NCBI GenBank assembly: GCA_011911785.1
Contig: GCA_011911785.1_4084.1
DNA from: a phage
Reading direction: 5' to 3' (one strand)
Length of the DNA stretch: 64,000 bases
Part shown: one piece after another, positions 1 through 64,000 of the stretch
How the letters are laid out: each line of letters starts with the position of its first letter
How positions within the stretch are numbered: position 1 is the stretch's first letter
Program-made: the position numbers and the translations under genes
Notes under the pieces: generated by a model
Told to the model about the DNA's origin: nothing
The model's database searches: none
The model's input: the letters and a program-made list of their open reading frames with translations, nothing else

Positions 1-86
1 CTGGAAATAAGTTTTTAAATGGAAGACATAAGTGTAGAATACAAAAGAATAATTTTTATCTTCCAAGTACAATAATCAGTGAAGAT

Positions 87-2126
87 GTGTATTATTTAAA
101 ACTACATTGTAAGCGTGATGGTACATTTAATAACGTGGAAAGTGTTGTTTTCAATTTACAGGCTATTAACGTCATGCATTTTGGGAACATTTCACCATCA
201 GGATTATTGCGTGCCAACAAAGCAACTGTTACATTTGATAGTAAAGAAATATGGGTAACACCTGGATTAACTGTTACCGATGATGAACAGTTATATTGTA
301 TTGGAGACATAGAGTATGGTTCAGATAGTACTTTATTCATTCAAGGCTTCGGTCGTAAACGTCCGTATCAACCAAATGTAGATAGTGCCGTTGACACCAG
401 TCCACGTGTATTCTTCCCCGCTTATCGCTTGCTTGATATAACAGAACAAGATTTACCGTCTCGACATATTACAGGTAAAGCAGCTTACTTACGACCAGAT
501 GACTTAGCGTTTCCGGTTGACGGAATTAATAAAGAAGTTAAAGTTAATATAGTTGATGATACTGGTAAGATTACAAAAAGTGGGCTTTCTTTTAACCCGA
601 ATGGACAATTCTTACAAACATTTTTACATGAATCAGAACCAACTGACGTTTACTTTAAGGTAGAAATCGTAGATATTCTCAAAACCTACAATACACTTTC
701 TGAACGTTTTGCTATTGATCAGCGTTTTAAAGCATATCAAATGTGGGTATGTCCAAACGATGTATCTACTATTGCTGCTACTGATGAAAAACCAAAACCT
801 AATCATTTATATCAATTAAGAGATAACGTTGTGTATCCATATGTTATTAGTGGTGAATATGATGAAGGTATGATCAAACCATTATTCAAAAGTTCTGATT
901 GGAATGATTTGGGTTATTATGATGTGTCATTGGGTAGTGGTATTATTGGTGAAAAGCGTATGTTCCGTTTCTTGGAAAACGCCGCTGAAGGTTCATCTAT
1001 ACAAATAATTACCGATCCTGACTTGGGAACTATACACGTTGGAGAATACTTCGGTCATACAGTATATCCTCAAATACTTACTAATAGTAAGAATCAAGTA
1101 TCTTGTGTATTAGTGGGCGGTGATGACATAACAAAATATGGATTGGATCTTACACCTGATGGGTATCTTGTAGGTACAGCATATGCATTAAGCACTGATT
1201 TTAGTGCCAATGATGATATAAAATTGAATTTCCAGGTTGAAGTTTATGACACTGAAGGTAGTAGTGTTATTGGTGATTTCAAATTAAAAATCGTTCGCGG
1301 GTTGGGGCAAAATCATTTGAGTTCACATATTGTTCCATCTGTTCAATTTGAACGTGAATGGTTTAAATGTATCAGTACTCAAACATTTGCTAATTATGGT
1401 TTCCATCGTCAATCTGATGACAGATATGGTTTACAGAAAGTTCCTAGGATTCTTCTAAAAGAAAACTTTGTTAGTCAAAACTATAATTACACTAACTTAA
1501 ATGATTTGAAAAAAGTTCTCCGTGAGAATATAATAGATCCATCAGGGGCGACAATCCCTAACGGTAAATTCAAGATGGTTATTGGTAATTACAAAATCAT
1601 GTCAGCACTTGACAACAAAGGAAACCTTCTGTATGATTTAGTGTTTAGAGAGTTACATCCAGAAGGAACACAAGTTGCTGTTTCTACCAATCCCAGAATC
1701 TACACAAACGTAGATAACGGACTACTTGCCGAATTATTTGGTTTACGCCAGAATATTTACAAGGCTGTTGGTGAAGACACAACCAACTTGGTAAAAGACC
1801 CAACAGACTTAGTTAACCGTGGGTTATATGTTGATGCTATACCAGGTATAAGTGATGAGATGATTGATACTGTTCCACGCTTCATGAATCATCCATATAT
1901 TGAAGATGGGATTGAGAAAAAATTTATGCCTATCATTCCAGTAGCATACTGCTTACCTGGTAAGGGTGAAGCGTTTTTCCAAATGTTATTACAAAACAAC
2001 GAACATAGTTCAATGGTTAGTACTGAATTTGAAGTAACAGCAGTTGAATTCGGATACTTTGCTCAAGATCATGAGCGTTATGTACATGATACATTTAGAA
2101 TTGCATTACAGAATGATATAATATAA
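87..2126 (+). CDS. hypothetical protein (679 aa)
   Basis: Long ORF with GTG start; in-frame stop at 36-38 upstream; no motif recognised. Confidence 0.6.
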   Translation: MYYLKLHCKRDGTFNNVESVVFNLQAINVMHFGNISPSGLLRANKATVTFDSKEIWVTPGLTVTDDEQLYCIGDIEYGSDSTLFIQGFGRKRPYQPNVDSAVDTSPRVFFPAYRLLDITEQDLPSRHITGKAAYLRPDDLAFPVDGINKEVKVNIVDDTGKITKSGLSFNPNGQFLQTFLHESEPTDVYFKVEIVDILKTYNTLSERFAIDQRFKAYQMWVCPNDVSTIAATDEKPKPNHLYQLRDNVVYPYVISGEYDEGMIKPLFKSSDWNDLGYYDVSLGSGIIGEKRMFRFLENAAEGSSIQIITDPDLGTIHVGEYFGHTVYPQILTNSKNQVSCVLVGGDDITKYGLDLTPDGYLVGTAYALSTDFSANDDIKLNFQVEVYDTEGSSVIGDFKLKIVRGLGQNHLSSHIVPSVQFEREWFKCISTQTFANYGFHRQSDDRYGLQKVPRILLKENFVSQNYNYTNLNDLKKVLRENIIDPSGATIPNGKFKMVIGNYKIMSALDNKGNLLYDLVFRELHPEGTQVAVSTNPRIYTNVDNGLLAELFGLRQNIYKAVGEDTTNLVKDPTDLVNRGLYVDAIPGISDEMIDTVPRFMNHPYIEDGIEKKFMPIIPVAYCLPGKGEAFFQMLLQNNEHSSMVSTEFEVTAVEFGYFAQDHERYVHDTFRIALQNDII

Positions 2127-2139
2127 TAGGAGAAAAAAT

Positions 2140-2448
2140 ATGTTCAATCCATTTTTTGACCCTTCTGGTATGAGTGATAAAGAACTCCAACAAAAGATTA
2201 ATGATCAAAGTTTACGTATTAGTTCCGCTCGTGCCGCTGGCTTGAGTGATTCTATCATTGGTAACATGCAAATAGTACTGAATCAGTGCTATGAAGAAAT
2301 GACTTTACGACAAGGTAGAAAAGAGAAAGACACATACGAAGATACTGATCCATGTATTTTTGATATGAATTCTTATCTATCAGATGAAGAGGATAGTAAA
2401 AAGAAAAATGAAAGTTCAAGGAAACAGATATATAAGTCCCAATGGTGA
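2140..2448 (+). CDS. hypothetical protein (102 aa)
   Basis: ORF preceded by AGGAG RBS (taggagaaaaaatATG). Confidence 0.6.
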   Translation: MFNPFFDPSGMSDKELQQKINDQSLRISSARAAGLSDSIIGNMQIVLNQCYEEMTLRQGRKEKDTYEDTDPCIFDMNSYLSDEEDSKKKNESSRKQIYKSQW

Positions 2449-2926
2449 TGTTAAATGTAATTTGAATGCTGTAGTTTATGCTATGAATTGTGGGTCTGAT
2501 ATACAGTACTTACAATTACAAGATATAGATGAACAAGAGCGTTTGAAGTTTAACGATAACTGTAAAAAATTTGGACTAGAGCAACGTATGTTGGATTATA
2601 CAATTGACCATGATAGTAATCATGAGTTATGGCGTTATGATCCAATGTATGACAATATCAATCTAAGAGAATTCTTTTTACAAAAGTGTTCCACACCTGA
2701 AGCAAGACAGCGTGTGGAATACGAAATTGATTTATACGAACAATATAATATGACAAAGCTATTGCGTTGTATGATATGGTTGGTAGATTATATGGAAGAG
2801 CACAACATCTTCTGGGGCTTAGGGCGTGGTAGTTCTGTAGCCTCATATTGTCTGTTTCTGATTGGTTTGCATATGGTTGACTCATTGAAGTATGATCTCG
2901 ATGTGAACGAATTTCTGAAATGGTAA
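2384..2926 (+). CDS. hypothetical protein (about 170-180 aa)
   Basis: ORF overlapping the previous stop; true start may be 2408 or 2483. Confidence 0.45.
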   Translation: MKRIVKRKMKVQGNRYISPNGDVKCNLNAVVYAMNCGSDIQYLQLQDIDEQERLKFNDNCKKFGLEQRMLDYTIDHDSNHELWRYDPMYDNINLREFFLQKCSTPEARQRVEYEIDLYEQYNMTKLLRCMIWLVDYMEEHNIFWGLGRGSSVASYCLFLIGLHMVDSLKYDLDVNEFLKW

Positions 2927-2984
2927 CGAAACATGTGATATAATGGTTGTTGTGACGTTATAGCACTTAGAAAAGGGATTTTAT

Positions 2985-3347
2985 ATGTCAAAACATACTA
3001 CTTATCGTGGCACTATCATTGATATGGATATGCTAAAATATCAGAACCAACATCAGGTTGCATTGGGTAATGCTAAACTAAATGCTCGTGGTGATAAAAT
3101 TGGTTCTGGTGGAACTGTAATTAAAACTCGTGAAGAACTACTTCAAGAGAAAGAACGTGAAATGCAAATTCCTGACTATATTCCAGAACATCAGGCACAA
3201 AGCACTGATTATTCTGATGATGGTTGGGATGATGCAAGCTTTGAAGTTGAGCATGTCGTTGTACAAAACGAAGAAACAGTTGATCCTTCAGTTGCACCTG
3301 AAGAGAAGAAAGCACCACGCAGAGCAAAAACTAAAGATCAGGAGTAA
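2985..3347 (+). CDS. hypothetical acidic protein (120 aa)
   Basis: ORF with upstream purine-rich RBS. Confidence 0.55.
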   Translation: MSKHTTYRGTIIDMDMLKYQNQHQVALGNAKLNARGDKIGSGGTVIKTREELLQEKEREMQIPDYIPEHQAQSTDYSDDGWDDASFEVEHVVVQNEETVDPSVAPEEKKAPRRAKTKDQE

Positions 3348-3352
3348 TACAA

Positions 3353-3676
3353 ATGTCTAAAGTTATGACAGCATGTAAGGGAAAAGTACTGGTTACTGAT
3401 TTAGAACATGGCGAACGAAAAACTGCTGGTGGAATTGTTTTAACAAATGATGACGGTAAAATTCGTGGTATTCGTTGTCGTTGGGCTAAAGTTTATTCAG
3501 TTGGTGAAGATATAACTGATATTAAAGAAGGTCAATGGATTCTTATTGACCACGGTCGCTGGTCCAGAACTATTGAGGTTGATGGTGTTCAATTAAACTT
3601 AGTTGATTACCCAGCCGCAGTATCTTTGGTTTCCGATGAAGACCCACGTACTTCAGTACAAACATTTGGACGTTAA
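3353..3676 (+). CDS. GroES-like co-chaperonin (Hsp10 family)
   Basis: 107 aa; KTAGGIVL motif as in GroES (KSAGGIVL); glycine-rich beta-hairpin pattern; RBS aggagtaatacaaATG. Confidence 0.65.
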   Translation: MSKVMTACKGKVLVTDLEHGERKTAGGIVLTNDDGKIRGIRCRWAKVYSVGEDITDIKEGQWILIDHGRWSRTIEVDGVQLNLVDYPAAVSLVSDEDPRTSVQTFGR

Positions 3677-3730
3677 TTATAAAAGTAAGCTCGGAATATA
3701 TATTCTGGGCTTTTTATTTGGTTATATAAT

Positions 3731-4000
3731 ATGATTACAGATAATGATAAGTTTAGCTTTTCGGATGTTCAACTTGTTTCAAAGAATAATAGGTTTTTGT
3801 TTGAAGATAGGAAGAATACCAAATATGTTTATGAAGTATCTCACGATGTATTTAAGCACTTACTTGTAGTTGCTGCAAATGCAAAAGCACGTGGCATTGA
3901 CAATAAAGTAAATTCTTTTGACTATCTCTTTAATCAGTTGGAGATGACAGAAGACCTATTCACCGCACTACTATACCATCTATCAGATTGGACTCACTAA
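3731..4000 (+). CDS. hypothetical protein (89 aa)
   Basis: ORF in gene-dense + strand context. Confidence 0.5.
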   Translation: MITDNDKFSFSDVQLVSKNNRFLFEDRKNTKYVYEVSHDVFKHLLVVAANAKARGIDNKVNSFDYLFNQLEMTEDLFTALLYHLSDWTH

Positions 4001-4019
4001 TTTACATGAGGAATAATAA

Positions 4020-4973
4020 ATGACTACACTATGGACTGAAAAATATCGCCCACAAACCCTAGAAGATTACGTTTTCAAAAATGATGCTCTTCGTAAAAAG
4101 ATGGAAGAATGGATTTGTACTGGCAATATTCCACATATTGGATTCTTTGGTCCCGCTGGTACAGGAAAAACTTCAGCGATTAAAGTACTACTAAATGGAC
4201 TTGAAGCTAATGGTCACCTGGACCCAAGTGATGTAACAACTCTAAACATGTCAGATGAGGGTATTGATGCTGTGCGTGATAAGATTGACGCAGCCGCAAA
4301 ACTATCATGTTTTGGACGTTATCGTGTATTTGTTCTGGAAGAAATGGAACAGATGAACCACAAAGCACAAGGTAGCCTGAAGCGTGTAATGGAAGATTAT
4401 CACGAGAATGCTCGTTTTATTCTAACCAGTAATGAGCCACATAAAATTTTGAAACCTATTATTTCTCGTGTGCAAGTAATTACAATCGAGAAGCATGATA
4501 TGGAACAGTTTATGACCCGTATCATCAACGTACTGTTAGCTGAGGGTGTAGATTTATCATCCGAAGAAAGTATTGATCAAGTGCAGCAATACATCAATGC
4601 ATCGTACCCTGACTTCCGCAAAACATTAAACGTATTGCAGAGTTCAGTAGTTGATGGTAAACTAGTAAAACTAGAAGACAGTATTGAGAATTCTGCTGGG
4701 TATCGCACGGCAATCGTTGATGCATTAAAGGCGGGAAACATTCGTCAGATGCGTGAGCAGATTGTTCAAAATATCCCTGATGACGAAATGGATGCATTTT
4801 TCTCGTATCTGTATCGTAATGCAGAAATGTTCAGTACTGATGAAATCACACTAATGAAAATCAAGGTTAAAATCCGTGATGCAGTTGTCAAACAATCAAC
4901 AGTTTCTGATCGTGAGATGAACCTGAGTGCATTACTATGTGAAATTGACTTGATTTGTTCAGGAAATATGTAA
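4020..4973 (+). CDS. sliding-clamp loader ATPase subunit (T4 gp44 / RFC small subunit-like)
   Basis: Walker A GPAGTGKT; EKYRP N-terminus; SRV(C)-like motif; YPDFRKT box resembling T4 gp44 FPDFRKT; 317 aa vs 319 aa for T4 gp44. Confidence 0.8.
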   Translation: MTTLWTEKYRPQTLEDYVFKNDALRKKMEEWICTGNIPHIGFFGPAGTGKTSAIKVLLNGLEANGHLDPSDVTTLNMSDEGIDAVRDKIDAAAKLSCFGRYRVFVLEEMEQMNHKAQGSLKRVMEDYHENARFILTSNEPHKILKPIISRVQVITIEKHDMEQFMTRIINVLLAEGVDLSSEESIDQVQQYINASYPDFRKTLNVLQSSVVDGKLVKLEDSIENSAGYRTAIVDALKAGNIRQMREQIVQNIPDDEMDAFFSYLYRNAEMFSTDEITLMKIKVKIRDAVVKQSTVSDREMNLSALLCEIDLICSGNM

Positions 4974-5593
4974 TGAAACAACGTTGTGTAGTATGGGATT
5001 GTGATGAAGTGCTATTGGACCACATTGGTGGTCTATATAATTTTGTTAAAGAACATTATGATATTCATCCAGAAACACCATATCCAGAAAAATATGATTT
5101 GTGTCAGTGGTTGGGTGGAATTACTCAACCTGAAGTTCAAGAGATTCTAAAACACTTCAACCATCGTTCTTATGAGTTTGGTCTACTTGACCCAGTAGAA
5201 CATAACACGGTTGGAATTATGCAAGAATTACGTGATAAGTTCCCATATGATAAATTTGTAGTACTGACTAAATCTGGTACATTCGGTCACGGGGAAGTTC
5301 TCCGTAAGGTGAATCTCATTAATGTATTTGGTGAAGGTATTTTTGATGATATCATTATCATTGAAATGTATGAATCCAAAAAATCAGCACTAATGAAATT
5401 AAAAGCTCAATATGACGTTAAATTTTTGATTGACGATTATATTAAAAATATAGAAACGGCTATAGAGTTGGATATACCTGCTGTTATGATGTGTGCGTGT
5501 CATAACCATGAATACAAGCATAACAACGGCTTTGATTATGTTAATAATTGGAGCGAACTTCGTCTAAAAATTTACGAACTAATGAAAAAATAA
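4973..5593 (+). CDS. HAD-superfamily 5'(3')-deoxyribonucleotidase-like protein
   Basis: N-terminal DxDxV-type motif (VVWDCDEVLLD); start refined to ATG 4973 overlapping the upstream stop. Confidence 0.5.
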   Translation: MKQRCVVWDCDEVLLDHIGGLYNFVKEHYDIHPETPYPEKYDLCQWLGGITQPEVQEILKHFNHRSYEFGLLDPVEHNTVGIMQELRDKFPYDKFVVLTKSGTFGHGEVLRKVNLINVFGEGIFDDIIIIEMYESKKSALMKLKAQYDVKFLIDDYIKNIETAIELDIPAVMMCACHNHEYKHNNGFDYVNNWSELRLKIYELMKK

Positions 5594-5597
5594 CAAT

Positions 5598-5628
5598 AGG
5601 GGAACTTGATTCCCCTTTCATTGTTTTC
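5598..5628 (+). terminator. putative intrinsic terminator
   Basis: GGGGAA-loop-TTCCCC hairpin followed by T-rich tract. Confidence 0.45.
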
Positions 5629-5676
5629 AAAGTAGTAAATAATATAAATGTTCAAGTTTTTAAGGGAATAAAAAAC

Positions 5677-6252
5677 ATGGAAGATATGAATACAACAGAC
5701 AATGCTATCCAGCAATTATATGATAATTCTGGAATGTTAGACATTCTTCTGGCGGTTGAAAAATATTTTGATGACAATGATTTATATGCCTATACTGGTG
5801 TAATTGAAGGTGAACTAGTTGAGGGACCAAATGTTACTAAGTACTGGTGTACTGTTACATTCAAATATTATAGAGAAAACTTTCCAGATCCAACAGCATT
5901 CACAGTTTTAGAAAAACATGGAACTAAAGTTCAAGTTAAAGCTGATTACGAAATACGACCAATTGCGAAGCCTCGTAGTCGTAATGATATGAAAACACAA
6001 GCAACTCAACATGGATCAGTGAATGTACCAAGAACCGAAAGAGTACCAGTACTACTAGTTCGTTTTCAAATACCGCGAAATCTAATTAATCCAGAAAGCT
6101 TTGATGAATACAAACTAATGGCATCTGAATTTAATAGTAATCCAATGAACTTAGATCAAAATTCACCTGATATGAGTATGGAAGATGAGCAGGATGTTCA
6201 AGAATTAGATGCAGAATTTGGTGCACCTGATGAACAGAAAGGAGGAATGTAA
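5677..6252 (+). CDS. hypothetical protein (191 aa)
   Basis: Start refined to in-frame ATG 5677 with RBS aagggaataaaaaacATG downstream of the hairpin. Confidence 0.55.
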   Translation: MEDMNTTDNAIQQLYDNSGMLDILLAVEKYFDDNDLYAYTGVIEGELVEGPNVTKYWCTVTFKYYRENFPDPTAFTVLEKHGTKVQVKADYEIRPIAKPRSRNDMKTQATQHGSVNVPRTERVPVLLVRFQIPRNLINPESFDEYKLMASEFNSNPMNLDQNSPDMSMEDEQDVQELDAEFGAPDEQKGGM

Positions 6253-6932
6253 TGTCTAAACAATTAAATGAACAGGGATTGCGTCCTGAAGTGCTTAAAG
6301 ACCTGATTTACCCTATTATCAGTGTTGATGAATATACGCCTAAAATTGAAGATGGTAATATCGTTGTTATGTTTCAGGTGTTGAATAATTTTGATGCTGC
6401 ATATGATTTGTCCTCTTTCATTGAGAAATCACCAATCACTGCGGTAGATACTGAAGCTGCTGAAACACCTAACCTAGATGGTAGATATCAAGTATTTGTT
6501 GAAATGGAACGTAATGCAGAGTTTCCAGAAAAATTACTAACTCTAATTAAGACTATTGAAAACATTTGTCCAAATCCAGGATGGAAAATACAGCTTTATG
6601 GTGTTAATGATCCAATTGATGTAGACTTTGATGAAGTTCAGCAACGTGTTGAATTGGGAACACCAGATGCACTAAGTGAGTTTTTGGATTATGCTGGCGT
6701 AACTGTACTCAAAGAGGGTAATAACCTAAAACTACAAACCGTGTATGGTGATTTATGTTATAGTACTGGTAGTGGTTTTGCATCTGAGGAATACATCAAA
6801 TCTATGCTGAAAACTGAAACCAAATTAGATACATCAAGACTTAGTTCTATATTAGGTGAAAACTATACAGTACTACGTAGTGGTAATCAGTATATAGTTG
6901 GTAGAGATGGGAAGTATCTGGTGCTAAGATGA
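6252..6932 (+). CDS. hypothetical protein (226 aa)
   Basis: RBS aaaggaggaatgtaATG; ATGA-type overlap with upstream stop. Confidence 0.6.
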   Translation: MSKQLNEQGLRPEVLKDLIYPIISVDEYTPKIEDGNIVVMFQVLNNFDAAYDLSSFIEKSPITAVDTEAAETPNLDGRYQVFVEMERNAEFPEKLLTLIKTIENICPNPGWKIQLYGVNDPIDVDFDEVQQRVELGTPDALSEFLDYAGVTVLKEGNNLKLQTVYGDLCYSTGSGFASEEYIKSMLKTETKLDTSRLSSILGENYTVLRSGNQYIVGRDGKYLVLR

Positions 6933-7747
6933 GAATTTTAAATATGTTGAAATCTCTACATGAAAGTACTAAATTGGTTCAGGATGAAAAGTATCGTCGC
7001 AGTACTACAAAAGATTTAGCTTGTAGAATGTATATGCGTAGATTTGAGATTTCAAGGATTGGTAAGGGATGGGATGACATTAAACGTGATGATATCGATC
7101 CCGATGCAATCTTTAAAGCATATATGGCACGAAAGGTTTTCATTAATGAAAAAACATTTTATATTGACAGTGATAGAGAACGTGAAGTACAATTCACAAA
7201 AGGATTGTGGAAAATCTGGTGCATTGAGACATTTGGTGAGTTGTTACCTGAACCACCAGTACCAGAGACGTACAAAGAACTAAAGAACATCTTTGATAAT
7301 GAACATATACATATGAATTTTTCATTATATGAGACTGTCAATGAGGCATTGTTCTATGGTGAACTACACGGTCATAATGAATATTTTAGTTCTATGGTAG
7401 AGTTTGATTTGTTTTGTCATTTACCTGGGGTACAAAGCTGGACATCTGATCAGTACAGAGCCAGTAAGGTTGACAAACGTAAATTTTCAGCACAGAGATT
7501 TGTACAAGCAGCAATGGGTATGTATAAACTGGACTATCTGAACTGTCCAGAACCATATAAACATTTTTGGAAAGAAAGAGCACAGAAATGTTTAAACTAT
7601 GCTATCATACGTCTTATGGAAGTTTACATTTTAAAATTTAGGAATGCAACGGTGTATGATATGCCGGAGCCACCTAAAGATGAGAAGTACCCACCAGTTA
7701 AGGGTTTCAACTGGTACAGAGAGAAGAACAACAAAGGGACGTGCTAA
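6929..7747 (+). CDS. hypothetical protein (272 aa)
   Basis: ORF overlapping upstream gene by 4 nt. Confidence 0.6.
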   Translation: MRILNMLKSLHESTKLVQDEKYRRSTTKDLACRMYMRRFEISRIGKGWDDIKRDDIDPDAIFKAYMARKVFINEKTFYIDSDREREVQFTKGLWKIWCIETFGELLPEPPVPETYKELKNIFDNEHIHMNFSLYETVNEALFYGELHGHNEYFSSMVEFDLFCHLPGVQSWTSDQYRASKVDKRKFSAQRFVQAAMGMYKLDYLNCPEPYKHFWKERAQKCLNYAIIRLMEVYILKFRNATVYDMPEPPKDEKYPPVKGFNWYREKNNKGTC

Positions 7748-7763
7748 GGTGCGTCCTTTTTTC
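7736..7763 (+). terminator. intrinsic terminator
   Basis: GGACG-loop-CGTCC hairpin followed by TTTTTTT. Confidence 0.6.
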
Positions 7764-7772
7764 ATTTAGGTG

Positions 7773-7801
7773 TTGACAATACTAATCAAGTTAGATAGAA
7801 T
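7773..7801 (+). promoter_or_regulatory. sigma70-like promoter
   Basis: TTGACA, 17-nt spacer, TAGAAT. Confidence 0.6.
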
Positions 7802-7837
7802 AGCATTATTGATTTACTATTAATTAAAAAGAGGCTG

Positions 7838-8959
7838 ATGATGAAAGGAAAATATTTTTTCATTGAGAACAAACAAGAAATTGAAATCCAAGAGTTTGAT
7901 TACCAGTTTGTGTTGAATTCATTACTGAAAAAGTATGATCGTCGCGACAATAAAAAGTACTTTTATAATGTAATCGTAAAACGTACTTATGATTCAATGG
8001 GAAATCCCGAATTTGATGTTCGTAATTTAGAACTATCAAAAATTTACTATTCAAACACACGTTTGAATATGTTAGATCTCATGAAAGATGAAATTCATTT
8101 TAAAAATATTCAGATTCGTGATTTACCAGTGCCCCCACTTGAGCGTGAATACGAAGCATGGAAAGAAGGTCGTCTTAAACCACGTCCAGAACTTGCAGTG
8201 GTTGAAGTGCCAGCACCAATTGTTCTGACTAAAACACCAATTGATCCAGAAGATGAACGCATTGCGGATATCGAACAATGGATGGAATTTCCTGAAACTA
8301 TTAAAAAGGATTCTGTAAAAGTACTGGATTGGTTCGTAAACTTACCAGTATGTGCACAGGAAGTTGGTGTGAAGATTCAAAAAATTTCAGAGCGTCAATT
8401 GGACCTTAATGATGCATTACATAAGCATAGTGATTATGTTAGAACATTAATGAATAACTTAACCACTGCACTTGAATCGTTATTCCCATTGAAACCAACA
8501 TTTACACAAAAACTGTTTGGTAAAGCTGATATAAAGGTTCAACAGGCCGATTTACCTAAAGTAATGAAAGCATTGAATGATGCAGTGAAATATGATACGA
8601 ATAAGTTTAGTGGTTTAACTTCATTGTTTAATGAAATTCGAACTGAAGTTCGTGATATTAAAGATGAATTAGAATACGGAAAAATTGGGTGTGAGTATGC
8701 TATTCGTCGTTTGGATGATGCATTTGAATATGAACTGACTCTTGAACGTATCATGAAAATGAGCATTACCGCCGCAATGACTGAAGCTAGTATCGTTAAT
8801 GTGAGTAAACAGTATCAGATTGATATGAATAGAATGGTAGATATCCAAACTATTACTATTCCGTTGATTATCAATCGTTTACAGACACAAGTTGGAAAAG
8901 CAGTAGACGCAGATACCGCCGCGATCATTCGCAACTTAGCTTACGGCGATAAAGAGTAA
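7838..8959 (+). CDS. hypothetical protein (373 aa)
   Basis: ORF with RBS aaaaagaggctgATG downstream of a promoter. Confidence 0.6.
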   Translation: MMKGKYFFIENKQEIEIQEFDYQFVLNSLLKKYDRRDNKKYFYNVIVKRTYDSMGNPEFDVRNLELSKIYYSNTRLNMLDLMKDEIHFKNIQIRDLPVPPLEREYEAWKEGRLKPRPELAVVEVPAPIVLTKTPIDPEDERIADIEQWMEFPETIKKDSVKVLDWFVNLPVCAQEVGVKIQKISERQLDLNDALHKHSDYVRTLMNNLTTALESLFPLKPTFTQKLFGKADIKVQQADLPKVMKALNDAVKYDTNKFSGLTSLFNEIRTEVRDIKDELEYGKIGCEYAIRRLDDAFEYELTLERIMKMSITAAMTEASIVNVSKQYQIDMNRMVDIQTITIPLIINRLQTQVGKAVDADTAAIIRNLAYGDKE

Positions 8960-8968
8960 AAATAGTTG

Positions 8969-8997
8969 TTGACATAACTGTGTGTTGCTCGTATAAT
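8969..8997 (+). promoter_or_regulatory. sigma70-like promoter with dyad symmetry around the -10
   Basis: TTGACA, 17 nt, TATAAT; inverted repeat GTGTTGCTC / GAGCAACAC brackets the -10. Confidence 0.6.
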
Positions 8998-9044
8998 GTT
9001 TATCACAGAGCAACACTATCTTAAATTAAATGAGGAATAACCTA

Positions 9045-10172
9045 ATGTCCGAGAAAGAAATCAATCCAAAAAAAGCAACTACCAAAACTTCTAAGCGTAC
9101 TACGACCAAAACCAAAGGTAATACTTTTGATGCGAGTGATATTTTCGACCAACAGTCTAAGACGTTACCAGTACTGAAAGATACAAAAGGTAACACTATG
9201 TCTTTAACTGTTCAGAACATTAACACCATTGGAACAACTGCTGGTGCAGGTGTCGGACGACTGGCTGATGAAATCATGTCAAAAGTGAACGTCACTGATG
9301 ACAATACTGAATTTGGTAAATCAATTACCACAATTTTATCACTAACCCGTGCTGTTGATATTGACAGTCTACAAGATGATAAATCAATTGTAGGTTGGGT
9401 CAAAAAACTCTTTGTCAATGCAAAACAGAAAGTTGGTGATCAGTACAAGAATAGTAAAGAGCAGATTGATGAAATCATGAACACACTCCAGGTTGGTATC
9501 AATCGCCAACATAGTGAATGTGAGTGGTTGGATACTGCTTACAATGAGAATAAAGCCTATCTATTTGAATTACGCGATACGCTGGTTGAATTGGAACAAG
9601 TTACAAAAACTCAAGATGCTAAACTGGAAGAAATGCAAGCGAACCCTGATGTGGATTCTTTCGCAATCCAAGAGCAGAAGATGATTTGTGAAGCATTGTC
9701 TAAACAGGAAGATAAGATTCGCCGTCTTATCATGATGTGTGAGCTTAGTGGCCCTCGTCTGATGAGTATGAAGAAAGTGAATCTAAACACTGTATCTAAA
9801 TTTGAAGATCTGAAATCTGTTGTCATCCCTGCATGGAAATCACAACTAGCAGAACAATTGATTTCTGAACGCCAACGCAAAGATAATGAGTTGGGTAATT
9901 TGATTGATAATGAAACTAACCGTTTACTTGAAGTGAACTCCAAAATGGTAGCAACTAATATGTTAGATGCTGCTAAAGCTAATAACCGTGGTATTGTGGA
10001 TATTAAAACATTGCGTAACGTACACAAAACAATGATCGATAGCATCGAAGCAGTACTGATTGAAGAGAAGAAAGGTAAGGAAGAACGTGAACGTGCTAAA
10101 CATGAAATTGCACAGTTGTCCTACGAACTTGAAGAAACTCTTCGCGAAATTGCTGACAAAGCTAACAAGTAA
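9045..10172 (+). CDS. hypothetical coiled-coil protein
   Basis: Start refined to ATG 9045 (RBS tgaggaataacctaATG); K/E-rich heptad-like C-terminal half. Confidence 0.55.
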   Translation: MSEKEINPKKATTKTSKRTTTKTKGNTFDASDIFDQQSKTLPVLKDTKGNTMSLTVQNINTIGTTAGAGVGRLADEIMSKVNVTDDNTEFGKSITTILSLTRAVDIDSLQDDKSIVGWVKKLFVNAKQKVGDQYKNSKEQIDEIMNTLQVGINRQHSECEWLDTAYNENKAYLFELRDTLVELEQVTKTQDAKLEEMQANPDVDSFAIQEQKMICEALSKQEDKIRRLIMMCELSGPRLMSMKKVNLNTVSKFEDLKSVVIPAWKSQLAEQLISERQRKDNELGNLIDNETNRLLEVNSKMVATNMLDAAKANNRGIVDIKTLRNVHKTMIDSIEAVLIEEKKGKEERERAKHEIAQLSYELEETLREIADKANK

Positions 10173-10175
10173 TAG

Positions 10176-10204
10176 TTGACATATAAATGTGCCCATTGTA
10201 TAAT
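10176..10204 (+). promoter_or_regulatory. sigma70-like promoter with hairpin-embedded -10
   Basis: TTGACA, 17 nt, TATAAT; inverted repeat ATGTGCCCATT / AATGGGCACAT flanks the -10, followed by T-rich tract. Confidence 0.6.
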
Positions 10205-10237
10205 GGGCACATATTTTATTAATTATCTAAGGATAAT

Positions 10238-10939
10238 ATGATGGCAGATAAAGTTACACACTATGCAGTTGATATTGAATCTTTCGGAACTCCAGAACGT
10301 AGTGGTTATGATATTACCATTCCAAATTACGCAATTGTTTTAGTTCCAACTAACCCAATGAAAGATATCTCACGTTATGCATATGTTAAACTACCATTCC
10401 AAAAACAAATTGATGCTGGTCTTAAAGTTGATGCAGGTTCAATGAACTTTTGGATGAATATGTGTCAAAATGATCATAAAGGTGCATATGAAGAAGTAGT
10501 TAGTACACTCACGTTGACAGAACCAGAAATTATTTCCGGTAGTCAAAACAATTTGTATAAAACAAAAAATGTACTTGATTTGTGGAATGCACTTCGTTAT
10601 GATCTTAATGGAAATGAGAACAATATTGAAATTTGGGGTAATGGCTGTCACTTCGATTGTAGTATTCTTCAAGCAAACCATCGTAAAATGTTTGGTGTGG
10701 GCGAATTGTGGAAATACAATGCACCACAGAATGCCCGAAGTGTTAAGAATCGCCTAACTGAAGATGAAAAATTTGACATGGATTCCATTGTTGATGTACA
10801 ATTGAAAAAGTTTGTGGAGATGGTTGCTGATCATGGTCTTTATGGTCTAGAACTTCACCACCCATTATTCGATGCAGCACGTGAAGCTATCCAGGTTTCA
10901 TATTGCTTAAATGCAATCAACGAACGCGGAAACTATTAA
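10238..10939 (+). CDS. DEDDh-type 3'-5' exonuclease (DnaQ/DexA-like)
   Basis: Exo I-like YAVDIESFG, Exo II-like WGNGCHFDCSIL, Exo III-like HHPLFDAAREA. Confidence 0.6.
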   Translation: MMADKVTHYAVDIESFGTPERSGYDITIPNYAIVLVPTNPMKDISRYAYVKLPFQKQIDAGLKVDAGSMNFWMNMCQNDHKGAYEEVVSTLTLTEPEIISGSQNNLYKTKNVLDLWNALRYDLNGNENNIEIWGNGCHFDCSILQANHRKMFGVGELWKYNAPQNARSVKNRLTEDEKFDMDSIVDVQLKKFVEMVADHGLYGLELHHPLFDAAREAIQVSYCLNAINERGNY

Positions 10940-10949
10940 AGGTAACACA

Positions 10950-12047
10950 ATGAACTTAGCAATTCTTCTAATACCAAGTTTGATAGTTGTTCTAATCATG
11001 AAGTTCAAATACCATACTGCCATAACAACAAAGGAATTGCTAATTCATACTGGAATTTGCTTTCTTGCAGCGGTGTTGGTATTGGGAACATCATACTTGA
11101 TAAACTACAGCCAACTTCGTGATGTTGAAATTCTAAATGGTCAGGTTACAGAGAAATACAGCCAACGTGAGAACTGCACATCACAATCAAGTTCTTGTAA
11201 ACACTATACTTGGCATGAGCGTTGCTGGACTACCTATGATTCTAAAGGTCGCTCACAACGTGAATGTGAATCTTATAAGGTATTCGACTATCCGTATGAG
11301 ATTGATTGGTACGTTAAAAGCACTGTTGGTAAGTTTGAGATTGAAAGGGTCAATAGACAAGGAACACAAACTCCACCACGCTGGCAAGAAGTGAAAATTG
11401 GTGATTATGCAGCAGCAGAAAACACATACATAAATTATCTATTTGCAGATAAACACTCATTATTCAGTACTGAAGATTTGATTTCTATGTATGATAAAGA
11501 ATATCTGGAATCTTTACCTGAATATCCAAGTATTAGTGATTATTATAAAACACACCACGTTATTAATAAAACTGATTACGATGTGAGTGGGTATGATGAA
11601 TATTTACGTGAAGTGTTAAAAACATTAGGTGCACAAAAGCAAGTAAACATTCAAGTACTAGTATATGATTATCATGACGTGAATTTTGTTGATGCAGTAA
11701 CCTCAATCTGGCGTGGTGGCAAGAAGAACGATGTGATTATGTTCTTTGGTATCAGTAATGATGGTGTCGTTAAATCATTCAATAGTACGTCATTCGCTAA
11801 AGGTATGAATAATGAAGAATTGCATTCTAAAATGCGAATGGATGCGTTAAATGAAGTATTAACACTTGACTTACTTAAAGTTCAGGTTCATAATATACAG
11901 ACTAAGTTTGAACGTCTGTCGAATAAAGAGTTTGAATACATGGCAGTTAAAATGGAACCACGAAAAGATGTTATGATTGCTGCATCTTTGATTCTCATTG
12001 TACTGTCGATTGTTGTTGGTCTTTATATGAAGGAAAATAATGTATGA
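10950..12047 (+). CDS. membrane protein (N- and C-terminal hydrophobic segments)
   Basis: Start refined to ATG 10950; hydrophobic stretches at both ends. Confidence 0.55.
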   Translation: MNLAILLIPSLIVVLIMKFKYHTAITTKELLIHTGICFLAAVLVLGTSYLINYSQLRDVEILNGQVTEKYSQRENCTSQSSSCKHYTWHERCWTTYDSKGRSQRECESYKVFDYPYEIDWYVKSTVGKFEIERVNRQGTQTPPRWQEVKIGDYAAAENTYINYLFADKHSLFSTEDLISMYDKEYLESLPEYPSISDYYKTHHVINKTDYDVSGYDEYLREVLKTLGAQKQVNIQVLVYDYHDVNFVDAVTSIWRGGKKNDVIMFFGISNDGVVKSFNSTSFAKGMNNEELHSKMRMDALNEVLTLDLLKVQVHNIQTKFERLSNKEFEYMAVKMEPRKDVMIAASLILIVLSIVVGLYMKENNV

Positions 12048-12598
12048 ATAAGCCTCTGATTTTGTTGGTTGGTGTGTTGGTGATTTTTGTTATTGGTGTG
12101 TTTGCAACTGTAAGTATGTATAGTTCAGCACATGATAGTGCAGTGAATTTTGAAGGTAATATTAAAAAGTACTACGATGCATCTGAAAGTCAACTGAGCA
12201 GTTATACACTAACTATTCAAGAAAAGGTTCAAGTATCGGACAAATATAAGGATGCATTGAAAGAGACAATCGAAGCGTACTTTAAGGGACGTGAAGGAGT
12301 TGATCAGAAATTTGTAATGTCACAGATTCAACAACAAGTTCCAAATCTTGATCCTAAGATTTATCAAGAGTTGATGGTTACAATTGATGCAGGGCGTGAG
12401 AAGTTCAATAACTTGCAGAAAATGAAAATTGAACAATGTACTGATTATGAGAAATTCCGTAAAGGTTTCTGGAACTCAAAAATCATCGATTCTAATACAT
12501 TCCCAAGTAAAGATATTGAACATTTGTGTACTGTTGTTTCTGATACTCGCACTAAGAAAGCAATGGAAACTGGTATTCAGGAAGTAATTAAATTGTAA
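12044..12598 (+). CDS. membrane-anchored protein (184 aa)
   Basis: Single N-terminal hydrophobic helix; ATGA overlap with upstream gene. Confidence 0.55.
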   Translation: MNKPLILLVGVLVIFVIGVFATVSMYSSAHDSAVNFEGNIKKYYDASESQLSSYTLTIQEKVQVSDKYKDALKETIEAYFKGREGVDQKFVMSQIQQQVPNLDPKIYQELMVTIDAGREKFNNLQKMKIEQCTDYEKFRKGFWNSKIIDSNTFPSKDIEHLCTVVSDTRTKKAMETGIQEVIKL

Positions 12599-12603
12599 GT
12601 ATT

Positions 12604-12633
12604 TGGGGAGTACATTATTGTACTCCCTTTTTA
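12604..12633 (+). terminator. intrinsic terminator
   Basis: GGGAGTACA-loop-TGTACTCCC hairpin followed by TTTTT. Confidence 0.65.
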
Positions 12634-12647
12634 ATAGGATATAAACT

Positions 12648-13229
12648 ATGTTTTATAATGAAACTCTTAAGTTGTTCGAGCGTATAGCAGAAATCAAAAA
12701 GCGTGCATATGATAATATAATTCTTCCTTATAGTTTTGAATCAGATACTATAATTTTTAAAATGAAACATCATGCTCGTCATTATGAATTTATTTTAGGG
12801 ATAAAAGAACCTAAAATTGAATCCAATGTTCCAAATATATCATCATCTATCGCAGTTCCAAGCGGTGTAAATATTGCCCACGGTCATCCAATGACAATTG
12901 CGGCAACTTCATCCAATACGATTATTGAGCGTTATATTAAAGTTTGTACAACAACAGCTATGCAAAATATCATATCAGTTGAGTGGAGTGAACTACCAAG
13001 TAACTTCATTTACTTCACCAATAGTAATGGTACAACATCTGAGAAAGAATCTATGGGTAATAAGATTATGTCAGCTATGATTCTACATGAAAAAACGCTT
13101 ATCAATGGTGAAATATATTCATTAGAAGACAATCCAGATGCATTTATTAAAGACATTGAGGGTTCCAATAAATTTAGTATTTTAGAAGTATTAAATCTTG
13201 AAAAGGATTATAAACATGCAATACGATAA
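12648..13229 (+). CDS. hypothetical protein (193 aa)
   Basis: ORF following a terminator. Confidence 0.55.
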   Translation: MFYNETLKLFERIAEIKKRAYDNIILPYSFESDTIIFKMKHHARHYEFILGIKEPKIESNVPNISSSIAVPSGVNIAHGHPMTIAATSSNTIIERYIKVCTTTAMQNIISVEWSELPSNFIYFTNSNGTTSEKESMGNKIMSAMILHEKTLINGEIYSLEDNPDAFIKDIEGSNKFSILEVLNLEKDYKHAIR

Positions 13230-13746
13230 TAAAGATCTACCATATCTCCCCGATCTGGAAAGAGGTGTTAATGAGTTCGTTCAGGTAATATCAGAGTGGG
13301 ATGTATCAGTATTTTCATATAATCGTAAGAAGGATTTCGAATATAAAGGCGTTCATTTTTTTATCACGGATAATTTAATAACCCTGCAATCTAAAATAGA
13401 AATGTTTGGATCTTTAGACCCCATATATCGTCAGCCATATTCTGATCCATACAAAGAAAATATTGCAAGAATGTTTGAAAATAGAACAAGACAATATACC
13501 CGAAATTATTTTGGTACTTTCGATTTCACTAAAAAAGGTACATTGGTTGGATATACCATATCAACAGAATCTTTCACATCTATACATAGTGTGATTCTTG
13601 GTGAGAAAAAAATGTTAGTTAATAATGAAGATTGGTTAGACCGTGAAAATTTTCATGAATATGCATTTCAGCATTCTGTAGCAAATCCAAAAGAACCATT
13701 TGATGTGTTCTTTATTTCTAATGTATTAAGAATGTTAGGAGAATAA
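13216..13746 (+). CDS. hypothetical protein (about 176 aa)
   Basis: Start refined to ATG 13216 with RBS aaaggattataaacATG. Confidence 0.5.
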   Translation: MQYDNKDLPYLPDLERGVNEFVQVISEWDVSVFSYNRKKDFEYKGVHFFITDNLITLQSKIEMFGSLDPIYRQPYSDPYKENIARMFENRTRQYTRNYFGTFDFTKKGTLVGYTISTESFTSIHSVILGEKKMLVNNEDWLDRENFHEYAFQHSVANPKEPFDVFFISNVLRMLGE

Positions 13747-13747
13747 T

Positions 13748-14101
13748 ATGTTGATTTACTTATGTGTGCTTTTGGTTTCATTGGTTGTAGCAGTATTAGT
13801 ACTGAAAACTATTTCAACTATTCGTTCTAAAATTGATAAACATCAAGAAAATTCTGTTATCGATTTAGTTATGGATTTTCCTAAAATCAGTGCAGCCGTT
13901 GTTTTTGTTGTTATGTTATTTGGAACATACTGCGTAAAAGGCTACCTCTATGGTATGTATGATTGTAGCGTTCGCTCATATTCACAAGGTGTCGAAACTG
14001 ACTATAGCTGGTACTATGGTAAGTGTCGTTTTAAAAATGAGCATGGTATTTGGGTAGATTTTGATAAACTACGCGGAACACCATCAGGTGATGAAGAATA
14101 A
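13748..14101 (+). CDS. small membrane protein (117 aa)
   Basis: RBS ttaggagaataatATG; two hydrophobic segments. Confidence 0.55.
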   Translation: MLIYLCVLLVSLVVAVLVLKTISTIRSKIDKHQENSVIDLVMDFPKISAAVVFVVMLFGTYCVKGYLYGMYDCSVRSYSQGVETDYSWYYGKCRFKNEHGIWVDFDKLRGTPSGDEE

Positions 14102-14595
14102 TGTTTGAATTTCCTGATGAACAACCAAAAAACTACATTGACTGTACTGAAGATGGATACACGCATATCAATATCTACAGTAAAGGGAAAACTAAGCTAG
14201 GGAGAGATTTATCTAATTTTTCTCCCCATAGCTTTACACTAGAACCATATGGATGGTTTCCTTCGGTTGAGTCTTTTTATTTCTGGTTCCTCACTGGACA
14301 ACAGCATGAAGAACTTAGAAAGGTATCAGGAGCCGCAGCGAAAGCCGCTGCAAACAAATATATGCATGACCGTATAGAGATGACACCTGAGCGATTAAAT
14401 GTAATCCAGGATGCGATATGTGCTAAAATAATGCAGAATCCTGAACTTGCTGAACGATTGCGTAAAAGTACTCTGAAGTTTGAGCATTATTATTTGTATG
14501 GTGGTAAGATTATTGATGTTAGTGATGACCACCGTTGGTTTGTTCAGACCTTTGAGGATATCAGAACAGTACTGAAGGAGATGAATAATGGATAA
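14101..14595 (+). CDS. NADAR-domain protein (YbiA-like)
   Basis: SNF...F...S.E..Y core and C-terminal KF..ELAERL..EHY pattern resembling E. coli YbiA. Confidence 0.55.
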   Translation: MFEFPDEQPKNYIDCTEDGYTHINIYSKGKTKLGRDLSNFSPHSFTLEPYGWFPSVESFYFWFLTGQQHEELRKVSGAAAKAAANKYMHDRIEMTPERLNVIQDAICAKIMQNPELAERLRKSTLKFEHYYLYGGKIIDVSDDHRWFVQTFEDIRTVLKEMNNG

Positions 14596-14863
14596 AGTGA
14601 AAATTTGTTGTCTTGAATGTGAGATGTTTGTCACTCCGTCTGATACAATGTTGACAATAGAGGAACAAGTCTTTCCATTAAGAGGTGGCTATATAAAATT
14701 ACCAACACCATTTTATAGTACATCTTGTTCAATATGTGGTAATGAACTTGTTCTTCATGAGTTGAATCACGTTAATATTATGGTTGTAAATGCAATTAGT
14801 TCGTATGCAAAAGAATTGGTTAGAAATGACAGTTCATTTGCACATTTATGGGGTTTCAACTGA
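14588..14863 (+). CDS. zinc-ribbon small protein
   Basis: Two CxxC pairs (CCLECEM / CSICGNE). Confidence 0.5.
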   Translation: MDKVKICCLECEMFVTPSDTMLTIEEQVFPLRGGYIKLPTPFYSTSCSICGNELVLHELNHVNIMVVNAISSYAKELVRNDSSFAHLWGFN

Positions 14864-14864
14864 T

Positions 14865-15137
14865 ATGAATCATTCAAGAACTTGTTGGATATGTTACAAT
14901 AAGGATGTAGATCATACTCTTGAACTTGAATATATGGAGATGAACTATGCAACAGACGTAAGATCATTTTCTGCTGGTCGTGTTATAATAAAAACACCAC
15001 AATATCAGTGTTTGTGTTCAGTGTGTGGTGGGAATGGTGTATATCGCAATGAGGTTCAAATGGTAAATGATGCTATTGAGCTTTATTTTGGACAATATGT
15101 TTTGGATTTATATAAAAATGAACAAACTAACATTTGA
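14865..15137 (+). CDS. zinc-ribbon small protein (paralog of 14588..14863)
   Basis: Start refined to ATG 14865; CWIC / CSVCGGN pairs. Confidence 0.5.
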   Translation: MNHSRTCWICYNKDVDHTLELEYMEMNYATDVRSFSAGRVIIKTPQYQCLCSVCGGNGVYRNEVQMVNDAIELYFGQYVLDLYKNEQTNI

Positions 15138-15348
15138 TGCAACCCCAATAAATGAACTTTTAGTGCCCAGTGAAGGAAGCACTGTTAAAATGAACATGTA
15201 CTGGATTGTCAAAGATGGAAATGTATTCAGACATAAAATAACAAAAGTATGGCAATGTAACAAAAATGAAAGTATTGTTAAGATGATAGCTAATACTGTA
15301 GATGGTGCTGAAGTTGTTTTTATGCCGTATGCATATATTAAGGAATAA
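15118..15348 (+). CDS. hypothetical protein (76 aa)
   Basis: Start refined to ATG 15118. Confidence 0.45.
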   Translation: MNKLTFDATPINELLVPSEGSTVKMNMYWIVKDGNVFRHKITKVWQCNKNESIVKMIANTVDGAEVVFMPYAYIKE

Positions 15349-15350
15349 AC

Positions 15351-15527
15351 ATGAAAAAAGAGTTGACAATATTCGTCATTCCAACTATAATGTTGATATT
15401 GGCTCTGGTGTTCCCACAATCACATGTGGTTATGCTTAACATCATAGAACTAATTTTATTGGTAATACACTGTATTGTCTGTTACTATTACATTAACAGT
15501 AATGAGGATCGTGATGAAGTATTATAA
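15351..15527 (+). CDS. possible small hydrophobic protein (58 aa)
   Basis: Untracked ORF with RBS aggaataaacATG; two predicted hydrophobic helices; overlaps a promoter-like motif. Confidence 0.3.
   Translation: MKKELTIFVIPTIMLILALVFPQSHVVMLNIIELILLVIHCIVCYYYINSNEDRDEVL
15363..15391 (+). promoter_or_regulatory. sigma70-like promoter (possibly internal)
   Basis: TTGACA, 17 nt, TATAAT. Confidence 0.45.
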
Positions 15528-15936
15528 AATTCGTATCATTACCAGTTCAGGGGCATCAGCGTGGATTTTTTATGATCTTCCAGATTCATATACCATCGAT
15601 GATGTAAAAGATTTATACTACGAAGATAACAATTGGGTTTTTGATTTAGAATCCAAAAGTGTAGAGATTGATGAGATTACTGAACAAGAATACAAGATTG
15701 GCACACAAGCTATGAAGTACTTTGAACGTAATCTTAAAATGTTACAGGAAAATGTGTTCCCTGTAAAAGAATGGGCAATTCTCCTTGCTAATTCCAATAA
15801 ACCTGTTAGAATTGGTTATCCAAACTTTCATATGGTATATCGTATGAATGAAAATCGTGAATTGAGTTATCAATTTGATTACGATGCTGCTAAGTTTGGT
15901 GTTCTGAAATCGTTTGAAAAGGCATATCCAGTATGA
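15514..15936 (+). CDS. hypothetical protein (140 aa)
   Basis: Start refined to ATG 15514 with RBS aatgaggatcgtgATG. Confidence 0.55.
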   Translation: MKYYKIRIITSSGASAWIFYDLPDSYTIDDVKDLYYEDNNWVFDLESKSVEIDEITEQEYKIGTQAMKYFERNLKMLQENVFPVKEWAILLANSNKPVRIGYPNFHMVYRMNENRELSYQFDYDAAKFGVLKSFEKAYPV

Positions 15937-16268
15937 GTAAAGATAGCAAAGAGTTTATGTTGCGTTGTACTTGTGGTGATAAAAATGAACATTGTGTTCA
16001 CATTGCACAATTTGACTTGACAGAAGAACACGGTGATGATAAACTTGGTCAATGTACAGTCAGTATGCGTTTGAATCCTTTTCTTAAATGGTACAAGCGT
16101 GTATGGGTTGCAGTGAAGTATGTTTTTGGTCGCAATGACTTTCATTACGTAGAAGCTGAAATTGATGTTGACATTCTTAAAGAAGTTGTGTTACAATTAG
16201 ATGATACACGAACTGATGAGGAAAAGAAAGACGCACGAAATAAACGTAGTGATGTGAAGGTTTTATGA
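15933..16268 (+). CDS. hypothetical Cys/His-rich protein (111 aa)
   Basis: CTCGDKNEHCVH motif; ATGA overlap. Confidence 0.5.
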   Translation: MSKDSKEFMLRCTCGDKNEHCVHIAQFDLTEEHGDDKLGQCTVSMRLNPFLKWYKRVWVAVKYVFGRNDFHYVEAEIDVDILKEVVLQLDDTRTDEEKKDARNKRSDVKVL

Positions 16269-16459
16269 ACGTCGAGTTGATTGAAAAAAAGTACTGTACA
16301 AATTGCAATACAGCGTATACAATACAAGGTATGTTAGTTTGTACAACATGTCAGGCAACAGAAACAGCAACATTTTTGGTTGATGACCGATTCAGTGATT
16401 TGAAACAATTCAAAGCTAATCGCAATCTCCGTAACTTTAGTGATATGAATAAGGAATGA
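16265..16459 (+). CDS. zinc-ribbon small protein (64 aa)
   Basis: CTNCNTAY...CTTCQ two CxxC pairs. Confidence 0.5.
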   Translation: MNVELIEKKYCTNCNTAYTIQGMLVCTTCQATETATFLVDDRFSDLKQFKANRNLRNFSDMNKE

Positions 16460-16893
16460 ATATGAATCTTGAACAAGTAATCCGTAACAACCCATTCTTC
16501 GCAGAAAACCCTTCTCGTGTAATTGAAGCGATTAAAGTTGAAGAGCTAATGATTACCGTCAAATATAAAGAAGAAGGTGATGAAATTAGTAGCGTAGTAT
16601 GTGCTCTTCGTGCACCTTTCCGTAAAGAAGCAGCTAAGAAACCAGCATATGTACTATCTATCTGCTTGGGTTGTGTAGTTAAACTGGTTGTTGATGAAAA
16701 TAGTTTCAACATCAAGGTTGCACCAACTAATGATGATGAGAATGTTGATCTCAACTTTGATGGTGGGTTGCCAGAAGAAGAATTCTTCCAACAGTCACTT
16801 GTTGTAGATTTCCGTTCAGTAACTTATGACCATATCAAACTAATCAATGAAATGGTTGATATCGTCGCTAAGTTCGAAGAAGAAACCGCATAA
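16456..16893 (+). CDS. EEYFQ-motif family protein (family A)
   Basis: C-terminal PEEEFFQQSLVVDF...YDHIKLINEMV. Confidence 0.65.
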   Translation: MNMNLEQVIRNNPFFAENPSRVIEAIKVEELMITVKYKEEGDEISSVVCALRAPFRKEAAKKPAYVLSICLGCVVKLVVDENSFNIKVAPTNDDENVDLNFDGGLPEEEFFQQSLVVDFRSVTYDHIKLINEMVDIVAKFEEETA

Positions 16894-16904
16894 TATAAAA
16901 AGAA

Positions 16905-16938
16905 ATAAGGCTCTCAATCGGGAGCCTTATATTCATTT
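16905..16938 (+). terminator. putative intrinsic terminator
   Basis: AGGCTCTC-loop-GGGAGCCT hairpin then T-rich. Confidence 0.5.
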
Positions 16939-16970
16939 GTTAAATAAGACAAAGTAAAGGAGTACTTAAT

Positions 16971-17522
16971 ATGATCGAACAAATTCAAAAATTCACGAAC
17001 CAAATTGTAAATTTCCTAGCAGATAAAGAAGGATTCAGTACTGAAGTTACACATCACGGTGTTAACCTTAACGTTACTGCACCAAGCGGTGATGTAACGT
17101 CATATGACATGTATGAGTTATTGCTTTATACAATGGCAGTACGCAAAATAGGTTCTGATATAGAGCTAAACATCAATACTGATGACAAAGGGAACAATAT
17201 TTTTGCTATTAATACGGATGCTAAACTTGATGTAATTGCAGAAATTCAAAAAATTAACGAGTCATTTATTAATTTCCAACATGATACGATACAATCCGTT
17301 TTTATTGGTCATCAAACATCTGAAAGTGTTTGCCCTTTTTGTGTAATGACTCTCTATAAGAATGGTAATTGGATGCGTCATGATTTGGCTAAAGCTGAAG
17401 TTCTTTATGCCATTACACATGGTATGAAACTTGAACTAGATGACAGTGCTTTTGTCTTTAAGAAACTAAGAAAATTAACACTAGATGTTCAGACTAAATT
17501 AAAAGAACTTAATGATAAATAA
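16971..17522 (+). CDS. hypothetical protein (183 aa)
   Basis: RBS aaaggagtacttaatATG. Confidence 0.6.
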   Translation: MIEQIQKFTNQIVNFLADKEGFSTEVTHHGVNLNVTAPSGDVTSYDMYELLLYTMAVRKIGSDIELNINTDDKGNNIFAINTDAKLDVIAEIQKINESFINFQHDTIQSVFIGHQTSESVCPFCVMTLYKNGNWMRHDLAKAEVLYAITHGMKLELDDSAFVFKKLRKLTLDVQTKLKELNDK

Positions 17523-17631
17523 TTATGCCAGTAATGGCTAACATATTATTATGTTATTTTTCCTCCCTTCTATAATAAAATTAATTTATTATATTTTCCA
17601 TTTCTTATTGTACATTTTATATCTTTTCGTA

Positions 17632-17655
17632 CTGCCCCTCCCAGGGGCATTTTTT
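17632..17655 (+). terminator. intrinsic terminator
   Basis: TGCCCC-loop-GGGGCA hairpin followed by TTTTTT. Confidence 0.6.
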
Positions 17656-17670
17656 ATATTAGGATAAAGT

Positions 17671-18066
17671 ATGTTAGGTAGTAGAATAGGCAGCATCGTC
17701 ACAATTAAACTTTCTTATTATCTAAATGATTTTTCAAAGATCGATTTATCAAAATATCAGCAATCATCATTCTATTATGAATCATCTGAGCATAAATTTT
17801 CTATCAGCAAAGAACCGGTAAAACTAAAGTATCAGGGGGTTGCAGAAAAGAATGAATTCGTGTATGATTATGGTATGGACAAAATTGTATTCACTGAATA
17901 TACTAAGGGTACAAGACCTACATGGAAAGCGGATTATCATAGAAAATCATTCATCAATATACATAAGTATCTTGACGAAGAGCATTACTTTCAACAGTTG
18001 CTTTTGGAGGATTTACCATTCACTATTGATGATCTAAAAACATTATTTAAGTACTATGCGATATAG
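17671..18066 (+). CDS. EEYFQ-motif family protein (family A)
   Basis: C-terminal DEEHYFQQLLLEDLPFTIDDLKTLF. Confidence 0.6.
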   Translation: MLGSRIGSIVTIKLSYYLNDFSKIDLSKYQQSSFYYESSEHKFSISKEPVKLKYQGVAEKNEFVYDYGMDKIVFTEYTKGTRPTWKADYHRKSFINIHKYLDEEHYFQQLLLEDLPFTIDDLKTLFKYYAI

Positions 18067-18083
18067 TACTAAAGGAGATACAT

Positions 18084-18518
18084 ATGATTATATCATTCAA
18101 AAAAGTACTAAAATATTTCCAAAATAATAAACTTAAAGATATGAAAGTACGTGTCAATTTCTTTGCTAAAAGTGTGTGGTTTTGTACAGAGGATGAAATT
18201 AAGGTTAATGTAAGATTAACTGATTCATATGAAATAATTCGCCTGTACGCAACCATTGATGGTGTGGATACCAAGATATCATACATTTCAACGAGTGGTA
18301 CGTTGATCATGAGTACGCGAGAAAATGAAACTGATACATTCAATGAAATTAAGATAGAAAACATCCATGAAATCACATCTGAAGAGATACTATTTCAACG
18401 TTCACTTGTTGACAATGTACTAGATTTAACATATGATAATATCATACTAATTCACAAACTGCATGATGAGGCAAAAGCGTTTGCTCTAACCAAATTCGGA
18501 GAATTGGATGATAAGTGA
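18084..18518 (+). CDS. EEYFQ-motif family protein (family A)
   Basis: C-terminal TSEEILFQRSLVDNVLDLTYDNIILI; RBS aaggagatacatATG. Confidence 0.65.
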   Translation: MIISFKKVLKYFQNNKLKDMKVRVNFFAKSVWFCTEDEIKVNVRLTDSYEIIRLYATIDGVDTKISYISTSGTLIMSTRENETDTFNEIKIENIHEITSEEILFQRSLVDNVLDLTYDNIILIHKLHDEAKAFALTKFGELDDK

Positions 18519-18933
18519 CCTGTTGAATATTGATATCACTAAACTAAAAATTACCGATTGTGGTATGTGTGTCAATGATAAACGTAAGATTGATTATGCT
18601 ATACTTACTGATGGCAATAAATCTCTTTGGTATGATAAATCTGTAGGAATTCAATTTAGACATAGTTCTAGTACTGAAAAGTATTCAGAGACATTAGATT
18701 ACATAAGTAATGGTAGTATTATCTATGTAAAATATTCAGAATCTGGAAAAATTACAAATACCATTACATTCAATGAAAAGAAGTACTCTGAAGAAGAATT
18801 CTTTATGGTTAGTACTTTGTATGATTTTGGGTGTATCAGGTACTGTGATTATGTTAAAACATTGGACATTTCCAATAAGATCTATTCAATACTTGAGCAA
18901 TATGAAAAGGAGATTGTAGATGACAGTAAGTAA
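18508..18933 (+). CDS. EEYFQ-motif family protein (divergent)
   Basis: C-terminal SEEEFFMVSTLYDF (Q replaced). Confidence 0.5.
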   Translation: MISDLLNIDITKLKITDCGMCVNDKRKIDYAILTDGNKSLWYDKSVGIQFRHSSSTEKYSETLDYISNGSIIYVKYSESGKITNTITFNEKKYSEEEFFMVSTLYDFGCIRYCDYVKTLDISNKIYSILEQYEKEIVDDSK

Positions 18934-19330
18934 ATGTTACATTATCATTCGTGAAGACTTAGATATGCCAGTTGGGAAGCTTGCTGCTCAGGCGGGTCAT
19001 GCGGTTGATTCTATCTGGTCCACGATTACCGTTGCTGGTACATCAATTCGTGGTTGTAATGCTGTTGGTGAGAACCCAAGAGATGAAGATGAAAAGATCC
19101 TGAACGATTTCAGTACTTGGGTACAGGACGGTCGTCGCAAGATTATCTTAAAGGCTAAATCTGAAGAACAGATGCTTAATCTATTCGATAAAGTGAAAGC
19201 TGAAGGATTCACTGCAACTAAGATTCATGATTATGGATTCAACCATTTTGATGGTCTAACATTAACTGGATTCGTTGTGTTCCCGTGCACTGACGAAGTT
19301 AAAGCATTGAAAAGGGTAAGATTATGGTAG
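18920..19330 (+). CDS. PTH2-family peptidyl-tRNA hydrolase
   Basis: IIIREDLDM-PVGKLAAQAGHA resembles the PTH2 signature (R.DL.M..GK.AAQ..HA). Confidence 0.7.
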   Translation: MTVSKCYIIIREDLDMPVGKLAAQAGHAVDSIWSTITVAGTSIRGCNAVGENPRDEDEKILNDFSTWVQDGRRKIILKAKSEEQMLNLFDKVKAEGFTATKIHDYGFNHFDGLTLTGFVVFPCTDEVKALKRVRLW

Positions 19331-19704
19331 ATGAATTGGATAGAAAAATTGATGCTTTGTATAAATCAATTGAAACCAATGAGGTTACTGTATATTATGG
19401 GAGACAGAGTGTACAACAATCAAATTCATGTTTACGTTTAACCATAACCTTAGATTCAAGAGATAATCCATATACTTGTGTTTTCAAAGAAAGAAACACA
19501 ATTGAATGGATTGGTTGGTATATAGATGACCGTCTTTCATACCTTTATGATTTTGAAAATTATGATGGTTCAGAAGTTTACTTGAATTCAACTGAAGAAG
19601 AATTATTTCAACTATCATTAATTGAAAAACATGTAATGTCATATGACAATTTACAAAAAATCAAGTCAATAATGAATTATGCTCTATCTAAGGTAAAGCA
19701 ATGA
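19324..19704 (+). CDS. EEYFQ-motif family protein (family A)
   Basis: C-terminal STEEELFQLSLIEKHVMSYDNLQKI. Confidence 0.65.
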   Translation: MVDELDRKIDALYKSIETNEVTVYYGRQSVQQSNSCLRLTITLDSRDNPYTCVFKERNTIEWIGWYIDDRLSYLYDFENYDGSEVYLNSTEEELFQLSLIEKHVMSYDNLQKIKSIMNYALSKVKQ

Positions 19705-20141
19705 ACATTAAATTAGTTAAAAAATATATCAGTACTTTTAATAAAATTAAATTTATCAACGATGGTTTGACTGATCCTGAAGAACAAATTAAAAATACCA
19801 CATACGTAGGTCAGAATTGCTTTAAGATTATTATTGAAAATAATGTATTATCATTATCAGTTAATAATCTGGTATATGGTGATCAGATGTATATCGTGCA
19901 CAATGTTAATAACAATAACTTAGAAATTATGCTTCGTGATGATAATGTTATCAAAATATATCAGGTACAAAATGTAAGTGAATGCACTACTGAAGAGGGG
20001 TATTTCCAGGAATCACTGGTTCAAACATTTAATATTGATTTCAAGGATTTAAAATATCTCATGAGTACGCTAACAAAAATGCGTTCAGCTATCTTTAACA
20101 TCTTTTTTATTGATGAACAGCGACAAATGGATGTAAAATGA
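19701..20141 (+). CDS. EEYFQ-motif family protein (family A)
   Basis: C-terminal TTEEGYFQESLVQTFNIDFKDLKYL. Confidence 0.65.
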   Translation: MNIKLVKKYISTFNKIKFINDGLTDPEEQIKNTTYVGQNCFKIIIENNVLSLSVNNLVYGDQMYIVHNVNNNNLEIMLRDDNVIKIYQVQNVSECTTEEGYFQESLVQTFNIDFKDLKYLMSTLTKMRSAIFNIFFIDEQRQMDVK

Positions 20142-20560
20142 ACCCAAGAGATTGTTTTGATTTGTTAAAGGGAATGCCTATAGATTCACTAGTACCTGAT
20201 AATAGGTTTGAGCACAATCTTGATTTTCATGGTGAAAATTACAATGTATATATAAGCTACAGTGATGATGAGAGTGAAGAACTAACATTTGTGTTCATTT
20301 ATAATGTTTTTGAAGGTGATAAGTTGTTGGATGTTGAAATTGCATCATATACTGTCACAAATCAATACGTTATCGAAGATGAACTTCGCAACAAATTTGA
20401 TATAACACTGTACAGTACTGAAGAAGAGTTGTTTCAGTTAAGTACTATCAGTGATGTGTGCACAACCGTCGAAGAGTTAGCAGACGTTAAGAAAATCATT
20501 GACACTGTGTACAACAAGATATACAATACATTCCATATTGAGAAACAATTGAAAGGGTAA
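20138..20560 (+). CDS. EEYFQ-motif family protein (family A)
   Basis: C-terminal STEEELFQLSTISDVCTTVEELADV. Confidence 0.65.
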   Translation: MNPRDCFDLLKGMPIDSLVPDNRFEHNLDFHGENYNVYISYSDDESEELTFVFIYNVFEGDKLLDVEIASYTVTNQYVIEDELRNKFDITLYSTEEELFQLSTISDVCTTVEELADVKKIIDTVYNKIYNTFHIEKQLKG

Positions 20561-20564
20561 CACA

Positions 20565-20825
20565 GTGACTACAGTAGTTCGTAAACGCCACATGATGAAC
20601 ATGGATGAATTCCGTACATTTGACAAATATCGCACTATGTTTCGTATGCTGACACAGGGGCGTCCAATTGTCATTGTAACAGAAAATTACATGTCACCTG
20701 AAATCATGTTTGGTAATTATGAAAAGGTTTTCATGTTGTATGTGAAGCGTGGATTATTAACTATCAAGACCTTAGCAGAAGCAACTGATGAAGACATGGA
20801 TGGTGATAACACGTTTACCATGTGA
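20565..20825 (+). CDS. hypothetical protein (86 aa)
   Basis: ORF with GTG start. Confidence 0.4.
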   Translation: MTTVVRKRHMMNMDEFRTFDKYRTMFRMLTQGRPIVIVTENYMSPEIMFGNYEKVFMLYVKRGLLTIKTLAEATDEDMDGDNTFTM

Positions 20826-20901
20826 GGAACTATGAGCGAAAAACCAAAAGAACCATTAGACCGTGATGATGATTACTACGACGAACGTTATGGTGATAAA
20901 G

Positions 20902-21153
20902 ATGAGTGAACATAGTGCAGTGCTAAAAAAGATTTTAAATGATCTGGGTAGTGAAATTGAAGTTTCAGACGAAGAATATGAATTTTGGAAAAAGGATTTT
21001 GAACAACTGTCCGAGAGTGATAAAGTGTTCAATATGATTGGTGTTGTCAGTCAGTACTTACTCGGTGGTGGTCGTGCTAGTGCTTCAATCCTTGCATCGG
21101 CAATCATCTGTACTGCCCGATGGTGTCAAGAAAAAAGTATTGACGATTTCTAA
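20902..21153 (+). CDS. hypothetical protein (83 aa)
   Basis: Start refined to ATG 20902. Confidence 0.45.
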   Translation: MSEHSAVLKKILNDLGSEIEVSDEEYEFWKKDFEQLSESDKVFNMIGVVSQYLLGGGRASASILASAIICTARWCQEKSIDDF

Positions 21154-21211
21154 ATTAGGAGATATAATGTTTGTATCAGAGAGAAAGAATGTATAAGGAA
21201 TTATATTTTGC

Positions 21212-21240
21212 TTGACAATGGAGCAATAATATTATACAAT
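21212..21240 (+). promoter_or_regulatory. sigma70-like promoter
   Basis: TTGACA, 17 nt, TACAAT. Confidence 0.5.
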
Positions 21241-21384
21241 TAATCAATCTTATACAACGAGGAAACTCCAATTGAAATATGTAATACTCCTTATTCCAGT
21301 GGGGTCATTCCGTGAAATTCTACCTACTGATGTACTGGATGGTCTTAAAAAGAGAAATCCACATAAGTTTTAAATAGTATTAAA

Positions 21385-21425
21385 AAGGACAATACTGGGC
21401 GAATATTCGTCCAGTATTTTATTTT
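21385..21425 (+). terminator. putative terminator (imperfect hairpin)
   Basis: ACTGGGCG-loop-CGTCCAGT then T-rich tract. Confidence 0.35.
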
Positions 21426-21439
21426 ATAAAGGATTATAG

Positions 21440-22300
21440 ATGGAACCGATACGTGTACTATCTTTGTTCAATGGGATGAGTGTAGGATATATTGCATTAC
21501 AAAATGCTGGTATAGCAGTTGATAAGTACTACTCATCTGAAATTGACAAATTTGCTATAGCTGAATCCCAGGCTAACTTTCCTGATATCATCCAATTGGG
21601 TGATGTAACCAAATGGAAGGAATGGGATATCGAATGGGACAAGATAGATCTACTGATGGGGGGTTTCCCTTGCCAAGCATGGTCAGTGGCGGGTAAACAA
21701 GGTGGATTAACTGATATCCGTGGTCAACTATTTCTGGTTATGGTTGATATATTCAATCATATTAAAAGTTTAAATCCTAACTTGAAATTCTTATTCGAGA
21801 ATGTTAAGATGAAGGAAGATTTCAAGGAATATATCAATGGTATATTGCAACTAACCCCAGTACTGATAAACTCCCAGCATTACACGCCTCACTTCAGGCA
21901 ACGTTACTACTGGTACAGTACTGATAAGTTATTCATACCACCTGCAATATCCAAAGCCCCAAAGCTTCAAGATATACTTGATGATGGTTGGTACACAGAC
22001 AGAACCGCTTCGTACTGTATTGATGCCAATTACTTCAAGGGTGGAGATCCGAATCAGTACTTCAATAAGTCAAGAAGACAAATCGTTTTCAAAGACCCTG
22101 ATATCAACAGGAACTTCCTGATTGAGAAGGGTAAACGAAATGTGGACTATCGACATTTGACAGTGCAAGAGTGTTGCATTTTACAGGGAGTTGATGTAAA
22201 CTATTTCAAAGTGTCAAGTAACACACAAGCGTACAAAATGCTTGGTAATGGCTGGACAGCACCTGTTATAGAACATTTACTTCGTGATATATTCTTTTAA
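21440..22300 (+). CDS. DNA (cytosine-5)-methyltransferase
   Basis: Motif IV GGFPCQAWSVAG, motif VI FENVKM, motif VIII-like RQRYYW, motif I-like LFNGMSVG; short (286 aa). Confidence 0.8.
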   Translation: MEPIRVLSLFNGMSVGYIALQNAGIAVDKYYSSEIDKFAIAESQANFPDIIQLGDVTKWKEWDIEWDKIDLLMGGFPCQAWSVAGKQGGLTDIRGQLFLVMVDIFNHIKSLNPNLKFLFENVKMKEDFKEYINGILQLTPVLINSQHYTPHFRQRYYWYSTDKLFIPPAISKAPKLQDILDDGWYTDRTASYCIDANYFKGGDPNQYFNKSRRQIVFKDPDINRNFLIEKGKRNVDYRHLTVQECCILQGVDVNYFKVSSNTQAYKMLGNGWTAPVIEHLLRDIFF

Positions 22301-22315
22301 CCATTAGAGGCACAA

Positions 22316-23700
<1,385 letters not shown>

Positions 23701-23704
<4 letters not shown>

Positions 23705-24144
23705 CAGTACTGCACCAATTAAAGAAAGTTAAACATCCGGTAGTTTATAATGATTGGCTACGCCAGAAGGAGATGGGGGACTTTTACTACCCAAAGTCTA
23801 AAGTACTGGCAACGTCAAAAACTATATACCTGAAATATAACGATGAAGATTGTTTGTGTATTCAAATGGGATTCCATCCTAAAGTTGGATTGTTTACATC
23901 AAATCAAACATTTTATAAATTTAGAATTCAAAAAGATACATTTAGTATTCACATTGAAAAGCATGACGTAGAAGATACAATATATCGTGTGGAAAGTGAG
24001 CCTTTGAATCTTGTTGGGATTCCGTACAATAATTTAGAAGAAATGTACTTTCAGCAGTTGACAATACAAGAAGACTTTGGTATGATAGGACTTCAAGAGT
24101 TAGAGATGATTAAACAAATTCGTGATATCTACTTTAAGGAGTAA
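23701..24144 (+). CDS. EEYFQ-motif family protein (family A)
   Basis: C-terminal NLEEMYFQQLTIQEDFGMIGLQELEMI; ATGA overlap. Confidence 0.6.
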
Positions 24145-24146
24145 TT

Positions 24147-24290
24147 ATGCCAGTGCGTAACAGTACATCACGCTTTACACTTCAACAGAAAGCAGATCTT
24201 CTGAATATGGCTAATAAAGATTCTAATTTTTACTATCTAGTACTTGGTGGTTCAGTTGAAAAGATTGATCTACGCGAGTGTATGAAATAA
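24147..24290 (+). CDS. small hypothetical protein (47 aa)
   Basis: Untracked small ORF with RBS taaggagtaattATG. Confidence 0.4.
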   Translation: MPVRNSTSRFTLQQKADLLNMANKDSNFYYLVLGGSVEKIDLRECMK

Positions 24291-24302
24291 TAAGGGGACA
24301 AC

Positions 24303-24473
24303 ATGAGTCTGAGTGAATCCTGGAAACAGTTCAAAGAAGAGATTGGTTATCGTGGTGTATCGATTGAACCAATCAATCGTACTGAAAGCATTAAGGCCAG
24401 TACTAACGGTACTACCTATGACCGATATGACCCACGATACGGGTTACATGAAGAAGTCAAAAAAGAAGATTGA
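24303..24473 (+). CDS. small hypothetical protein (56 aa)
   Basis: Untracked small ORF, RBS aaggggacaacATG. Confidence 0.4.
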   Translation: MSLSESWKQFKEEIGYRGVSIEPINRTESIKASTNGTTYDRYDPRYGLHEEVKKED

Positions 24474-24499
24474 CAATATATCGAGAGTGTGTGATAATA
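24471..24499 (+). promoter_or_regulatory. sigma70-like promoter
   Basis: TTGACA, 17 nt, GATAAT. Confidence 0.5.
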
Positions 24500-24536
24500 C
24501 TCTCGTCTTTTAATTAAACAAAAAGGTAAAATAAAA

Positions 24537-25103
24537 ATGGCTGGATGTGAAAAGATTTGTGAATACAGTGATGAATACATTGGACATGAAATGTATCACC
24601 ATAAACGTAACCATATTCAAGTACTATCTAAGCACAGAAAACATTTCCGTGGTAAAGAGGCAACTCTTTTTGTTTTTGAAAATGGTTTGAAAGAAGTTTG
24701 GAAATCAGGTGGTCAATCCGACGCATCATTGGAATGTGTGAATCCAAATCCAACAGAAGAGAATTGGGATAATTATGAATACTTCCGCATGTTTAAACGT
24801 ACACCGTGGGGTAAATCCGAATGCTATGCTGTGTTTTTTGAAAACCTCGATGAATACAAAGCTGCACTGAAACAGTTCCAGCAACGACTGGTAATGGAAT
24901 ATGCATATTACCTGTACGTACCAGATGTACCAGGTAAAGTCGGTGGTATGTATCTTAACTTCTCAACTGATCTGAGTGCAGTTAAGCGTCGTTTGCGTCG
25001 TCTGGTAGGCACACGCAATCTTAAAATCAAATACATGAAAGGTGATTTCTGCGATTTCTATAATGAACAGAAATTGGTTAGAATCGGTTCAGAGGACATG
25101 TAA
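24537..25103 (+). CDS. hypothetical protein (188 aa)
   Basis: ORF with RBS aaaaaggtaaaataaaaATG. Confidence 0.6.
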   Translation: MAGCEKICEYSDEYIGHEMYHHKRNHIQVLSKHRKHFRGKEATLFVFENGLKEVWKSGGQSDASLECVNPNPTEENWDNYEYFRMFKRTPWGKSECYAVFFENLDEYKAALKQFQQRLVMEYAYYLYVPDVPGKVGGMYLNFSTDLSAVKRRLRRLVGTRNLKIKYMKGDFCDFYNEQKLVRIGSEDM

Positions 25104-25357
25104 TGGAACATCTTAAAACTATATGGGAACAAGTGAAAATCATCGTTGAATGTGTGGTATTCGCTCTTATGTCCTTAATCACAATTGTAGTTGCTTTGAT
25201 TCCATCCATCATTTATCAATATAATGGTGGAACTAACACTGATATTGACTTAGCATTGCGTATATTAGGTTTTGTGATTTGGCTCCTATTTGTTGTTTGG
25301 GTGATGAACCGCAAAAGTCCATATGAGCAAGATGAGAAATCGGATAATGAGTATTGA
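25103..25357 (+). CDS. small membrane protein (84 aa)
   Basis: Two hydrophobic helices. Confidence 0.55.
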   Translation: MEHLKTIWEQVKIIVECVVFALMSLITIVVALIPSIIYQYNGGTNTDIDLALRILGFVIWLLFVVWVMNRKSPYEQDEKSDNEY

Positions 25358-26141
25358 AAAGATATTAAAAGATAACTTAACAAAGTACTTGATGAATTGC
25401 GACCGTGATGTACGCCGTAATTTTAACGGGTACTTAAAACGTTATCCTTACATCATGTTTTGTCCTATTAAAATTAATAACGAGGAAGAACACGATTGTC
25501 TTCACATTGGATTCACAAATCGTGTACTGAATAAAAGTGAATTGTCTGATTCGGACGTATGGATTGAAACAGATGCACATGAGACTAATGTTTTCTATCT
25601 GTATACTCCATATGCAGAGATTGTACATAACATATGTGATGCTGTATTCATTAGTACTGATGAGTTTCCAAAACTTTATATAAAGCCAGCACCACTTAAA
25701 GTTGCTATCAATGCACCATCTGTCGGGGAGGATGTATTTGGTACAATACAGTACTGTGTAGAAGAACATTTGGATCGTGAGATTTCAATTGAAATGGCAG
25801 ACATGCTTGCTGATGCTGTATCTGAATGTACGGCCCTTGAAAGTTACCTTATATATGATAAATCGTATTATAATTTTAATAACATTGTTGAAGGTGAAAT
25901 CACAGTATGTATCAAATACAACAGTGAAGTTATTGGGTTTGTTCATTGTAAAGGGCATGATTTGTACCGTAAGAACATATCAGTTGTTGATCTAGAGAAA
26001 TGGAATCAGGTGATGGATTTAATCATTGACAACAGCGGTGTAAATGATATACTCGTTAAACAATATAGAGTAATCAACCCTAAAGATGACTGTGATTTGT
26101 ACTTCCCAGTACAAGGTGTAACTGACGAGGATAAGCGATGA
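25323..26141 (+). CDS. hypothetical protein (272 aa)
   Basis: ORF; start uncertain (25323/25335/25350). Confidence 0.5.
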   Translation: MSKMRNRIMSIEKILKDNLTKYLMNCDRDVRRNFNGYLKRYPYIMFCPIKINNEEEHDCLHIGFTNRVLNKSELSDSDVWIETDAHETNVFYLYTPYAEIVHNICDAVFISTDEFPKLYIKPAPLKVAINAPSVGEDVFGTIQYCVEEHLDREISIEMADMLADAVSECTALESYLIYDKSYYNFNNIVEGEITVCIKYNSEVIGFVHCKGHDLYRKNISVVDLEKWNQVMDLIIDNSGVNDILVKQYRVINPKDDCDLYFPVQGVTDEDKR

Positions 26142-26401
26142 AAATTTTAGAATACGTATATGGCAGTGAACATCAAAGCACTCTTTATGTTGGTAATGAA
26201 TTCAGTCCAGACCCTCTGGATATGTTACAACGCATTCAAGGGTTGAAGAAAGATATCAGTACTAAGGAACCGTTTGTTAAGCGTGTTGACGTTCAATCAC
26301 GCAATCCAGAAGAATATATTACCACAGATGCTGATATTAAAAAACTTCTTGCAAAGAATGGTTATGTTGAGTATAATCCTCACATCGTCAATCTTCAATA
26401 A
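26138..26401 (+). CDS. hypothetical protein (87 aa)
   Basis: ATGA overlap with upstream gene. Confidence 0.55.
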   Translation: MKILEYVYGSEHQSTLYVGNEFSPDPLDMLQRIQGLKKDISTKEPFVKRVDVQSRNPEEYITTDADIKKLLAKNGYVEYNPHIVNLQ

Positions 26402-26411
26402 GGGAAAGCGA

Positions 26412-26687
26412 ATGACCGAATCAACAGAAGTACTGAAAGAACGCCTATCTAAACTCCGTGAAGAACGCCGCATTGTTCGTCTGGATTGGGATATTCTTAA
26501 CCGCAAGGATGAACAATCCTATGCCAACTGGAGTTCAGATAAAGTTCGTAACGAACGTTCTAAAGAAGATGCTAAACAATTTTCAGCACTGTCCAAGCGT
26601 CTATCATGTCTGAATAGTGAGATTACTGGAATTCAAAAAGAAATCACTGAGCGTTTACTATCTGAACTGAGATCAATGTATGAATAA
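26412..26687 (+). CDS. hypothetical coiled-coil protein (91 aa)
   Basis: Start refined to ATG 26412 with RBS agggaaagcgaATG. Confidence 0.5.
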   Translation: MTESTEVLKERLSKLREERRIVRLDWDILNRKDEQSYANWSSDKVRNERSKEDAKQFSALSKRLSCLNSEITGIQKEITERLLSELRSMYE

Positions 26688-26976
26688 ACATGAAGTTCTA
26701 GTTTTTGATAATAAGTTCTATGTACCAACATGTGGAAGTACTGAATCATATTATCTAATTAATAATATCATGTCAGCAACCCAAACGTGTTGCCGTCAAC
26801 GTCCAGGTGAGTACGAGTTCAGCCAGACTATCGGGTATTACCGTTATACTGAGTTGGAAAGTTTCACAATTGATTCTAAAAAAGTTATTGACGTTCTTAT
26901 CAGTAACGGTTACAATGAACAAGAATCAAATAACACTGATTTACCTGTAGTTGAGATTGTTCTAAAAAATTCTTAA
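26680..26976 (+). CDS. hypothetical protein (98 aa)
   Basis: ORF. Confidence 0.5.
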   Translation: MNKHEVLVFDNKFYVPTCGSTESYYLINNIMSATQTCCRQRPGEYEFSQTIGYYRYTELESFTIDSKKVIDVLISNGYNEQESNNTDLPVVEIVLKNS

Positions 26977-27095
26977 GAAGTTGTGGAACAATTTCGAATC
27001 CAATGATATAATGTTTTCATCGGCAGATGTTAAAATGCAAATCACTTCCTCAATGATTGAGGGTTCTATAAAAAAGAAATAAAAGGGTATTAACA

Positions 27096-27305
27096 ATGGC
27101 ACAAGAAATTAAAGCACAAGTACTAGACGTAACTGATTTTGACCGCACTGTAAACTACATTCAGTTCCAAATTCACCAAGCGGAAGAAGCACTTGCTCAA
27201 TTCCACGGTACTGGTGCTAAGCCAATCATGTTCGCTCATCTCATCACTTGGAAGAAAAATCTCCAAGAAGAACTACACGAACTGCGTAAAGCAAATCGTA
27301 AGTAA
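27096..27305 (+). CDS. hypothetical protein (69 aa)
   Basis: RBS aaaagggtattaacaATG. Confidence 0.55.
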   Translation: MAQEIKAQVLDVTDFDRTVNYIQFQIHQAEEALAQFHGTGAKPIMFAHLITWKKNLQEELHELRKANRK

Positions 27306-27315
27306 TTAGGGTTTA

Positions 27316-27345
27316 TGCCCTGTCCATATGGATGGGGCTTTTTAA
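27316..27345 (+). terminator. putative terminator
   Basis: Imperfect palindrome around CCATATGG followed by TTTTT. Confidence 0.45.
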
Positions 27346-27370
27346 TCAAAAGTATAGAGGAAAAAAGAAA

Positions 27371-27910
27371 ATGGGTGTAGAATATTATTTTTTATTTGGA
27401 TGCCTTAGTGTTCTGGTGTTGATAACAGTAGGATTAATTATTAATACATGCATAAGTGGTTCTAAATATTTTCGTTCTTTCCAGTTTCTTATGTCAGCTA
27501 TGTCATATAATAAAGAAGCTGATACAGCCATTAATCTATTACTAGATAAGACTGAAGCTGGAATACTTATTGCGAAATTATCACCATCTGATGACACGAT
27601 TATGTTTGTCAATCCTAACGATGAAGAAACAACACTTGTAGCAAATCAATATCGCACTAGTCATGCAGATCCACGTTATGTTAAAGTTCTTAATTCAGAA
27701 GGTGAAATCTGGATTGGTTCTAAATACTATGCTTATGGATACATCCATCGTTACTACGGTCAACGAAAGGAAGAATTTTATAAGAAACGTCCAAGTTTAA
27801 ATACATTTAAACGTATTCTAAAACTTGAACACGAGTTAAAGAAACCAAGTTCAGAAAACGCAGCACCAAATCATGTGCATAAGCGTGATAGTGATATCGT
27901 GGAGTTATAA
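27371..27910 (+). CDS. membrane-anchored protein (179 aa)
   Basis: Start refined to ATG 27371 (RBS agaggaaaaaagaaaATG); N-terminal hydrophobic helix. Confidence 0.55.
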   Translation: MGVEYYFLFGCLSVLVLITVGLIINTCISGSKYFRSFQFLMSAMSYNKEADTAINLLLDKTEAGILIAKLSPSDDTIMFVNPNDEETTLVANQYRTSHADPRYVKVLNSEGEIWIGSKYYAYGYIHRYYGQRKEEFYKKRPSLNTFKRILKLEHELKKPSSENAAPNHVHKRDSDIVEL

Positions 27911-28206
27911 TGTCACCAGATGAAGCAAGTAAAGTCCTCGTTGAAGTTCAAAATCGACTTCTACACGTAATGGACGCAGTAAAAGATTTACCACAAGGAT
28001 ATCAGTACAAGGTTCGCGAAATGCTTTCTTGTGCTGAAACCGTAGTCTCGATGTATTGTGATGTTCAACACGGAATTATCCCTGAAGTTCTGAAGAAAGA
28101 TGTAACAGAAGAACGAGAAATCCCTGAAGAAGTTCAGGTAACACAAGTTGTTAAACAAAAAACAATCCTTGATATTAGTGATATCAATCTAGACTTAGGA
28201 GATTAA
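27910..28206 (+). CDS. hypothetical protein (98 aa)
   Basis: ATGA overlap. Confidence 0.55.
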   Translation: MSPDEASKVLVEVQNRLLHVMDAVKDLPQGYQYKVREMLSCAETVVSMYCDVQHGIIPEVLKKDVTEEREIPEEVQVTQVVKQKTILDISDINLDLGD

Positions 28207-28208
28207 AA

Positions 28209-28352
28209 ATGAGTTCACAGAAAGTTGATTTGGTTTTAAAACTCCAAGAGATTCAAGCACTTGCAAAAAATCTCGATGAAAAAAGTACTAAAATGGTAGA
28301 CGACCTCTGTGCATCTATTTTAGTAGTGTTTGCTGAAGCAGAAAAGAAATAA
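28209..28352 (+). CDS. small hypothetical protein (47 aa)
   Basis: Untracked ORF, RBS aggagattaaaaATG. Confidence 0.4.
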   Translation: MSSQKVDLVLKLQEIQALAKNLDEKSTKMVDDLCASILVVFAEAEKK

Positions 28353-28360
28353 AATATATT

Positions 28361-28390
28361 ACCCAGTACTTAGATACTGGGTATTTTTTT
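28361..28390 (+). terminator. intrinsic terminator
   Basis: ACCCAGTA-loop-TACTGGGT hairpin followed by TTTTTTT. Confidence 0.65.
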
Positions 28391-28401
28391 AAGGAAAATT
28401 C

Positions 28402-28794
28402 ATGACTGATACTGACTTACAAAAACTCATTGATTACATCTATGAAATGGTTCAAGATAAAAACAATATAAATTACATAGCTTCCGGCTCAAAACCAATT
28501 GGAAATGTAATGACATATTCTTTGTCTTTGTGGTTACATCAGTACTATAAGGTTGATTGTGTGTATTATCGCCCAGATATCAATGCATTTTATTTTGTGA
28601 ACCCAGCAGTATTGTTTGACCGATCAAAGAAGCTTCCAGATGATGAATCATTTATACCTAGTCCATTCTATGTATCCGAATCAGACGAAGACGAGTTCCA
28701 AAAAAATACTTCTTTAGAACGTGGTGCGGGATGTATCCCTTATAAACTCAAAGATAAAATTGATTTCATTGTAGAAGTTATGAAAACATGTTGA
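28402..28794 (+). CDS. family A-related protein (DEDEFQK subgroup)
   Basis: C-terminal SESDEDEFQKNTSLERG, similar to SDAEDEFQKRTVYEN in 33029..33412. Confidence 0.5.
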   Translation: MTDTDLQKLIDYIYEMVQDKNNINYIASGSKPIGNVMTYSLSLWLHQYYKVDCVYYRPDINAFYFVNPAVLFDRSKKLPDDESFIPSPFYVSESDEDEFQKNTSLERGAGCIPYKLKDKIDFIVEVMKTC

Positions 28795-28843
28795 TAAGTA
28801 CAGTGAACTATGATATAATACTATGACTTACTAAGGAGAACAT

Positions 28844-29413
28844 ATGAACTTTATTAAATTCAACTCATCTGAGTCAGAATCATACTTTAATACAAATAAT
28901 AAATTTAATATTATTCTTAAAGACGGAACGGTTGTTATCGGAGTATCATTGCTTTCATTTGATGGCGAAAAACTCAAAACTGTTTATAAATTCACCAATC
29001 TTGATGGTGATTACTGGGATACGTCAGATGTATCTAAAATTTGCACACATTATGTATTTGAATCTATTGAAGTTGGTGATGGCTGGGCATTGACCTGTAA
29101 TGGTAATAAAGTATTTTCTGGTAACATATTTGGGGTAATTTCCAGTAAAGAAATCGTAGACCATCATCTTCATGTTCTCAATAATAACGCCAACACTTAT
29201 ACACCTGATAATATCAAAATTCACGATATTGTAACATATACTGATTATAATGGTTTCAGACATAAAGCAATTGTAACTGAAGTTAAAAAACCAAAAAATT
29301 ATTTCGACCACGGTTTAATTGAAGTATATATGGTAGGTGGCGAAAAACAATACTTTGATCATTTCACTTATACTGGTTGGGATAGATTCCTAACCGTTGT
29401 TGAGGAATACTAA
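28844..29413 (+). CDS. hypothetical protein (189 aa)
   Basis: RBS actaaggagaacatATG. Confidence 0.6.
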   Translation: MNFIKFNSSESESYFNTNNKFNIILKDGTVVIGVSLLSFDGEKLKTVYKFTNLDGDYWDTSDVSKICTHYVFESIEVGDGWALTCNGNKVFSGNIFGVISSKEIVDHHLHVLNNNANTYTPDNIKIHDIVTYTDYNGFRHKAIVTEVKKPKNYFDHGLIEVYMVGGEKQYFDHFTYTGWDRFLTVVEEY

Positions 29414-29414
29414 C

Positions 29415-29891
29415 ATGCCAATTCGTGGTATACCAGAACCATTAAGTGAAGTTCTTAAGAATGTCAATGTTGGAACACGAGAAGTTAATCAGCGACGTGG
29501 TAATATATATTACTTTAAAACTACAGGAATGAGTTCTATACAGGTTGTTATTGGCACATCTATTACGGTCACGCGTGTTCTTGATGGTAGTACTGACTTC
29601 GTTGGATACAATGTACTTACTAATAAAGTAACACATACATATAAATGGAGTGGTTATAAAACCATCACATATGAGTTTGACTTAGCTAGAACTGAAGAAG
29701 AACGATTTATGTTGAGTACTATTAATCCAGCAAACTATCCTGACCTTGATGCATTTTTGCTAATTTTAAAATTGTATAATGAAGCAAATGAGAAAGCTAA
29801 AGAGTATGATAGAATCATGTATGAACGTAGAAAAGAACGTTCTCAAAAAAGTTATGATCTGTATGAAAGTTACATTCATAGATCCAAATGA
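29415..29891 (+). CDS. EEYFQ-motif family protein (divergent)
   Basis: Start refined to ATG 29415; C-terminal RTEEERFMLSTINPANYPDLDAFL. Confidence 0.5.
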   Translation: MPIRGIPEPLSEVLKNVNVGTREVNQRRGNIYYFKTTGMSSIQVVIGTSITVTRVLDGSTDFVGYNVLTNKVTHTYKWSGYKTITYEFDLARTEEERFMLSTINPANYPDLDAFLLILKLYNEANEKAKEYDRIMYERRKERSQKSYDLYESYIHRSK

Positions 29892-29929
29892 AATAAATAG
29901 TTACCTATAGATTAATCTAAGGAGTAACT

Positions 29930-30280
29930 ATGTTTAAAAGTAATCTTAAAGTAGAATTAATTAATAACGAAGGTCAACGTTGGAAAGTTCTAGAAGATCT
30001 AGAATACGAGTATAACGGTATTAAAATTGTTGTTCCCGCAGGTTTCAAAACTGATTTTGCAAGCGTCCCACGTATTCGTGGTATATTTGAACTAGTCGGT
30101 AATATGGGTCACGCCGCAGCAACAATACATGACTACTTGTATAGTACTGGTATGCTATCCCGTAAAGATAGTGATAAGGTGCTACTACAGGCTCTACGTG
30201 CTACTGAAGTTGGTAAGCCACGTAGTATGATTATGTATGCTGGTGTTCGTGTATTCGGTTGGTTGTTTTACAAAAAATAA
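29930..30280 (+). CDS. hypothetical protein (116 aa)
   Basis: RBS ctaaggagtaactATG; FKTDFASVPR...HDYLY motif. Confidence 0.6.
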   Translation: MFKSNLKVELINNEGQRWKVLEDLEYEYNGIKIVVPAGFKTDFASVPRIRGIFELVGNMGHAAATIHDYLYSTGMLSRKDSDKVLLQALRATEVGKPRSMIMYAGVRVFGWLFYKK

Positions 30281-30288
30281 AACTATTT

Positions 30289-30320
30289 ATGAGTACTGCA
30301 AGCAGTACTCATTTTTTTTA
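30289..30320 (+). terminator. intrinsic terminator
   Basis: TGAGTACTGC-AA-GCAGTACTCA hairpin followed by TTTTTTTT. Confidence 0.7.
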
Positions 30321-30333
30321 CTCCGAGGTACAT

Positions 30334-30549
30334 ATGAAAGTTATTATTAATCCAGCATCAAACTTTTTTGGTGAGGTTTTCGGTGCAGACAGTATTGTGC
30401 ATAATTTTCCACGAATTGAAATCGACGGAATTGAAGTCCAACGATATGGCAACCTGTACTATGTAATAGATGAAAATGGTTCTATTGTACACGACAGTGC
30501 ATTCTTTACCGAAGAAGAGATGAAACACTTGATAGTACTGGACAAATAA
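30334..30549 (+). CDS. hypothetical protein (71 aa)
   Basis: Start refined to ATG 30334 downstream of terminator. Confidence 0.5.
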   Translation: MKVIINPASNFFGEVFGADSIVHNFPRIEIDGIEVQRYGNLYYVIDENGSIVHDSAFFTEEEMKHLIVLDK

Positions 30550-30550
30550 A

Positions 30551-30736
30551 ATGACACTAGATGAATGGCATAAAAGAAACGATAAGCTGTATGAAAATGA
30601 TATTTTCTTCTTCGCATTCGGTGGTCTTGGAAGTATTTTACGTGATAGTGATGATTACTTCAATTCGATCATTAGCTATTATGATTGCTATGGGACTATG
30701 TACGCCATAGCACGAACAACGGGATGTTACAAATGA
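30551..30736 (+). CDS. hypothetical protein (61 aa)
   Basis: ORF; N-terminus MTLDEWHKRND loosely resembles family B. Confidence 0.45.
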   Translation: MTLDEWHKRNDKLYENDIFFFAFGGLGSILRDSDDYFNSIISYYDCYGTMYAIARTTGCYK

Positions 30737-30915
30737 CACATCAAGAATGGTTAGATGAATTAAAATTCAAACATGATCATTTTGGCTTTGGTGTACGCCA
30801 GGGTCATTATGATATTTTAAAAGATAAGAACAAGTTTAAATCATTTATCTTGGATGATGATAGTAATCGCTGGTTCATCTATGAGCTTGCGGTTAGAGGT
30901 AAAAAAATTGACTAG
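30733..30915 (+). CDS. MTHEEWL mini-protein (family B)
   Basis: MTHQEWLDELKF...GHYDIL...WFIYELAVR; ATGA overlap. Confidence 0.55.
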   Translation: MTHQEWLDELKFKHDHFGFGVRQGHYDILKDKNKFKSFILDDDSNRWFIYELAVRGKKID

Positions 30916-30960
30916 TACTGATATATATGCTATTCTTTTGTTTTAATCAGGAGAACAATA

Positions 30961-31460
30961 ATGCTCATTACGCATGTACCGGAAAGTATTACTGAAATTT
31001 TAAGTAAAATTAATGTTAATGAGTTTGAACGAACCGTTCGAAAACAGGGTACTTATCACTATAAGCACAAAGATGGTGATCATCAAATAAGCTTAGATCA
31101 GAACTATCAAACTCTAACAATTAAAATGGTTACTCGCTGGAATTTCGTTCGTAAAGACACTATTATCTGTGATTTTGGTAAAAATCTACTTAGAAAATGT
31201 TTCTCTGAAACAAATGGCATCTATCCAAACCCGAATAGAATTTTTACATATCGATACATCACAGATGAAGATGTACATTTCCAAGAGAGTTTGGTATGCG
31301 ATAATAAGTACTTTCCCGCATTTTCTGATAATTTGAAGTTAAAAGAACTATATAACTATTTCTTAAACGACAATATCCTGTGGGATGAAGAATTAAAACA
31401 ACGACAAATAGAACGTGAAAAGAAAAAAGTCTGGACTGGCTCACATTGGATGCAACGTAA

Positions 31461-31464
<4 letters not shown>
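30961..31464 (+). CDS. EEYFQ-motif family protein (family A)
   Basis: C-terminal TDEDVHFQESLVCDNKYF; RBS tcaggagaacaataATG. Confidence 0.6.
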
Positions 31465-32464
<1,000 letters not shown>

Positions 32465-32474
32465 TTAAAAAAAG

Positions 32475-33412
<938 letters not shown>

Positions 33413-33429
33413 CTGTAGTATTCAGTACT

Positions 33430-33621
<192 letters not shown>

Positions 33622-33622
33622 A

Positions 33623-33680
<58 letters not shown>

Positions 33681-33685
33681 CAATC

Positions 33686-33841
<156 letters not shown>

Positions 33842-33870
33842 CAAAAACGAAATTACAATAGGAAATTAAA

Positions 33871-34056
33871 ATGCAACTTTTAATTCTTTCAATATTGTAT
33901 ATTATTATAATGGTTCCGATATCAATACGTTTAATTACAGTTGAACGATTTTTATCGAAACATGGAAATAGGTCTATGATCTTTGTACCAATCGGTCTGA
34001 TATTGTTTGGTATATTTGCATTTATAATGGGAATTAACGCTACATTCATTTCATAG
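33871..34056 (+). CDS. small membrane protein (61 aa)
   Basis: ORF with two hydrophobic segments downstream of tRNA-Asn. Confidence 0.45.
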   Translation: MQLLILSILYIIIMVPISIRLITVERFLSKHGNRSMIFVPIGLILFGIFAFIMGINATFIS

Positions 34057-34065
34057 GAAACAAAT

Positions 34066-34547
<482 letters not shown>

Positions 34548-34554
34548 AAGAACG

Positions 34555-34587
<33 letters not shown>

Positions 34588-34588
34588 C

Positions 34589-34644
<56 letters not shown>

Positions 34645-34645
34645 T

Positions 34646-34879
<234 letters not shown>

Positions 34880-34882
34880 TGT

Positions 34883-35227
<345 letters not shown>

Positions 35228-35228
35228 T

Positions 35229-35657
<429 letters not shown>

Positions 35658-35665
<8 letters not shown>

Positions 35666-36020
35666 TCTAATAGTACGTATAATGCAAGATGTTCGAAAGA
35701 ACCTTTATACAGGCAATTTTGACGATTCGAACATTAAACTATTATGTTATGATGGTTTTACCTTGGTACATCCATCTGAATCAAATAATATATACATATC
35801 ATATACTTCCAAAAATCAATTATATCAATTTGATATATATAGCACAATGGCTAAAATAACTTTGGACGTATCCAAGCAGCCTATTCTTATCGCTGTACCA
35901 GAATGCAATTACACTGAAGAATCACTGTTTCAGTACTCAATGATAAATGACATTGGCGACTTGACATTAGAAGAGATTAACGCTATACTAGATGTATCAC
36001 GTTTGATTAATGCCTACTAA
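35658..36020 (+). CDS. EEYFQ-motif family protein (family A)
   Basis: C-terminal YTEESLFQYSMINDIGDLTLEEINAIL. Confidence 0.6.
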
Positions 36021-36033
36021 TTTGGAGATTAAT

Positions 36034-36225
36034 ATGTTCTGGAATTTGTTATGTCTTTTTGGTCGTACCTTTGTTCTTGCAATTATTCATACACCAGGTA
36101 TTCGTAATTTTGTTTCTTATGAATTTAAGAAAAATTATCACAACAATACTGAAGTTCGTGCCACTAAAATGTGCAAAGACTTCAATGTAACAGTACCACC
36201 ATTTAAGAAGTACGAGGATGAATAA
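36034..36225 (+). CDS. small membrane protein (63 aa)
   Basis: Start refined to ATG 36034 (RBS tggagattaatATG); hydrophobic N-terminus. Confidence 0.5.
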   Translation: MFWNLLCLFGRTFVLAIIHTPGIRNFVSYEFKKNYHNNTEVRATKMCKDFNVTVPPFKKYEDE

Positions 36226-36503
36226 TGGAATTCATTGTAGCTCCTGAAGAACTCAAGACCTTTAAGTTCAAAGATAATTATACGTATTCAAATCATTCCT
36301 TGAATTCAATTCATGTAATTGCAATGGTTGCATCTGAATATAAAGATAACCCGTGTATTGATTTTAAAACCACTGATGGTGAATATACATGGGTGATCCC
36401 ACGAGATAAATATAGTTATCAAGGGGCAGTAGAAATTCGTGACTCGATTCTAAAACAAATCGAAGATGGACATACTCATCCTAAACTAAACATTCAGTAC
36501 TGA
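36225..36503 (+). CDS. hypothetical protein (92 aa)
   Basis: ATGA overlap. Confidence 0.55.
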   Translation: MEFIVAPEELKTFKFKDNYTYSNHSLNSIHVIAMVASEYKDNPCIDFKTTDGEYTWVIPRDKYSYQGAVEIRDSILKQIEDGHTHPKLNIQY

Positions 36504-36832
36504 AAATGTTATACCGATAGCTTCTGGAGCAGTACTGAATCCTCCTTTTTCTTTCAGAAGCTATCACATATTTTGTCGTAAAATGGTACTGTGAGTGGTT
36601 TGTCTTTCCATTCTCTCCAGGTCCAGTACCTATCATTGTAGTTCTGGAGAGATATAACATGTATAATGTTTTTTACCTCCTGTTTATCATTATATATGTC
36701 ACTAAACGAGTAATAACTACCCTCCCTCTAGGTTATTACTTTTGATTTTGGTATTGACTTTCAATGCCGCAAATGTTATACTTAAGGCTGATTCAAATTG
36801 AATCGGCCTTTTTTCTTTTTAAGGAGAACACC
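36504..36832 (+). ncRNA. ORF-free structured region (candidate leader or small RNA)
   Basis: About 330 bp with no tracked ORF; nested inverted repeats GATAGCTTCTG/CAGAAGCTATC (36516..36565) and TCTCTCCAG/CTGGAGAGA; two terminator-like hairpins with T-runs. Confidence 0.3.
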
Positions 36833-37228
36833 ATGAATTTGGTTGTAGAAGACGATATCTTTTCCGATGCTATTGAGTATATGTACAATCTTGTTAGACT
36901 TAATGAATTTGTACAACGTCATACATTGACACATAAGGATGGGATTATTACTGTTGGTGCATACATTAATGGATACTTAACCGAGTTTTACAATTGTGAT
37001 AACATTTTTATAACCATTGATAACATCACTACGACTAATGACATATCCATTGATTTATTCAAAGATCATATTGAAATTGATATAGACAAGATGATTGCCA
37101 TCGATATCGATCCTGTAATGTATGAGTTACAAGAAGAAATGTATGAGCAATTATGCTTTGTGTATGATTTGAGTAAAATTTCATTCTTTGACTTACGCAG
37201 AATCTGTTACGTAGTAGGTAAGTTATGA
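36833..37228 (+). CDS. EEYFQ-motif family protein (divergent)
   Basis: Start refined to ATG 36833 (RBS taaggagaacaccATG); C-terminal LQEEMYEQLCFVYDLSKISFFDLRRI. Confidence 0.5.
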   Translation: MNLVVEDDIFSDAIEYMYNLVRLNEFVQRHTLTHKDGIITVGAYINGYLTEFYNCDNIFITIDNITTTNDISIDLFKDHIEIDIDKMIAIDIDPVMYELQEEMYEQLCFVYDLSKISFFDLRRICYVVGKL

Positions 37229-37698
37229 CAAATATACGTGATGTATTAATGCAGTACGGTATCAGTGCTGAAATGCTTTCAGATGAAATTATTAAAAACT
37301 CTAAGATAGAATTTATGTTTAATAGACACCGTTATCCAGGTGTTTATATTAATCGATCCTGTTCATTAATTTACTTTGAATACATGGATGAATATGTTAT
37401 CATTGAAGAAATCAAACTCAATGGATGGCACTGTACAATTGAGTTAACGAAACCAAGAACCAAGAACAAAATAGTGATTAGTATTAATATCTATTACGAT
37501 ATTAGTACTGAAGATGGAGCCTCACACTTTGTTCGAGTTTTGTCATCTGATGATAATTTAAAGTTAGATTATAAATCAGAAGAAGAATACTTTCAGGAAA
37601 GTTTAATCAATGATTTAGTTTTTGATTATAACTTTTATAAAGAACTATCAAAAAACTTCGTTGAATGTATCAAACTATATGAGGAAGAGGACGAATGA
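37225..37698 (+). CDS. EEYFQ-motif family protein (family A)
   Basis: C-terminal KSEEEYFQESLINDLVFDYNFYKEL. Confidence 0.65.
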   Translation: MTNIRDVLMQYGISAEMLSDEIIKNSKIEFMFNRHRYPGVYINRSCSLIYFEYMDEYVIIEEIKLNGWHCTIELTKPRTKNKIVISINIYYDISTEDGASHFVRVLSSDDNLKLDYKSEEEYFQESLINDLVFDYNFYKELSKNFVECIKLYEEEDE

Positions 37699-38114
37699 AA
37701 AATTATAAGTTAAGTACAGAATACAATGAAATGATCATCAATGCACTTGATAATCATGGTGAGTTTCGTTATCCAGGTGAAGGATTGAACGTTTACTTCG
37801 GAGATGAAAACTGGTGCTATCTGAATAATGGTGTTCTGACTATCCATATTCAGGATATTAAAAGTGATGTATCATTTGGAATTCACCTAGTTCCCGGTAC
37901 ATTGGTTAATGACGCACGTATCAATGTTATTGTCAATGAGAACGAATTCTTTCATGATGATTTTGAAGATGTTAAAATGGCAGCTAGTAAGATGTATACT
38001 ACTGAAGAAGAGTACTTTCAGGATAGTACTGTGAAAGATATGCGAATCCCTTATGAGTTGATGGTTTCAGTACAGAAATTTATTGAGGATTTCAGATGCG
38101 ATTTGATCAAGTAG
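37695..38114 (+). CDS. EEYFQ-motif family protein (family A)
   Basis: C-terminal TTEEEYFQDSTVKDMRIPYELMVSV. Confidence 0.65.
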   Translation: MKNYKLSTEYNEMIINALDNHGEFRYPGEGLNVYFGDENWCYLNNGVLTIHIQDIKSDVSFGIHLVPGTLVNDARINVIVNENEFFHDDFEDVKMAASKMYTTEEEYFQDSTVKDMRIPYELMVSVQKFIEDFRCDLIK

Positions 38115-38563
38115 TTAATCGTGAGTACTTGGGTCGTATGGTGGGTGCTGCAATTGACATGATGGTAAAAAAGATGTGCCGTTATCATCCATCACAATGG
38201 AATGCTTCATATAGCATTGAGATATATGCATATAAACTTCATGGGGCTGCAACTTCATTTGAGAAAATTCACTCATTGAGGCTTCACATGTACAGGGGAA
38301 CCGAACGTACATACACTGTAATTGTGAATTCCGGTGGTGTTACATTACATTTAACACCATTTAATGCTGTTAATTTGGATTTAAGTTCAGTTATTGAGAG
38401 CACAGAAATCTGTCACATTGAAGTTGGTGCTAATTATCATCCATTAACCGAAGAACAGTACTTCCAGATTCAAACTCTACATGATATCCATGACTTGACA
38501 TATGAAGAAATTCGTGATTTAATAAGATTAAGTGCAATGATTCCAAATAAGGGTACAGTGTGA
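38096..38563 (+). CDS. EEYFQ-motif family protein (family A)
   Basis: C-terminal LTEEQYFQIQTLHDIHDLTYEEIRDLI. Confidence 0.65.
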   Translation: MRFDQVVNREYLGRMVGAAIDMMVKKMCRYHPSQWNASYSIEIYAYKLHGAATSFEKIHSLRLHMYRGTERTYTVIVNSGGVTLHLTPFNAVNLDLSSVIESTEICHIEVGANYHPLTEEQYFQIQTLHDIHDLTYEEIRDLIRLSAMIPNKGTV

Positions 38564-38666
38564 ACGACCACATAACTGTCTGATTTGAATGGGTTGACAT
38601 TTAACCAATGTAAAAGAATTGTTTCTATATGTAATCGAATTACATATGAGTACACGGAGATATAAA

Positions 38667-39113
38667 ATGGCATTTGGTAACATTGAAGAAGTACAACTAG
38701 TATTTGAAAACTGTGAAGTTCAAAACTTCAAGTTCACTGACATTCTGTACATGTATGTTGGTGATGAATCGCAACGTGCATATCGTTATGCTAATGGTTT
38801 GTCAATTGAATCAGTACTGAAGAAGTTTGCTATTGTCTTTAAGAAAGACACGGAGGCTGATTTTTACAACGGAACTTCATTGGTAGATCGCCTGTCAGAG
38901 CGTGATGTTACTCATGTTGTGTTCTTCGGTGCAAATGACAAAATGGCATCATATGTCATTGACTGGGGTGAATATGATTCATGTAATATGCAGTACTCAA
39001 TCAATCAGAGGTTGCAATTTACACCTGATGGACATATCATCTTCACAAGCAGTACAGAAGATATGATTAAGATTGATGCAGAAGAGATTGATTCTTTTGC
39101 GAGGTACATGTAA
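38667..39113 (+). CDS. hypothetical protein (148 aa)
   Basis: Start refined to ATG 38667 (RBS cggagatataaaATG). Confidence 0.55.
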   Translation: MAFGNIEEVQLVFENCEVQNFKFTDILYMYVGDESQRAYRYANGLSIESVLKKFAIVFKKDTEADFYNGTSLVDRLSERDVTHVVFFGANDKMASYVIDWGEYDSCNMQYSINQRLQFTPDGHIIFTSSTEDMIKIDAEEIDSFARYM

Positions 39114-39577
39114 TGCGTCCAGTACTGAAAGATATTAAATCCAGGAAATATTTTCCTGGGTTTATGGAGTACATCATTGGGTTAGCTGAATCCAAGACTG
39201 GAAATAAAATTGATATCCAACTAGGTAATGTACTTATTTGTGCAAGATCTTATCGTAATAATTTCATGGACATTTTTGAAAGATCCAATTCGATTCTTGC
39301 ATCTCTTGATTTAGAGGGCTATTTAAATGCTAAATTCGTATTGGATATATACAGTCATGGGTTTTCAATAAGACCTTATAATTCACATTACAATGATGAT
39401 CCCAAAAACTTCTTTGTGCATGTAGAAAATGTTGACCAATTCACTGACCTTAGTGATGAAAGTTACTTTCAGATGCAGGTGGCATATGACCTACAGGACT
39501 TGACACGTCAAGAAATCAATGCTATCCTCTATGTATGTTCTAAATTGAAAGAAAATGAGGTAAGCGGTCGTGTCTAA
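39113..39577 (+). CDS. EEYFQ-motif family protein (family A)
   Basis: C-terminal SDESYFQMQVAYDLQDLTRQEINAIL. Confidence 0.65.
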   Translation: MRPVLKDIKSRKYFPGFMEYIIGLAESKTGNKIDIQLGNVLICARSYRNNFMDIFERSNSILASLDLEGYLNAKFVLDIYSHGFSIRPYNSHYNDDPKNFFVHVENVDQFTDLSDESYFQMQVAYDLQDLTRQEINAILYVCSKLKENEVSGRV

Positions 39578-39998
39578 TACAGCAAAGATTAAAGTTCATT
39601 TTCGTGACACATGGAAAGACGTAGATACTGGTAACGTACTAAATGTAGAATACAGTACAGAAACAGTTCATGCCGATGATATGGGAACGGCTAAAGCTCA
39701 AGCACAGAAACTGAAAGAAACCGAAGGTGTTGCCATTTTTGAAGGGGTTGAGCATACTCGTGAATGTATCAATGTAGATGTGATTACTGAAAATGTCACA
39801 GTACTATCAAAGGAACAGATGTTTGATTTCATTTTAAATCACACTGTATCTATTACACCAGACAACACACTTTGGACCAAAACTGATGGCACAAAGGTAC
39901 GTAATAAGTACAAAGTTATAATTGATGGTATTAACTATCAGGGTTATGACCTGGTAGATGCAATAAATGAACATACTAGTAAGAGTAGAGGTTATTGA
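39570..39998 (+). CDS. hypothetical protein (142 aa)
   Basis: ORF. Confidence 0.5.
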   Translation: MSNTAKIKVHFRDTWKDVDTGNVLNVEYSTETVHADDMGTAKAQAQKLKETEGVAIFEGVEHTRECINVDVITENVTVLSKEQMFDFILNHTVSITPDNTLWTKTDGTKVRNKYKVIIDGINYQGYDLVDAINEHTSKSRGY

Positions 39999-40324
39999 AA
40001 ATGTATGCTATAATTATCACTGTAATATGTTGTGCTACTATAATCATCTGCCGTTGTATTGAAAAGAATGCACACATTCGTGGTATGGAAATTGAAAAAG
40101 AACTATATACTGAAAACATAGCAGAAAAGAAACCACAATCTCCATATAAACTTCAGAGAGATATGCATAATGAGTCAAAAACATGGGGTTATTGCATTAC
40201 TCAAAATGGCAGTCGTCTAACATCAAGTTCTGGACATTATCAAATCATCCATAACATTGATGAAGCAAAAGAACTTGTTTGGGAACTAGAGGATCTTGGT
40301 GGCTATGAAAGAACGAAATTTTGA
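39995..40324 (+). CDS. membrane-anchored protein (109 aa)
   Basis: N-terminal hydrophobic helix; ATGA overlap. Confidence 0.5.
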   Translation: MKMYAIIITVICCATIIICRCIEKNAHIRGMEIEKELYTENIAEKKPQSPYKLQRDMHNESKTWGYCITQNGSRLTSSSGHYQIIHNIDEAKELVWELEDLGGYERTKF

Positions 40325-40508
40325 AATTTACAAAACAATTCAGGAATTAAACGTAAAGCATGATATAATGCTAGATGTAGACAATAAGATTGCTTACATG
40401 AAAAAAGAAACTGTTTCAATGCTTCAGAGATTTTCACAAAAAGCATTTTTAATGAAGTTCTGTGCAGATGAGCATCTCACGGGACGAAAACTCTATAACG
40501 AGGCATAA
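40296..40508 (+). CDS. hypothetical protein (70 aa)
   Basis: ORF. Confidence 0.4.
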   Translation: MVAMKERNFEIYKTIQELNVKHDIMLDVDNKIAYMKKETVSMLQRFSQKAFLMKFCADEHLTGRKLYNEA

Positions 40509-40509
40509 T

Positions 40510-40851
40510 ATGGATTTAAGCTCAACAATTAATTTTTTGAGTGATAATTACGAAAAGGTCATATCAAGGGGTGGTATTATTATCCACCCTGTAACAAATG
40601 AAATGTTCATGGTTCGCTTTGATGCAAATTCATATGACCAAGTACTTGTAATATCACAATTTATCGATTATAATGAAGTTGTTCAATTTTGCTGTACTGA
40701 ATTCGGAATCTATCTTAAAGATGCGGAAACTAATGAGATTGGTCATTACTTATATCAAACTCTGATGGTTACTCTAGATTTTGGACTTACTTTCGAAAAT
40801 CTGGTACAATGTCACTATATGTTTAAAAACTTTCCCGCGTCTGGGAATTAA
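40510..40851 (+). CDS. hypothetical protein, possibly degenerate family A member
   Basis: Start refined to ATG 40510; C-terminal YLYQTLMVTLDFGLTFENLVQ loosely resembles the family tail. Confidence 0.4.
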   Translation: MDLSSTINFLSDNYEKVISRGGIIIHPVTNEMFMVRFDANSYDQVLVISQFIDYNEVVQFCCTEFGIYLKDAETNEIGHYLYQTLMVTLDFGLTFENLVQCHYMFKNFPASGN

Positions 40852-40861
40852 TGGAGTTCAA

Positions 40862-41704
40862 ATGTCAAACATTATCGTATTCAAAACTGTATCATTCAAT
40901 AAAGATCTTTATTCTCATTCTTATGTGTCTTCCAATAATCTCATCATTGAGTTGACAAATGGGGCAACGTTGGCGGTAGAATTCGATTCTAGTCTTGAAT
41001 CCAACGCTGCACTAAAAGAACTAGCAATGGTATTAAATGGTGAACCAGTAAACAAATCCAAACCAACTGATGGGTTGGATATGTTGGTCAATAAGATCCT
41101 AAATGGCAAATCTTCTGAAATTGTTGAACTTCTTAAAAATTGTACTGATAAAATCACTGAAACTGTTAGTACTGCAAAATCTAAGGCTGAAGATAAGCTT
41201 TATGAAGAAGCATTTAAAGTCGTTGGTGCAGCAGCAGAATCTAAGTTAAATGGTATGATTAATAATCTTGACCAAGTGCTGTCTCATATGTTCACAAAAG
41301 AATATGAAACTGAAGAACCTGAATCCCAAGAACAACCTTCCAAAAAAGAAGATGTAAAATCTAAAGTGAAATCCGCATTTACTGGTGCTAAAAAGAAATT
41401 TGGTCTATCTGAAGATATCTTTGGATATTCTGATACCACAGCACAAACCGACGATGATTCACAGTCAGATGATATTCTGATTGGTGATATGCTTGATCGT
41501 CAGTTGCGTGCTGAAATTTCAGCATTCGTTGACAGTGTTGTTAGTTCTGAACGTGCACAAGATATGTTCGAAAGTATCAGTAAGAATTTTGGTGAAGAAG
41601 AATCGAAAGCTGCTATTGATGGATTTAAAAATCTAATTTATTCCGTTGCAGTGCAGCACCAAGATAAAACATTAGAATATGTGATTCGCAATTACTTTAT
41701 GTAA
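40862..41704 (+). CDS. hypothetical protein (280 aa)
   Basis: Start refined to ATG 40862 (RBS ggagttcaaATG). Confidence 0.55.
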   Translation: MSNIIVFKTVSFNKDLYSHSYVSSNNLIIELTNGATLAVEFDSSLESNAALKELAMVLNGEPVNKSKPTDGLDMLVNKILNGKSSEIVELLKNCTDKITETVSTAKSKAEDKLYEEAFKVVGAAAESKLNGMINNLDQVLSHMFTKEYETEEPESQEQPSKKEDVKSKVKSAFTGAKKKFGLSEDIFGYSDTTAQTDDDSQSDDILIGDMLDRQLRAEISAFVDSVVSSERAQDMFESISKNFGEEESKAAIDGFKNLIYSVAVQHQDKTLEYVIRNYFM

Positions 41705-41712
41705 TGAGAACG

Positions 41713-41741
41713 AAAAAGCCTCCATATGGAGGCTTTTTTTA
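41713..41741. terminator. bidirectional intrinsic terminator
   Basis: Palindrome GCCTCCATATGGAGGC flanked by A-run and T-run, between convergent genes. Confidence 0.75.
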
Positions 41742-42896
41742 TTGTTTGTCATAACCAATCACTACAATCTTAGCATCAAATGCTTCGGCAGAAGTAATTG
41801 TAACATTCTCATCATCATCAAGCTGAATTTCACATTGAACTGCATCATTGTTATTATCATATACTTGAACAAAAACAAATTCTTTTAAGTGTCCAGTACT
41901 GGATATATTAATTTCATACATTTCACCATTGCGTGTCCATTCAGAAGAAGAGACATTTTGTACATATGGAGATGTTTGTAATGTACTACCCAATATACTT
42001 AGTTTTATAGGTGTATTATCATATATTGTTACTGTAATATCACCAGTGGAGCTAACATTAATGCCAGCAGATACCAAATTATTATGATTATCATATACCT
42101 GAATAGCTAAGTTATTACCACGCCCATGTACATCACCAGGGATTCTTGCACTATACACATCACCAGGCCCAGTACTGAATGTAGTTACTGATACAGTAGT
42201 GGTAAAGCCGTCATCATCACCAACATCTAATATATTAAAATTAACGCTTTTTGTATTATAAAAATCAGACGTAAGAGTTATAGTTGCAGTTCCGGTTGAC
42301 ATAATTTCCGGTACTGTTATAATGAATTCATCATTGACTATTGTACTCGTTGAATACTCGGACCCATCTGAAAATTTTACAGTAATTGTCATTCCTGTTG
42401 TGTTGATGGTTTGTCCAGCATTGAACAGTTTACCCGATATTTCAGTATCCCCAACATGAACTGGATTAACTAAAATATTATCTATATCACGATCAATAAT
42501 TGAACAAGTTGGTGTGTACATATCAAAAGTAACATCGGAGTTTCCAAATATCGTTTTGTGTAATTGGAATTTAGTTACAAACCCTGTTGGATCTGTAGGT
42601 TTCAATTGATTAGTGTATCCACGAACAAAGAAAGTATTCTTTGCAATAACATCCAATAATTCATCATCGGATTTTTTATAGTTAAGTAAATTTCCTACCT
42701 TATCATAAGAAGTAATTTGTACGCGTCTATATATTTTGTTTGTTACAGGATCTATAATATCAAATAGTTTATAACTACGCTGTCTGTAAATTCTTATATT
42801 TTTTAATTTGGTTCCATCGATTAGTAAAGCACCATCCACGATATAACCACATTCACCGAACTTGTATTCTCCGGCATCAGCTATGGTTCTAGACAT
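41739..42896 (-). CDS. beta-rich repeat-containing protein (possibly Ig-like / structural or adhesin-like)
   Basis: Only substantial minus-strand ORF (385 aa); S/T/N/V-rich with two C-terminal repeats (VQVYDN...ITVTI). Confidence 0.6.
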   Translation of the reverse strand: MSRTIADAGEYKFGECGYIVDGALLIDGTKLKNIRIYRQRSYKLFDIIDPVTNKIYRRVQITSYDKVGNLLNYKKSDDELLDVIAKNTFFVRGYTNQLKPTDPTGFVTKFQLHKTIFGNSDVTFDMYTPTCSIIDRDIDNILVNPVHVGDTEISGKLFNAGQTINTTGMTITVKFSDGSEYSTSTIVNDEFIITVPEIMSTGTATITLTSDFYNTKSVNFNILDVGDDDGFTTTVSVTTFSTGPGDVYSARIPGDVHGRGNNLAIQVYDNHNNLVSAGINVSSTGDITVTIYDNTPIKLSILGSTLQTSPYVQNVSSSEWTRNGEMYEINISSTGHLKEFVFVQVYDNNNDAVQCEIQLDDDENVTITSAEAFDAKIVVIGYDKQ

Positions 42897-42961
42897 AAAA
42901 CAAACCCCTCATTGTTGAAATGCTTATAAAATATTTATGATAAGGAGGGTGAAAATCGGCC

Positions 42962-42990
42962 TTGACAGACCTGTATTTTTGAGTATAATG
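42962..42990 (+). promoter_or_regulatory. sigma70-like promoter
   Basis: TTGACA, 17 nt, TATAAT. Confidence 0.6.
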
Positions 42991-43017
42991 TACATTAATA
43001 GTGAAAAGGAGTATTTT

Positions 43018-43602
43018 ATGAATGTATTAGAAAATCGTTTAATTGTTAAAAATGGCAAGATGACTGTGAAACTATACTCTGATGAAGCAGATTCTTTCAT
43101 GGCGAAGGCAATCGAAAAGTCTGAGCGATATCAAGTTCTTGCACCTGAAAACAAATCACCTTATGGGTTTAATCACGCTCATAGTCATTTTGTTGGAATG
43201 GTTTGTGAACACGCATCGTTTGTATTGTTCTCTGAAATTGAAGCCAGTACTGGTATTAAGTTAAACATTGATCCAGCATTCCAATGTGATGGACGTGATG
43301 GTGAATGTGACATTAAAGTAAATGGATTGCGTATAGAAGTAAAAGGTATTAAGTATAAATCATGGAAAGACTTTGGTCCATGTGTCAGTACTCGACAATT
43401 GAAAAACATTCAGAAAAAAGCTGATGTTATTCTGTGGGTCTTGTATAATGAGAAAAAACAAGAATTTACGTTTGAGGGATTCAATTATGTAAAAGACATT
43501 AGTTCGATTCCAGTAGTATTAACAGGTGTACCAGGTCGTCCATTAATTGAGAATCACCCAGTTATTAGTATTCTTAAGCCACTACAGGAGCTACCACTAT
43601 GA
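43018..43602 (+). CDS. hypothetical protein, possible PD-(D/E)xK-like nuclease fold
   Basis: Start refined to ATG 43018 (RBS aaaaggagtattttATG); D...ECDIKV...EVKG pattern; weak. Confidence 0.45.
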   Translation: MNVLENRLIVKNGKMTVKLYSDEADSFMAKAIEKSERYQVLAPENKSPYGFNHAHSHFVGMVCEHASFVLFSEIEASTGIKLNIDPAFQCDGRDGECDIKVNGLRIEVKGIKYKSWKDFGPCVSTRQLKNIQKKADVILWVLYNEKKQEFTFEGFNYVKDISSIPVVLTGVPGRPLIENHPVISILKPLQELPL

Positions 43603-43838
43603 TTAAATGTAATATTGAAGTAAATGAATACACTACTAATCAATATAACGGTGAGAAAGAGTTTTCATTTAGTACAGTACAACATGTATTGAATTTCCCA
43701 GTACTTCCATCTATTGGTTCAGTACTGACAATCACAAATACGTATGATACCCAGTACGAGATCCTTGATATTGAGTACAGAGCAAATCTTAGTTCCAGTG
43801 CAGATGTTGAAATCTATATCATCGTAGAAGAGGTATAA
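43599..43838 (+). CDS. hypothetical protein (79 aa)
   Basis: ATGA overlap. Confidence 0.5.
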   Translation: MIKCNIEVNEYTTNQYNGEKEFSFSTVQHVLNFPVLPSIGSVLTITNTYDTQYEILDIEYRANLSSSADVEIYIIVEEV

Positions 43839-44164
43839 TGATGTTCAAGAACTTCATTGCTATAGTAGCAGTACTATTCTTAACTACGTGCTTCATCAAT
43901 CCAGTTTATGCTGATAAAGTGCGATGGAAGGATGTTAAATCACCATCCTATTGTGCTGGTTATGCTAAGGTAAAGGATGAACAACACAATAAGCAGTACT
44001 ATAAGGATATGTTTTCATTTTACAATTCAATGATTTCAGAAACTGACTTGATGGCAAAGAGAGTTGATCGTGAAGATTTCCTTCAAGGCTATGACATGAA
44101 TGATGATGAAAAAACATTAGAATGCGTAGAAGTTTTTAATTACATACGAGGGTTTGATGAATGA
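43838..44164 (+). CDS. putative secreted protein (108 aa)
   Basis: N-terminal signal-peptide-like hydrophobic segment. Confidence 0.5.
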   Translation: MMFKNFIAIVAVLFLTTCFINPVYADKVRWKDVKSPSYCAGYAKVKDEQHNKQYYKDMFSFYNSMISETDLMAKRVDREDFLQGYDMNDDEKTLECVEVFNYIRGFDE

Positions 44165-44625
44165 CAGCACTGATATGTATTAGTCTATTTGTTATTGTAT
44201 ATCAATTGATTTTTTCTATCATTGATGATGTTGAACATATTGCATATAGTAAATCTATATCTAAGTTTGAGGGCAATCTTGCTTTTTTTAAATCATTATT
44301 TTGGACATATTTGTTACCCAAAGAATTTTTAGTTGTGTCTTCATATTATTCATCATATAATCTAAACTATAGTATTAGTGATTTAGCAAACATTGAACTG
44401 GTTTGTCGAAATGCTATTAACAATGTTAATGGATACAAAGTTGTGATGAAAAATCCAGGGGTGATCCATTTTATAGAACCAGGTAACAGCAGTTCTGAAC
44501 TAAAACTTAGTGATATGTATCTTTCATATAACTCAATGGAAAGATTCGTTTTACCACCGTACTATATTCGTTTGATCCTAAAAGCACTACAAAATAAAAC
44601 TACAGATGTTCTTGACAGGCTATAG
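44161..44625 (+). CDS. membrane protein (154 aa)
   Basis: N-terminal hydrophobic helix. Confidence 0.5.
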   Translation: MTALICISLFVIVYQLIFSIIDDVEHIAYSKSISKFEGNLAFFKSLFWTYLLPKEFLVVSSYYSSYNLNYSISDLANIELVCRNAINNVNGYKVVMKNPGVIHFIEPGNSSSELKLSDMYLSYNSMERFVLPPYYIRLILKALQNKTTDVLDRL

Positions 44626-44640
44626 GTGAAGTGATAAGAT
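44612..44640 (+). promoter_or_regulatory. sigma70-like promoter
   Basis: TTGACA, 17 nt, TAAGAT. Confidence 0.45.
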
Positions 44641-44689
44641 AGTACCAATGAAACACAACACTAATTTATAATCTAATGAGGAACCAATC

Positions 44690-45148
44690 ATGACAGTATT
44701 AGCTACCCAATTTAAACGAAATACAGAGCAACGTGAAGGTTACTTGAGTATCAGTGAAGTGGTTGAAGGAAACTTCAAACAATACATTTTCAATGCTTCT
44801 ATTAAATTAAAAGCGACAAAATCTGATAAAGATCGTGGCTTTACTAAGTGGGTGGCTTACTGGGAAGATTCACCTGTTGCAATTGAAATGACAGTAATGA
44901 CAACAGTACTGGAAACTGGATACATTAAAGCGACCATTGTAGATAAACAAGTACGAACCATTGATGAGATTGGTCCTTACCCAGCACGAAATTCTAAAGT
45001 ATTTGGTAACTTGATTGATGGTAAGTTTATGTTGGATAAAGATGCACAAGTTTATGTGATGGATAAGGTAGAAAAAGCGGCAGCTAAAAAAGAAGTTGTA
45101 AATCAAAGTCAAATTGACTTAATCAAACAAGCATGGGGTTTAAAATGA
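44690..45148 (+). CDS. hypothetical protein (152 aa)
   Basis: RBS aatgaggaaccaatcATG. Confidence 0.6.
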   Translation: MTVLATQFKRNTEQREGYLSISEVVEGNFKQYIFNASIKLKATKSDKDRGFTKWVAYWEDSPVAIEMTVMTTVLETGYIKATIVDKQVRTIDEIGPYPARNSKVFGNLIDGKFMLDKDAQVYVMDKVEKAAAKKEVVNQSQIDLIKQAWGLK

Positions 45149-45588
45149 TTTCTATCAAATCCGTAAAATACATTTATCTTCTTGGTATTTTGTCTTGGTT
45201 TGCATTACCAGTACTGGACTTCTTTCAAGTCACAGATGGTAACAAGTACCAAACAGTAGTTTCAGTGTTTTCACTTTTATTTTTTCTTGGTGTCTTTTTT
45301 TCTAGTGCTTTTATGATCTTTAGTGATGAAGACGATGCAAGACGTTTCTATGCAGTAGTTTTTGAATTTAAACACTATGGGTGGTATCTAACACTCCCGT
45401 TCATTCCATGTATCATTTATGCTTTCAACTATGAATACTATTCATATATGGGCATGGCAATGATTTTGTTTATTATCCTTGAACGTATGCGAACGGTTCA
45501 AAACAAGTTTGCACAGGAGTACGAAGACATGCAAACTGCGGAAGAGATACGTAGGAAGTCAATTCCAACAACAAAGGTAGATTTATAA
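45145..45588 (+). CDS. multi-pass membrane protein
   Basis: Several hydrophobic helices; ATGA overlap. Confidence 0.55.
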   Translation: MISIKSVKYIYLLGILSWFALPVLDFFQVTDGNKYQTVVSVFSLLFFLGVFFSSAFMIFSDEDDARRFYAVVFEFKHYGWYLTLPFIPCIIYAFNYEYYSYMGMAMILFIILERMRTVQNKFAQEYEDMQTAEEIRRKSIPTTKVDL

Positions 45589-46013
45589 TGAGAACATACT
45601 ATAAACTATTACTCGCTCCCTTTTCATTTGGTATTTTATGTCTAATCGACGTATTATGCACAAAGTATTCGATTAGTACAGTACTTAATCCAGCGTGGTT
45701 TACTATTGCTATTGTTGGATACTGTCTGTGTGCGGGTATGGCTGCTCTTATTACGTTACTAACAATTGCAATGGATAATGACGAGAAAGATAAAAACAGC
45801 TTTGCGAATGACTTTGGGTGGAAAACGATCAGTTCAGTAACTATTGTACCATTTGCATTACTGACAGTTTATTTCATTCAAATGGGTGAGATCATTCCTG
45901 GTGTTGCATCATCAATACTTTTGTTAATGACAATAGTTGTTCGTTCACGACAAAATTCAATAATCCAAGAGTTTCTTGAACGAGAGGCAAGGGAAGGAAC
46001 AAAAACATCTTGA
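45588..46013 (+). CDS. multi-pass membrane protein (141 aa)
   Basis: Several hydrophobic helices. Confidence 0.55.
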   Translation: MRTYYKLLLAPFSFGILCLIDVLCTKYSISTVLNPAWFTIAIVGYCLCAGMAALITLLTIAMDNDEKDKNSFANDFGWKTISSVTIVPFALLTVYFIQMGEIIPGVASSILLLMTIVVRSRQNSIIQEFLEREAREGTKTS

Positions 46014-46038
46014 CATAAAATGTGTTAAGGGATATAAT
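46010..46038 (+). promoter_or_regulatory. sigma70-like promoter
   Basis: TTGACA, 17 nt, TATAAT. Confidence 0.6.
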
Positions 46039-46067
46039 TATTTTATCAAAACAAAGGAGGGACACAT

Positions 46068-46319
46068 ATGAATCTCGATGTGGTGAAATCATTAACTGAA
46101 GCTTTACAGAAAAATGAAGTCCAATGTCAAGAACTACGTGACACTATTAAGGTTGAATACGCTCGACTTCAAGGTATGTTACAAGAATCAGAATGGGTAG
46201 TTACTAAAAGCATCGAAGGTATCTACAAAGATATCGAATCAATGTTCAATAAGAAAAGTAAGATTGAATCAGATTCTTTTAATAAACGTAAAGAACTAAA
46301 TGCAGTTTTAGGTATCTAA
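46068..46319 (+). CDS. hypothetical protein (83 aa)
   Basis: RBS aaaggagggacacatATG. Confidence 0.6.
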   Translation: MNLDVVKSLTEALQKNEVQCQELRDTIKVEYARLQGMLQESEWVVTKSIEGIYKDIESMFNKKSKIESDSFNKRKELNAVLGI

Positions 46320-46323
46320 GTAC

Positions 46324-46353
46324 TTGACAGTACTGAAAATATAGGAGTACAAT
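46324..46353 (+). promoter_or_regulatory. sigma70-like promoter
   Basis: TTGACA, 18 nt, TACAAT. Confidence 0.5.
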
Positions 46354-46393
46354 GTACTCCTACTTTAATTGAAAACCAAAAAGGAAAAACACA

Positions 46394-46669
46394 ATGAACT
46401 CTATTCTAGTAGCAGTAAACCTGGTTGCTTCTCCGTCTTTTGATTTTAAAAAAGTTATTTCTAATAATCTTAAAAACATTTGCCCTGATACTGAACTTAC
46501 TTTTTGTGTATTCGATTCTGAAAAAGTTACTAAAGTAGATCTTAATTATCTCATGAACGATGTTAAGAGTGTTCAAGGTAAAACTAATTTAGATGTAGTA
46601 CGTTCTGTTGCTGACGACTACGATGATGCTCTGATCATTTCTGAATCTTTTGAAGAGGGTGTACTGTGA
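46394..46669 (+). CDS. hypothetical protein (91 aa)
   Basis: RBS aaaaggaaaaacacaATG. Confidence 0.55.
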   Translation: MNSILVAVNLVASPSFDFKKVISNNLKNICPDTELTFCVFDSEKVTKVDLNYLMNDVKSVQGKTNLDVVRSVADDYDDALIISESFEEGVL

Positions 46670-47133
46670 ATAAATTAGTTCAATGGGTAGAAAAAACTAA
46701 GGTCTATCCACCGTCTGAATTGTTTTTCCAAGCTGACTCTAAGCAAGCAAAGGCAGAAAAACGCGTTGTAGCCATTTGTGAAGACCTTTATAAACTTGAA
46801 GTACATACTCTTAGTGATATGCATACTGCGTTCACAGTGCTTGCAAACGCTGCTAAACGCGATATTCATAACATGAAGATGAAGTACATTGAAGAACTAT
46901 GCGGTGTGCTTGCATTCCATGTTGAATATTCGGTTAATGCATTAGATGCTATGCATAAGAAAGATCCCATCCTCCAAGCTTATTACAAAGGATGGTCAGT
47001 AAAAGCTAAAGAGCTAAAGGATGAAATCAAAGCATTACTTATTGAATCATTCCCTGATATTGATAAGGCAATGTTACTTTCGGAGATGCAGTACTATTAT
47101 GATTCTGAAAAAGATAAGGTACTTTCTAAGTAA
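46666..47133 (+). CDS. hypothetical protein (155 aa)
   Basis: ATGA overlap. Confidence 0.55.
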   Translation: MNKLVQWVEKTKVYPPSELFFQADSKQAKAEKRVVAICEDLYKLEVHTLSDMHTAFTVLANAAKRDIHNMKMKYIEELCGVLAFHVEYSVNALDAMHKKDPILQAYYKGWSVKAKELKDEIKALLIESFPDIDKAMLLSEMQYYYDSEKDKVLSK

Positions 47134-47530
47134 ACTAATTCTAAGTAAGCCCAAAGTACAAATACAAGCTCAAGAGGCTTTTGATATATACGAGGCATTG
47201 AATAATTGTAATTATGATTTACTCAATAAGCATTGTAGATCCAAAGTAGCTCTTGATTTGATTTGTGAACAAATGACAGTTAGTAACTTTTCAAAAAATT
47301 ACAACATTCACTATTTTGGATTTGATGGTTCACCTACAAAATTTGATTATAATTCTGCTTATGCAGAATTGGTTAATAGTAAGAAAAACATCAAAATAAC
47401 TGAATTCATTGCCTTGTATTTTTTCACAAAACTTGGTATAGTAACTGGATGTAAAGATCCCTTCCCATTTGATAAGGTATTGAAAGGAAGAGAACTTGAT
47501 ATATATTCCGCATTCTTAGATAAGGTGTAG
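47099..47530 (+). CDS. hypothetical protein (start uncertain)
   Basis: Tracked ORF 47021..47530 overlaps upstream gene; first plausible ATG 47099. Confidence 0.35.
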   Translation: MILKKIRYFLSKLILSKPKVQIQAQEAFDIYEALNNCNYDLLNKHCRSKVALDLICEQMTVSNFSKNYNIHYFGFDGSPTKFDYNSAYAELVNSKKNIKITEFIALYFFTKLGIVTGCKDPFPFDKVLKGRELDIYSAFLDKV

Positions 47531-47531
47531 A

Positions 47532-48029
47532 ATGACTACAGTATATGTTGACAAGCGTGTTGGATTATTGCTCACTGATTCACGAGTAACAACCACTACT
47601 GAGAGGTACTTTCTCGGATTATTCCCGTTAAAACCAAAAAAACAATATGGTGTAGTTACTCAAAAATCATTATACATTCATGATCGTCTGTTTAGTGCCG
47701 CAGGTTCAGTGAATGAAATCAATAAAGTATTGATGTATCTGATATATGGTGATATAGTACTACCCAGTAGAAAAGAGAACTGCCATTGTGTCTTGTTGTC
47801 CAAAGATTATTGTATTCACTTAGGAACAAAGAACGGGAAGTTTTTTAAGTACCTTGAGTTCATGCATGAGGAATATGTGTTCTTCATGGGAAGTGGTGGA
47901 GAGTACATGGTTGATGCTGCTGTGCATGAGAACCAAGACACACTACTTCAAAAAATATTCAGTACTTTCAAAGAGGTAAAAAACCACGATGAATATACTG
48001 ACGACAATATTAATGTATACCAATTTTGA
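47532..48029 (+). CDS. hypothetical protein (165 aa)
   Basis: ORF. Confidence 0.55.
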   Translation: MTTVYVDKRVGLLLTDSRVTTTTERYFLGLFPLKPKKQYGVVTQKSLYIHDRLFSAAGSVNEINKVLMYLIYGDIVLPSRKENCHCVLLSKDYCIHLGTKNGKFFKYLEFMHEEYVFFMGSGGEYMVDAAVHENQDTLLQKIFSTFKEVKNHDEYTDDNINVYQF

Positions 48030-48050
48030 TTTTTTCATTAGGAGAAGTAA

Positions 48051-49013
48051 GTGAAGAAACTAGACTTAAACGCAATTTCCGAAGAAGTACTGGATGAATG
48101 TTTTGCGAATGAAGAAGTCAATCCATTGGAAGCAATTGAACCATCAGAAGTTATTGAAGATGATATTCCACATAAAGTTCGTAGTAAAAGTAACATTAGT
48201 CTCAAGCGTCCAGTAGGTGTGACTAATGAATCCATCATCGAAGAGATTCGTGCTGGAATTAATGTAAAAAAGAACACTGACCTATTACTTCGTTATAACT
48301 ATGGTATGATCGTTGATGTTGCTTCAAAGTGTACATGTTATATTCCGTTTGAAGATAAAATTGCATATGGTGTAGAAGGTTTTATGCGAGCACTTAAAAC
48401 CTTTGATCTTAGTAAGAATGTCAAATTCATTACATATGCAACAACGTCCGTTTATATGACTATGTATAATGAAAGTTCAGATGCAAATTACATGGTGTAC
48501 TTACCACGTTATATGAGCGTTCATAACATCCAAGTACGTCGATTTAATGAATCATATCAACGTGAACACGGTAAGCGACCTACACCAGAATTAATCTCTG
48601 AGAGTACTGGTATCGAGCTTCAGCACGTTAAGAACTGTTTGTTATACCAGAATGCATATACGACTCTTGATGCACAACTGGGTTCAGATTCAGACGGAAC
48701 CCTTGGGGATATTCTGAGTTCATCTGCTCGTGATTATAACCTTAATGTTGATAGCATTTGTAATCCATTACGTTATGCAATCACAGAAATCATTGACGAA
48801 TTGAGTACTAAAGAACGAGAAATTATCATGCGTGTTCATGGTCTGGGGGATTACAAAGCAGAAACCCTTCGTGAAATTTCTGATAATGGATATGTTGATG
48901 ATAAAGGAAACATTGTTAAGTCCCGTTCATCTGTGCACCGAAAATATAGTGAAGCTATTCAAAAGCTTAAAAAAATAGTACTTGAAAAAGGGTACGAATA
49001 CGAAGATTTCTAA
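48051..49013 (+). CDS. RNA polymerase sigma factor, sigma70 family
   Basis: Region 2-like GFMRALKTFDLSKNVKFITYATTSVYMTM (cf. GLMRAVEKFD...FSTYATWWIRQ); region 4-like HTH STKEREIIMRVHGLGDYKAETLREIS. Confidence 0.8.
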   Translation: MKKLDLNAISEEVLDECFANEEVNPLEAIEPSEVIEDDIPHKVRSKSNISLKRPVGVTNESIIEEIRAGINVKKNTDLLLRYNYGMIVDVASKCTCYIPFEDKIAYGVEGFMRALKTFDLSKNVKFITYATTSVYMTMYNESSDANYMVYLPRYMSVHNIQVRRFNESYQREHGKRPTPELISESTGIELQHVKNCLLYQNAYTTLDAQLGSDSDGTLGDILSSSARDYNLNVDSICNPLRYAITEIIDELSTKEREIIMRVHGLGDYKAETLREISDNGYVDDKGNIVKSRSSVHRKYSEAIQKLKKIVLEKGYEYEDF

Positions 49014-49020
49014 AGAAAAA

Positions 49021-49047
49021 GGGTTGACTTAGGTCAGCCCTTTTTTT
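49021..49047 (+). terminator. intrinsic terminator (composite module type)
   Basis: GGGTTGAC-TTAG-GTCAGCCC hairpin followed by TTTTTTT; TTGACT hexamer in 5' arm. Confidence 0.7.
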
Positions 49048-49571
49048 ATGGGACAAAATGGATGTTCATGATACAATGATATTGTACAATTCTGTTGGCA
49101 TGGATGACATGAACCTGATCCACTCGAAAATGTAGAGGGCAGTTGAGCAGTCCAGCAGTGCGAAGTGCAGAAGAAACCCGTCAGATGTGGGCATATTATG
49201 AACCCCTCACGGCAATGCGGCACTATAAAGAACCACGTTAGGATGGCTGGTGGTTCCTCGATAGACATATAAGGATAACACCTTACGAATTATCTAAGGG
49301 AGAGTTATCAAATTTTGTACAGGAAAGTTGCGTCCAAAATTTGAGTACTCACATTAAGTATTTGATTGCATAGATACTTAATGAAGATACACTATGTTTA
49401 AAAGTGTAGACCGTCATATGAAACTGAAGTAGAGAGAAACAGGATGACCCGCTTTCGTACTCATTAAGAGTAATCTTCAATGCAATAGCTCTGATACCAT
49501 CAGCGTCAAATTCCCCTCCCAGCGGGGGGAAGAAAAATCCCTTCCTCAAATCCCGTCAATATTAAAAGTCC
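49048..49571 (+). ncRNA. GC-richer ORF-free island (candidate structured RNA or foreign insert)
   Basis: About 520 bp with no convincing ORF, visibly higher GC than surroundings, several G/C-rich potential stems. Confidence 0.3.
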
Positions 49572-49600
49572 TTGACAGTTATTAATCATTCGCGTAGAAT
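49572..49600 (+). promoter_or_regulatory. sigma70-like promoter
   Basis: TTGACA, 17 nt, TAGAAT. Confidence 0.6.
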
Positions 49601-49664
49601 ACGTAGTATTAGAAGCGAACAGACATCTCGAAGAGATGGATGACTAACTATTAAGGAACATTCA

Positions 49665-49874
49665 ATGAATACTACAATCTTTTTAATTGTTGCTCTTTCA
49701 ATGCAATCCGGTGTACAAATTACCCCTATGAATTCATTAAACCAATGTTTTTCTGTACGTGATAGTACATACGAACAAGTAAACAAAAATTCTTGGATGA
49801 CAGTTAGTGAAGAACAAATGTGGTGTTACAAAAGTGATATTAAAGCGAAATTTATTGTAGGACAAACTCAATGA
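49665..49874 (+). CDS. putative small secreted protein (69 aa)
   Basis: N-terminal signal-peptide-like segment. Confidence 0.45.
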   Translation: MNTTIFLIVALSMQSGVQITPMNSLNQCFSVRDSTYEQVNKNSWMTVSEEQMWCYKSDIKAKFIVGQTQ

Positions 49875-50065
49875 TTTATCGAGTGAGGTTTGAAGTTTGT
49901 AAAATTGTTTTCAATAGCAAAGGTGAAGCCTCACTCGATGAAACTCTGCACATATATAATCTCCAATTTAGGGCAAAAACAGAAGCTGATGCATTAGTAA
50001 ACATGTTTAATTTCAACCATAGGTGCGGGTATCATTTAGTAAGAGTTATAGAGGTTAAAAAGTAA
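49871..50065 (+). CDS. hypothetical protein (64 aa)
   Basis: ATGA overlap. Confidence 0.45.
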   Translation: MIYRVRFEVCKIVFNSKGEASLDETLHIYNLQFRAKTEADALVNMFNFNHRCGYHLVRVIEVKK

Positions 50066-50095
50066 TTACCGAATGCAGTGAAGAGGAAATCTAAA

Positions 50096-50890
50096 ATGAG
50101 TACTATCGATGAATTGATTCGACGGAATTCAAAATATTACCAACCATCAGAAATTGTGGATAATATTACTAAATCTGAGTTTGGACCTAATACTCGCAAA
50201 CTCATTCATGTAATGTCTCGTGACGGCTTTAAATGTGATTGTTGTGGTGAATCCAATGTAGTATTCACTTTACATAAGCACAGTACTAAAGAACGTTATA
50301 AATTCAGACCTTATGTACTTAAAGGGAAACGTCTTGTACGCATGACGTTAGACCATAATGTACTGGACTGTCTCCAGGGTGGTAATGATAAAGAAAACAT
50401 GACTGCACTGTGTGAGGATTGTAATGCCTTACGCCAGCATAAGTTCGCAGAGTACAGCGAGTTTAAGTACTGGTATCATAATGCAGACCGTTCAATTGAG
50501 CCTAATGTAAACTACTGCTTCATTGAGTACATCAAGAATGCAAAAGATACATACATTCTTAAATCCATGTCTCCGATTACAGTGTTTCCTGAGAATCTAT
50601 TCAGTACTATGGAGCGTGATTTTAAGCGTGGTATCATCAATGCATTCAAGCACTTAGACAAAGGTATCAAACACTTTGATGTTGAATGTTTAAATTCAGG
50701 TATGAATCGTTTAGTACAAATTTACATGAAATCGTTTATAGGTATTGACAGTGCACGACTACCAGTATATAATTACTTTATTGAAAGCGTAGAAGGTGAA
50801 TCACTTCGTGATTATGGTGAAAGATTTAATAAGAAAGTCTTCACTGCAATAGCAAATGAGATTCATTACTATAAACCATATGTAATTTAA
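50096..50890 (+). CDS. HNH endonuclease (possible homing endonuclease)
   Basis: Start refined to ATG 50096 (RBS gaggaaatctaaaATG); CDCCGE...LDHNVLD...GGND...N...LCEDCNALR. Confidence 0.6.
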   Translation: MSTIDELIRRNSKYYQPSEIVDNITKSEFGPNTRKLIHVMSRDGFKCDCCGESNVVFTLHKHSTKERYKFRPYVLKGKRLVRMTLDHNVLDCLQGGNDKENMTALCEDCNALRQHKFAEYSEFKYWYHNADRSIEPNVNYCFIEYIKNAKDTYILKSMSPITVFPENLFSTMERDFKRGIINAFKHLDKGIKHFDVECLNSGMNRLVQIYMKSFIGIDSARLPVYNYFIESVEGESLRDYGERFNKKVFTAIANEIHYYKPYVI

Positions 50891-50905
50891 TTAGAGGAAC
50901 TATCA

Positions 50906-51073
50906 TGCAAATCATTATCTTAATCGTTGGTATCGGTTTGGGCATCTATGGACATTCATGGGTAACTGAGAAGTTTCCTGACACCCGTCCAGATTACTGT
51001 ACAACTAAAACTGAAAGTACTGAAAGTATTGGAACTAAGATCGATAAAGTAATCGAGGTGATTAAACAATGAT
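50906..51073 (+). CDS. small membrane protein (55 aa)
   Basis: Untracked ORF, RBS ttagaggaactatcATG; hydrophobic N-terminus. Confidence 0.4.
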
Positions 51074-51150
51074 GAAACTTAATATATTTCTGGTTGTATT
51101 CACTGTCGTTGTTATCGGTATTGGTGCACTGGCATATATCCAACCTTAAA
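51070..51150 (+). CDS. possible hydrophobic micro-protein (26 aa)
   Basis: Untracked ORF MMKLNIFLVVFTVVVIGIGALAYIQP with ATGA overlap; speculative. Confidence 0.25.
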
Positions 51151-51160
51151 GGAAAAATAA

Positions 51161-51361
51161 ATGTTTAAATCGAATACAAATGTTGGTAAGCAGGTTCAAT
51201 TACTTGAAGACGTATCCACTATGAGTGGAACCTTCACTAAAGGTCACATCATGACTATTATTGCCGAAACATCCCGTGGCTGGGACTTGGAAGATGCTGA
51301 TGGTAATCGCATCCTTGAGGCTGGCTTCTATGGTCATCGTGAATATAAAATCATTGATTAA
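51161..51361 (+). CDS. hypothetical protein (66 aa)
   Basis: RBS aaaggaaaaataaATG. Confidence 0.5.
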   Translation: MFKSNTNVGKQVQLLEDVSTMSGTFTKGHIMTIIAETSRGWDLEDADGNRILEAGFYGHREYKIID

Positions 51362-51459
51362 GGATGCAAACGTGACTTTAGAGATTATCGTTGGTATTGT
51401 TAGTTTTATTCATCTGTGTTGGTTGGTTTGGGTATATGATGATTTTTAGTGATTAACAC

Positions 51460-51487
51460 TTGACAGAAGATATCAGTACTGTATAAT
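51460..51487 (+). promoter_or_regulatory. sigma70-like promoter (GTATAATGTTTAT class)
   Basis: TTGACA, 16 nt, TG-TATAAT; downstream GTTTATATCAAA box shared with 51808 and 62687. Confidence 0.65.
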
Positions 51488-51532
51488 GTTTATATCAAAC
51501 GAAATCCACTTTAACAAATGATAGGAAATATT

Positions 51533-51811
51533 ATGTCTTTTACCAAAGAAGAACGTGACCTTATTAAAAAAGCAATCTGGTTTTATGCTAATGAAGGGGA
51601 GTGCGATGAAGAAAAAGCACGTGAACTGTGTAATATCCTTGAGCAGAAACAAGAACTGAAAGTGTATCGTATCCGTGTTTTGGATGATGGGGATCGTATT
51701 GTCCTAGCTGAAACAAAAGAAGAAGCAGAACAAATCTTCACTGATAAAAACGAAAATCCACATTGGATGGAAGAAGTCTGTGAAGTAAAAAAAGGTACTT
51801 ATATCGATTGA
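51533..51811 (+). CDS. hypothetical protein (92 aa)
   Basis: Start refined to ATG 51533. Confidence 0.55.
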   Translation: MSFTKEERDLIKKAIWFYANEGECDEEKARELCNILEQKQELKVYRIRVLDDGDRIVLAETKEEAEQIFTDKNENPHWMEEVCEVKKGTYID

Positions 51812-51836
51812 CTGTACTGAATAATAGCAGTATAAT
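51808..51836 (+). promoter_or_regulatory. sigma70-like promoter (GTATAATGTTTAT class)
   Basis: TTGACT, 17 nt, TATAAT; followed by long hairpin GGGAATGCAGTGA...TCACTGCGTTCCC in the leader. Confidence 0.6.
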
Positions 51837-51929
51837 GTTTATATCAAAGGGAATGCAGTGAAAGGAAAGACAGCATAATCGTACTCGTCACTGCGTTCCC
51901 GCCCTTTTAAATTAAATGAGGAATTAACT

Positions 51930-52238
51930 ATGTTTCAAACTAACACTCAAGGTTTTGTAATCATCGATTTGAATCAAAACAGCGGTTATTGGATGAAACC
52001 TACTGACGCATGTATGCAGTTTGATTTTTTAGGTTACAGGATTAGTGTAAGTACTGGTGCTTCTGTACTGCGTGGTGGTTGTATCGTTGAACATCTGGTA
52101 ACTGATCCAGAAGGTCGTGAGTATGAAATCGCAGGTTCAGTACAAGATGCCATTATGTTTGTATGTCAGCGTGAAATGAATGGTTCGAATTCAAATGCAC
52201 TGACTCATGCTCTTTCTCAAGAAGTGGAGGTTCGTTAA
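51930..52238 (+). CDS. hypothetical protein (102 aa)
   Basis: RBS aaatgaggaattaactATG. Confidence 0.6.
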   Translation: MFQTNTQGFVIIDLNQNSGYWMKPTDACMQFDFLGYRISVSTGASVLRGGCIVEHLVTDPEGREYEIAGSVQDAIMFVCQREMNGSNSNALTHALSQEVEVR

Positions 52239-52483
52239 TGAAATATATTGTAGCAGTACTCGTCGCATTTTTACTCACTGCATGTGATGCTTCAACCAAA
52301 GAACGAACTAGTGAGTTTGTTTTACCAACTGAACTCAAAGAAGCAGGGTGTAAGATTTATCGTATGCAACAAGACGGTGCTGGTGCATCTTTGTACACTG
52401 TGTACTGTCGTAATGCAAACACTACTACGTCTTATATGAGTGGTAAAGTTCGCGTGGATACATCTGTGGTTCATGGAGAATAA
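52238..52483 (+). CDS. putative lipoprotein (81 aa)
   Basis: Signal peptide with lipobox-like LLTAC. Confidence 0.55.
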   Translation: MKYIVAVLVAFLLTACDASTKERTSEFVLPTELKEAGCKIYRMQQDGAGASLYTVYCRNANTTTSYMSGKVRVDTSVVHGE

Positions 52484-52485
52484 CA

Positions 52486-52854
52486 ATGAGTCTTGATACT
52501 ACTCGTTCGGCAAATATCTTAAAACGTTTGAATGACGAAGAATATCTAGCTAATACACGATATCAGCTTGAAAAACTCAGTCGAAATGTAAAATATATTG
52601 ATATCACTACACAGCTTCCACTGGATGAATATCACAAGTTAAACGAAGATATTGTATATCACCCAAATGAAATTTGGATTGAGTGGGAATCATGGACCCA
52701 CTCGGTTCTCCGTATCGAGGGCTATTGTGTGAAATATGAAAGTTCACTAGGTGATTTTACAAAAAAACTGTCGATATTGTGCACTGACACACATGAAATA
52801 GTTGAGGTGAATTTGAATCATATGAAGGGTTGCCGTTGGGGAGATCTTAAATGA
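52486..52854 (+). CDS. hypothetical protein (122 aa)
   Basis: ORF. Confidence 0.5.
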   Translation: MSLDTTRSANILKRLNDEEYLANTRYQLEKLSRNVKYIDITTQLPLDEYHKLNEDIVYHPNEIWIEWESWTHSVLRIEGYCVKYESSLGDFTKKLSILCTDTHEIVEVNLNHMKGCRWGDLK

Positions 52855-53126
52855 TTAAAAAACTATTGACTGTGTTTGTTGTATTCTGTACAATGTTTCT
52901 TACAGCATGTAATGATGACGGCAGGTTAAGTGCAAAAGACTTAGCTCGATATGATTGTACATTCACAGGTAAGTCTTTTATTAACGAGTATGAGGTATGC
53001 ACACAATCAGGTCGTATCTGTGGTGGTTGGGAGAAACGTCAGGAGCGATTGTATGTATATGAATGTCCTGGGCAACTCAACAAAGTAATAAGTACTCACA
53101 AACTTGTTTATGATAAGGTTGAATAA
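52851..53126 (+). CDS. putative lipoprotein (91 aa)
   Basis: Signal peptide with lipobox-like FLTAC. Confidence 0.55.
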   Translation: MIKKLLTVFVVFCTMFLTACNDDGRLSAKDLARYDCTFTGKSFINEYEVCTQSGRICGGWEKRQERLYVYECPGQLNKVISTHKLVYDKVE

Positions 53127-53335
53127 TGACTACCAATGAAATGATGCAGGTTATCTGGAATAAAGGTTGTGATCTTAAAATCACTAGTACTGATGTTCGT
53201 GTATTCAAAACTGAATACATGGAATACTTGGACCTTGATACTTATAATAATATTGTATCAATTGAACACAAAGGTGCAGTACTGGAAACAATTGACGTTG
53301 TTCTCAAGAAAGCAACGGATTTATTGGGAGCATAA
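53126..53335 (+). CDS. hypothetical protein (69 aa)
   Basis: ATGA overlap. Confidence 0.5.
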   Translation: MTTNEMMQVIWNKGCDLKITSTDVRVFKTEYMEYLDLDTYNNIVSIEHKGAVLETIDVVLKKATDLLGA

Positions 53336-53336
53336 G

Positions 53337-53483
53337 GTGAACAATAAAGAATGGGAAGAGTACCGCAAGAAGTGCCGAGAGTTTGATAAAGAACTCACTG
53401 GTACTGTGAACGCAGTAATGTGGGTATCTGCAATAATTGCAGTACTGGGACTGTTTGCAGTTATCATTAATAAGTTTTTTTGA
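53337..53483 (+). CDS. small membrane-anchored protein (48 aa)
   Basis: GTG start; C-terminal hydrophobic helix; replaces tracked 53169..53483 extension. Confidence 0.4.
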   Translation: MNNKEWEEYRKKCREFDKELTGTVNAVMWVSAIIAVLGLFAVIINKFF

Positions 53484-53492
53484 GGAATACAC

Positions 53493-53693
53493 ATGTTTAC
53501 TTTATATCTAGCCGTAGTACTAACAAATGGTGAAATCACACGTACATTAGGTGACGGTGTATATAAAACACCTGAGCAGTGTTATTCTGCGACACACTGG
53601 CCTCGTGATGCTGGTGAAGAAACTCGTACCGAATACAAATGTATGAAGGTCAAAGGTGACTTTGTTAACCTTAAGGTCATTGAGGTGAAGTAG
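53493..53693 (+). CDS. putative small secreted protein (66 aa)
   Basis: N-terminal hydrophobic segment. Confidence 0.5.
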   Translation: MFTLYLAVVLTNGEITRTLGDGVYKTPEQCYSATHWPRDAGEETRTEYKCMKVKGDFVNLKVIEVK

Positions 53694-54199
53694 TGAATCT
53701 TAGTACTGATAAGTTTGTAAAGTTCATAGAGTTTATCAACTTCAATGAGAGCTACAATGGTACGTACAATACTATGAATATTGTATCTGATAAAGTATTT
53801 GATAGTACAATGTTCTATTTGTATGATACAAACGGTGATAAGCTGTGTGATGTTACATTCGGTATTGGTGATCTTTTTGAATCTGCGGTTTATCTATCTA
53901 AACCAACGGTGCGTGATACATATGAAATTCACTTTCATAATAGACCGAATCACAAAAACATTGTAGAATATGATATACCATCATCACACGAACTGTTCAT
54001 TGTAGATTACAGTACTGAAGAGGGTGTATTTCAAAGTTCATTGCTATACAACTTTGAACTACACGATCCTGATATTCCTAAAGTACTGGCAATTTCCAAT
54101 AAGGTATGTGAATTGCCATATAACATATACATGTCAGTTCCTGGTAAAAGAGTAGGTAATTTCTGTAAAGCCTTTGACATACAAGCGGATGATAAATGA
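53693..54199 (+). CDS. EEYFQ-motif family protein (family A)
   Basis: GTG start; C-terminal STEEGVFQSSLLYNFELHDPDIPKVL. Confidence 0.55.
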   Translation: MNLSTDKFVKFIEFINFNESYNGTYNTMNIVSDKVFDSTMFYLYDTNGDKLCDVTFGIGDLFESAVYLSKPTVRDTYEIHFHNRPNHKNIVEYDIPSSHELFIVDYSTEEGVFQSSLLYNFELHDPDIPKVLAISNKVCELPYNIYMSVPGKRVGNFCKAFDIQADDK

Positions 54200-54420
54200 A
54201 CAGATACGTGATTGAATACGTGGGTATATCTGAATTTGATAACATTCGTGGCTATGAAAAGGTCATGAGTGAACGCACGATATATGTTAGGGGTCGCGAT
54301 GAAGCCCATGTTCTCTCTTTACTGTTAAATGACCTGACAAAGTTCAATACAACAAAGACACAACGTTATATTGAAACAATTAAATCTATTAAACTTTTAG
54401 ACGAGGATGATGAAGAATGA
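54196..54420 (+). CDS. hypothetical protein (74 aa)
   Basis: ATGA overlap. Confidence 0.5.
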   Translation: MNRYVIEYVGISEFDNIRGYEKVMSERTIYVRGRDEAHVLSLLLNDLTKFNTTKTQRYIETIKSIKLLDEDDEE

Positions 54421-54629
54421 ATTTATATCTAGTAGAAGGTACAGTGCAGGTTTTCCGTTTTGATGGTGATCGTGGTATGCGTTTCTCACATGTTGAAGAA
54501 TTTAAATTTGTCGTACATGCAGAAGGTGAGTACGAAGCAGAGATTAAAGTATCTGAATCCTTTGATAAGAAAGAAACAGTAGATGTACAGTATCAGCAAC
54601 TACAATTTAAAGTGTGGCCTACGCTTTAA
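54417..54629 (+). CDS. hypothetical protein (70 aa)
   Basis: ATGA overlap. Confidence 0.5.
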   Translation: MNLYLVEGTVQVFRFDGDRGMRFSHVEEFKFVVHAEGEYEAEIKVSESFDKKETVDVQYQQLQFKVWPTL

Positions 54630-54633
54630 AAAC

Positions 54634-54662
54634 TTGACACGCATGTAAAAAGCGAGTATTAT
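54634..54662 (+). promoter_or_regulatory. sigma70-like promoter
   Basis: TTGACA, 17 nt, TATTAT. Confidence 0.55.
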
Positions 54663-54693
54663 ATCTGTATTATGAATTAACTGAGGAATACGT

Positions 54694-55359
54694 ATGCTCG
54701 CCAATTTAAGTTACATTATTAGTGATGATATGGTACAAAGTCGTGGTATGTATCTTGAGAAAGTTCCATACGATAGCGATGGTATCAAAGGAACTTTATA
54801 CGAAAGTCGTTTTGACAGAAAGCATCCATTCTGGGAAAAGGCTAATCTAACGGAAGAAGATAGTAATCGTTTATTTTGTGCTGTGCAGACGCCTACACCT
54901 GGTATATTAGCGGGTTATGGTATAGATAAAGTCATTAACTTTATGACAGACTATGAAGTTATTAAAAGTCTGCAATATATTAATACGAACAATGGTGAGT
55001 TCTATAATTCTGATGATTTTCTTGCTATGTGTAGTGCTTCATATGAGAGTGAATTATTGCCAAGTGGTAGACCATTCCCATTGTCAACACATTGTAATTC
55101 CCCTTACGGTGTAGCTGACAACTTACAGCAGATCCTTAAGAAACATAAGAATGTTCTTACATCTGAAATGGAAGTTGTTATTGGATTTCATCCAGTGTAC
55201 AAGGAAGATCAACCTGAACATGGTGGGTGGCGTTGGCATAAGCACGGCACATACATTGGTACTCATAAGAAAAAGCATGAGTACTTGTATGATGAAGAAG
55301 GTATTGATGTTGTTTATTGTTACGAACTAATCCCAGTAAAGAAAAAGGAAACACTATAA
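54694..55359 (+). CDS. hypothetical protein (221 aa)
   Basis: RBS aactgaggaatacgtATG. Confidence 0.6.
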   Translation: MLANLSYIISDDMVQSRGMYLEKVPYDSDGIKGTLYESRFDRKHPFWEKANLTEEDSNRLFCAVQTPTPGILAGYGIDKVINFMTDYEVIKSLQYINTNNGEFYNSDDFLAMCSASYESELLPSGRPFPLSTHCNSPYGVADNLQQILKKHKNVLTSEMEVVIGFHPVYKEDQPEHGGWRWHKHGTYIGTHKKKHEYLYDEEGIDVVYCYELIPVKKKETL

Positions 55360-55601
55360 TGTTAATTTTATACGTTGTACTGATTTTATTAGTTAACTTT
55401 TCTCCAACTATTTTAACTTTAGTATGGGGTAAATTTTATGATGCTGTAAAAGTATTTCTCTTGAATACTGCATGGGTATTGGTAAGTCTGACTCTTTATT
55501 GGTCTACTGATTGGATGATGATTGTGAGTCATATACTACTATATATTTCATTCCTAATGTTGTTCCAAGAAAAAGAAGTACTTGACAAACTTGAAGGTTA
55601 G
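55359..55601 (+). CDS. small membrane protein (80 aa)
   Basis: Start refined to ATG 55359; multiple hydrophobic helices. Confidence 0.5.
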   Translation: MLILYVVLILLVNFSPTILTLVWGKFYDAVKVFLLNTAWVLVSLTLYWSTDWMMIVSHILLYISFLMLFQEKEVLDKLEG

Positions 55602-55610
55602 ACCTATAAT
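55582..55610 (+). promoter_or_regulatory. sigma70-like promoter
   Basis: TTGACA, 17 nt, TATAAT. Confidence 0.6.
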
Positions 55611-55633
55611 ATCCTTCTACTAAGGGGGATATT

Positions 55634-55894
55634 ATGGCAGTAGGGTTTGGTTCACCAGATAACCACCAAGAAACGATACAAGCAACTATTGATAATGCTA
55701 TTGACTTTGCTCGCTCAAATCTGTATAGTGGTGAGTCTGAAGAGTACTGCATCGACTGTGACTGTGAGATACCAGAGAAGCGGAGGTTAGTACTGAAGGG
55801 TGTAAAACGATGTGTTCAGTGTCAATCAAAGGTTGACAAGGTATATCAAGAGCGTTATAATAGACGTGGAAGTAAAGACAGCCAACTCCGTTAA
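55634..55894 (+). CDS. TraR/DksA-family C4 zinc-finger protein
   Basis: CIDCDCEIPEKRRLVLKGVKRCVQCQ matches the C4 finger pattern of TraR/DksA proteins. Confidence 0.55.
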   Translation: MAVGFGSPDNHQETIQATIDNAIDFARSNLYSGESEEYCIDCDCEIPEKRRLVLKGVKRCVQCQSKVDKVYQERYNRRGSKDSQLR

Positions 55895-55914
55895 ATTAAT
55901 ATGAGGAACTACTA

Positions 55915-56247
55915 ATGTTATCATTTATTCTTTCTATCCCTTGTTTTGTTCTTCTTTTTGTATTACTTTTTGAAGCATTCCAGAAAGATGAAGAAGTTAA
56001 AAATGACCTACGTAAACTATTCAATCTGGATAGTCCAGTAGTTGGGATCTTTTATGTTTTAGTATGTGTGTATGCTGTTGTGTGGCTATTGGGCTTTTTA
56101 TTACCACTATCTACTGTACTTGCATGGATTTCCGTTGTTGAAAATTTAGTAGCTATTGTATGGTTTATTCAATGTTTGTTTAGTGGTTTGGTTTCTGATT
56201 GGATTTTCTTACTTAAAGTGAAGTTTAAATCAAAATCTGATAAGTAA
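55915..56247 (+). CDS. multi-pass membrane protein (110 aa)
   Basis: RBS atgaggaactactaATG; hydrophobic helices. Confidence 0.55.
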   Translation: MLSFILSIPCFVLLFVLLFEAFQKDEEVKNDLRKLFNLDSPVVGIFYVLVCVYAVVWLLGFLLPLSTVLAWISVVENLVAIVWFIQCLFSGLVSDWIFLLKVKFKSKSDK

Positions 56248-56293
56248 TAACCAAGTACTCATATAAAATACAGAATAGTATTAAATACTTGTG

Positions 56294-56331
56294 TACTAGT
56301 TAAGTACGCAAGTATTTTTTTATTATTTTGA
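56294..56331 (+). terminator. intrinsic terminator
   Basis: AATACTTG...CAAGTATT hairpin followed by TTTTTTT. Confidence 0.6.
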
Positions 56332-56338
56332 GGTTAAT

Positions 56339-56704
56339 ATGGGAAAGCTTACAATTATAATAGCCATGATAATGGCACTTAATGTTATGCCAGTTGAAGC
56401 TAACGAGGACGTTGCGTGGTTCGATTGCATAGGAAATGATGGACAGTGGCATACGTTTTCCAGTGATCCATATAATGGTACTGATATACTAATAGATGGT
56501 GAAAATTATCGTTTTGTTAGTGAAAGTAAAATTGGCAACAAAAAGGTATCGACATTTAGAACTGATTCTGGTATAATTGCTAATGTCATACTGATAGTTG
56601 ATCCTGAAAATAATACAGGGGATATATATGTAGTGGTTTACCGTGATCATTCCAATAAAAGAAGTCTGGATCTTGATAAACTTCATTTACATTGTCAAAT
56701 ATAA
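56339..56704 (+). CDS. putative secreted protein (121 aa)
   Basis: N-terminal signal-peptide-like segment. Confidence 0.55.
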   Translation: MGKLTIIIAMIMALNVMPVEANEDVAWFDCIGNDGQWHTFSSDPYNGTDILIDGENYRFVSESKIGNKKVSTFRTDSGIIANVILIVDPENNTGDIYVVVYRDHSNKRSLDLDKLHLHCQI

Positions 56705-56718
56705 TTTAAGGTAAATCT

Positions 56719-57093
56719 ATGTTCAATAGTATCATTGGGTTCTCATTAGTACTTCCACAAATCATTTTTGGTATTTGTTTTGTAACTTTTATGATGGGGT
56801 CAATCTATGGTATATGGTATTACATTTTAAAACAATCAGATGGAATCATTTTAAAAATAACAATGCATTTTGATGTGGATTCACCAGCATGGAATTCATC
56901 TATTATTACCAATACATTGTATTTTATGATGATCATTTTGGAACAATTGGGATTTGTATCTAATAGTAATGTTTCTATGACCGCAGGTATGGCAAGTATT
57001 TGTTGTTTGTGGTATATTGTTTATAAGATTGATGTGTTGTATAATATGTATCGTGAAATGGTATTGAACAGAGATATGCAGAGGAAAAAATGA
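56719..57093 (+). CDS. multi-pass membrane protein (124 aa)
   Basis: Hydrophobic helices. Confidence 0.55.
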   Translation: MFNSIIGFSLVLPQIIFGICFVTFMMGSIYGIWYYILKQSDGIILKITMHFDVDSPAWNSSIITNTLYFMMIILEQLGFVSNSNVSMTAGMASICCLWYIVYKIDVLYNMYREMVLNRDMQRKK

Positions 57094-57443
57094 TGAAAGT
57101 TATATTATTTTTTATGTGTATTATTATGTGTGGTGTCTCTTATGCTGCACCCTTAGCCGGATTGCTTTGTAAAGAGAATTCTGAACAACACATATTCCAA
57201 GGGGATTCAGATGACCTTGATATCATTTACATCGATGGTACTGAATATACATACGTTAAAGACCATACTGTTGGTGATATCAGTTTCACTGAATATGCAA
57301 AAACAGGTGACACTGATTATAGAGCCTACCTTCAAGTGAATATGATAGAGGGTGAAGACGGAACACAAGAAGTCAAACTCGTACTTAAACGTATTGGAGA
57401 TAAGGAGGCTGATTTTGGAGGTGAGTGTACATATGATGATTGA
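57090..57443 (+). CDS. putative secreted protein (117 aa)
   Basis: N-terminal signal-peptide-like segment; ATGA overlap. Confidence 0.55.
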   Translation: MMKVILFFMCIIMCGVSYAAPLAGLLCKENSEQHIFQGDSDDLDIIYIDGTEYTYVKDHTVGDISFTEYAKTGDTDYRAYLQVNMIEGEDGTQEVKLVLKRIGDKEADFGGECTYDD

Positions 57444-57450
57444 TTAAAAA

Positions 57451-57476
57451 AGGTTGACTAACGTCAGCCTTTTTTG
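57451..57476 (+). terminator. intrinsic terminator (composite module type)
   Basis: AGGTTGAC-TAAC-GTCAGCCT hairpin then TTTTT; TTGACT in 5' arm; weak -10-like TTATAC 17 nt downstream. Confidence 0.7.
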
Positions 57477-57513
57477 TTATACTTATTCCATATTAATTGA
57501 ATAGGTGCACATC

Positions 57514-57954
57514 ATGATTGTATATCGTTTTGAACTGAAATTCAGCTATATTGAACCAAATCTGGAACCAGCCAAAACGGTAGGTCCATTCGCACGATAT
57601 TCATCACGATACAGTACTGCCAATGGTTTCGACCGTCTGCGTATGACCACACCTACACAATTTCAACCAGAACCCACCGACGATGGAATTTATTCTATAA
57701 AGCGTGGCTGGGCATTTGGATGCCAAAGTTTAAACGACCTGTTCAGATTCTTTACAATGGACTTAGGTAAACTTCATCGTTCAGGATTTTCTGTTTTTGT
57801 GTATGAAGTTCCTGATAACCATGTAGACATTGGACATAACCAAGTGCAGTACTATTGTGGTAGTGCAAAACTACTTCGTATTATGTCAGTAAAGGAAGCT
57901 AAAGAAGAATTTCGTGCCACAAGATTTAATAAGGAAGAGATGGTATATGGATAA
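57514..57954 (+). CDS. hypothetical protein (146 aa)
   Basis: Start refined to ATG 57514 (RBS aggtgcacatcATG). Confidence 0.55.
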   Translation: MIVYRFELKFSYIEPNLEPAKTVGPFARYSSRYSTANGFDRLRMTTPTQFQPEPTDDGIYSIKRGWAFGCQSLNDLFRFFTMDLGKLHRSGFSVFVYEVPDNHVDIGHNQVQYYCGSAKLLRIMSVKEAKEEFRATRFNKEEMVYG

Positions 57955-58303
57955 AACATCAACACGATTTGCAAAGTTCTTGAGTTATGAGATACCACAA
58001 GATCCGTATTTCGACCAACGTGACGATGAAGATTACATAAAGTTAACTCGTGAACTACGAAACAAGTTCCAACAGATTTTAAGTTCATACACTAATACAC
58101 ATCCACATTTAAAGTACTTCATTAAGGCAGATATAGATTCAGATGATTCTGAACTATCATTCCTTGAATACACAGTGGAGTGTGTTGGGTATGTACCCGA
58201 TAATAGTGTAATTAATCACAACAAAATAAAGTTCGACTTGTACGCTATTTGTGTTATAATGAATATAATTGCACAAATGAACAACTATTCAATAGGGGAT
58301 TAA
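57947..58303 (+). CDS. hypothetical protein (118 aa)
   Basis: Start refined to ATG 57947. Confidence 0.5.
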   Translation: MDKTSTRFAKFLSYEIPQDPYFDQRDDEDYIKLTRELRNKFQQILSSYTNTHPHLKYFIKADIDSDDSELSFLEYTVECVGYVPDNSVINHNKIKFDLYAICVIMNIIAQMNNYSIGD

Positions 58304-58567
58304 ATGAAACTGAAATTGAACTATCATGGTTTTCGTCTGCGTGATGATGTGGAGTTCCTTCGTCGCACACCAGGTGCTGAGATGTTTTTAACTGAAATGG
58401 GTGTCCCATTTAAAGTCGAGCACATTGGTGACAATGACTGCCTGGTATATGATAATCAACCGGATATCAACGTTCCGTGGTATTCTGAACATATGTACAT
58501 TGATATGGCGGCTCGCTACAACTGTACGTTCGAAATTACATCTAAAGGTATTGCTATTCAATTCTAA
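58304..58567 (+). CDS. hypothetical protein (87 aa)
   Basis: ORF. Confidence 0.5.
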   Translation: MKLKLNYHGFRLRDDVEFLRRTPGAEMFLTEMGVPFKVEHIGDNDCLVYDNQPDINVPWYSEHMYIDMAARYNCTFEITSKGIAIQF

Positions 58568-58588
58568 TAGTCTGATGGACACGAGTAA

Positions 58589-58813
58589 ATGAAATACATG
58601 CTGGTGGCATTAATGTTTGTGAGCACGATAGTACAAGCCAGAATCAAGTACTTTGTGAAGTGTACAAACGTTAGCGGTGGCTACACAGAGACATATCAGG
58701 GTAAGTCGGTTAAGATGGCAATACACAATGATAGAGGAACAGTGATTTTCCTTGTGAATGATATAATCATTTTGTACAAACCAGATGTACCATGTGAAGT
58801 AAAAAGATATTAA
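58589..58813 (+). CDS. putative small secreted protein (74 aa)
   Basis: N-terminal signal-peptide-like segment. Confidence 0.5.
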   Translation: MKYMLVALMFVSTIVQARIKYFVKCTNVSGGYTETYQGKSVKMAIHNDRGTVIFLVNDIIILYKPDVPCEVKRY

Positions 58814-58818
58814 ACTAC

Positions 58819-58850
58819 GGGGTTGGCATAAGTCAGCCCTTTTGTATAAT
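58819..58850 (+). promoter_or_regulatory. composite terminator-promoter module
   Basis: Hairpin GGGGTTGGC-ATAA-GTCAGCCC then TTTTG; TTGGCA in 5' arm, 16 nt, TATAAT. Confidence 0.6.
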
Positions 58851-58858
58851 GGTGACTT

Positions 58859-59437
58859 ATGAACCGTAAAGGTAAGTTTAAAGTATCAAAGAAGAATAAA
58901 AGTGGAAGGTTCAATGATATATGCTTAGGTTTTATCAAAGCACACAATAAACTTTCTGCCCTGAGTAGAAAGATAGTATCTAACAAGATTGATATTAGAT
59001 ATATAAGTACTAACAATAGTACAGGGAAAGATGCACATCCAACTGAAAATATTATTTCAGTATCCTTCGTATACGATGGTCTGGACATTACGATAGATGA
59101 TTACAGACGATACGGTACTGGGTTTATACGTATCTATTGCAGAGATGCATCTGATAAGCCGGAACGTATTCGTATTATCGGTACATTGAGTGCTGGTATA
59201 TTTGAGTGGGAGATTGTTCAACTTAAAACTATCGATGAGTACACCACAAGTTCTAATATTATTGAGTTGAATTGTAATGTGAAAGACCTCCCAAACTTGA
59301 GCGAAGAAGAATATTTTCAAGAAAGCTTGCTAACGCCAAATTTGGATGATATAATTAAACAATATAAGACAATGGTGTACTTCTTCAAATGTATCAAACC
59401 TAAGACTTGTTTGATGAATATTGTCCGTGATCTATAA
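58859..59437 (+). CDS. EEYFQ-motif family protein (family A)
   Basis: C-terminal SEEEYFQESLLTPNLDDIIKQYKTM. Confidence 0.6.
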   Translation: MNRKGKFKVSKKNKSGRFNDICLGFIKAHNKLSALSRKIVSNKIDIRYISTNNSTGKDAHPTENIISVSFVYDGLDITIDDYRRYGTGFIRIYCRDASDKPERIRIIGTLSAGIFEWEIVQLKTIDEYTTSSNIIELNCNVKDLPNLSEEEYFQESLLTPNLDDIIKQYKTMVYFFKCIKPKTCLMNIVRDL

Positions 59438-59448
59438 CAGGAAAAACT

Positions 59449-59880
59449 ATGTGGGTTAACGTTAATAGTACTGAACTTAATGAAATTGATATCTTTGCAT
59501 TTGTTAATCTGGAAACTGATACCTTTGTTCGTGGACGTTTGTTCATGAGTTCTGCCTGTGTTCGCAGTATTGCAGTTATGGATGAACTCGGTCAGGTAAT
59601 TGAGTGCCTACCATTACCTGCATGGGCATATAGCAGTACTGAAGAAGATGTAATGCATAAGATCTTTGAAGGGATCAATAAGCTACCAGGTGCAGATGTG
59701 AAGAATAAGATATTCAACATTGAGAATAAGAACTACAGTGCAGATGTACTGCGTCCTTTAGTTGATTCAGTACTGCAAGCTGCATTAGCTAAACCTAAGT
59801 GCATTATTTTAAAGTACATTCCAGAACTTTCCCTAACTAAAGAGGATATGAAAGGATTTATATTCTCATCGGAGTTGTGA
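59449..59880 (+). CDS. hypothetical protein (143 aa)
   Basis: ORF. Confidence 0.55.
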   Translation: MWVNVNSTELNEIDIFAFVNLETDTFVRGRLFMSSACVRSIAVMDELGQVIECLPLPAWAYSSTEEDVMHKIFEGINKLPGADVKNKIFNIENKNYSADVLRPLVDSVLQAALAKPKCIILKYIPELSLTKEDMKGFIFSSEL

Positions 59881-60104
59881 TGAAAAGGTATAAAATTGAA
59901 TACCTACTTAAAGTAAGAGAGAAAAGTATTAGTAGTGAGAAATACACCAGTGAGATATTCGTCAGAGATGAGTATTACATTGGTGAAAATGAAGTTGAAG
60001 TACTGTTACAATGCATAGAAAATGAATTTCGAGATATGACACGTTATATGTCATTTGAGATATCGTGTGCAAAAGTTACATTCTTGAACAATACTTCATA
60101 TTAA
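59877..60104 (+). CDS. hypothetical protein (75 aa)
   Basis: ATGA overlap. Confidence 0.5.
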   Translation: MMKRYKIEYLLKVREKSISSEKYTSEIFVRDEYYIGENEVEVLLQCIENEFRDMTRYMSFEISCAKVTFLNNTSY

Positions 60105-60108
60105 AAAA

Positions 60109-60140
60109 GGGTTGACTTTTGTTGACCCTTTTTGCTATTC
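60109..60140 (+). promoter_or_regulatory. composite terminator-promoter module
   Basis: Hairpin GGGTTGAC-TTTT-GTTGACCC then TTTTT; TTGACT in 5' arm; TATTCT/TATAAA -10 candidates. Confidence 0.6.
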
Positions 60141-60187
60141 TATAAATATGACATAGAGGTAACATTTAATAATCTATGGAGAAAAAA

Positions 60188-61726
60188 ATGCCAGATAATT
60201 TTAAATCAAAAAGTGGGGCAACACTTTCTGGACATTCGGAGAAATGGGCTGAAAAAAATCGTCGCCAATCAAGTCATGACGCAGGTCAAGGTTCCCGTGG
60301 CTCTCGCAACCAAGGAACGGGAGAAGCGGGGAAAGCAAACACAGTTGCATCACAGGGTCTTGATACTTCAAACATGTCCCAGCATGAAAAATTGAAGTAC
60401 TTCAATAGTCTTGGTCTTTTAAATCCGCAGCAGAAGCAACAACTTGCTGCTCTGGATAAAGCACAAGAACAACCTAAAGCAGCACCTGAAGCACCTGCAC
60501 AGCCTAAAGCGGCTAATCCGGTAAAAGAACTAAGTGATAAACTTGGGAAGATCTTTGCTAACAAACCACAACTAATTCAAGGTATCGTAAAAGCACTTCA
60601 AGCGGTTCCTAAAGAACAACTCAAGGATAAAGCACAAGCTGTTCTTGATAGTATGAAAGGGAATACCAGTACTGAACCAACTGAAGTATTCAGTACTATC
60701 ATGCGTGCACTTGAAGGTAAGCCACAGGCTGATGATGATATTGAGTTTGATGAACCTGCACAAGAAGTAGCAAATCTTGACTCAATCGTTTCTACATTTG
60801 GAAAAATTGGTGCAGAAGATAAGACTAATGCACAACAAGTTAAGAATGTACAAGCTAAGTTACAAAATCGTCTTGAAGGTAAAGATGAAAAGATTAAACT
60901 TGCAGCAGATGCGTTGAAGAAAGCATTAGAATCATATAAACCTGGTGAGAAATCTCGCTTCATTACTGCAATGAATGCAGTATTCGGTGCAATGAAGAAG
61001 TATGAAGCTGAACACGGTGAGAAAGTAACTCCTGATGGATATCTCCTTCGCAAAGATGAAGAAGGTGCTGTTGACCAGAAGAACGCTGAACCAGACTATA
61101 GTGATTTACCGGATACAGTTGATATGGATGGATACATTCATCGTCCTGATATGCAAGAATTTGGTTCAGACAAAGAAGGTTTTGAACATGCTATGGCTGT
61201 GTACAAAGCATTAGTCGATAATCCACAATATGCAAATAGTTTTGTAGATGAGTTTGATAGTGCATGGAACAACTACCAAGACAAAGGATATGATTTCCCA
61301 GCAGAAGCAGCATTCTTTGAACTAGGTAAACTTCTTGCTAAAAATGGTATTAATGTTGGTTCTAATGGTGAAGCAAACACTTCGGAAATGGACGCTGAAT
61401 TGGCTAAAGATCGTAAAATGACTGATAAGTCAATTCATGAACTACAAAAGCTAATGATGTGGATTGCTGAAATTGGCAAGAAAGCTGGTGCAGATCCTAA
61501 GAGCATTAACAGCAATATTAGTTGGATTAAACATAAGGTTGATAACAATGCCCGTAAATTACAAAAGGCATGGACCGACCTAGTGAATGGTGCAGACGAT
61601 GTTGATATCGATTCACCAGAAGCATACGAGTACGCATTGAACACACTTGATAACTCTTTCCAGGATTACGAAAATGGTAACGTAACTGATTGGGAAAAGG
61701 ATATCATGCATAAGTACGGTAAATGA
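60188..61726 (+). CDS. large low-complexity K/E/A/Q-rich protein (about 512 aa)
   Basis: Start taken as ATG 60188 (RBS ggagaaaaaaATG); Gly/Ser/Gln-rich N-terminus, PKAAPEAPAQPKAANP repeat-like stretch; locally higher GC. Confidence 0.6.
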   Translation: MPDNFKSKSGATLSGHSEKWAEKNRRQSSHDAGQGSRGSRNQGTGEAGKANTVASQGLDTSNMSQHEKLKYFNSLGLLNPQQKQQLAALDKAQEQPKAAPEAPAQPKAANPVKELSDKLGKIFANKPQLIQGIVKALQAVPKEQLKDKAQAVLDSMKGNTSTEPTEVFSTIMRALEGKPQADDDIEFDEPAQEVANLDSIVSTFGKIGAEDKTNAQQVKNVQAKLQNRLEGKDEKIKLAADALKKALESYKPGEKSRFITAMNAVFGAMKKYEAEHGEKVTPDGYLLRKDEEGAVDQKNAEPDYSDLPDTVDMDGYIHRPDMQEFGSDKEGFEHAMAVYKALVDNPQYANSFVDEFDSAWNNYQDKGYDFPAEAAFFELGKLLAKNGINVGSNGEANTSEMDAELAKDRKMTDKSIHELQKLMMWIAEIGKKAGADPKSINSNISWIKHKVDNNARKLQKAWTDLVNGADDVDIDSPEAYEYALNTLDNSFQDYENGNVTDWEKDIMHKYGK

Positions 61727-61735
61727 TAAAAAAAG

Positions 61736-61769
61736 AGGTTGACTTCGGTCAGCCTTTTTTGCTATAATA
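61736..61769 (+). promoter_or_regulatory. composite terminator-promoter module
   Basis: Hairpin AGGTTGAC-TTCG-GTCAGCCT then TTTTTT; TTGACT in 5' arm; TATAAT at 61764..61769. Confidence 0.65.
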
Positions 61770-61795
61770 CTCACATAACCTAAAGGAGAAACTCT

Positions 61796-62071
61796 ATGAA
61801 CACCTACGAACGTTTAGTTGGCTCAATGCGTTATGAAGAAATTTTAAGTGATATTGAAGAACTGAAAGACTCTAAAAGTTACATCCACTTAGATGAACTT
61901 ATCGTGAAGTATGGGGAGGTTGGTGCAAAAGAATTAATTTGCTTTATGGTTCATGTTCGAAATTTAAATTACTTTGATCTTTCATCGAAGAACGGTGAAC
62001 CGAATCTTTATTATCTATATTATTTGAAACATAAAGATGCATGTAATAAATTATTCTTAGAACTTTTATAA
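61796..62071 (+). CDS. hypothetical protein (91 aa)
   Basis: RBS aaaggagaaactctATG. Confidence 0.6.
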   Translation: MNTYERLVGSMRYEEILSDIEELKDSKSYIHLDELIVKYGEVGAKELICFMVHVRNLNYFDLSSKNGEPNLYYLYYLKHKDACNKLFLELL

Positions 62072-62084
62072 CTGGAGATATCTA

Positions 62085-62345
62085 ATGCAAAACCCTGAAT
62101 TGAAAATGTTTACACAAATCCGTCTTGCTCGTGTTGAACATGACACTAACTATGTACTGAACGATGGTCCTCCACAACGCGTTGAAGTTGGTTATATTGA
62201 CGTTGATAATTCACAATCTCTTCTGATTACCATTGGATCTAACTCTTACAGTGTTGCTACACTGGAGAGTGTATTGTCCCTGGCACAATCCGCAAGGATT
62301 GCCCGTAACGCTCTTATGAACTGTGATGAACCTGATAATGAATGA
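62085..62345 (+). CDS. hypothetical protein (86 aa)
   Basis: RBS ctggagatatctaATG. Confidence 0.55.
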   Translation: MQNPELKMFTQIRLARVEHDTNYVLNDGPPQRVEVGYIDVDNSQSLLITIGSNSYSVATLESVLSLAQSARIARNALMNCDEPDNE

Positions 62346-62676
62346 TTATATGTATGAATTAAACCTGGTATCGTTTATCGTATCAGGACTAGGATGGATG
62401 TACTATATGCTTGGGTATATTTTATTATTCTTCCGATACAATACATTCTACAAACGCTATTGGGATGATGCACCAATTCACTTCTTCGCATTTGTATTCT
62501 TAACTATGGCAGTGGGTGAAGTACTGCTAACTGGTATCCAAAGTACTGGTGGAATGATGTGCACACTAACAACATTCTTTGTTGTTTTTGGGACTGTAGT
62601 TTGGTTTTTCGCGTGGGGACTCTTCTCTTTGATTATGAAACTTGAGAAACTCCGAGACAAATTACCAGAGCGTTGA
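62338..62676 (+). CDS. multi-pass membrane protein
   Basis: Hydrophobic helices; start uncertain (62323/62326/62338). Confidence 0.5.
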   Translation: MNDYMYELNLVSFIVSGLGWMYYMLGYILLFFRYNTFYKRYWDDAPIHFFAFVFLTMAVGEVLLTGIQSTGGMMCTLTTFFVVFGTVVWFFAWGLFSLIMKLEKLRDKLPER

Positions 62677-62686
62677 TGAAAAGTAT

Positions 62687-62714
62687 TTGACAAACTCAAC
62701 TAGTACTGTATAAT
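62687..62714 (+). promoter_or_regulatory. sigma70-like promoter (GTATAATGTTTAT class)
   Basis: TTGACA, 16 nt, TG-TATAAT, then GTTTATCAAG. Confidence 0.65.
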
Positions 62715-62761
62715 GTTTATCAAGGGGATGAACTTCTCATCCCTTCAATCGAGGAACTACC

Positions 62762-63316
62762 ATGATTACTTTTAAGAAAACTGCCAACCACATCCATGAA
62801 ATCTACATTAACGGTCACAAAGCTGGCCTTCTTCGTTTACTCGCCCATCATCCTGATGCTACCGTATCTGATAATGAACCTAAAGATTGGCGTGTCTTTT
62901 TCTTTGGGAAGTACAGTGATTTTCAAGTATCAAACCTGAAGAACATTCGTTCAGTGTGTACGTTAACTGAAATTAAAGAAAAATTAGCAGAAGCATTGAA
63001 AACTAATCTAGATGGAGTTCTTCCACCTGATAACTTTGTAGAGAAAGGTTATGCCTTAGCTCATTTCAAAGATGGAACTATTCAATCTATCTATACTGCA
63101 TATGAATATCAATGGACTGAGTACTTCACTTATGGCTCCCGTGATACTTTGATGGCTTCACGTAGTAAATTGGAAGAAGTATTAACTATTATAAATGAAC
63201 GTGAACGTCATTTATATGATAAACCTGAAATGTGGAGTTCAACTTACATTGACCGTATTGACTATGTTATGATGACTCCAATCTTTGACACTGCTTACTA
63301 TGATTCTATGAAATAA
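62762..63316 (+). CDS. hypothetical protein (184 aa)
   Basis: RBS aatcgaggaactaccATG. Confidence 0.6.
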   Translation: MITFKKTANHIHEIYINGHKAGLLRLLAHHPDATVSDNEPKDWRVFFFGKYSDFQVSNLKNIRSVCTLTEIKEKLAEALKTNLDGVLPPDNFVEKGYALAHFKDGTIQSIYTAYEYQWTEYFTYGSRDTLMASRSKLEEVLTIINERERHLYDKPEMWSSTYIDRIDYVMMTPIFDTAYYDSMK

Positions 63317-63327
63317 GGATAACTTAT

Positions 63328-63504
63328 ATGAAACTACGTACTCGCAATCGTTTGATGGATGAACTGTACCACGAACGCTATACATTGAATGAAGTAAAGC
63401 GTCAGTTAATGCATACCTATCAGTTACCAGCCCGTGCAGCGAAACAACGTGCTAACGAATTGCTGAAAGAAGCAATCGAGTACTGGGAATCTGATTCGTA
63501 CTAA
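63328..63504 (+). CDS. small hypothetical protein (58 aa)
   Basis: Untracked ORF, RBS taaggataacttatATG. Confidence 0.45.
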   Translation: MKLRTRNRLMDELYHERYTLNEVKRQLMHTYQLPARAAKQRANELLKEAIEYWESDSY

Positions 63505-63543
63505 TATTACGTGATATGTCACGTTAATTAAGTGAGGCGATAA

Positions 63544-63795
63544 ATGAAAATTTTATTAGTTCTAATACTACTAATTGTTTTACCATTTACTTTAGTATCC
63601 CCTGAACTTGCATGGAATGTGTTTGTGTACTTAGTATGTACTATTGTAGTAAATGGTATCTTGTTCTTAGTTCTATTCATAAATGGAATAGGACACGGTG
63701 GAGGATGGACCAGTACTGCTGATATTGTACATAAAACCACTATGTCTTTATTTGTAGTGTGGAATTTATTCTGGACTTGGTTTGTGTTCTTCTAA
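63544..63795 (+). CDS. multi-pass membrane protein (83 aa)
   Basis: RBS taagtgaggcgataaATG; hydrophobic helices. Confidence 0.55.
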   Translation: MKILLVLILLIVLPFTLVSPELAWNVFVYLVCTIVVNGILFLVLFINGIGHGGGWTSTADIVHKTTMSLFVVWNLFWTWFVFF

Positions 63796-63803
63796 TTAAA
63801 AAT

Positions 63804-64000
63804 ATGAATATAGATTTGAAAGGTGCAACCAGAACTGTTATCCTTATTGGGGATTATGCTATCAAGATTCCAACCTTCAAAAGCTGGAAGTTATTCCTAA
63901 CTGGAATGATAGCTAACCTCAATGAACGCTCATGGATGCAGTACTCCAAGCGTAGTGACAGTGGGATATGTCCTACTCTGTGGTCATCGCGAACTGGCTT
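63804..64000 (+). CDS. hypothetical protein (3' end beyond window)
   Basis: ORF from ATG 63804 runs off the window end. Confidence 0.4.
   Translation, partial: MNIDLKGATRTVILIGDYAIKIPTFKSWKLFLTGMIANLNERSWMQYSKRSDSGICPTLWSSRTG

What the first reader, a model, noticed from the sequence alone, without database searches (positions are those of the whole stretch)
49048..50890. GC-richer ORF-free island upstream of an HNH endonuclease
About 520 bp after the sigma-factor terminator have visibly higher GC than the surrounding sequence, no credible ORF, and several G/C-rich stem candidates. A promoter, two small ORFs and an HNH endonuclease follow. This arrangement fits a mobile insertion such as a homing-endonuclease cassette or intron-like element, or a structured noncoding RNA.
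Basis: partly seen in the sequence, partly recalled or inferred. Interest (0 to 1): 0.6.

Follow-up and report, generated by a model that had tools for sequence, protein, structure and literature searches.

The report
New large structured RNA of jumbo phages
The GC-richer, ORF-free stretch is a separate gene for a roughly 480-nucleotide, intricately folded non-coding RNA. It belongs to a family I found in no Rfam model or searched paper, it occurs in 4-6 copies per giant (Rak2-like) phage genome, and one copy sits in an E. coli defence island. The neighbouring HNH endonuclease is an unrelated, dispensable passenger.

Summary
**Observation: confirmed.** Window 49048-49568 has 41% GC, against 34.6% for the whole window, with a 47% peak. 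It has no ORF beyond chance length. It lies between the sigma-factor terminator and a consensus promoter, which is followed by two small ORFs and an HNH gene.

**What it is.**
- It is a free-standing ncRNA gene with an extended -10 promoter at 49069-49077. The RNA spans about 49084-49565 on the + strand.
- Sequence is conserved across Rak2-like jumbo phages of many hosts, although the flanking genes differ between genera.
- I collected 50 distinct full-length copies (49-100% identical). They support 12 helices: 94% of cells form standard pairs against 74% after shuffling, and 48 of 61 pairs show compensatory double changes.
- There is no coding signal and no Rfam 15 match.
- Each phage genome carries 4-6 diverged paralogues, each with its own promoter. 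Only one lies in this window.
- One internal module is permuted in some subfamilies.
- A full-length copy with the same promoter sits in an E. coli chromosomal defence island.

**The HNH gene.** Linkage to the RNA is not conserved, and the HNH gene is partly deleted in the nearest relative, phage A4.

**Interpretation.** The intron or homing-cassette reading is not supported. The structured-RNA reading is. Function is unknown. My best guess is a trans-acting folded RNA (a scaffold, a ribozyme or an RNA-only assembly), possibly involved in phage-host conflict.

The parts
48051..49013 (+). Upstream neighbour: phage sigma-70-family sigma factor gene. It is context only and not part of the RNA unit.
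   Evidence: ORF. PHROG 351 (RNA polymerase sigma factor), E 2e-50. Annotated as a sigma factor in A4 and 121Q. It is upstream of the RNA only in Asteriusvirus.
49020..49048 (+). Intrinsic terminator of the sigma-factor gene: stem AGGGTTGAC / GTCAGCCCT, loop TTAG, then T7.
   Evidence: Read directly from the sequence. The same hairpin recurs at about 57446, 58820, 60104 and 61730. It is annotated as a terminator in the G17 and UE-S1 records. The pattern scan did not list it.
49050..49077 (+). Promoter of the RNA gene: weak -35 (GGGACA), TG extension at 49069-49070, and -10 TACAAT at 49072-49077.
   Evidence: Found by the promoter scan. A TAYAAT element lies upstream of 68 of 74 distinct family members; 51 of these have the TGn extension and 49 have a TGRRAC motif near -35 (alignments). 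The E. coli island copy has the same promoter. Promoter activity is inferred, not measured.
49084..49565 (+). The structured ncRNA, about 480 nt. The 5' end is inferred from the position of the -10 element. The 3' end is taken as the end of the conserved block (...CCCGUCAAU). No terminator follows this copy.
   Evidence: The nhmmer family profile matches 49095-49569, E 7e-111. The region is about 70% identical in distant genera. There is no coding signal. G.U cells outnumber A.C cells 183 to 47 in the helices, which identifies the + strand as the RNA strand. There is no Rfam match.
49115..49142 (+). P1 hairpin (49115-49125 / 49135-49142) with the conserved loop GAAAAUGUA.
   Evidence: Helices 1-2: 6 of 8 pairs show double changes.
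49147..49224 (+). P2 hairpin (49147-49151 / 49157-49161). P3 (49164-49168 / 49220-49224) encloses P4 (49178-49191 / 49203-49212). The single-stranded junctions AGAAGAAAC and CAAUGCG are invariant.
   Evidence: P2 has UA/AU/CG at one pair; P3 has GC/CG and AU/UA and is 100% paired. The P4 base is invariant apart from 2 of 50 sequences that switch U-A to A-U. The P4 tip shows GGG/CCC, UGG/CCA, CGG/CCG and AGG/CCU variants.
49230..49256 (+). P5 hairpin (49230-49236 / 49250-49256). Its sequence varies but the stem is conserved.
   Evidence: helix 6: 7 of 7 pairs show double changes, with up to 4 pair types per position.
49257..49341 (+). Invariant strand CUNGAUAGACAUAUAAG, followed by P6 (49274-49279 / 49304-49309), P7 (49281-49285 / 49295-49299) and P8 (49310-49317 / 49334-49341). 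P8 closes the conserved 17-nt loop UACAGGAAAGUUGCGUC.
   Evidence: P7 is (82% paired, little variation). P6 and P8 were read by hand from the alignments because MAFFT misaligns them. P6 shows GAUAAC/GUUAUC against GUGCA/UGCAC. P8 shows compensatory stem variants such as CGAUAUUUG/CAAAUUUCG; an enclosing helix of at least 5 bp folded in 26 of the 41 sequences in which my search pattern located the loop. The loop-plus-P8 module sits at a later position in some subfamilies.
49352..49408 (+). P9 long hairpin (49352-49364 / 49371-49383) with the conserved tip UUGAUUGYAUAG, and P10 (49388-49392 / 49404-49408).
   Evidence: helices 8 and 9: 11 of 12 and 3 of 3 pairs show double changes.
49409..49479 (+). 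Invariant GACCGU strand. P12 (49425-49429 / 49475-49479) encloses P13 (49432-49436 / 49452-49456, with a conserved 15-nt loop AAACAGGAUGACCCG) and P14 (49459-49462 / 49468-49471).
   Evidence: helices 10-12: 5 of 5, 4 of 5 and 3 of 3 pairs show double changes, and 97-100% of cells are paired.
49493..49565 (+). 3' part: P15 hairpin ending in CGUCAA (49493-49496 / 49504-49507), the G-rich hairpin P16 (49512-49518 / 49524-49530), and the conserved tail CCUCAAAUCCCGUCAAU.
   Evidence: A P16 hairpin is found in 67 of 67 members, in 55 distinct sequences. The tail and both CGUCAR motifs are invariant. About 14 of 50 members carry a terminator-like hairpin plus a run of 6 or more U between P15 and P16; this window copy does not.
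49572..49600 (+). Separate sigma-70-type promoter (TTGACA-17-TAGAAT, 11 of 12 matches) for the downstream genes.
   Evidence: It is conserved in 121Q and vB_Ec-M-J. It shows that the downstream genes do not depend on the RNA promoter.
49665..50065 (+). Two small overlapping ORFs (69 and 64 aa) of unknown function. They are Asteriusvirus-specific neighbours and not part of the RNA unit.
   Evidence: PHROG 37707 and PHROG 28392. Annotated in A4 and 121Q.
50078..50890 (+). Free-standing HNH endonuclease gene (a start at 50096 is also possible). It is dispensable and probably selfish. It contains a perfect sigma-70 consensus promoter at 50745-50773.
   Evidence: 10 HNH PHROGs, best E 1e-148. No Pfam family passes E 0.01. 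A4 lacks window 50116-50635. This HNH subfamily occurs only in these jumbo phages, at 1-2 detectable places per genome.

Best explanation
Window 49050-49565 is a self-contained gene, promoter plus transcript, for a roughly 480-nt non-coding RNA that folds into at least 15 helices around many invariant single-stranded junctions and loops. What the evidence shows: conservation, covariation-supported helices on the + strand, absence of coding signal, 4-6 diverged paralogues per Rak2-like jumbo-phage genome each preceded by its own extended -10 promoter motif, relocation of one structural module in some subfamilies, and one copy in a bacterial defence island. What is inferred: host sigma-70 RNA polymerase transcribes the gene from TGnTACAAT at 49069-49077, starting near 49084; the product is a stable RNA that acts in trans through its three-dimensional fold; the invariant core binds or acts on one conserved partner (host or phage), while the variable peripheral hairpins distinguish the paralogues. 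The partner and the chemistry are unknown. I rate the steps as follows. 'Structured RNA gene': about 0.9. 'Acts in trans as a scaffold, ribozyme or RNA-only assembly', given that it is an RNA: about 0.55. 'Role in phage-host conflict, such as a decoy or anti-defence RNA', given trans action: about 0.35. The HNH endonuclease, the small ORFs and the sigma-factor gene are neighbours only. The confidence value given for this explanation refers to the core claim (an independent gene for a large structured ncRNA of a multi-copy family), not to the trans-acting mode.
For: (1) About 440 nt are conserved at roughly 70% identity in ORF-free gaps of Serratia, Erwinia, Pectobacterium, Cronobacter, Yersinia, Xanthomonas, Salmonella and Klebsiella jumbo phages. 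None of the records annotates a function there; the only features under the matches are a few very short hypothetical CDSs. (2) The flanking genes differ between genera and between paralogues. (3) There are 50 distinct full-length copies in 25 clusters at 85% identity, with a minimum identity of 49%. RNAalifold predicts 64 pairs, 42 of them with compensatory changes. For a curated structure of 61 pairs, 94.4% of cells are paired, against 73.6% after shuffling (0 of 500 shuffles reach the observed value) and 34-44% when partners are slid by 1-3 columns. 48 pairs show double changes. The covariation score is 0.514, against 0.16 for shuffles and 0.06-0.10 for slid partners. (4) G.U cells number 183 against 47 A.C cells, which identifies the + strand as the folded strand. 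(5) No coding signal: stop-free stretches match shuffled sequence, and column entropy shows no 3-base periodicity. (6) A promoter motif is conserved upstream in 68 of 74 distinct copies. A separate promoter serves the downstream genes. (7) Copy number: 121Q has copies at 90.3, 192.9, 247.5 and 326.7 kb, all on the + strand; A4 has another copy at 205.6 kb; other genomes have 4-6. (8) The ACAAUAUAGAUCCGUC hairpin module sits at a different position in some subfamilies, as expected if the three-dimensional architecture is what selection preserves. (9) A full-length copy with the same promoter lies in the E. coli LR-29-1 chromosome (373.8 bits, E 3e-114). It is in an integrase-bearing island that carries PADLOC candidate defence system PDC-M45, and no flanking protein is shared with the phage loci.
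Against: There is no expression data for any member: the transcript, its ends and its stability are all inferred. The folding energy of the single sequence is unremarkable (z = -1.5). This copy has no terminator, so the RNA could instead be the 5' part of a longer transcript. P6, P8, P15, P16 and every proposed long-range contact rest on hand alignment or on invariant bases, not on the formal pair count. No protein partner, target or catalytic motif was identified, so the 'trans-acting' part of the statement is the weakest. The copies are dispersed around the genome in one orientation, which would also fit a cis-acting DNA or RNA element such as a replication origin. My searches of open-access literature could have missed a published description.
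Confidence: 0.85

Rival explanations
1. Replication-origin primer transcript. Each copy would be an origin in which a promoter-driven, folded RNA forms a persistent RNA-DNA hybrid and primes leading-strand synthesis. Known parallels, from my own knowledge: ColE1 RNA II, the phage T4 origins oriF and oriG, and mitochondrial CSBII. The invariant G6 run near the 3' end would stabilise the hybrid. The chromosomal island copy would let the island be replicated by, or titrate, the phage replisome.
For: There are 4-6 copies dispersed around a roughly 350-kb genome, all in one orientation in 121Q. Each has its own promoter, and most have no terminator. The size resembles ColE1 RNA II (my own knowledge). 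Every member has an invariant GGGGGG with a C-rich partner near the 3' end. The promoter plus RNA is the only thing shared between the E. coli island and the phages.
Against: About 80 invariant positions lie in loops and junctions, there are more than 12 covarying helices, and one module is permuted. That is far more constraint than known origin transcripts show. No AT-rich unwinding element or initiator gene is consistently adjacent. There is no inflection in GC skew at the site, although skew is uninformative here because all genes are co-directional.
Confidence: 0.12
2. Cis-acting leader of the downstream operon. The RNA would modify the polymerase that transcribes it (processive antitermination, like the put RNA of phage HK022), or it would be a very large riboswitch-like 5' UTR.
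For: The RNA lies directly after a promoter and is co-directional with the downstream genes in nearly all contexts. Most copies lack a terminator. Some copies carry a terminator-like hairpin inside or just after the element that a modified polymerase could read through.
Against: In this window a near-consensus promoter lies between the RNA and the next ORF. In the Mimasvirus and Eneladusvirus copies a TTGAC-containing, promoter-like stretch occupies the same position, but I did not scan those loci. The downstream genes are unrelated between paralogues. The RNA is about seven times larger than put RNAs (my own knowledge). The E. coli island copy is followed by about 700 nt of non-coding DNA. 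No riboswitch family matches.
Confidence: 0.08
3. One reading: a mobile insertion. This could be a homing-endonuclease cassette whose cargo is the GC-rich segment, a degenerate group I or II intron, or an RNA that guides or partners the HNH protein.
For: An HNH gene lies 0.5 kb downstream. Distant members of the same HNH subfamily lie within 0.1-2.1 kb of other RNA copies in at least 5 different contexts, although this subfamily has only 1-2 detectable places per genome. The HNH locus is polymorphic: the core is deleted in A4, and identity drops from 99.7% upstream to 97.6% downstream of the deletion.
Against: The RNA is present at this site in all Asteriusvirus genomes examined, and it is 100% identical in A4, where the HNH core is lost. 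Most copies have no HNH gene nearby. The closest HNH homologues in BF, CBB, GAP32 and Yen9-04 lie 6-11 kb from an RNA copy (one search compared). There are no exons and no Rfam intron, HEARO or other match. Orthologous copies keep their synteny across genera. The likeliest link is that a free-standing homing endonuclease uses a highly conserved gene as its landing site, as I recall for T4 segB in the tRNA gene region.
Confidence: 0.04
4. A decayed or unconventional protein-coding gene, for example frameshifted or recoded.
For: Some depositors annotated short hypothetical CDSs over the homologous region.
Against: Stop-free stretches are no longer than in shuffled sequence (median 68.5 against 64 aa). 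There is no 3-base periodicity of variation. The substitutions are compensatory in helices. The annotated CDSs are 32-56 aa long, lie on either strand, and are not conserved between records.
Confidence: 0.01

Closest known systems
ROOL and GOLLD (large 'ornate' RNAs of phages and prophages, which form RNA-only nanocages; Rfam families; PMC12286853)
   Same: These are large (400-800 nt), multi-helix, phage-borne RNAs with many conserved unpaired nucleotides. They have no consistently adjacent protein gene and no known function.
   Different: Neither covariance model matches the window or 12 diverse homologues. The RNA is not next to tRNA genes: only 1 of 38 loci has tRNAs, and those are thousands of bases from the RNA copy. 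The carriers are virulent jumbo myoviruses of Proteobacteria. There are 4-6 diverged paralogues per genome. Oligomerisation was not tested.
HEARO / omega-RNA of IscB (HNH Endonuclease-Associated RNA and ORF)
   Same: It is a multi-copy structured RNA of several hundred nucleotides that is sometimes found beside an HNH-domain ORF.
   Different: There is no Rfam HEARO match. The neighbouring HNH proteins are 158-270 aa and match only HNH-endonuclease families; I saw no RuvC-type match, though I ran no dedicated comparison with IscB or TnpB. Most copies have no HNH neighbour. Copies are syntenic across genera rather than transposing.
ncRNA002 of Pseudomonas jumbo phage PA5oct (451 nt, about 5% of early and middle phage reads; PMC7318152)
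   Same: It is an ORF-free transcript of similar length in a related jumbo phage, and it is highly expressed.
   Different: There is no detectable sequence similarity, even with nhmmer run with all filters off. Structure-level homology was not tested.
ColE1 RNA II and the T4 oriF/oriG origin transcripts
   Same: They are promoter-driven, non-terminated, folded transcripts of about 0.5 kb, and phage genomes carry several dispersed copies.
   Different: The structural and sequence constraint here is far heavier, one module is permuted, and no replication data exist.
Group I and group II introns, RNase P RNA, tmRNA
   Same: The size class (about 400-500 nt) is similar. The motif ACAGgAugACCCGCUU superficially resembles RNase P CR-IV, and GAUAGACA resembles a segment of the T4 td intron. 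Both resemblances are recalled from memory.
   Different: There are no Rfam or ARAGORN matches, no exons, and no complementary P4 partner for the RNase-P-like motif in the sequence. Multiple paralogues per genome are unexpected for RNase P RNA or tmRNA.
Free-standing homing endonucleases beside conserved genes (for example T4 segB in the tRNA gene cluster; from my own knowledge)
   Same: An HNH gene sits next to a highly conserved RNA gene, its presence is polymorphic, and sequence divergence changes across it.
   Different: This describes only the HNH neighbour, not the RNA. Cleavage specificity is untested.

Membership tests
Any Rfam 15 family (4227 covariance models) | A score at or above the family's gathering threshold, or at least a credible E-value. 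| tested here: not met
   At gathering thresholds the whole window yields only 6 tRNAs, elsewhere in the window. A permissive scan of 48900-49800 gives only terminator-type chance hits far below threshold. Twelve diverse homologue loci give nothing over the RNA.
Group I intron | It interrupts a host gene, with exon sequences on both sides that are joined by splicing. | tested here: not met
   The element is bounded by a terminator plus promoter upstream and a promoter downstream. The flanking genes differ between genera and paralogues.
Group I intron | A conserved catalytic core (P3-P7 pseudoknot, G-binding site) recognisable by a covariance model. | tested here: not met
   There is no hit to Intron_gpI, even at E up to 10. 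The supported helices are nested hairpins and two enclosing helices, with no supported P3/P7-type pseudoknot. A weak pseudoknot cannot be excluded.
Group II intron | 5' GUGYG, a domain V hairpin with the catalytic triad, and a six-domain wheel. | tested here: not met
   There is no Rfam group II hit. The inferred transcript start is not GUGYG, and no hairpin resembling domain V is seen.
Bacterial RNase P RNA | A P4 pseudoknot between CR-I (GGAAAGUCC) and CR-V (ACAGAAnCCGGCUUA), and a match to a covariance model. | tested here: not met
   There is no RNaseP_bact hit. A CR-V-like string exists at 49440-49455, but no complementary CR-I-like strand. It lies in the loop of hairpin P13.
tmRNA / tRNA-like RNA | A tRNA-like domain and a tag reading frame. 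| tested here: not met
   ARAGORN finds no tmRNA or tRNA in 49000-49700. There is no Rfam tmRNA hit.
ROOL / GOLLD ornate RNAs | A match to the family covariance model. | tested here: not met
ROOL / GOLLD ornate RNAs | Frequent adjacency to tRNA genes in phages and prophages. | tested here: not met
   Only 1 of 38 RNA-bearing loci contains tRNAs, and those lie thousands of bases from the RNA copy. In this window the tRNA cluster is 14 kb away.
ROOL / GOLLD ornate RNAs | Homo-oligomeric RNA-only assembly. | not testable with these tools
   This needs native gels, mass photometry or cryo-EM.
HEARO / omega-RNA guide of IscB or TnpB | An adjacent IscB or TnpB ORF (RuvC with or without HNH) and a variable guide segment at one end of the RNA. 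| tested here: not met
   The neighbouring ORFs are paralogue-specific. The HNH proteins are 158-270 aa and match only HNH families. Most copies have no HNH neighbour. There is no Rfam HEARO hit. A guide segment was not specifically searched for.
Homing-endonuclease cassette (endonuclease plus cargo moving together) | The whole segment is present in some close relatives and absent from others. | tested here: not met
   The RNA segment is present in all Asteriusvirus records matched, with 34 records covering at least 80% of the query. Only the HNH ORF varies.
Homing-endonuclease cassette (endonuclease plus cargo moving together) | An endonuclease gene of a homing family is present. | tested here: met
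   10 HNH PHROGs, best E 1e-148. The sequence shows the DH...N...CxxCN motif. No Pfam family passes E 0.01.
Riboswitch / cis-regulatory leader | It lies in the 5' UTR of a functionally coherent set of genes, with no intervening promoter. | tested here: not met
   A consensus promoter lies between the RNA and the next ORF. The downstream gene families differ between paralogue contexts.
Protein-coding gene or pseudogene | A conserved reading frame, or codon-periodic substitution. | tested here: not met
   stop-free stretches match shuffled sequence, and column entropy by phase is 0.80, 0.81 and 0.75.

The most novel reading that the evidence does not exclude
This would be a new class of large functional RNA, either a ribozyme or a self-assembling RNA machine, that is specific to Rak2-like jumbo phages. 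It would be maintained as a small multigene family, used in the phage-host arms race, and captured at least once by a bacterial defence island as a decoy or sensor against these phages.
Probability: 0.25. Interest if true: 0.9.

Novelty: categorically new. Interest (0 to 1): 0.8.

Why it matters
Large, intricately folded RNAs with conserved cores are rare. The well-understood ones (ribosomal RNA, RNase P, group I and II introns, tmRNA) carry out fundamental chemistry. The orphan ones (OLE, GOLLD, ROOL, raiA) have each opened new lines of structural and functional work.

This RNA adds several unusual features:
- a roughly 480-nt RNA with textbook-quality covariation;
- 4-6 diverged paralogues per genome;
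- a naturally permuted structural module;
- restriction to giant virulent phages of Enterobacteria and Xanthomonas;
- one horizontally transferred copy in an E. coli defence island.

It lies in cultivable E. coli phages (121Q, PBECO4, phAPEC6, A4, Sharanji), so transcript mapping, knock-outs, pull-downs and cryo-EM are immediately feasible. It also shows that genome annotations of this phage group miss a whole gene family. Depositors left these regions empty, filled them with spurious short ORFs, or labelled them 'repeat_region'.

Tried and rejected
- **Rfam.** I ran gathering thresholds on the window and permissive scans on the region and on 12 homologue loci. Nothing matched.
- **PA5oct ncRNA002 as a homologue with expression data.** No similarity was found.
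- **A conserved protein partner.** The roughly 265-aa ORFs downstream in other genera are unrelated to the window's HNH protein and to one another's contexts. The E. coli island's proteins are unrelated to the phage neighbours. The island backbone protein p303 occurs in a related island that lacks the RNA.
- **tRNA adjacency.** Absent.
- **'Multiple places per record' in the first BLAST.** These were only the repeated terminator. The true paralogues were found later by motif scans.
- **Loose motif scan of viral contigs and a 14-mer scan of bacterial genomes.** Nearly all hits were chance matches. The viral scan added about 10 true copies after nhmmer filtering; none of the bacterial hits passed.
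- **Thermodynamic stability of the single sequence.** Not significant (z = -1.5).
- **All-against-all column covariation, to find pseudoknots.** It was swamped by phylogenetic R/Y co-variation and was uninformative. The long-range pairs proposed by RNAalifold (UGA/UCA and GAC/GUC) involve only invariant or nearly invariant bases and are left open.
- **mafft-qinsi.** Not installed.
- **Regex test for P6/P7.** It failed because the anchors were poor.
- **Literature searches for a description of this RNA.** Nothing found.


Full report
**Identity of the window and check of the observation.** The region is 99% identical to Escherichia phage A4 and 82-87% identical to 121Q, PBECO4 and other Asteriusvirus jumbo phages of about 350 kb.
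- a sigma-factor gene at 48051-49013 (PHROG 351);
- its terminator hairpin and T-run at 49020-49048;
- an ORF-free stretch up to 49664;
- a TTGACA-17-TAGAAT promoter at 49572-49600;
- two small ORFs;
- an HNH endonuclease at 50078-50890 (10 HNH PHROGs).

The GC claim holds on exact counting. Window 49048-49568 is 41.1% GC and 49100-49299 is 47.0%, against 34.65% for the whole window. These values fall in the top 0.6% and 0.2% of equal-sized windows.

**The ORF-free stretch is conserved far beyond the genus, independently of its neighbours.** A sensitive BLAST of 49014-49664 found the central roughly 440 nt (about window 49112-49569) at about 70% identity in jumbo phages of Serratia, Erwinia, Pectobacterium, Cronobacter, Yersinia, Xanthomonas, Salmonella and Klebsiella. 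No functional annotation lies under these matches. In those genomes the flanking genes differ. No sigma factor lies upstream in BF, CBB or GAP32. In 7t3 and Kae01 the element lies between an endonuclease gene and a baseplate gene. The roughly 265-aa ORFs downstream in other genera are not homologous to the window's HNH protein. The element is therefore an autonomous unit, not part of an HNH cassette.

**Structured RNA, not protein.** An alignment of the gaps shows a conserved extended -10 promoter (TGnTATAAT; in the window TGATACAAT, 49069-49077). About 480 nt follow, with long invariant strings separated by hairpins whose sequences change in a compensatory way.

With motif scans of IMG/VR and metagenomes, filtered by nhmmer, I collected 50 distinct full-length members. 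They fall into 25 clusters at 85% identity, with a minimum identity of 49%. RNAalifold on their MAFFT alignment predicts 64 pairs, 42 of them with compensatory double changes.

For a curated set of 61 pairs in 12 helices:

| Measure | Observed | Shuffled partners | Partners slid 1-3 columns |
|---|---|---|---|
| Cells forming standard pairs | 94.4% | 73.6% (0 of 500 shuffles as high) | 34-44% |
| Covariation score | 0.514 | 0.16 | 0.06-0.10 |

In addition, 48 of the 61 pairs show changes on both sides. Helices P2, P3, P5, P9, P10, P12, P13 and P14 are the best supported.

G.U cells outnumber A.C cells 183 to 47, so the + strand is the folded strand. There is no coding signal. The longest stop-free stretches equal those of shuffled sequence (median 68.5 against 64 aa), and variation has no 3-base periodicity. 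The folding energy of the single sequence is unremarkable (z = -1.5), so the case rests on comparative evidence.

Further helices are visible by eye and in local folding, but MAFFT misaligns them, so they are less formally supported:
- P6;
- P8, which closes a conserved 17-nt loop;
- P15;
- the G-rich hairpin P16, found in 67 of 67 members.

**A multigene family.** The motif scans unexpectedly returned several loci per genome.
- 121Q has four copies, at 90.3, 192.9, 247.5 and 326.7 kb, all on the + strand.
- A4 has a further copy at 205.6 kb.
- GAP32, BF, CBB, Yen9-04 and several uncultivated genomes of 355-371 kb have 4-6 copies.
- Only one copy lies in this 64-kb window.

Paralogues are 50-75% identical but keep all the invariant strings. 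68 of 74 distinct copies have a TAYAAT element upstream, usually with the TG extension.

Subfamilies differ in instructive ways:
- Some have a terminator-like hairpin right after the transcription start.
- About 14 of 50 carry a hairpin plus a run of 6 or more U between P15 and P16.
- In several, the hairpin module containing ACAAUAUAGAUCCGUC is absent from its usual place and present about 130 nt further 3'. The E. coli copy has it in both places.

Such permutation is what one expects when a three-dimensional architecture, rather than a linear order, is under selection.

**Comparison with known RNAs.** No Rfam 15 family matches the window at gathering thresholds, the region at E up to 10, or 12 diverse homologue loci at E up to 1. 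ARAGORN finds nothing there. The copies are not associated with tRNA genes: only 1 of 38 loci has any. This differs from ROOL and GOLLD. Flanking proteins form paralogue-specific syntenic groups, with no family shared by different paralogue contexts apart from distant HNH proteins. The 451-nt, highly expressed ncRNA002 of the related Pseudomonas jumbo phage PA5oct (PMC7318152) shows no detectable similarity. Six literature searches found no description of this RNA. One GenBank record (UE-S1) labels part of it 'repeat_region'.

**The HNH gene.** Members of its subfamily occur only in this phage group, at 1-2 detectable places per genome, and only once in the window. Distant relatives lie within 0.1-2.1 kb of RNA copies in at least five contexts, which is more often than chance suggests. 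Against a functional link:
- the closest homologues in BF, CBB, GAP32 and Yen9-04 lie 6-11 kb from an RNA copy;
- most copies have no HNH neighbour;
- A4 has lost window 50116-50635, the catalytic core, while its RNA is 100% identical.

Identity to A4 drops from 99.7% upstream to 97.6% downstream of that deletion, so the HNH gene may mark a recombination boundary. The simplest reading is a free-standing, dispensable homing-type endonuclease that tends to settle beside a highly conserved gene. This is an analogy from my own knowledge (T4 segB in the tRNA region), not something I tested.

**A chromosomal copy.** A search of 5,426 complete E. coli genomes found two chromosomes with a partial BLAST match. 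With the family profile, the match in strain LR-29-1 is a full-length member (560 nt, 373.8 bits, E 3e-114) with the same TGTGATATAAT promoter. It is most similar to a Serratia phage BF paralogue, at 80.6% identity.

It lies in a 1.4-kb ORF-free gap of an island of about 10.7 kb between ffs and ybaA. The island carries:
- a tyrosine integrase split by IS3;
- hypothetical genes;
- an invertase-like recombinase;
- the DuOB and DUF488 genes that match PADLOC candidate defence system PDC-M45, with an adjacent DUF4326 gene.

No island protein resembles any ORF flanking the RNA in phages. A related island with the same backbone lacks the RNA. Plasmids give no match. The promoter-plus-RNA unit has therefore moved on its own into a cellular conflict island. 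That argues that it works without a dedicated neighbouring protein, and it hints at a role in phage-host conflict.

**Mechanism.**
- *Shown:* a conserved, covarying, non-coding, multi-copy unit with a conserved upstream promoter motif, folded on the + strand.
- *Inferred:* transcription by host sigma-70 polymerase starting near 49084; an RNA ending near 49565 or processed there; action in trans through a pre-organised core that recognises a common partner, with the peripheral hairpins varying between paralogues.

I give about 0.9 to 'structured RNA gene'. I give about 0.5 overall to 'trans-acting scaffold, ribozyme or assembly'.

The main rival is an origin or primer transcript (0.12). It is favoured by the dispersed, co-oriented copies, the lack of terminators and the invariant G6 run. 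It is disfavoured by the very heavy structural constraint. A cis-acting antitermination or leader role (0.08) is disfavoured by the intervening promoter in this copy and by the unrelated downstream genes. The mobile-cassette, intron or HNH-guide idea (0.04) and a coding gene (0.01) are essentially excluded.

**Verdict.** The 'structured RNA' alternative is correct, and the 'mobile HNH or intron-like insertion' reading is not. As far as Rfam 15 and the searchable literature show, the RNA belongs to an undescribed family of large structured RNAs. Function, transcript ends and expression remain untested.

Noticed in passing
L326 8990-9549 (E. coli LR-29-1 chromosome NZ_AP027515.1, about 3,478,966-3,479,525); also NZ_CM130020.1, about 245,243-245,450: A full-length member of the RNA family, with the same extended -10 promoter, lies in a chromosomal island between ffs and ybaA. 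The island also carries an IS3-split integrase, PADLOC candidate defence genes (PDC-M45: DuOB and DUF488, with an adjacent DUF4326 gene) and a recombinase. Only 2 of 5,426 complete E. coli genomes have it.
   Followed up: partly
Outside the window: phage 121Q (KM507819) at 90.3, 192.9, 247.5 and 326.7 kb; phage A4 (ON286972) at 205,614-206,123: There are further diverged paralogues of the RNA in the same genomes, all on the + strand in 121Q. Depositors left them unannotated or covered them with spurious short CDSs.
   Followed up: partly
window 50116-50635: This segment, the catalytic core of the HNH gene, is missing in phage A4, leaving a 93-aa remnant ORF. Identity to A4 is 99.7% upstream and 97.6% downstream of the deletion, so the HNH gene may mark a recombination boundary.
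   Followed up: partly
window 50745-50773: A perfect sigma-70 consensus promoter (TTGACA-17-TATAAT, 12 of 12) lies inside the 3' part of the HNH ORF. This part is retained in A4. Further strong promoters lie at 51460-51487 and 51808-51836.
   Followed up: no
window about 57446-57480, 58820-58843, 60104-60133, 61730-61760: Near-identical copies of the sigma-gene terminator hairpin (AAAGGGTTGAC..GTCAGCCCTTTTT) recur, so this genome reuses one terminator sequence. These repeats explain the 'multiple places per record' seen in the first BLAST.
   Followed up: partly
window 31777-35217: A cluster of six tRNA genes (Ser-TGA, Gly-TCC, Ser-GCT, Met-CAT, Asn-GTT, Thr-TGT) lies 14 kb upstream. It is not associated with the RNA.
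   Followed up: no
window 51518-51811: A 97-aa ORF whose A4 counterpart is annotated 'sigma-70 family RNA polymerase sigma factor'. It is far too short for a full sigma factor; it may be a region-4-like fragment or a regulator.
   Followed up: no
L016, L019, L023, L026, L027 and others (class-B paralogues), just downstream of their -10 element: A 9-bp GC-rich hairpin followed by U6 sits between the promoter and the conserved RNA core. It looks like an intrinsic terminator or attenuator at about +5 to +35. Its role is unexplained.
   Followed up: no
L302 8080-8391 and L306 10093-10404: A homologue of the island's DUF4326 (mSLOG) protein, 34% identical, is encoded about 6 kb from an RNA copy in two uncultivated jumbo-phage contigs. 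This may be coincidental.
   Followed up: no

What the first reader, a model, noticed from the sequence alone, without database searches (positions are those of the whole stretch)
60188..61726. Large low-complexity protein with locally elevated GC
A roughly 512-aa K/E/A/Q-rich protein has a Gly/Ser/Gln-rich N-terminus and a PKAAPEAPAQPKAANP stretch, in a segment that reads GC-richer than its neighbours. It could be a disordered internal or ejected protein, a scaffold, or a horizontally acquired gene.
Basis: partly seen in the sequence, partly recalled or inferred. Interest (0 to 1): 0.4.

Follow-up and report, generated by a model that had tools for sequence, protein, structure and literature searches.

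The report
Jumbo-phage virion protein, late-expressed
This gene encodes a known but functionally uncharacterised particle protein of RaK2-like giant phages; its raised GC comes from its amino-acid make-up, not from foreign origin, so the finding is largely ordinary.

Summary
The ORF is real: 60188-61726, + strand, 512 aa. The GC rise is also real: 39.7% against 34.6%, the GC-richest 1.5-kb stretch of the window. But GC3 (26.7%) and synonymous codon usage (z +0.95) are native. Amino-acid composition alone predicts 39.4% GC (Ala 2.7x, Gln 1.8x, Pro 1.6x). Horizontal acquisition is therefore rejected.

The protein is only locally low-complexity (about aa 74-116). About 21% is predicted disordered; the rest is helical.

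It is the orthologue of RaK2 gp275, 121Q gp201 and phAPEC6 gp035c (PHROG 20398, E 4e-192). The family has been found by mass spectrometry in purified virions of RaK2, phAPEC6 and CBB.

New here:
- The "low-complexity" N-terminal 78 aa is the family's most conserved part. A Pro-rich linker and a four-helix domain follow it.
- The acidic helical C-terminal modules are mosaic, and absent in CBB/GAP32.
- The gene sits between two terminators and carries the window's only T4-type late promoter (TATAAATA; about 10 expected). It lies within an early region holding 17 sigma-70 promoters.
- 121Q gp199 is a truncated paralogue.

Function is unknown. I infer a head-internal protein (about 0.4); a shell-bound cement or decoration protein is the main rival.

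The parts
60104..60133 (+). Upstream intrinsic terminator. A 13-bp stem with a 4-nt loop is followed by a U-run. It ends the preceding early transcription unit. The stem contains a TTGAC -35-like element.
   Evidence: terminator scan; dG -16.1 kcal/mol, z -6.1, 0 of 200 shuffles fold as well
60141..60148 (+). T4-type late promoter motif TATAAATA, 40 nt upstream of the start codon. It is the only copy on either strand in the 64-kb window.
   Evidence: 1 found against 10.1 +/- 3.1 expected.: the same motif lies 46-53 nt upstream of the orthologue in A4, 121Q and phAPEC6, and upstream of the paralogue gp199/gp037c.: in the 121Q structural module, 7 of 7 copies lie co-oriented 17-57 nt upstream of late genes, including the major capsid protein and the scaffold. 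121Q gp591 is a late sigma factor. The CBB paper reports ATAAATA before structural genes.
60178..60181 (+). Shine-Dalgarno GGAG, 6 nt before ATG 60188
   Evidence: read directly from the sequence; GGAG is conserved in A4, 121Q and phAPEC6
60188..61726 (+). CDS of 512 aa plus stop. It encodes a virion structural protein of RaK2-like jumbo phages, the orthologue of A4_214, 121Q gp201, phAPEC6 gp035c and RaK2 gp275.
   Evidence: PHROG 20398, E 3.9e-192; 97% nt identity to phage A4; virion proteomics
60188..60421 (+). N-terminal signature segment, aa 1-78. It is basic (pI about 9.8) and rich in Gly, Ser, Asn, Gln and Arg. It is predicted disordered up to about aa 60 and ends in the helix EKLKYFNSLGLL. 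This is the most conserved part of the family.
   Evidence: invariant G15 H16 W20 R25 S29 A32 G33 G35 S36 R40 N41 G43 T44 G45 G48 T60 M63 K68 Y71 F72 L75 across 25 sequences from several genera.: Salmonella phages match only aa 1-78.: pLDDT about 50.: pI.
60422..60517 (+). Genuinely low-complexity linker, aa 79-110. It is Q-rich, then runs QPKAAPEAPAQPKAA. Its length and sequence vary between homologues.
   Evidence: entropy minimum at aa about 92; variable, gapped columns; pLDDT below 55
60518..60718 (+). Small four-helix domain, aa 111-177. It completes the N-module that exists as a stand-alone 153-186 aa virion protein in CBB, GAP32, fHe-Yen9-04 and 7t3.
   Evidence: helices 111-122, 127-139, 142-158, 164-176; pLDDT 81-88; PHROG 16530
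60719..61723 (+). Acidic all-helical C-terminal extension, aa 178-512, made of three modules: about 178-300, 301-400 and 401-512. It is mosaic among relatives. The middle module is missing in phAPEC6-type proteins. Other modules are inserted in JNE01/UB and RaK2. The whole extension is absent in the short forms.
   Evidence: alignment with large block indels; pLDDT 73-93; net charge -24 for aa 178-512; long forms pI 4.6-5.6
61731..61760 (+). Downstream intrinsic terminator. Its stem carries the -35 element of the next gene's sigma-70 promoter (TTGACT-N18-TATAAT, 61739-61768).
   Evidence: (dG -16.7 kcal/mol, z -5.4)

Best explanation
Shown: The gene encodes a conserved component of the phage particle in RaK2-like jumbo phages (Asteriusvirus and relatives). 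It is a native gene. Its higher GC is a by-product of an Ala/Gln/Pro/Gly/Lys-rich protein, because GC3 and codon usage are typical of the genome.

Shown: The protein is modular. An invariant, basic N-terminal segment of 78 aa is predicted to be unstructured on its own. A variable Pro/Ala/Gln linker and a small four-helix domain follow. Together these form the family's core N-module, which occurs alone as a virion protein of about 170 aa in other genera. The Asteriusvirus and Alcyoneusvirus proteins add swappable, acidic, all-helical modules after it.

Shown at sequence level: The gene is an insulated monocistronic unit in the order terminator, TATAAATA, SD, ORF, terminator. It sits inside a long block of early genes driven by sigma-70 promoters.

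Inferred: The gene is transcribed late by the phage gp55-like sigma factor, together with the capsid genes. The N-module is the part that secures incorporation into the particle, and the C-terminal modules are cargo.

Inferred with the lowest confidence (about 0.4): The protein lies inside the head with the DNA. It could be a constituent of the inner body seen in 121Q and phAPEC6, or an ejected protein, by analogy with the T4 internal proteins.
For: Family and virion presence:
- PHROG 20398 'virion structural protein', E 3.9e-192.
- 97% nt identity and synteny with phage A4, and orthology to 121Q gp201, which is annotated as structural.
- Mass spectrometry on purified virions: RaK2 gp275 gave 20 unique peptides and 34.3% coverage, second only to the tail sheath (PMC3622015 Table S3). 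phAPEC6 gp035c gave 8 peptides and 28.8% (PMC7247149). CBB_38, which is the N-module alone, gave 9 peptides and 56.6% (PMC5259590).

Native origin:
- GC1 is 0.571 (z +2.1) while GC3 is 0.267 (z -0.2).
- Codon-usage z is +0.95.
- GC expected from the amino acids is 0.394 against 0.397 observed.

Architecture:
- Alignments A1 and A2.
- AlphaFold models.
- Short stand-alone forms.
- The paralogue 121Q gp199 / phAPEC6 gp037c, hhalign probability 98.8%, E 6.5e-17. It is itself detected in virions.

Late expression:
- A single TATAAATA in 64 kb against 10.1 expected.
- The motif is conserved upstream of orthologues.
- All 7 copies in the 121Q structural module precede late genes, including the major capsid protein and the scaffold, and a late sigma gene is present.
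- The window holds 17 perfect TTGAC-N17-19-TATAAT sites, all on the + strand, against 0.65 expected.
- Terminators flank the gene.

Internal location (indirect):
- 121Q and phAPEC6 contain a phiKZ-like inner body of unknown composition (PMC5646251; PMC7247149).
- The short forms are small, basic (pI about 9-9.6) and abundant, like the T4 internal proteins.
- A conserved N-terminus with a hyper-mosaic C-terminus mirrors the targeting-sequence-plus-cargo design of T4 internal proteins (established knowledge).
- The gene lies outside the head-gene cluster.
Against: - No experiment localises the protein within the particle. Mass spectrometry shows presence, not position.
- No T4-type targeting sequence is present. 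No L/I-x-E site occurs in the first 100 aa. The first [LIV]xE, the invariant PVKE|LSD at aa 111-117, is conserved only in the long forms.
- The full-length protein is acidic (pI 5.2), unlike the classical basic internal proteins.
- There is no sequence or fold similarity to the phiKZ inner-body proteins or to any solved structure.
- 121Q and phAPEC6 capsids also carry several unassigned decoration proteins that this family could equally be.
- Late transcription is inferred from motifs, not measured.
- No virion proteome exists for this particular phage.
Confidence: 0.7

Rival explanations
1. The protein is a shell-bound cement or decoration protein of the T=28 capsid, on the outer or inner face. 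The invariant N-terminal arm becomes ordered on the major capsid protein lattice. The variable helical modules project away, in the manner of adenovirus protein IX or the jumbo-phage minor capsid proteins.
For: - An invariant segment that is predicted disordered is typical of arms that fold only on a conserved partner.
- Peptide counts are high.
- 121Q and phAPEC6 maps show at least two unassigned decoration densities (PMC5646251; PMC7247149).
- T4 hoc and soc also lie outside the head-gene cluster (established knowledge).
Against: - Exposed decoration domains are usually beta-rich or Ig-like, not acidic helical bundles.
- The paralogue gp199, which lacks the Gly-rich arm, is still found in virions.
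Confidence: 0.25
2. The protein is a tail, neck or 'hair'-associated component, for example an anchor for the whisker fibres seen on 121Q, phAPEC6 and CBB.
For: The hair and whisker proteins are unassigned. The variable C-terminus would suit a host-facing structure.
Against: - The family is present in RaK2 and GAP32, for which hairs were not reported.
- The short forms, about 170 aa, cannot build 119-nm hairs.
- The gene lies far from the tail genes.
- The helical acidic modules are unlike known fibre folds.
Confidence: 0.08
3. The protein is a scaffolding or assembly-only protein that is removed from the mature head.
For: Its K/E/A/Q-rich, acidic, all-helical composition resembles T4 gp22-type scaffolds.
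Against: - hhalign probability against the 121Q gp22-like scaffold gp602 is 0.2%.
- The bona fide scaffold of phAPEC6 gives only 2 peptides and 4.9% coverage, whereas this family gives 8-20 peptides and 29-57% coverage in mature virions.
Confidence: 0.03
4. The gene is foreign and was acquired horizontally, which would explain the GC-rich island.
For: It is the GC-richest 1.5-kb stretch of the window.
Against: - GC3 is below the window mean.
- Codon usage is native.
- The GC is fully predicted by the amino-acid composition.
- The gene is conserved and syntenic in all RaK2-like genera. It was found in only 33 clusters among 1.84 billion representative proteins, all from this phage group as far as they are identified.
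Confidence: 0.02
5. The protein is a non-structural DNA-handling protein that merely co-purifies with particles. phAPEC6 annotates its orthologue as 'chromosome segregation protein / SMC-like'.
For: The phAPEC6 annotation. phAPEC6 virion preparations also contain SSB and a RecA-like protein.
Against: - The annotation rests on an E = 0.039 hit.
- There is no Pfam, NCBIfam or PDB support.
- Mass spectrometry detected the protein in RaK2, phAPEC6 and CBB preparations from different laboratories, and the 121Q orthologue is annotated as structural. Peptide counts are high in RaK2 and CBB.
- The gene has a late promoter like the capsid genes.
Confidence: 0.04

Closest known systems
RaK2 gp275 / 121Q gp201 / phAPEC6 gp035c / K64-1 homologue (PHROG 20398, 'virion structural protein')
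   Same: Orthologous over the full length, at 42-75% aa identity (95-97% to phage A4 and to metagenomic P0001). The N-module, the C-terminal module, the genomic neighbourhood and the late promoter are all shared. Mass spectrometry detected RaK2 gp275 and phAPEC6 gp035c in virions; 121Q gp201 is annotated as structural.
   Different: The complement of middle modules differs. phAPEC6 lacks aa about 300-400. JNE01/UB and RaK2 carry an extra module of about 90 aa. The first 33 aa of the window protein are of a different 'allele' from A4's. None of these proteins has an assigned function.
CBB_38 / GAP32_032 / fHe-Yen9-04 g015 / 7t3_0190 (PHROG 16530, short virion structural protein)
   Same: Homologous to aa 1-177, with the same invariant signature (RNQGTG...DTSKM.PEEKLKYF.SLGLL), the linker and the four-helix domain. 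CBB_38 was detected in virions with 57% coverage.
   Different: These are stand-alone proteins of 153-186 aa. They are basic overall (pI about 9-9.6) and have no acidic C-terminal extension.
T4 internal proteins IPI/IPII/IPIII and Alt (capsid-targeting sequence plus cargo)
   Same: They work alike in outline (inferred). They are abundant non-shell virion proteins, encoded away from the head-gene cluster and expressed late. A conserved N-terminus is joined to a highly variable remainder. The short forms are small and basic.
   Different: - There is no sequence homology.
- There is no 10-aa targeting peptide ending in L/I-x-E.
- The conserved N-terminal part is 78-177 aa long and, in CBB, is retained in the mature particle.
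- The long form is acidic.
phiKZ inner-body proteins (gp89/90/93/95/96/97)
   Same: 121Q and phAPEC6 have a phiKZ-like inner body on bubblegrams. This family has a paralogue pair (gp199 and gp201), as the inner-body families do.
   Different: There is no detectable sequence or fold similarity. There is no evidence of S/A/G-x-E processing. Association with the inner body is untested.
T4 gp22-type scaffolding protein
   Same: Helical, acidic and K/E/A/Q-rich in composition.
   Different: It is not homologous (hhalign probability 0.2% against 121Q gp602), and it is retained in mature virions.

Membership tests
RaK2-like virion structural protein family (PHROG 20398 / 16530) | Significant full-length profile match | tested here: met
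   PHROG 20398 matched with E 3.9e-192 over aa 5-403 and a second stretch. PHROG 16530 matched with E 6.9e-48 over aa 5-181. 68 homologues were found by phmmer.
RaK2-like virion structural protein family (PHROG 20398 / 16530) | Invariant N-terminal signature (GH..W..R..S..AG.GS...RN.GTG..G ... T..M....K..YF..L) | tested here: met
   All 21 invariant columns of alignment A2 are present in the window protein.
RaK2-like virion structural protein family (PHROG 20398 / 16530) | Physical presence in purified virions | not testable with these tools
   Shown by mass spectrometry for the RaK2, phAPEC6 and CBB orthologues, and by annotation for 121Q. No proteome exists for this phage.
RaK2-like virion structural protein family (PHROG 20398 / 16530) | Conserved genomic position and late-promoter motif upstream | tested here: met
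   Synteny with A4 and 121Q. TATAAATA lies 46-53 nt upstream in the window, A4, 121Q and phAPEC6, with AATAAATA in RaK2 and CATAAATA in 7t3.
T4-type internal head proteins (CTS-bearing: IPI-III, Alt) | Short N-terminal capsid-targeting sequence ending in L/I-x-E, cleaved by the gp21-like prohead protease | tested here: not met
   No [LIV]xE occurs before aa 112. The site PVKE|LSD is invariant only in the long forms and is absent in the short forms. By contrast, the 121Q major capsid protein has LTE|S at aa 41-43, which fits the reported 42.2 to 37 kDa shift.
T4-type internal head proteins (CTS-bearing: IPI-III, Alt) | Sequence homology to IPs or Alt | tested here: not met
   No Pfam, PHROG or NCBIfam hit other than its own family.
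T4-type internal head proteins (CTS-bearing: IPI-III, Alt) | Location inside the capsid and ejection into the host | not testable with these tools
   Requires protease-protection, bubblegram or immunolabelling, or infection assays.
phiKZ-type inner-body proteins | Sequence or fold similarity to phiKZ gp89-97 | tested here: not met
   The profile search of 1.84 billion representatives returned only 33 clusters, all of its own family. BFVD and PDB fold searches returned only its own family or generic helical bundles. The phAPEC6 authors report no similarity of any phAPEC6 protein to phiKZ inner-body proteins.
T4 gp22-like scaffolding proteins | Homology to the phage's gp22-like scaffold, and removal from mature heads | tested here: not met
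   hhalign probability 0.2% against 121Q gp602. Orthologues are well covered in mature virions.
SMC / chromosome segregation proteins (the phAPEC6 annotation) | SMC or ABC-ATPase head domains, or a long antiparallel coiled coil | tested here: not met
   No Pfam hit passes threshold in the window protein or in 23 homologues. The model shows short helical bundles, not a long coiled coil.
Horizontally acquired genomic island | Deviant GC3 or synonymous codon usage relative to the host genome | tested here: not met
   GC3 z -0.2. Codon-usage z +0.95. GC explained by amino-acid composition, 0.394 expected against 0.397 observed.
Intrinsically disordered / low-complexity proteins | Most of the chain is low-entropy or predicted unstructured | tested here: not met
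   Only 21% of residues have pLDDT below 50. Low-entropy windows are confined mainly to aa about 74-116. 24 helices are predicted.

The most novel reading that the evidence does not exclude
The family could be the long-sought protein of the inner body, or an ejected effector carrier, of RaK2-like jumbo phages. On this reading the invariant basic 78-aa N-terminus plus the four-helix domain form a new, uncleaved capsid-packaging and DNA-binding module. This module would be unrelated to the T4 targeting sequence and to the phiKZ inner-body proteins. Lineage-specific acidic helical cargo modules would be shuffled onto it by recombination and delivered into the host with the DNA.
Probability: 0.3. 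Interest if true: 0.6.

Novelty: new member of a known kind. Interest (0 to 1): 0.25.

Why it matters
As it stands, this is a routine re-identification. The gene is a near-identical copy of a catalogued virion protein gene, and its compositional oddity has a trivial cause.

Modest value lies in four points that the literature I could search does not state:
- The apparently low-complexity N-terminus is the invariant signature of a family confined to RaK2-like phages.
- The protein is an N-terminal core module with recombining C-terminal modules.
- The gene is a solitary late-promoter unit inside an early-gene block.
- 121Q gp199 / phAPEC6 gp037c is a truncated paralogue.

Together these make the family a concrete, testable candidate for the unidentified inner-body or internal proteins of 121Q-type phages. 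They also allow two database corrections: 'chromosome segregation protein' in phAPEC6 and 'hypothetical protein' in A4.

Tried and rejected
- Pfam, NCBIfam and PDB sequence searches, with single sequences and with profiles, gave nothing above threshold.
- A profile HMM search of 1.84 billion representatives, run to find remote relatives, returned 33 clusters, all of the same family.
- Comparison with the 121Q scaffold gp602 and the head protein gp600 showed no relationship.
- tblastn for paralogues of the protein, and of 121Q gp199, within the window found none.
- A conserved prohead-protease site was sought. Only PVKE|LSD is invariant, and only in the long forms, so processing cannot be claimed.
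- Literature searches for a localisation or a structure of RaK2 gp275 or its homologues found only mass-spectrometry lists. The phAPEC6 supplementary peptide lists are not held.
- The hair or whisker hypothesis was considered and set aside, because the family is present in phages not reported to have hairs and the short forms are too small.
Full report
CONTEXT. The window is 34.65% GC and is almost entirely transcribed on the + strand. The region of the finding is 97% identical at the nucleotide level to Escherichia phage A4 (Asteriusvirus, 355 kb). It is about 78-82% identical to 121Q, PBECO4, phAPEC6 and other RaK2-like jumbo phages. Gene order matches A4 and 121Q.

OBSERVATION CHECK.
- The ORF listing gives an ORF at 60176-61726 of 516 aa. 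The conserved start is ATG 60188 (MPDNF...), 6 nt after GGAG. The upstream ATG is out of frame in A4.
- Composition is K 10.9%, A 11.1%, D 8.6%, E 7.8%, G 6.8% and Q 5.9%, with no Cys.
- The stretch QPKAAPEAPAQPKAANP is present at aa 95-111.
- GC is 0.397 against 0.3465. That places it in the 99.94th percentile of all 1539-bp windows, and the window-wide maximum lies inside this gene. Against non-overlapping windows z is about +3. The first 330 bp reach 0.455.
- The compositional observation is therefore real and non-random.

WHY THE GC IS HIGH.
- By codon position, GC1 is 0.571 (z +2.1, rank 2 of 82 ORFs of at least 100 aa) and GC2 is 0.350 (z +1.1). GC3 is 0.267 (z -0.2), slightly below the mean.
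- I computed a synonymous-codon log-likelihood against the pooled usage of the other 124 + strand ORFs, calibrated by simulation. It gives z = +0.95, so the gene uses the genome's preferred codons at least as well as average.
- Back-translating the protein with the window's codon preferences predicts GC 0.394 against 0.397 observed. For the first 110 codons the figures are 0.439 against 0.455.
- The excess GC is thus a consequence of Ala (2.7-fold above the window proteome), Gln (1.8), Pro (1.6), Gly (1.5) and Lys (1.5), and of depletion of Ile, Tyr, Val and Phe.

WHAT THE PROTEIN IS.
- Pfam, NCBIfam and PDB sequence searches are negative.
- PHROGs gives phrog_20398 'virion structural protein' (E 3.9e-192). 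The first 181 aa alone match phrog_16530 'virion structural protein' (E 6.9e-48).
- A search of 5.8 billion proteins finds 68 homologues. Where they are named, they all come from RaK2-like phages, or from contigs of about 350 kb labelled E. coli.
- Published virion proteomes contain the orthologues:
  - RaK2 gp275 (64.1 kDa) gave 20 unique peptides and 34.3% coverage. Only the tail sheath, with 21, gave more peptides (PMC3622015 Table S3; locus).
  - phAPEC6 gp035c gave 8 peptides and 28.8% coverage (PMC7247149 Table 1; locus).
  - 121Q gp201 is annotated as structural.
  - CBB_38 gave 9 peptides and 56.6% coverage (PMC5259590 Table 4; locus).
- The 'check virion proteomics' request is therefore answered positively for relatives, though not for this phage itself.

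ARCHITECTURE.
- Alignment of 23 long forms (A1) and 25 N-modules from several genera (A2) shows four parts.
- (i) aa 1-78. It has 21 invariant positions (G15 H16 W20 R25 S29 A32 G33 G35 S36 R40 N41 G43 T44 G45 G48 T60 M63 K68 Y71 F72 L75). Salmonella phages 7t3, Munch and SE_PL match the query only here. It is basic (pI 9.2-10.4 in all members). AlphaFold predicts no confident structure for aa 1-60 (pLDDT about 35-52).
- (ii) aa about 79-110. This is a linker that is truly low in complexity (Q-rich, then P/A/K/E). It varies in length and sequence.
- (iii) aa 111-177. This is a four-helix domain with pLDDT 81-88.
- Parts (i) to (iii) form the complete protein in Mimasvirus (CBB, GAP32), Eneladusvirus (fHe-Yen9-04) and 7t3-like phages. 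There it is 153-186 aa long with pI about 9-9.6.
- (iv) aa 178-512. This part consists of three acidic helical modules with pLDDT 73-93. They behave as cassettes. The phAPEC6-type proteins lack aa about 300-400. JNE01/UB, several metagenomic forms and RaK2 carry an extra module of about 90 aa. Alcyoneusvirus proteins have a different middle region.
- Overall, 21% of residues are predicted disordered. The rest form 24 helices. 'Large low-complexity protein' is therefore an overstatement.

A PARALOGUE. In 121Q and phAPEC6 the gene two positions upstream (gp199 / gp037c, 128 aa) is itself a virion protein detected by mass spectrometry, with 5 peptides and 48% coverage. It aligns to the N-module from the DTSKM...KYLDSLGLL helix through the four-helix domain (hhalign probability 98.8%, E 6.5e-17). 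It lacks the Gly-rich first 55 aa or so. The window and A4 lack this paralogue. A 75-aa ORF (59877-60104) occupies its place.

TRANSCRIPTION UNIT.
- The gene is bracketed by strong hairpin terminators at 60104-60133 (-16.1 kcal/mol, z -6.1) and 61731-61760 (-16.7 kcal/mol, z -5.4).
- Between the first terminator and the SD lies TATAAATA (60141-60148), the T4 late-promoter consensus. It occurs once in the whole 64-kb window on either strand, against 10.1 +/- 3.1 expected. The shorter ATAAATA is also depleted, with 7 on the + strand and 2 on the - strand against about 22 expected on the + strand.
- The motif is at the same place upstream of the orthologue in A4, 121Q and phAPEC6, and also upstream of the gp199/gp037c paralogue. 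RaK2 has AATAAATA and 7t3 has CATAAATA.
- In a 50-kb stretch of the 121Q structural module, all seven TATAAATA copies are co-oriented with a gene start and lie 17-57 nt upstream of it. The genes are the major capsid protein, scaffold, two baseplate-hub genes, endonuclease VII, a structural protein and the operon containing GroES and a structural protein. The stretch also encodes a 'sigma factor for late transcription'.
- The CBB paper independently reports ATAAATA before structural genes, and a gp55-like sigma factor.
- By contrast the window contains 17 perfect TTGAC-N17-19-TATAAT promoters, all on the + strand, against 0.65 expected. It is therefore an early region read by host RNA polymerase.
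- The gene thus appears to be a solitary late unit embedded among early genes. This is an inference from motifs. No transcript data were available.

WHAT IT DOES. Structure-based searches were uninformative.
- Foldseek against the PDB with the N-module gave no hit with E below 0.1.
- BFVD returned only the family's own uncharacterised members.
- A profile search of 1.84 billion cluster representatives found only 33 clusters. The family is therefore confined to this phage group.

The following is shown:
- The protein is a conserved particle component. It was abundant in at least RaK2 and CBB.
- The N-module alone suffices for virion presence (CBB_38).
- The C-terminal part is dispensable and recombining.

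My inference is that the N-module mediates incorporation and the C-terminal modules are cargo.

For location I favour the head interior, with probability about 0.4, for four reasons:
- 121Q and phAPEC6 contain a phiKZ-like inner body whose proteins are unknown.
- The short forms are small, basic and abundant, like the T4 internal proteins.
- A conserved N-terminus joined to a hyper-variable remainder is the design of T4 internal proteins, whose cargo evolves under host-defence pressure (established knowledge).
- Ejection proteins are typically helical (established knowledge).

Several points count against this:
- There is no T4-type targeting peptide or early L/I-x-E site. The phage's protease, however, probably uses L-x-E, since the 121Q major capsid protein has LTE|S at the position that explains its 42.2 to 37 kDa shift.
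- The long form is acidic (pI 5.2).
- 121Q-type capsids carry several unassigned decoration proteins.

A shell-bound cement or decoration role is therefore a serious rival, at about 0.25. In that case the invariant arm would fold on the capsid lattice.

Other roles are weak or refuted. These are tail or hair association, scaffold (hhalign probability 0.2% against gp602), SMC-like 'chromosome segregation protein' (an annotation based on E = 0.039) and foreign origin.

COMPARISON AND NOVELTY. The gene is a member of a catalogued family (PHROG 20398 / 16530), with a near-identical copy in GenBank annotated 'hypothetical protein' (A4_214). It is not a member of the T4 internal-protein, phiKZ inner-body, gp22-scaffold or SMC families, because defining features of each were tested and not met. 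It may nevertheless work like a T4 internal protein.

The following appear not to be described in the papers I could search:
- the invariant N-terminal signature;
- the layout of a core module plus cassettes;
- the paralogy with gp199;
- the solitary late promoter.

These are incremental points.

VERDICT. The ORF, the composition and the GC rise are real, but the protein is not globally low-complexity. A virion protein is supported; an HGT origin and a scaffold role are rejected; an internal or ejected location remains open. Novelty is 'new member of a known kind', and interest is 0.25. The most novel reading still open is that the family builds the inner body, or carries ejected cargo, through a new uncleaved packaging module (probability about 0.3, interest 0.6 if true).

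Noticed in passing
window 60158-60292 (vs L001 5975-6116): Against phage A4, a sharply bounded divergent patch of about 135 bp sits inside otherwise near-identical DNA. It covers the 5'UTR downstream of the late promoter plus codons 1-35. This is a recombination mosaic. Two 'alleles' of the first 33 aa (MPDNFKSKSGATLSGHSEKW... and MPGKFTDKNGGNMAGHSDKW...) recur in different lineages of the family.
   Followed up: partly
window, whole (e.g. 8969, 10176, 15363, 32476, 32885, 51460, 61739, 62687): There are 17 perfect sigma-70 promoters (TTGAC-N17-19-TATAAT), all on the + strand, against 0.65 expected. Identical 28-nt copies lie at 32476 and 32885. Several share the tail CAGTACTGTATAAT. This marks the window as an early-gene block.
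   Followed up: partly
window 29893-29900 and 31495-31502: Two intergenic AATAAATA sites, the RaK2-type variant of the late motif, lie 31 nt and 81 nt upstream of ORFs 29930-30280 and 31582-31842. ATAAATA is otherwise strongly depleted, with 7 on + and 2 on - against about 22 expected on the + strand. These two ORFs might be further late-expressed genes in the early block.
   Followed up: no
L002 5027-5410 (121Q gp199) and L003 1848-2231 (phAPEC6 gp037c); absent from window 59449-60104: A 128-aa virion protein encoded two genes upstream in 121Q and phAPEC6 is a truncated paralogue of the N-module (hhalign probability 98.8%). It has its own TATAAATA. The window and A4 lack it and carry an unrelated 75-aa ORF (59877-60104) in its slot.
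   Followed up: yes
window 60104-60141 and 61731-61768: The intergenic cassettes combine a terminator hairpin whose stem contains TTGAC with a downstream -10 element. Terminator and early promoter therefore overlap. Upstream of the virion gene the -10 is degraded to TATTCT and the late motif follows it directly.
   Followed up: partly
homologues P0013-P0040: Many homologues are deposited as 'Escherichia coli' proteins on contigs of 347-354 kb. These are complete jumbo-phage genomes sitting unrecognised inside bacterial assemblies.
   Followed up: no
L003 2501-3754 (phAPEC6 gp035c): The public annotation 'chromosome segregation protein (SMC / SbcC-type)' rests on an E = 0.039 hit. It has no Pfam, NCBIfam or structural support and looks like a mis-annotation.
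   Followed up: yes
L005 (CBB 14240-14758) and fENko-Kae01: In CBB and fENko-Kae01 the short-form gene lies within the direct terminal repeat, so it is present twice per packaged genome.
   Followed up: no
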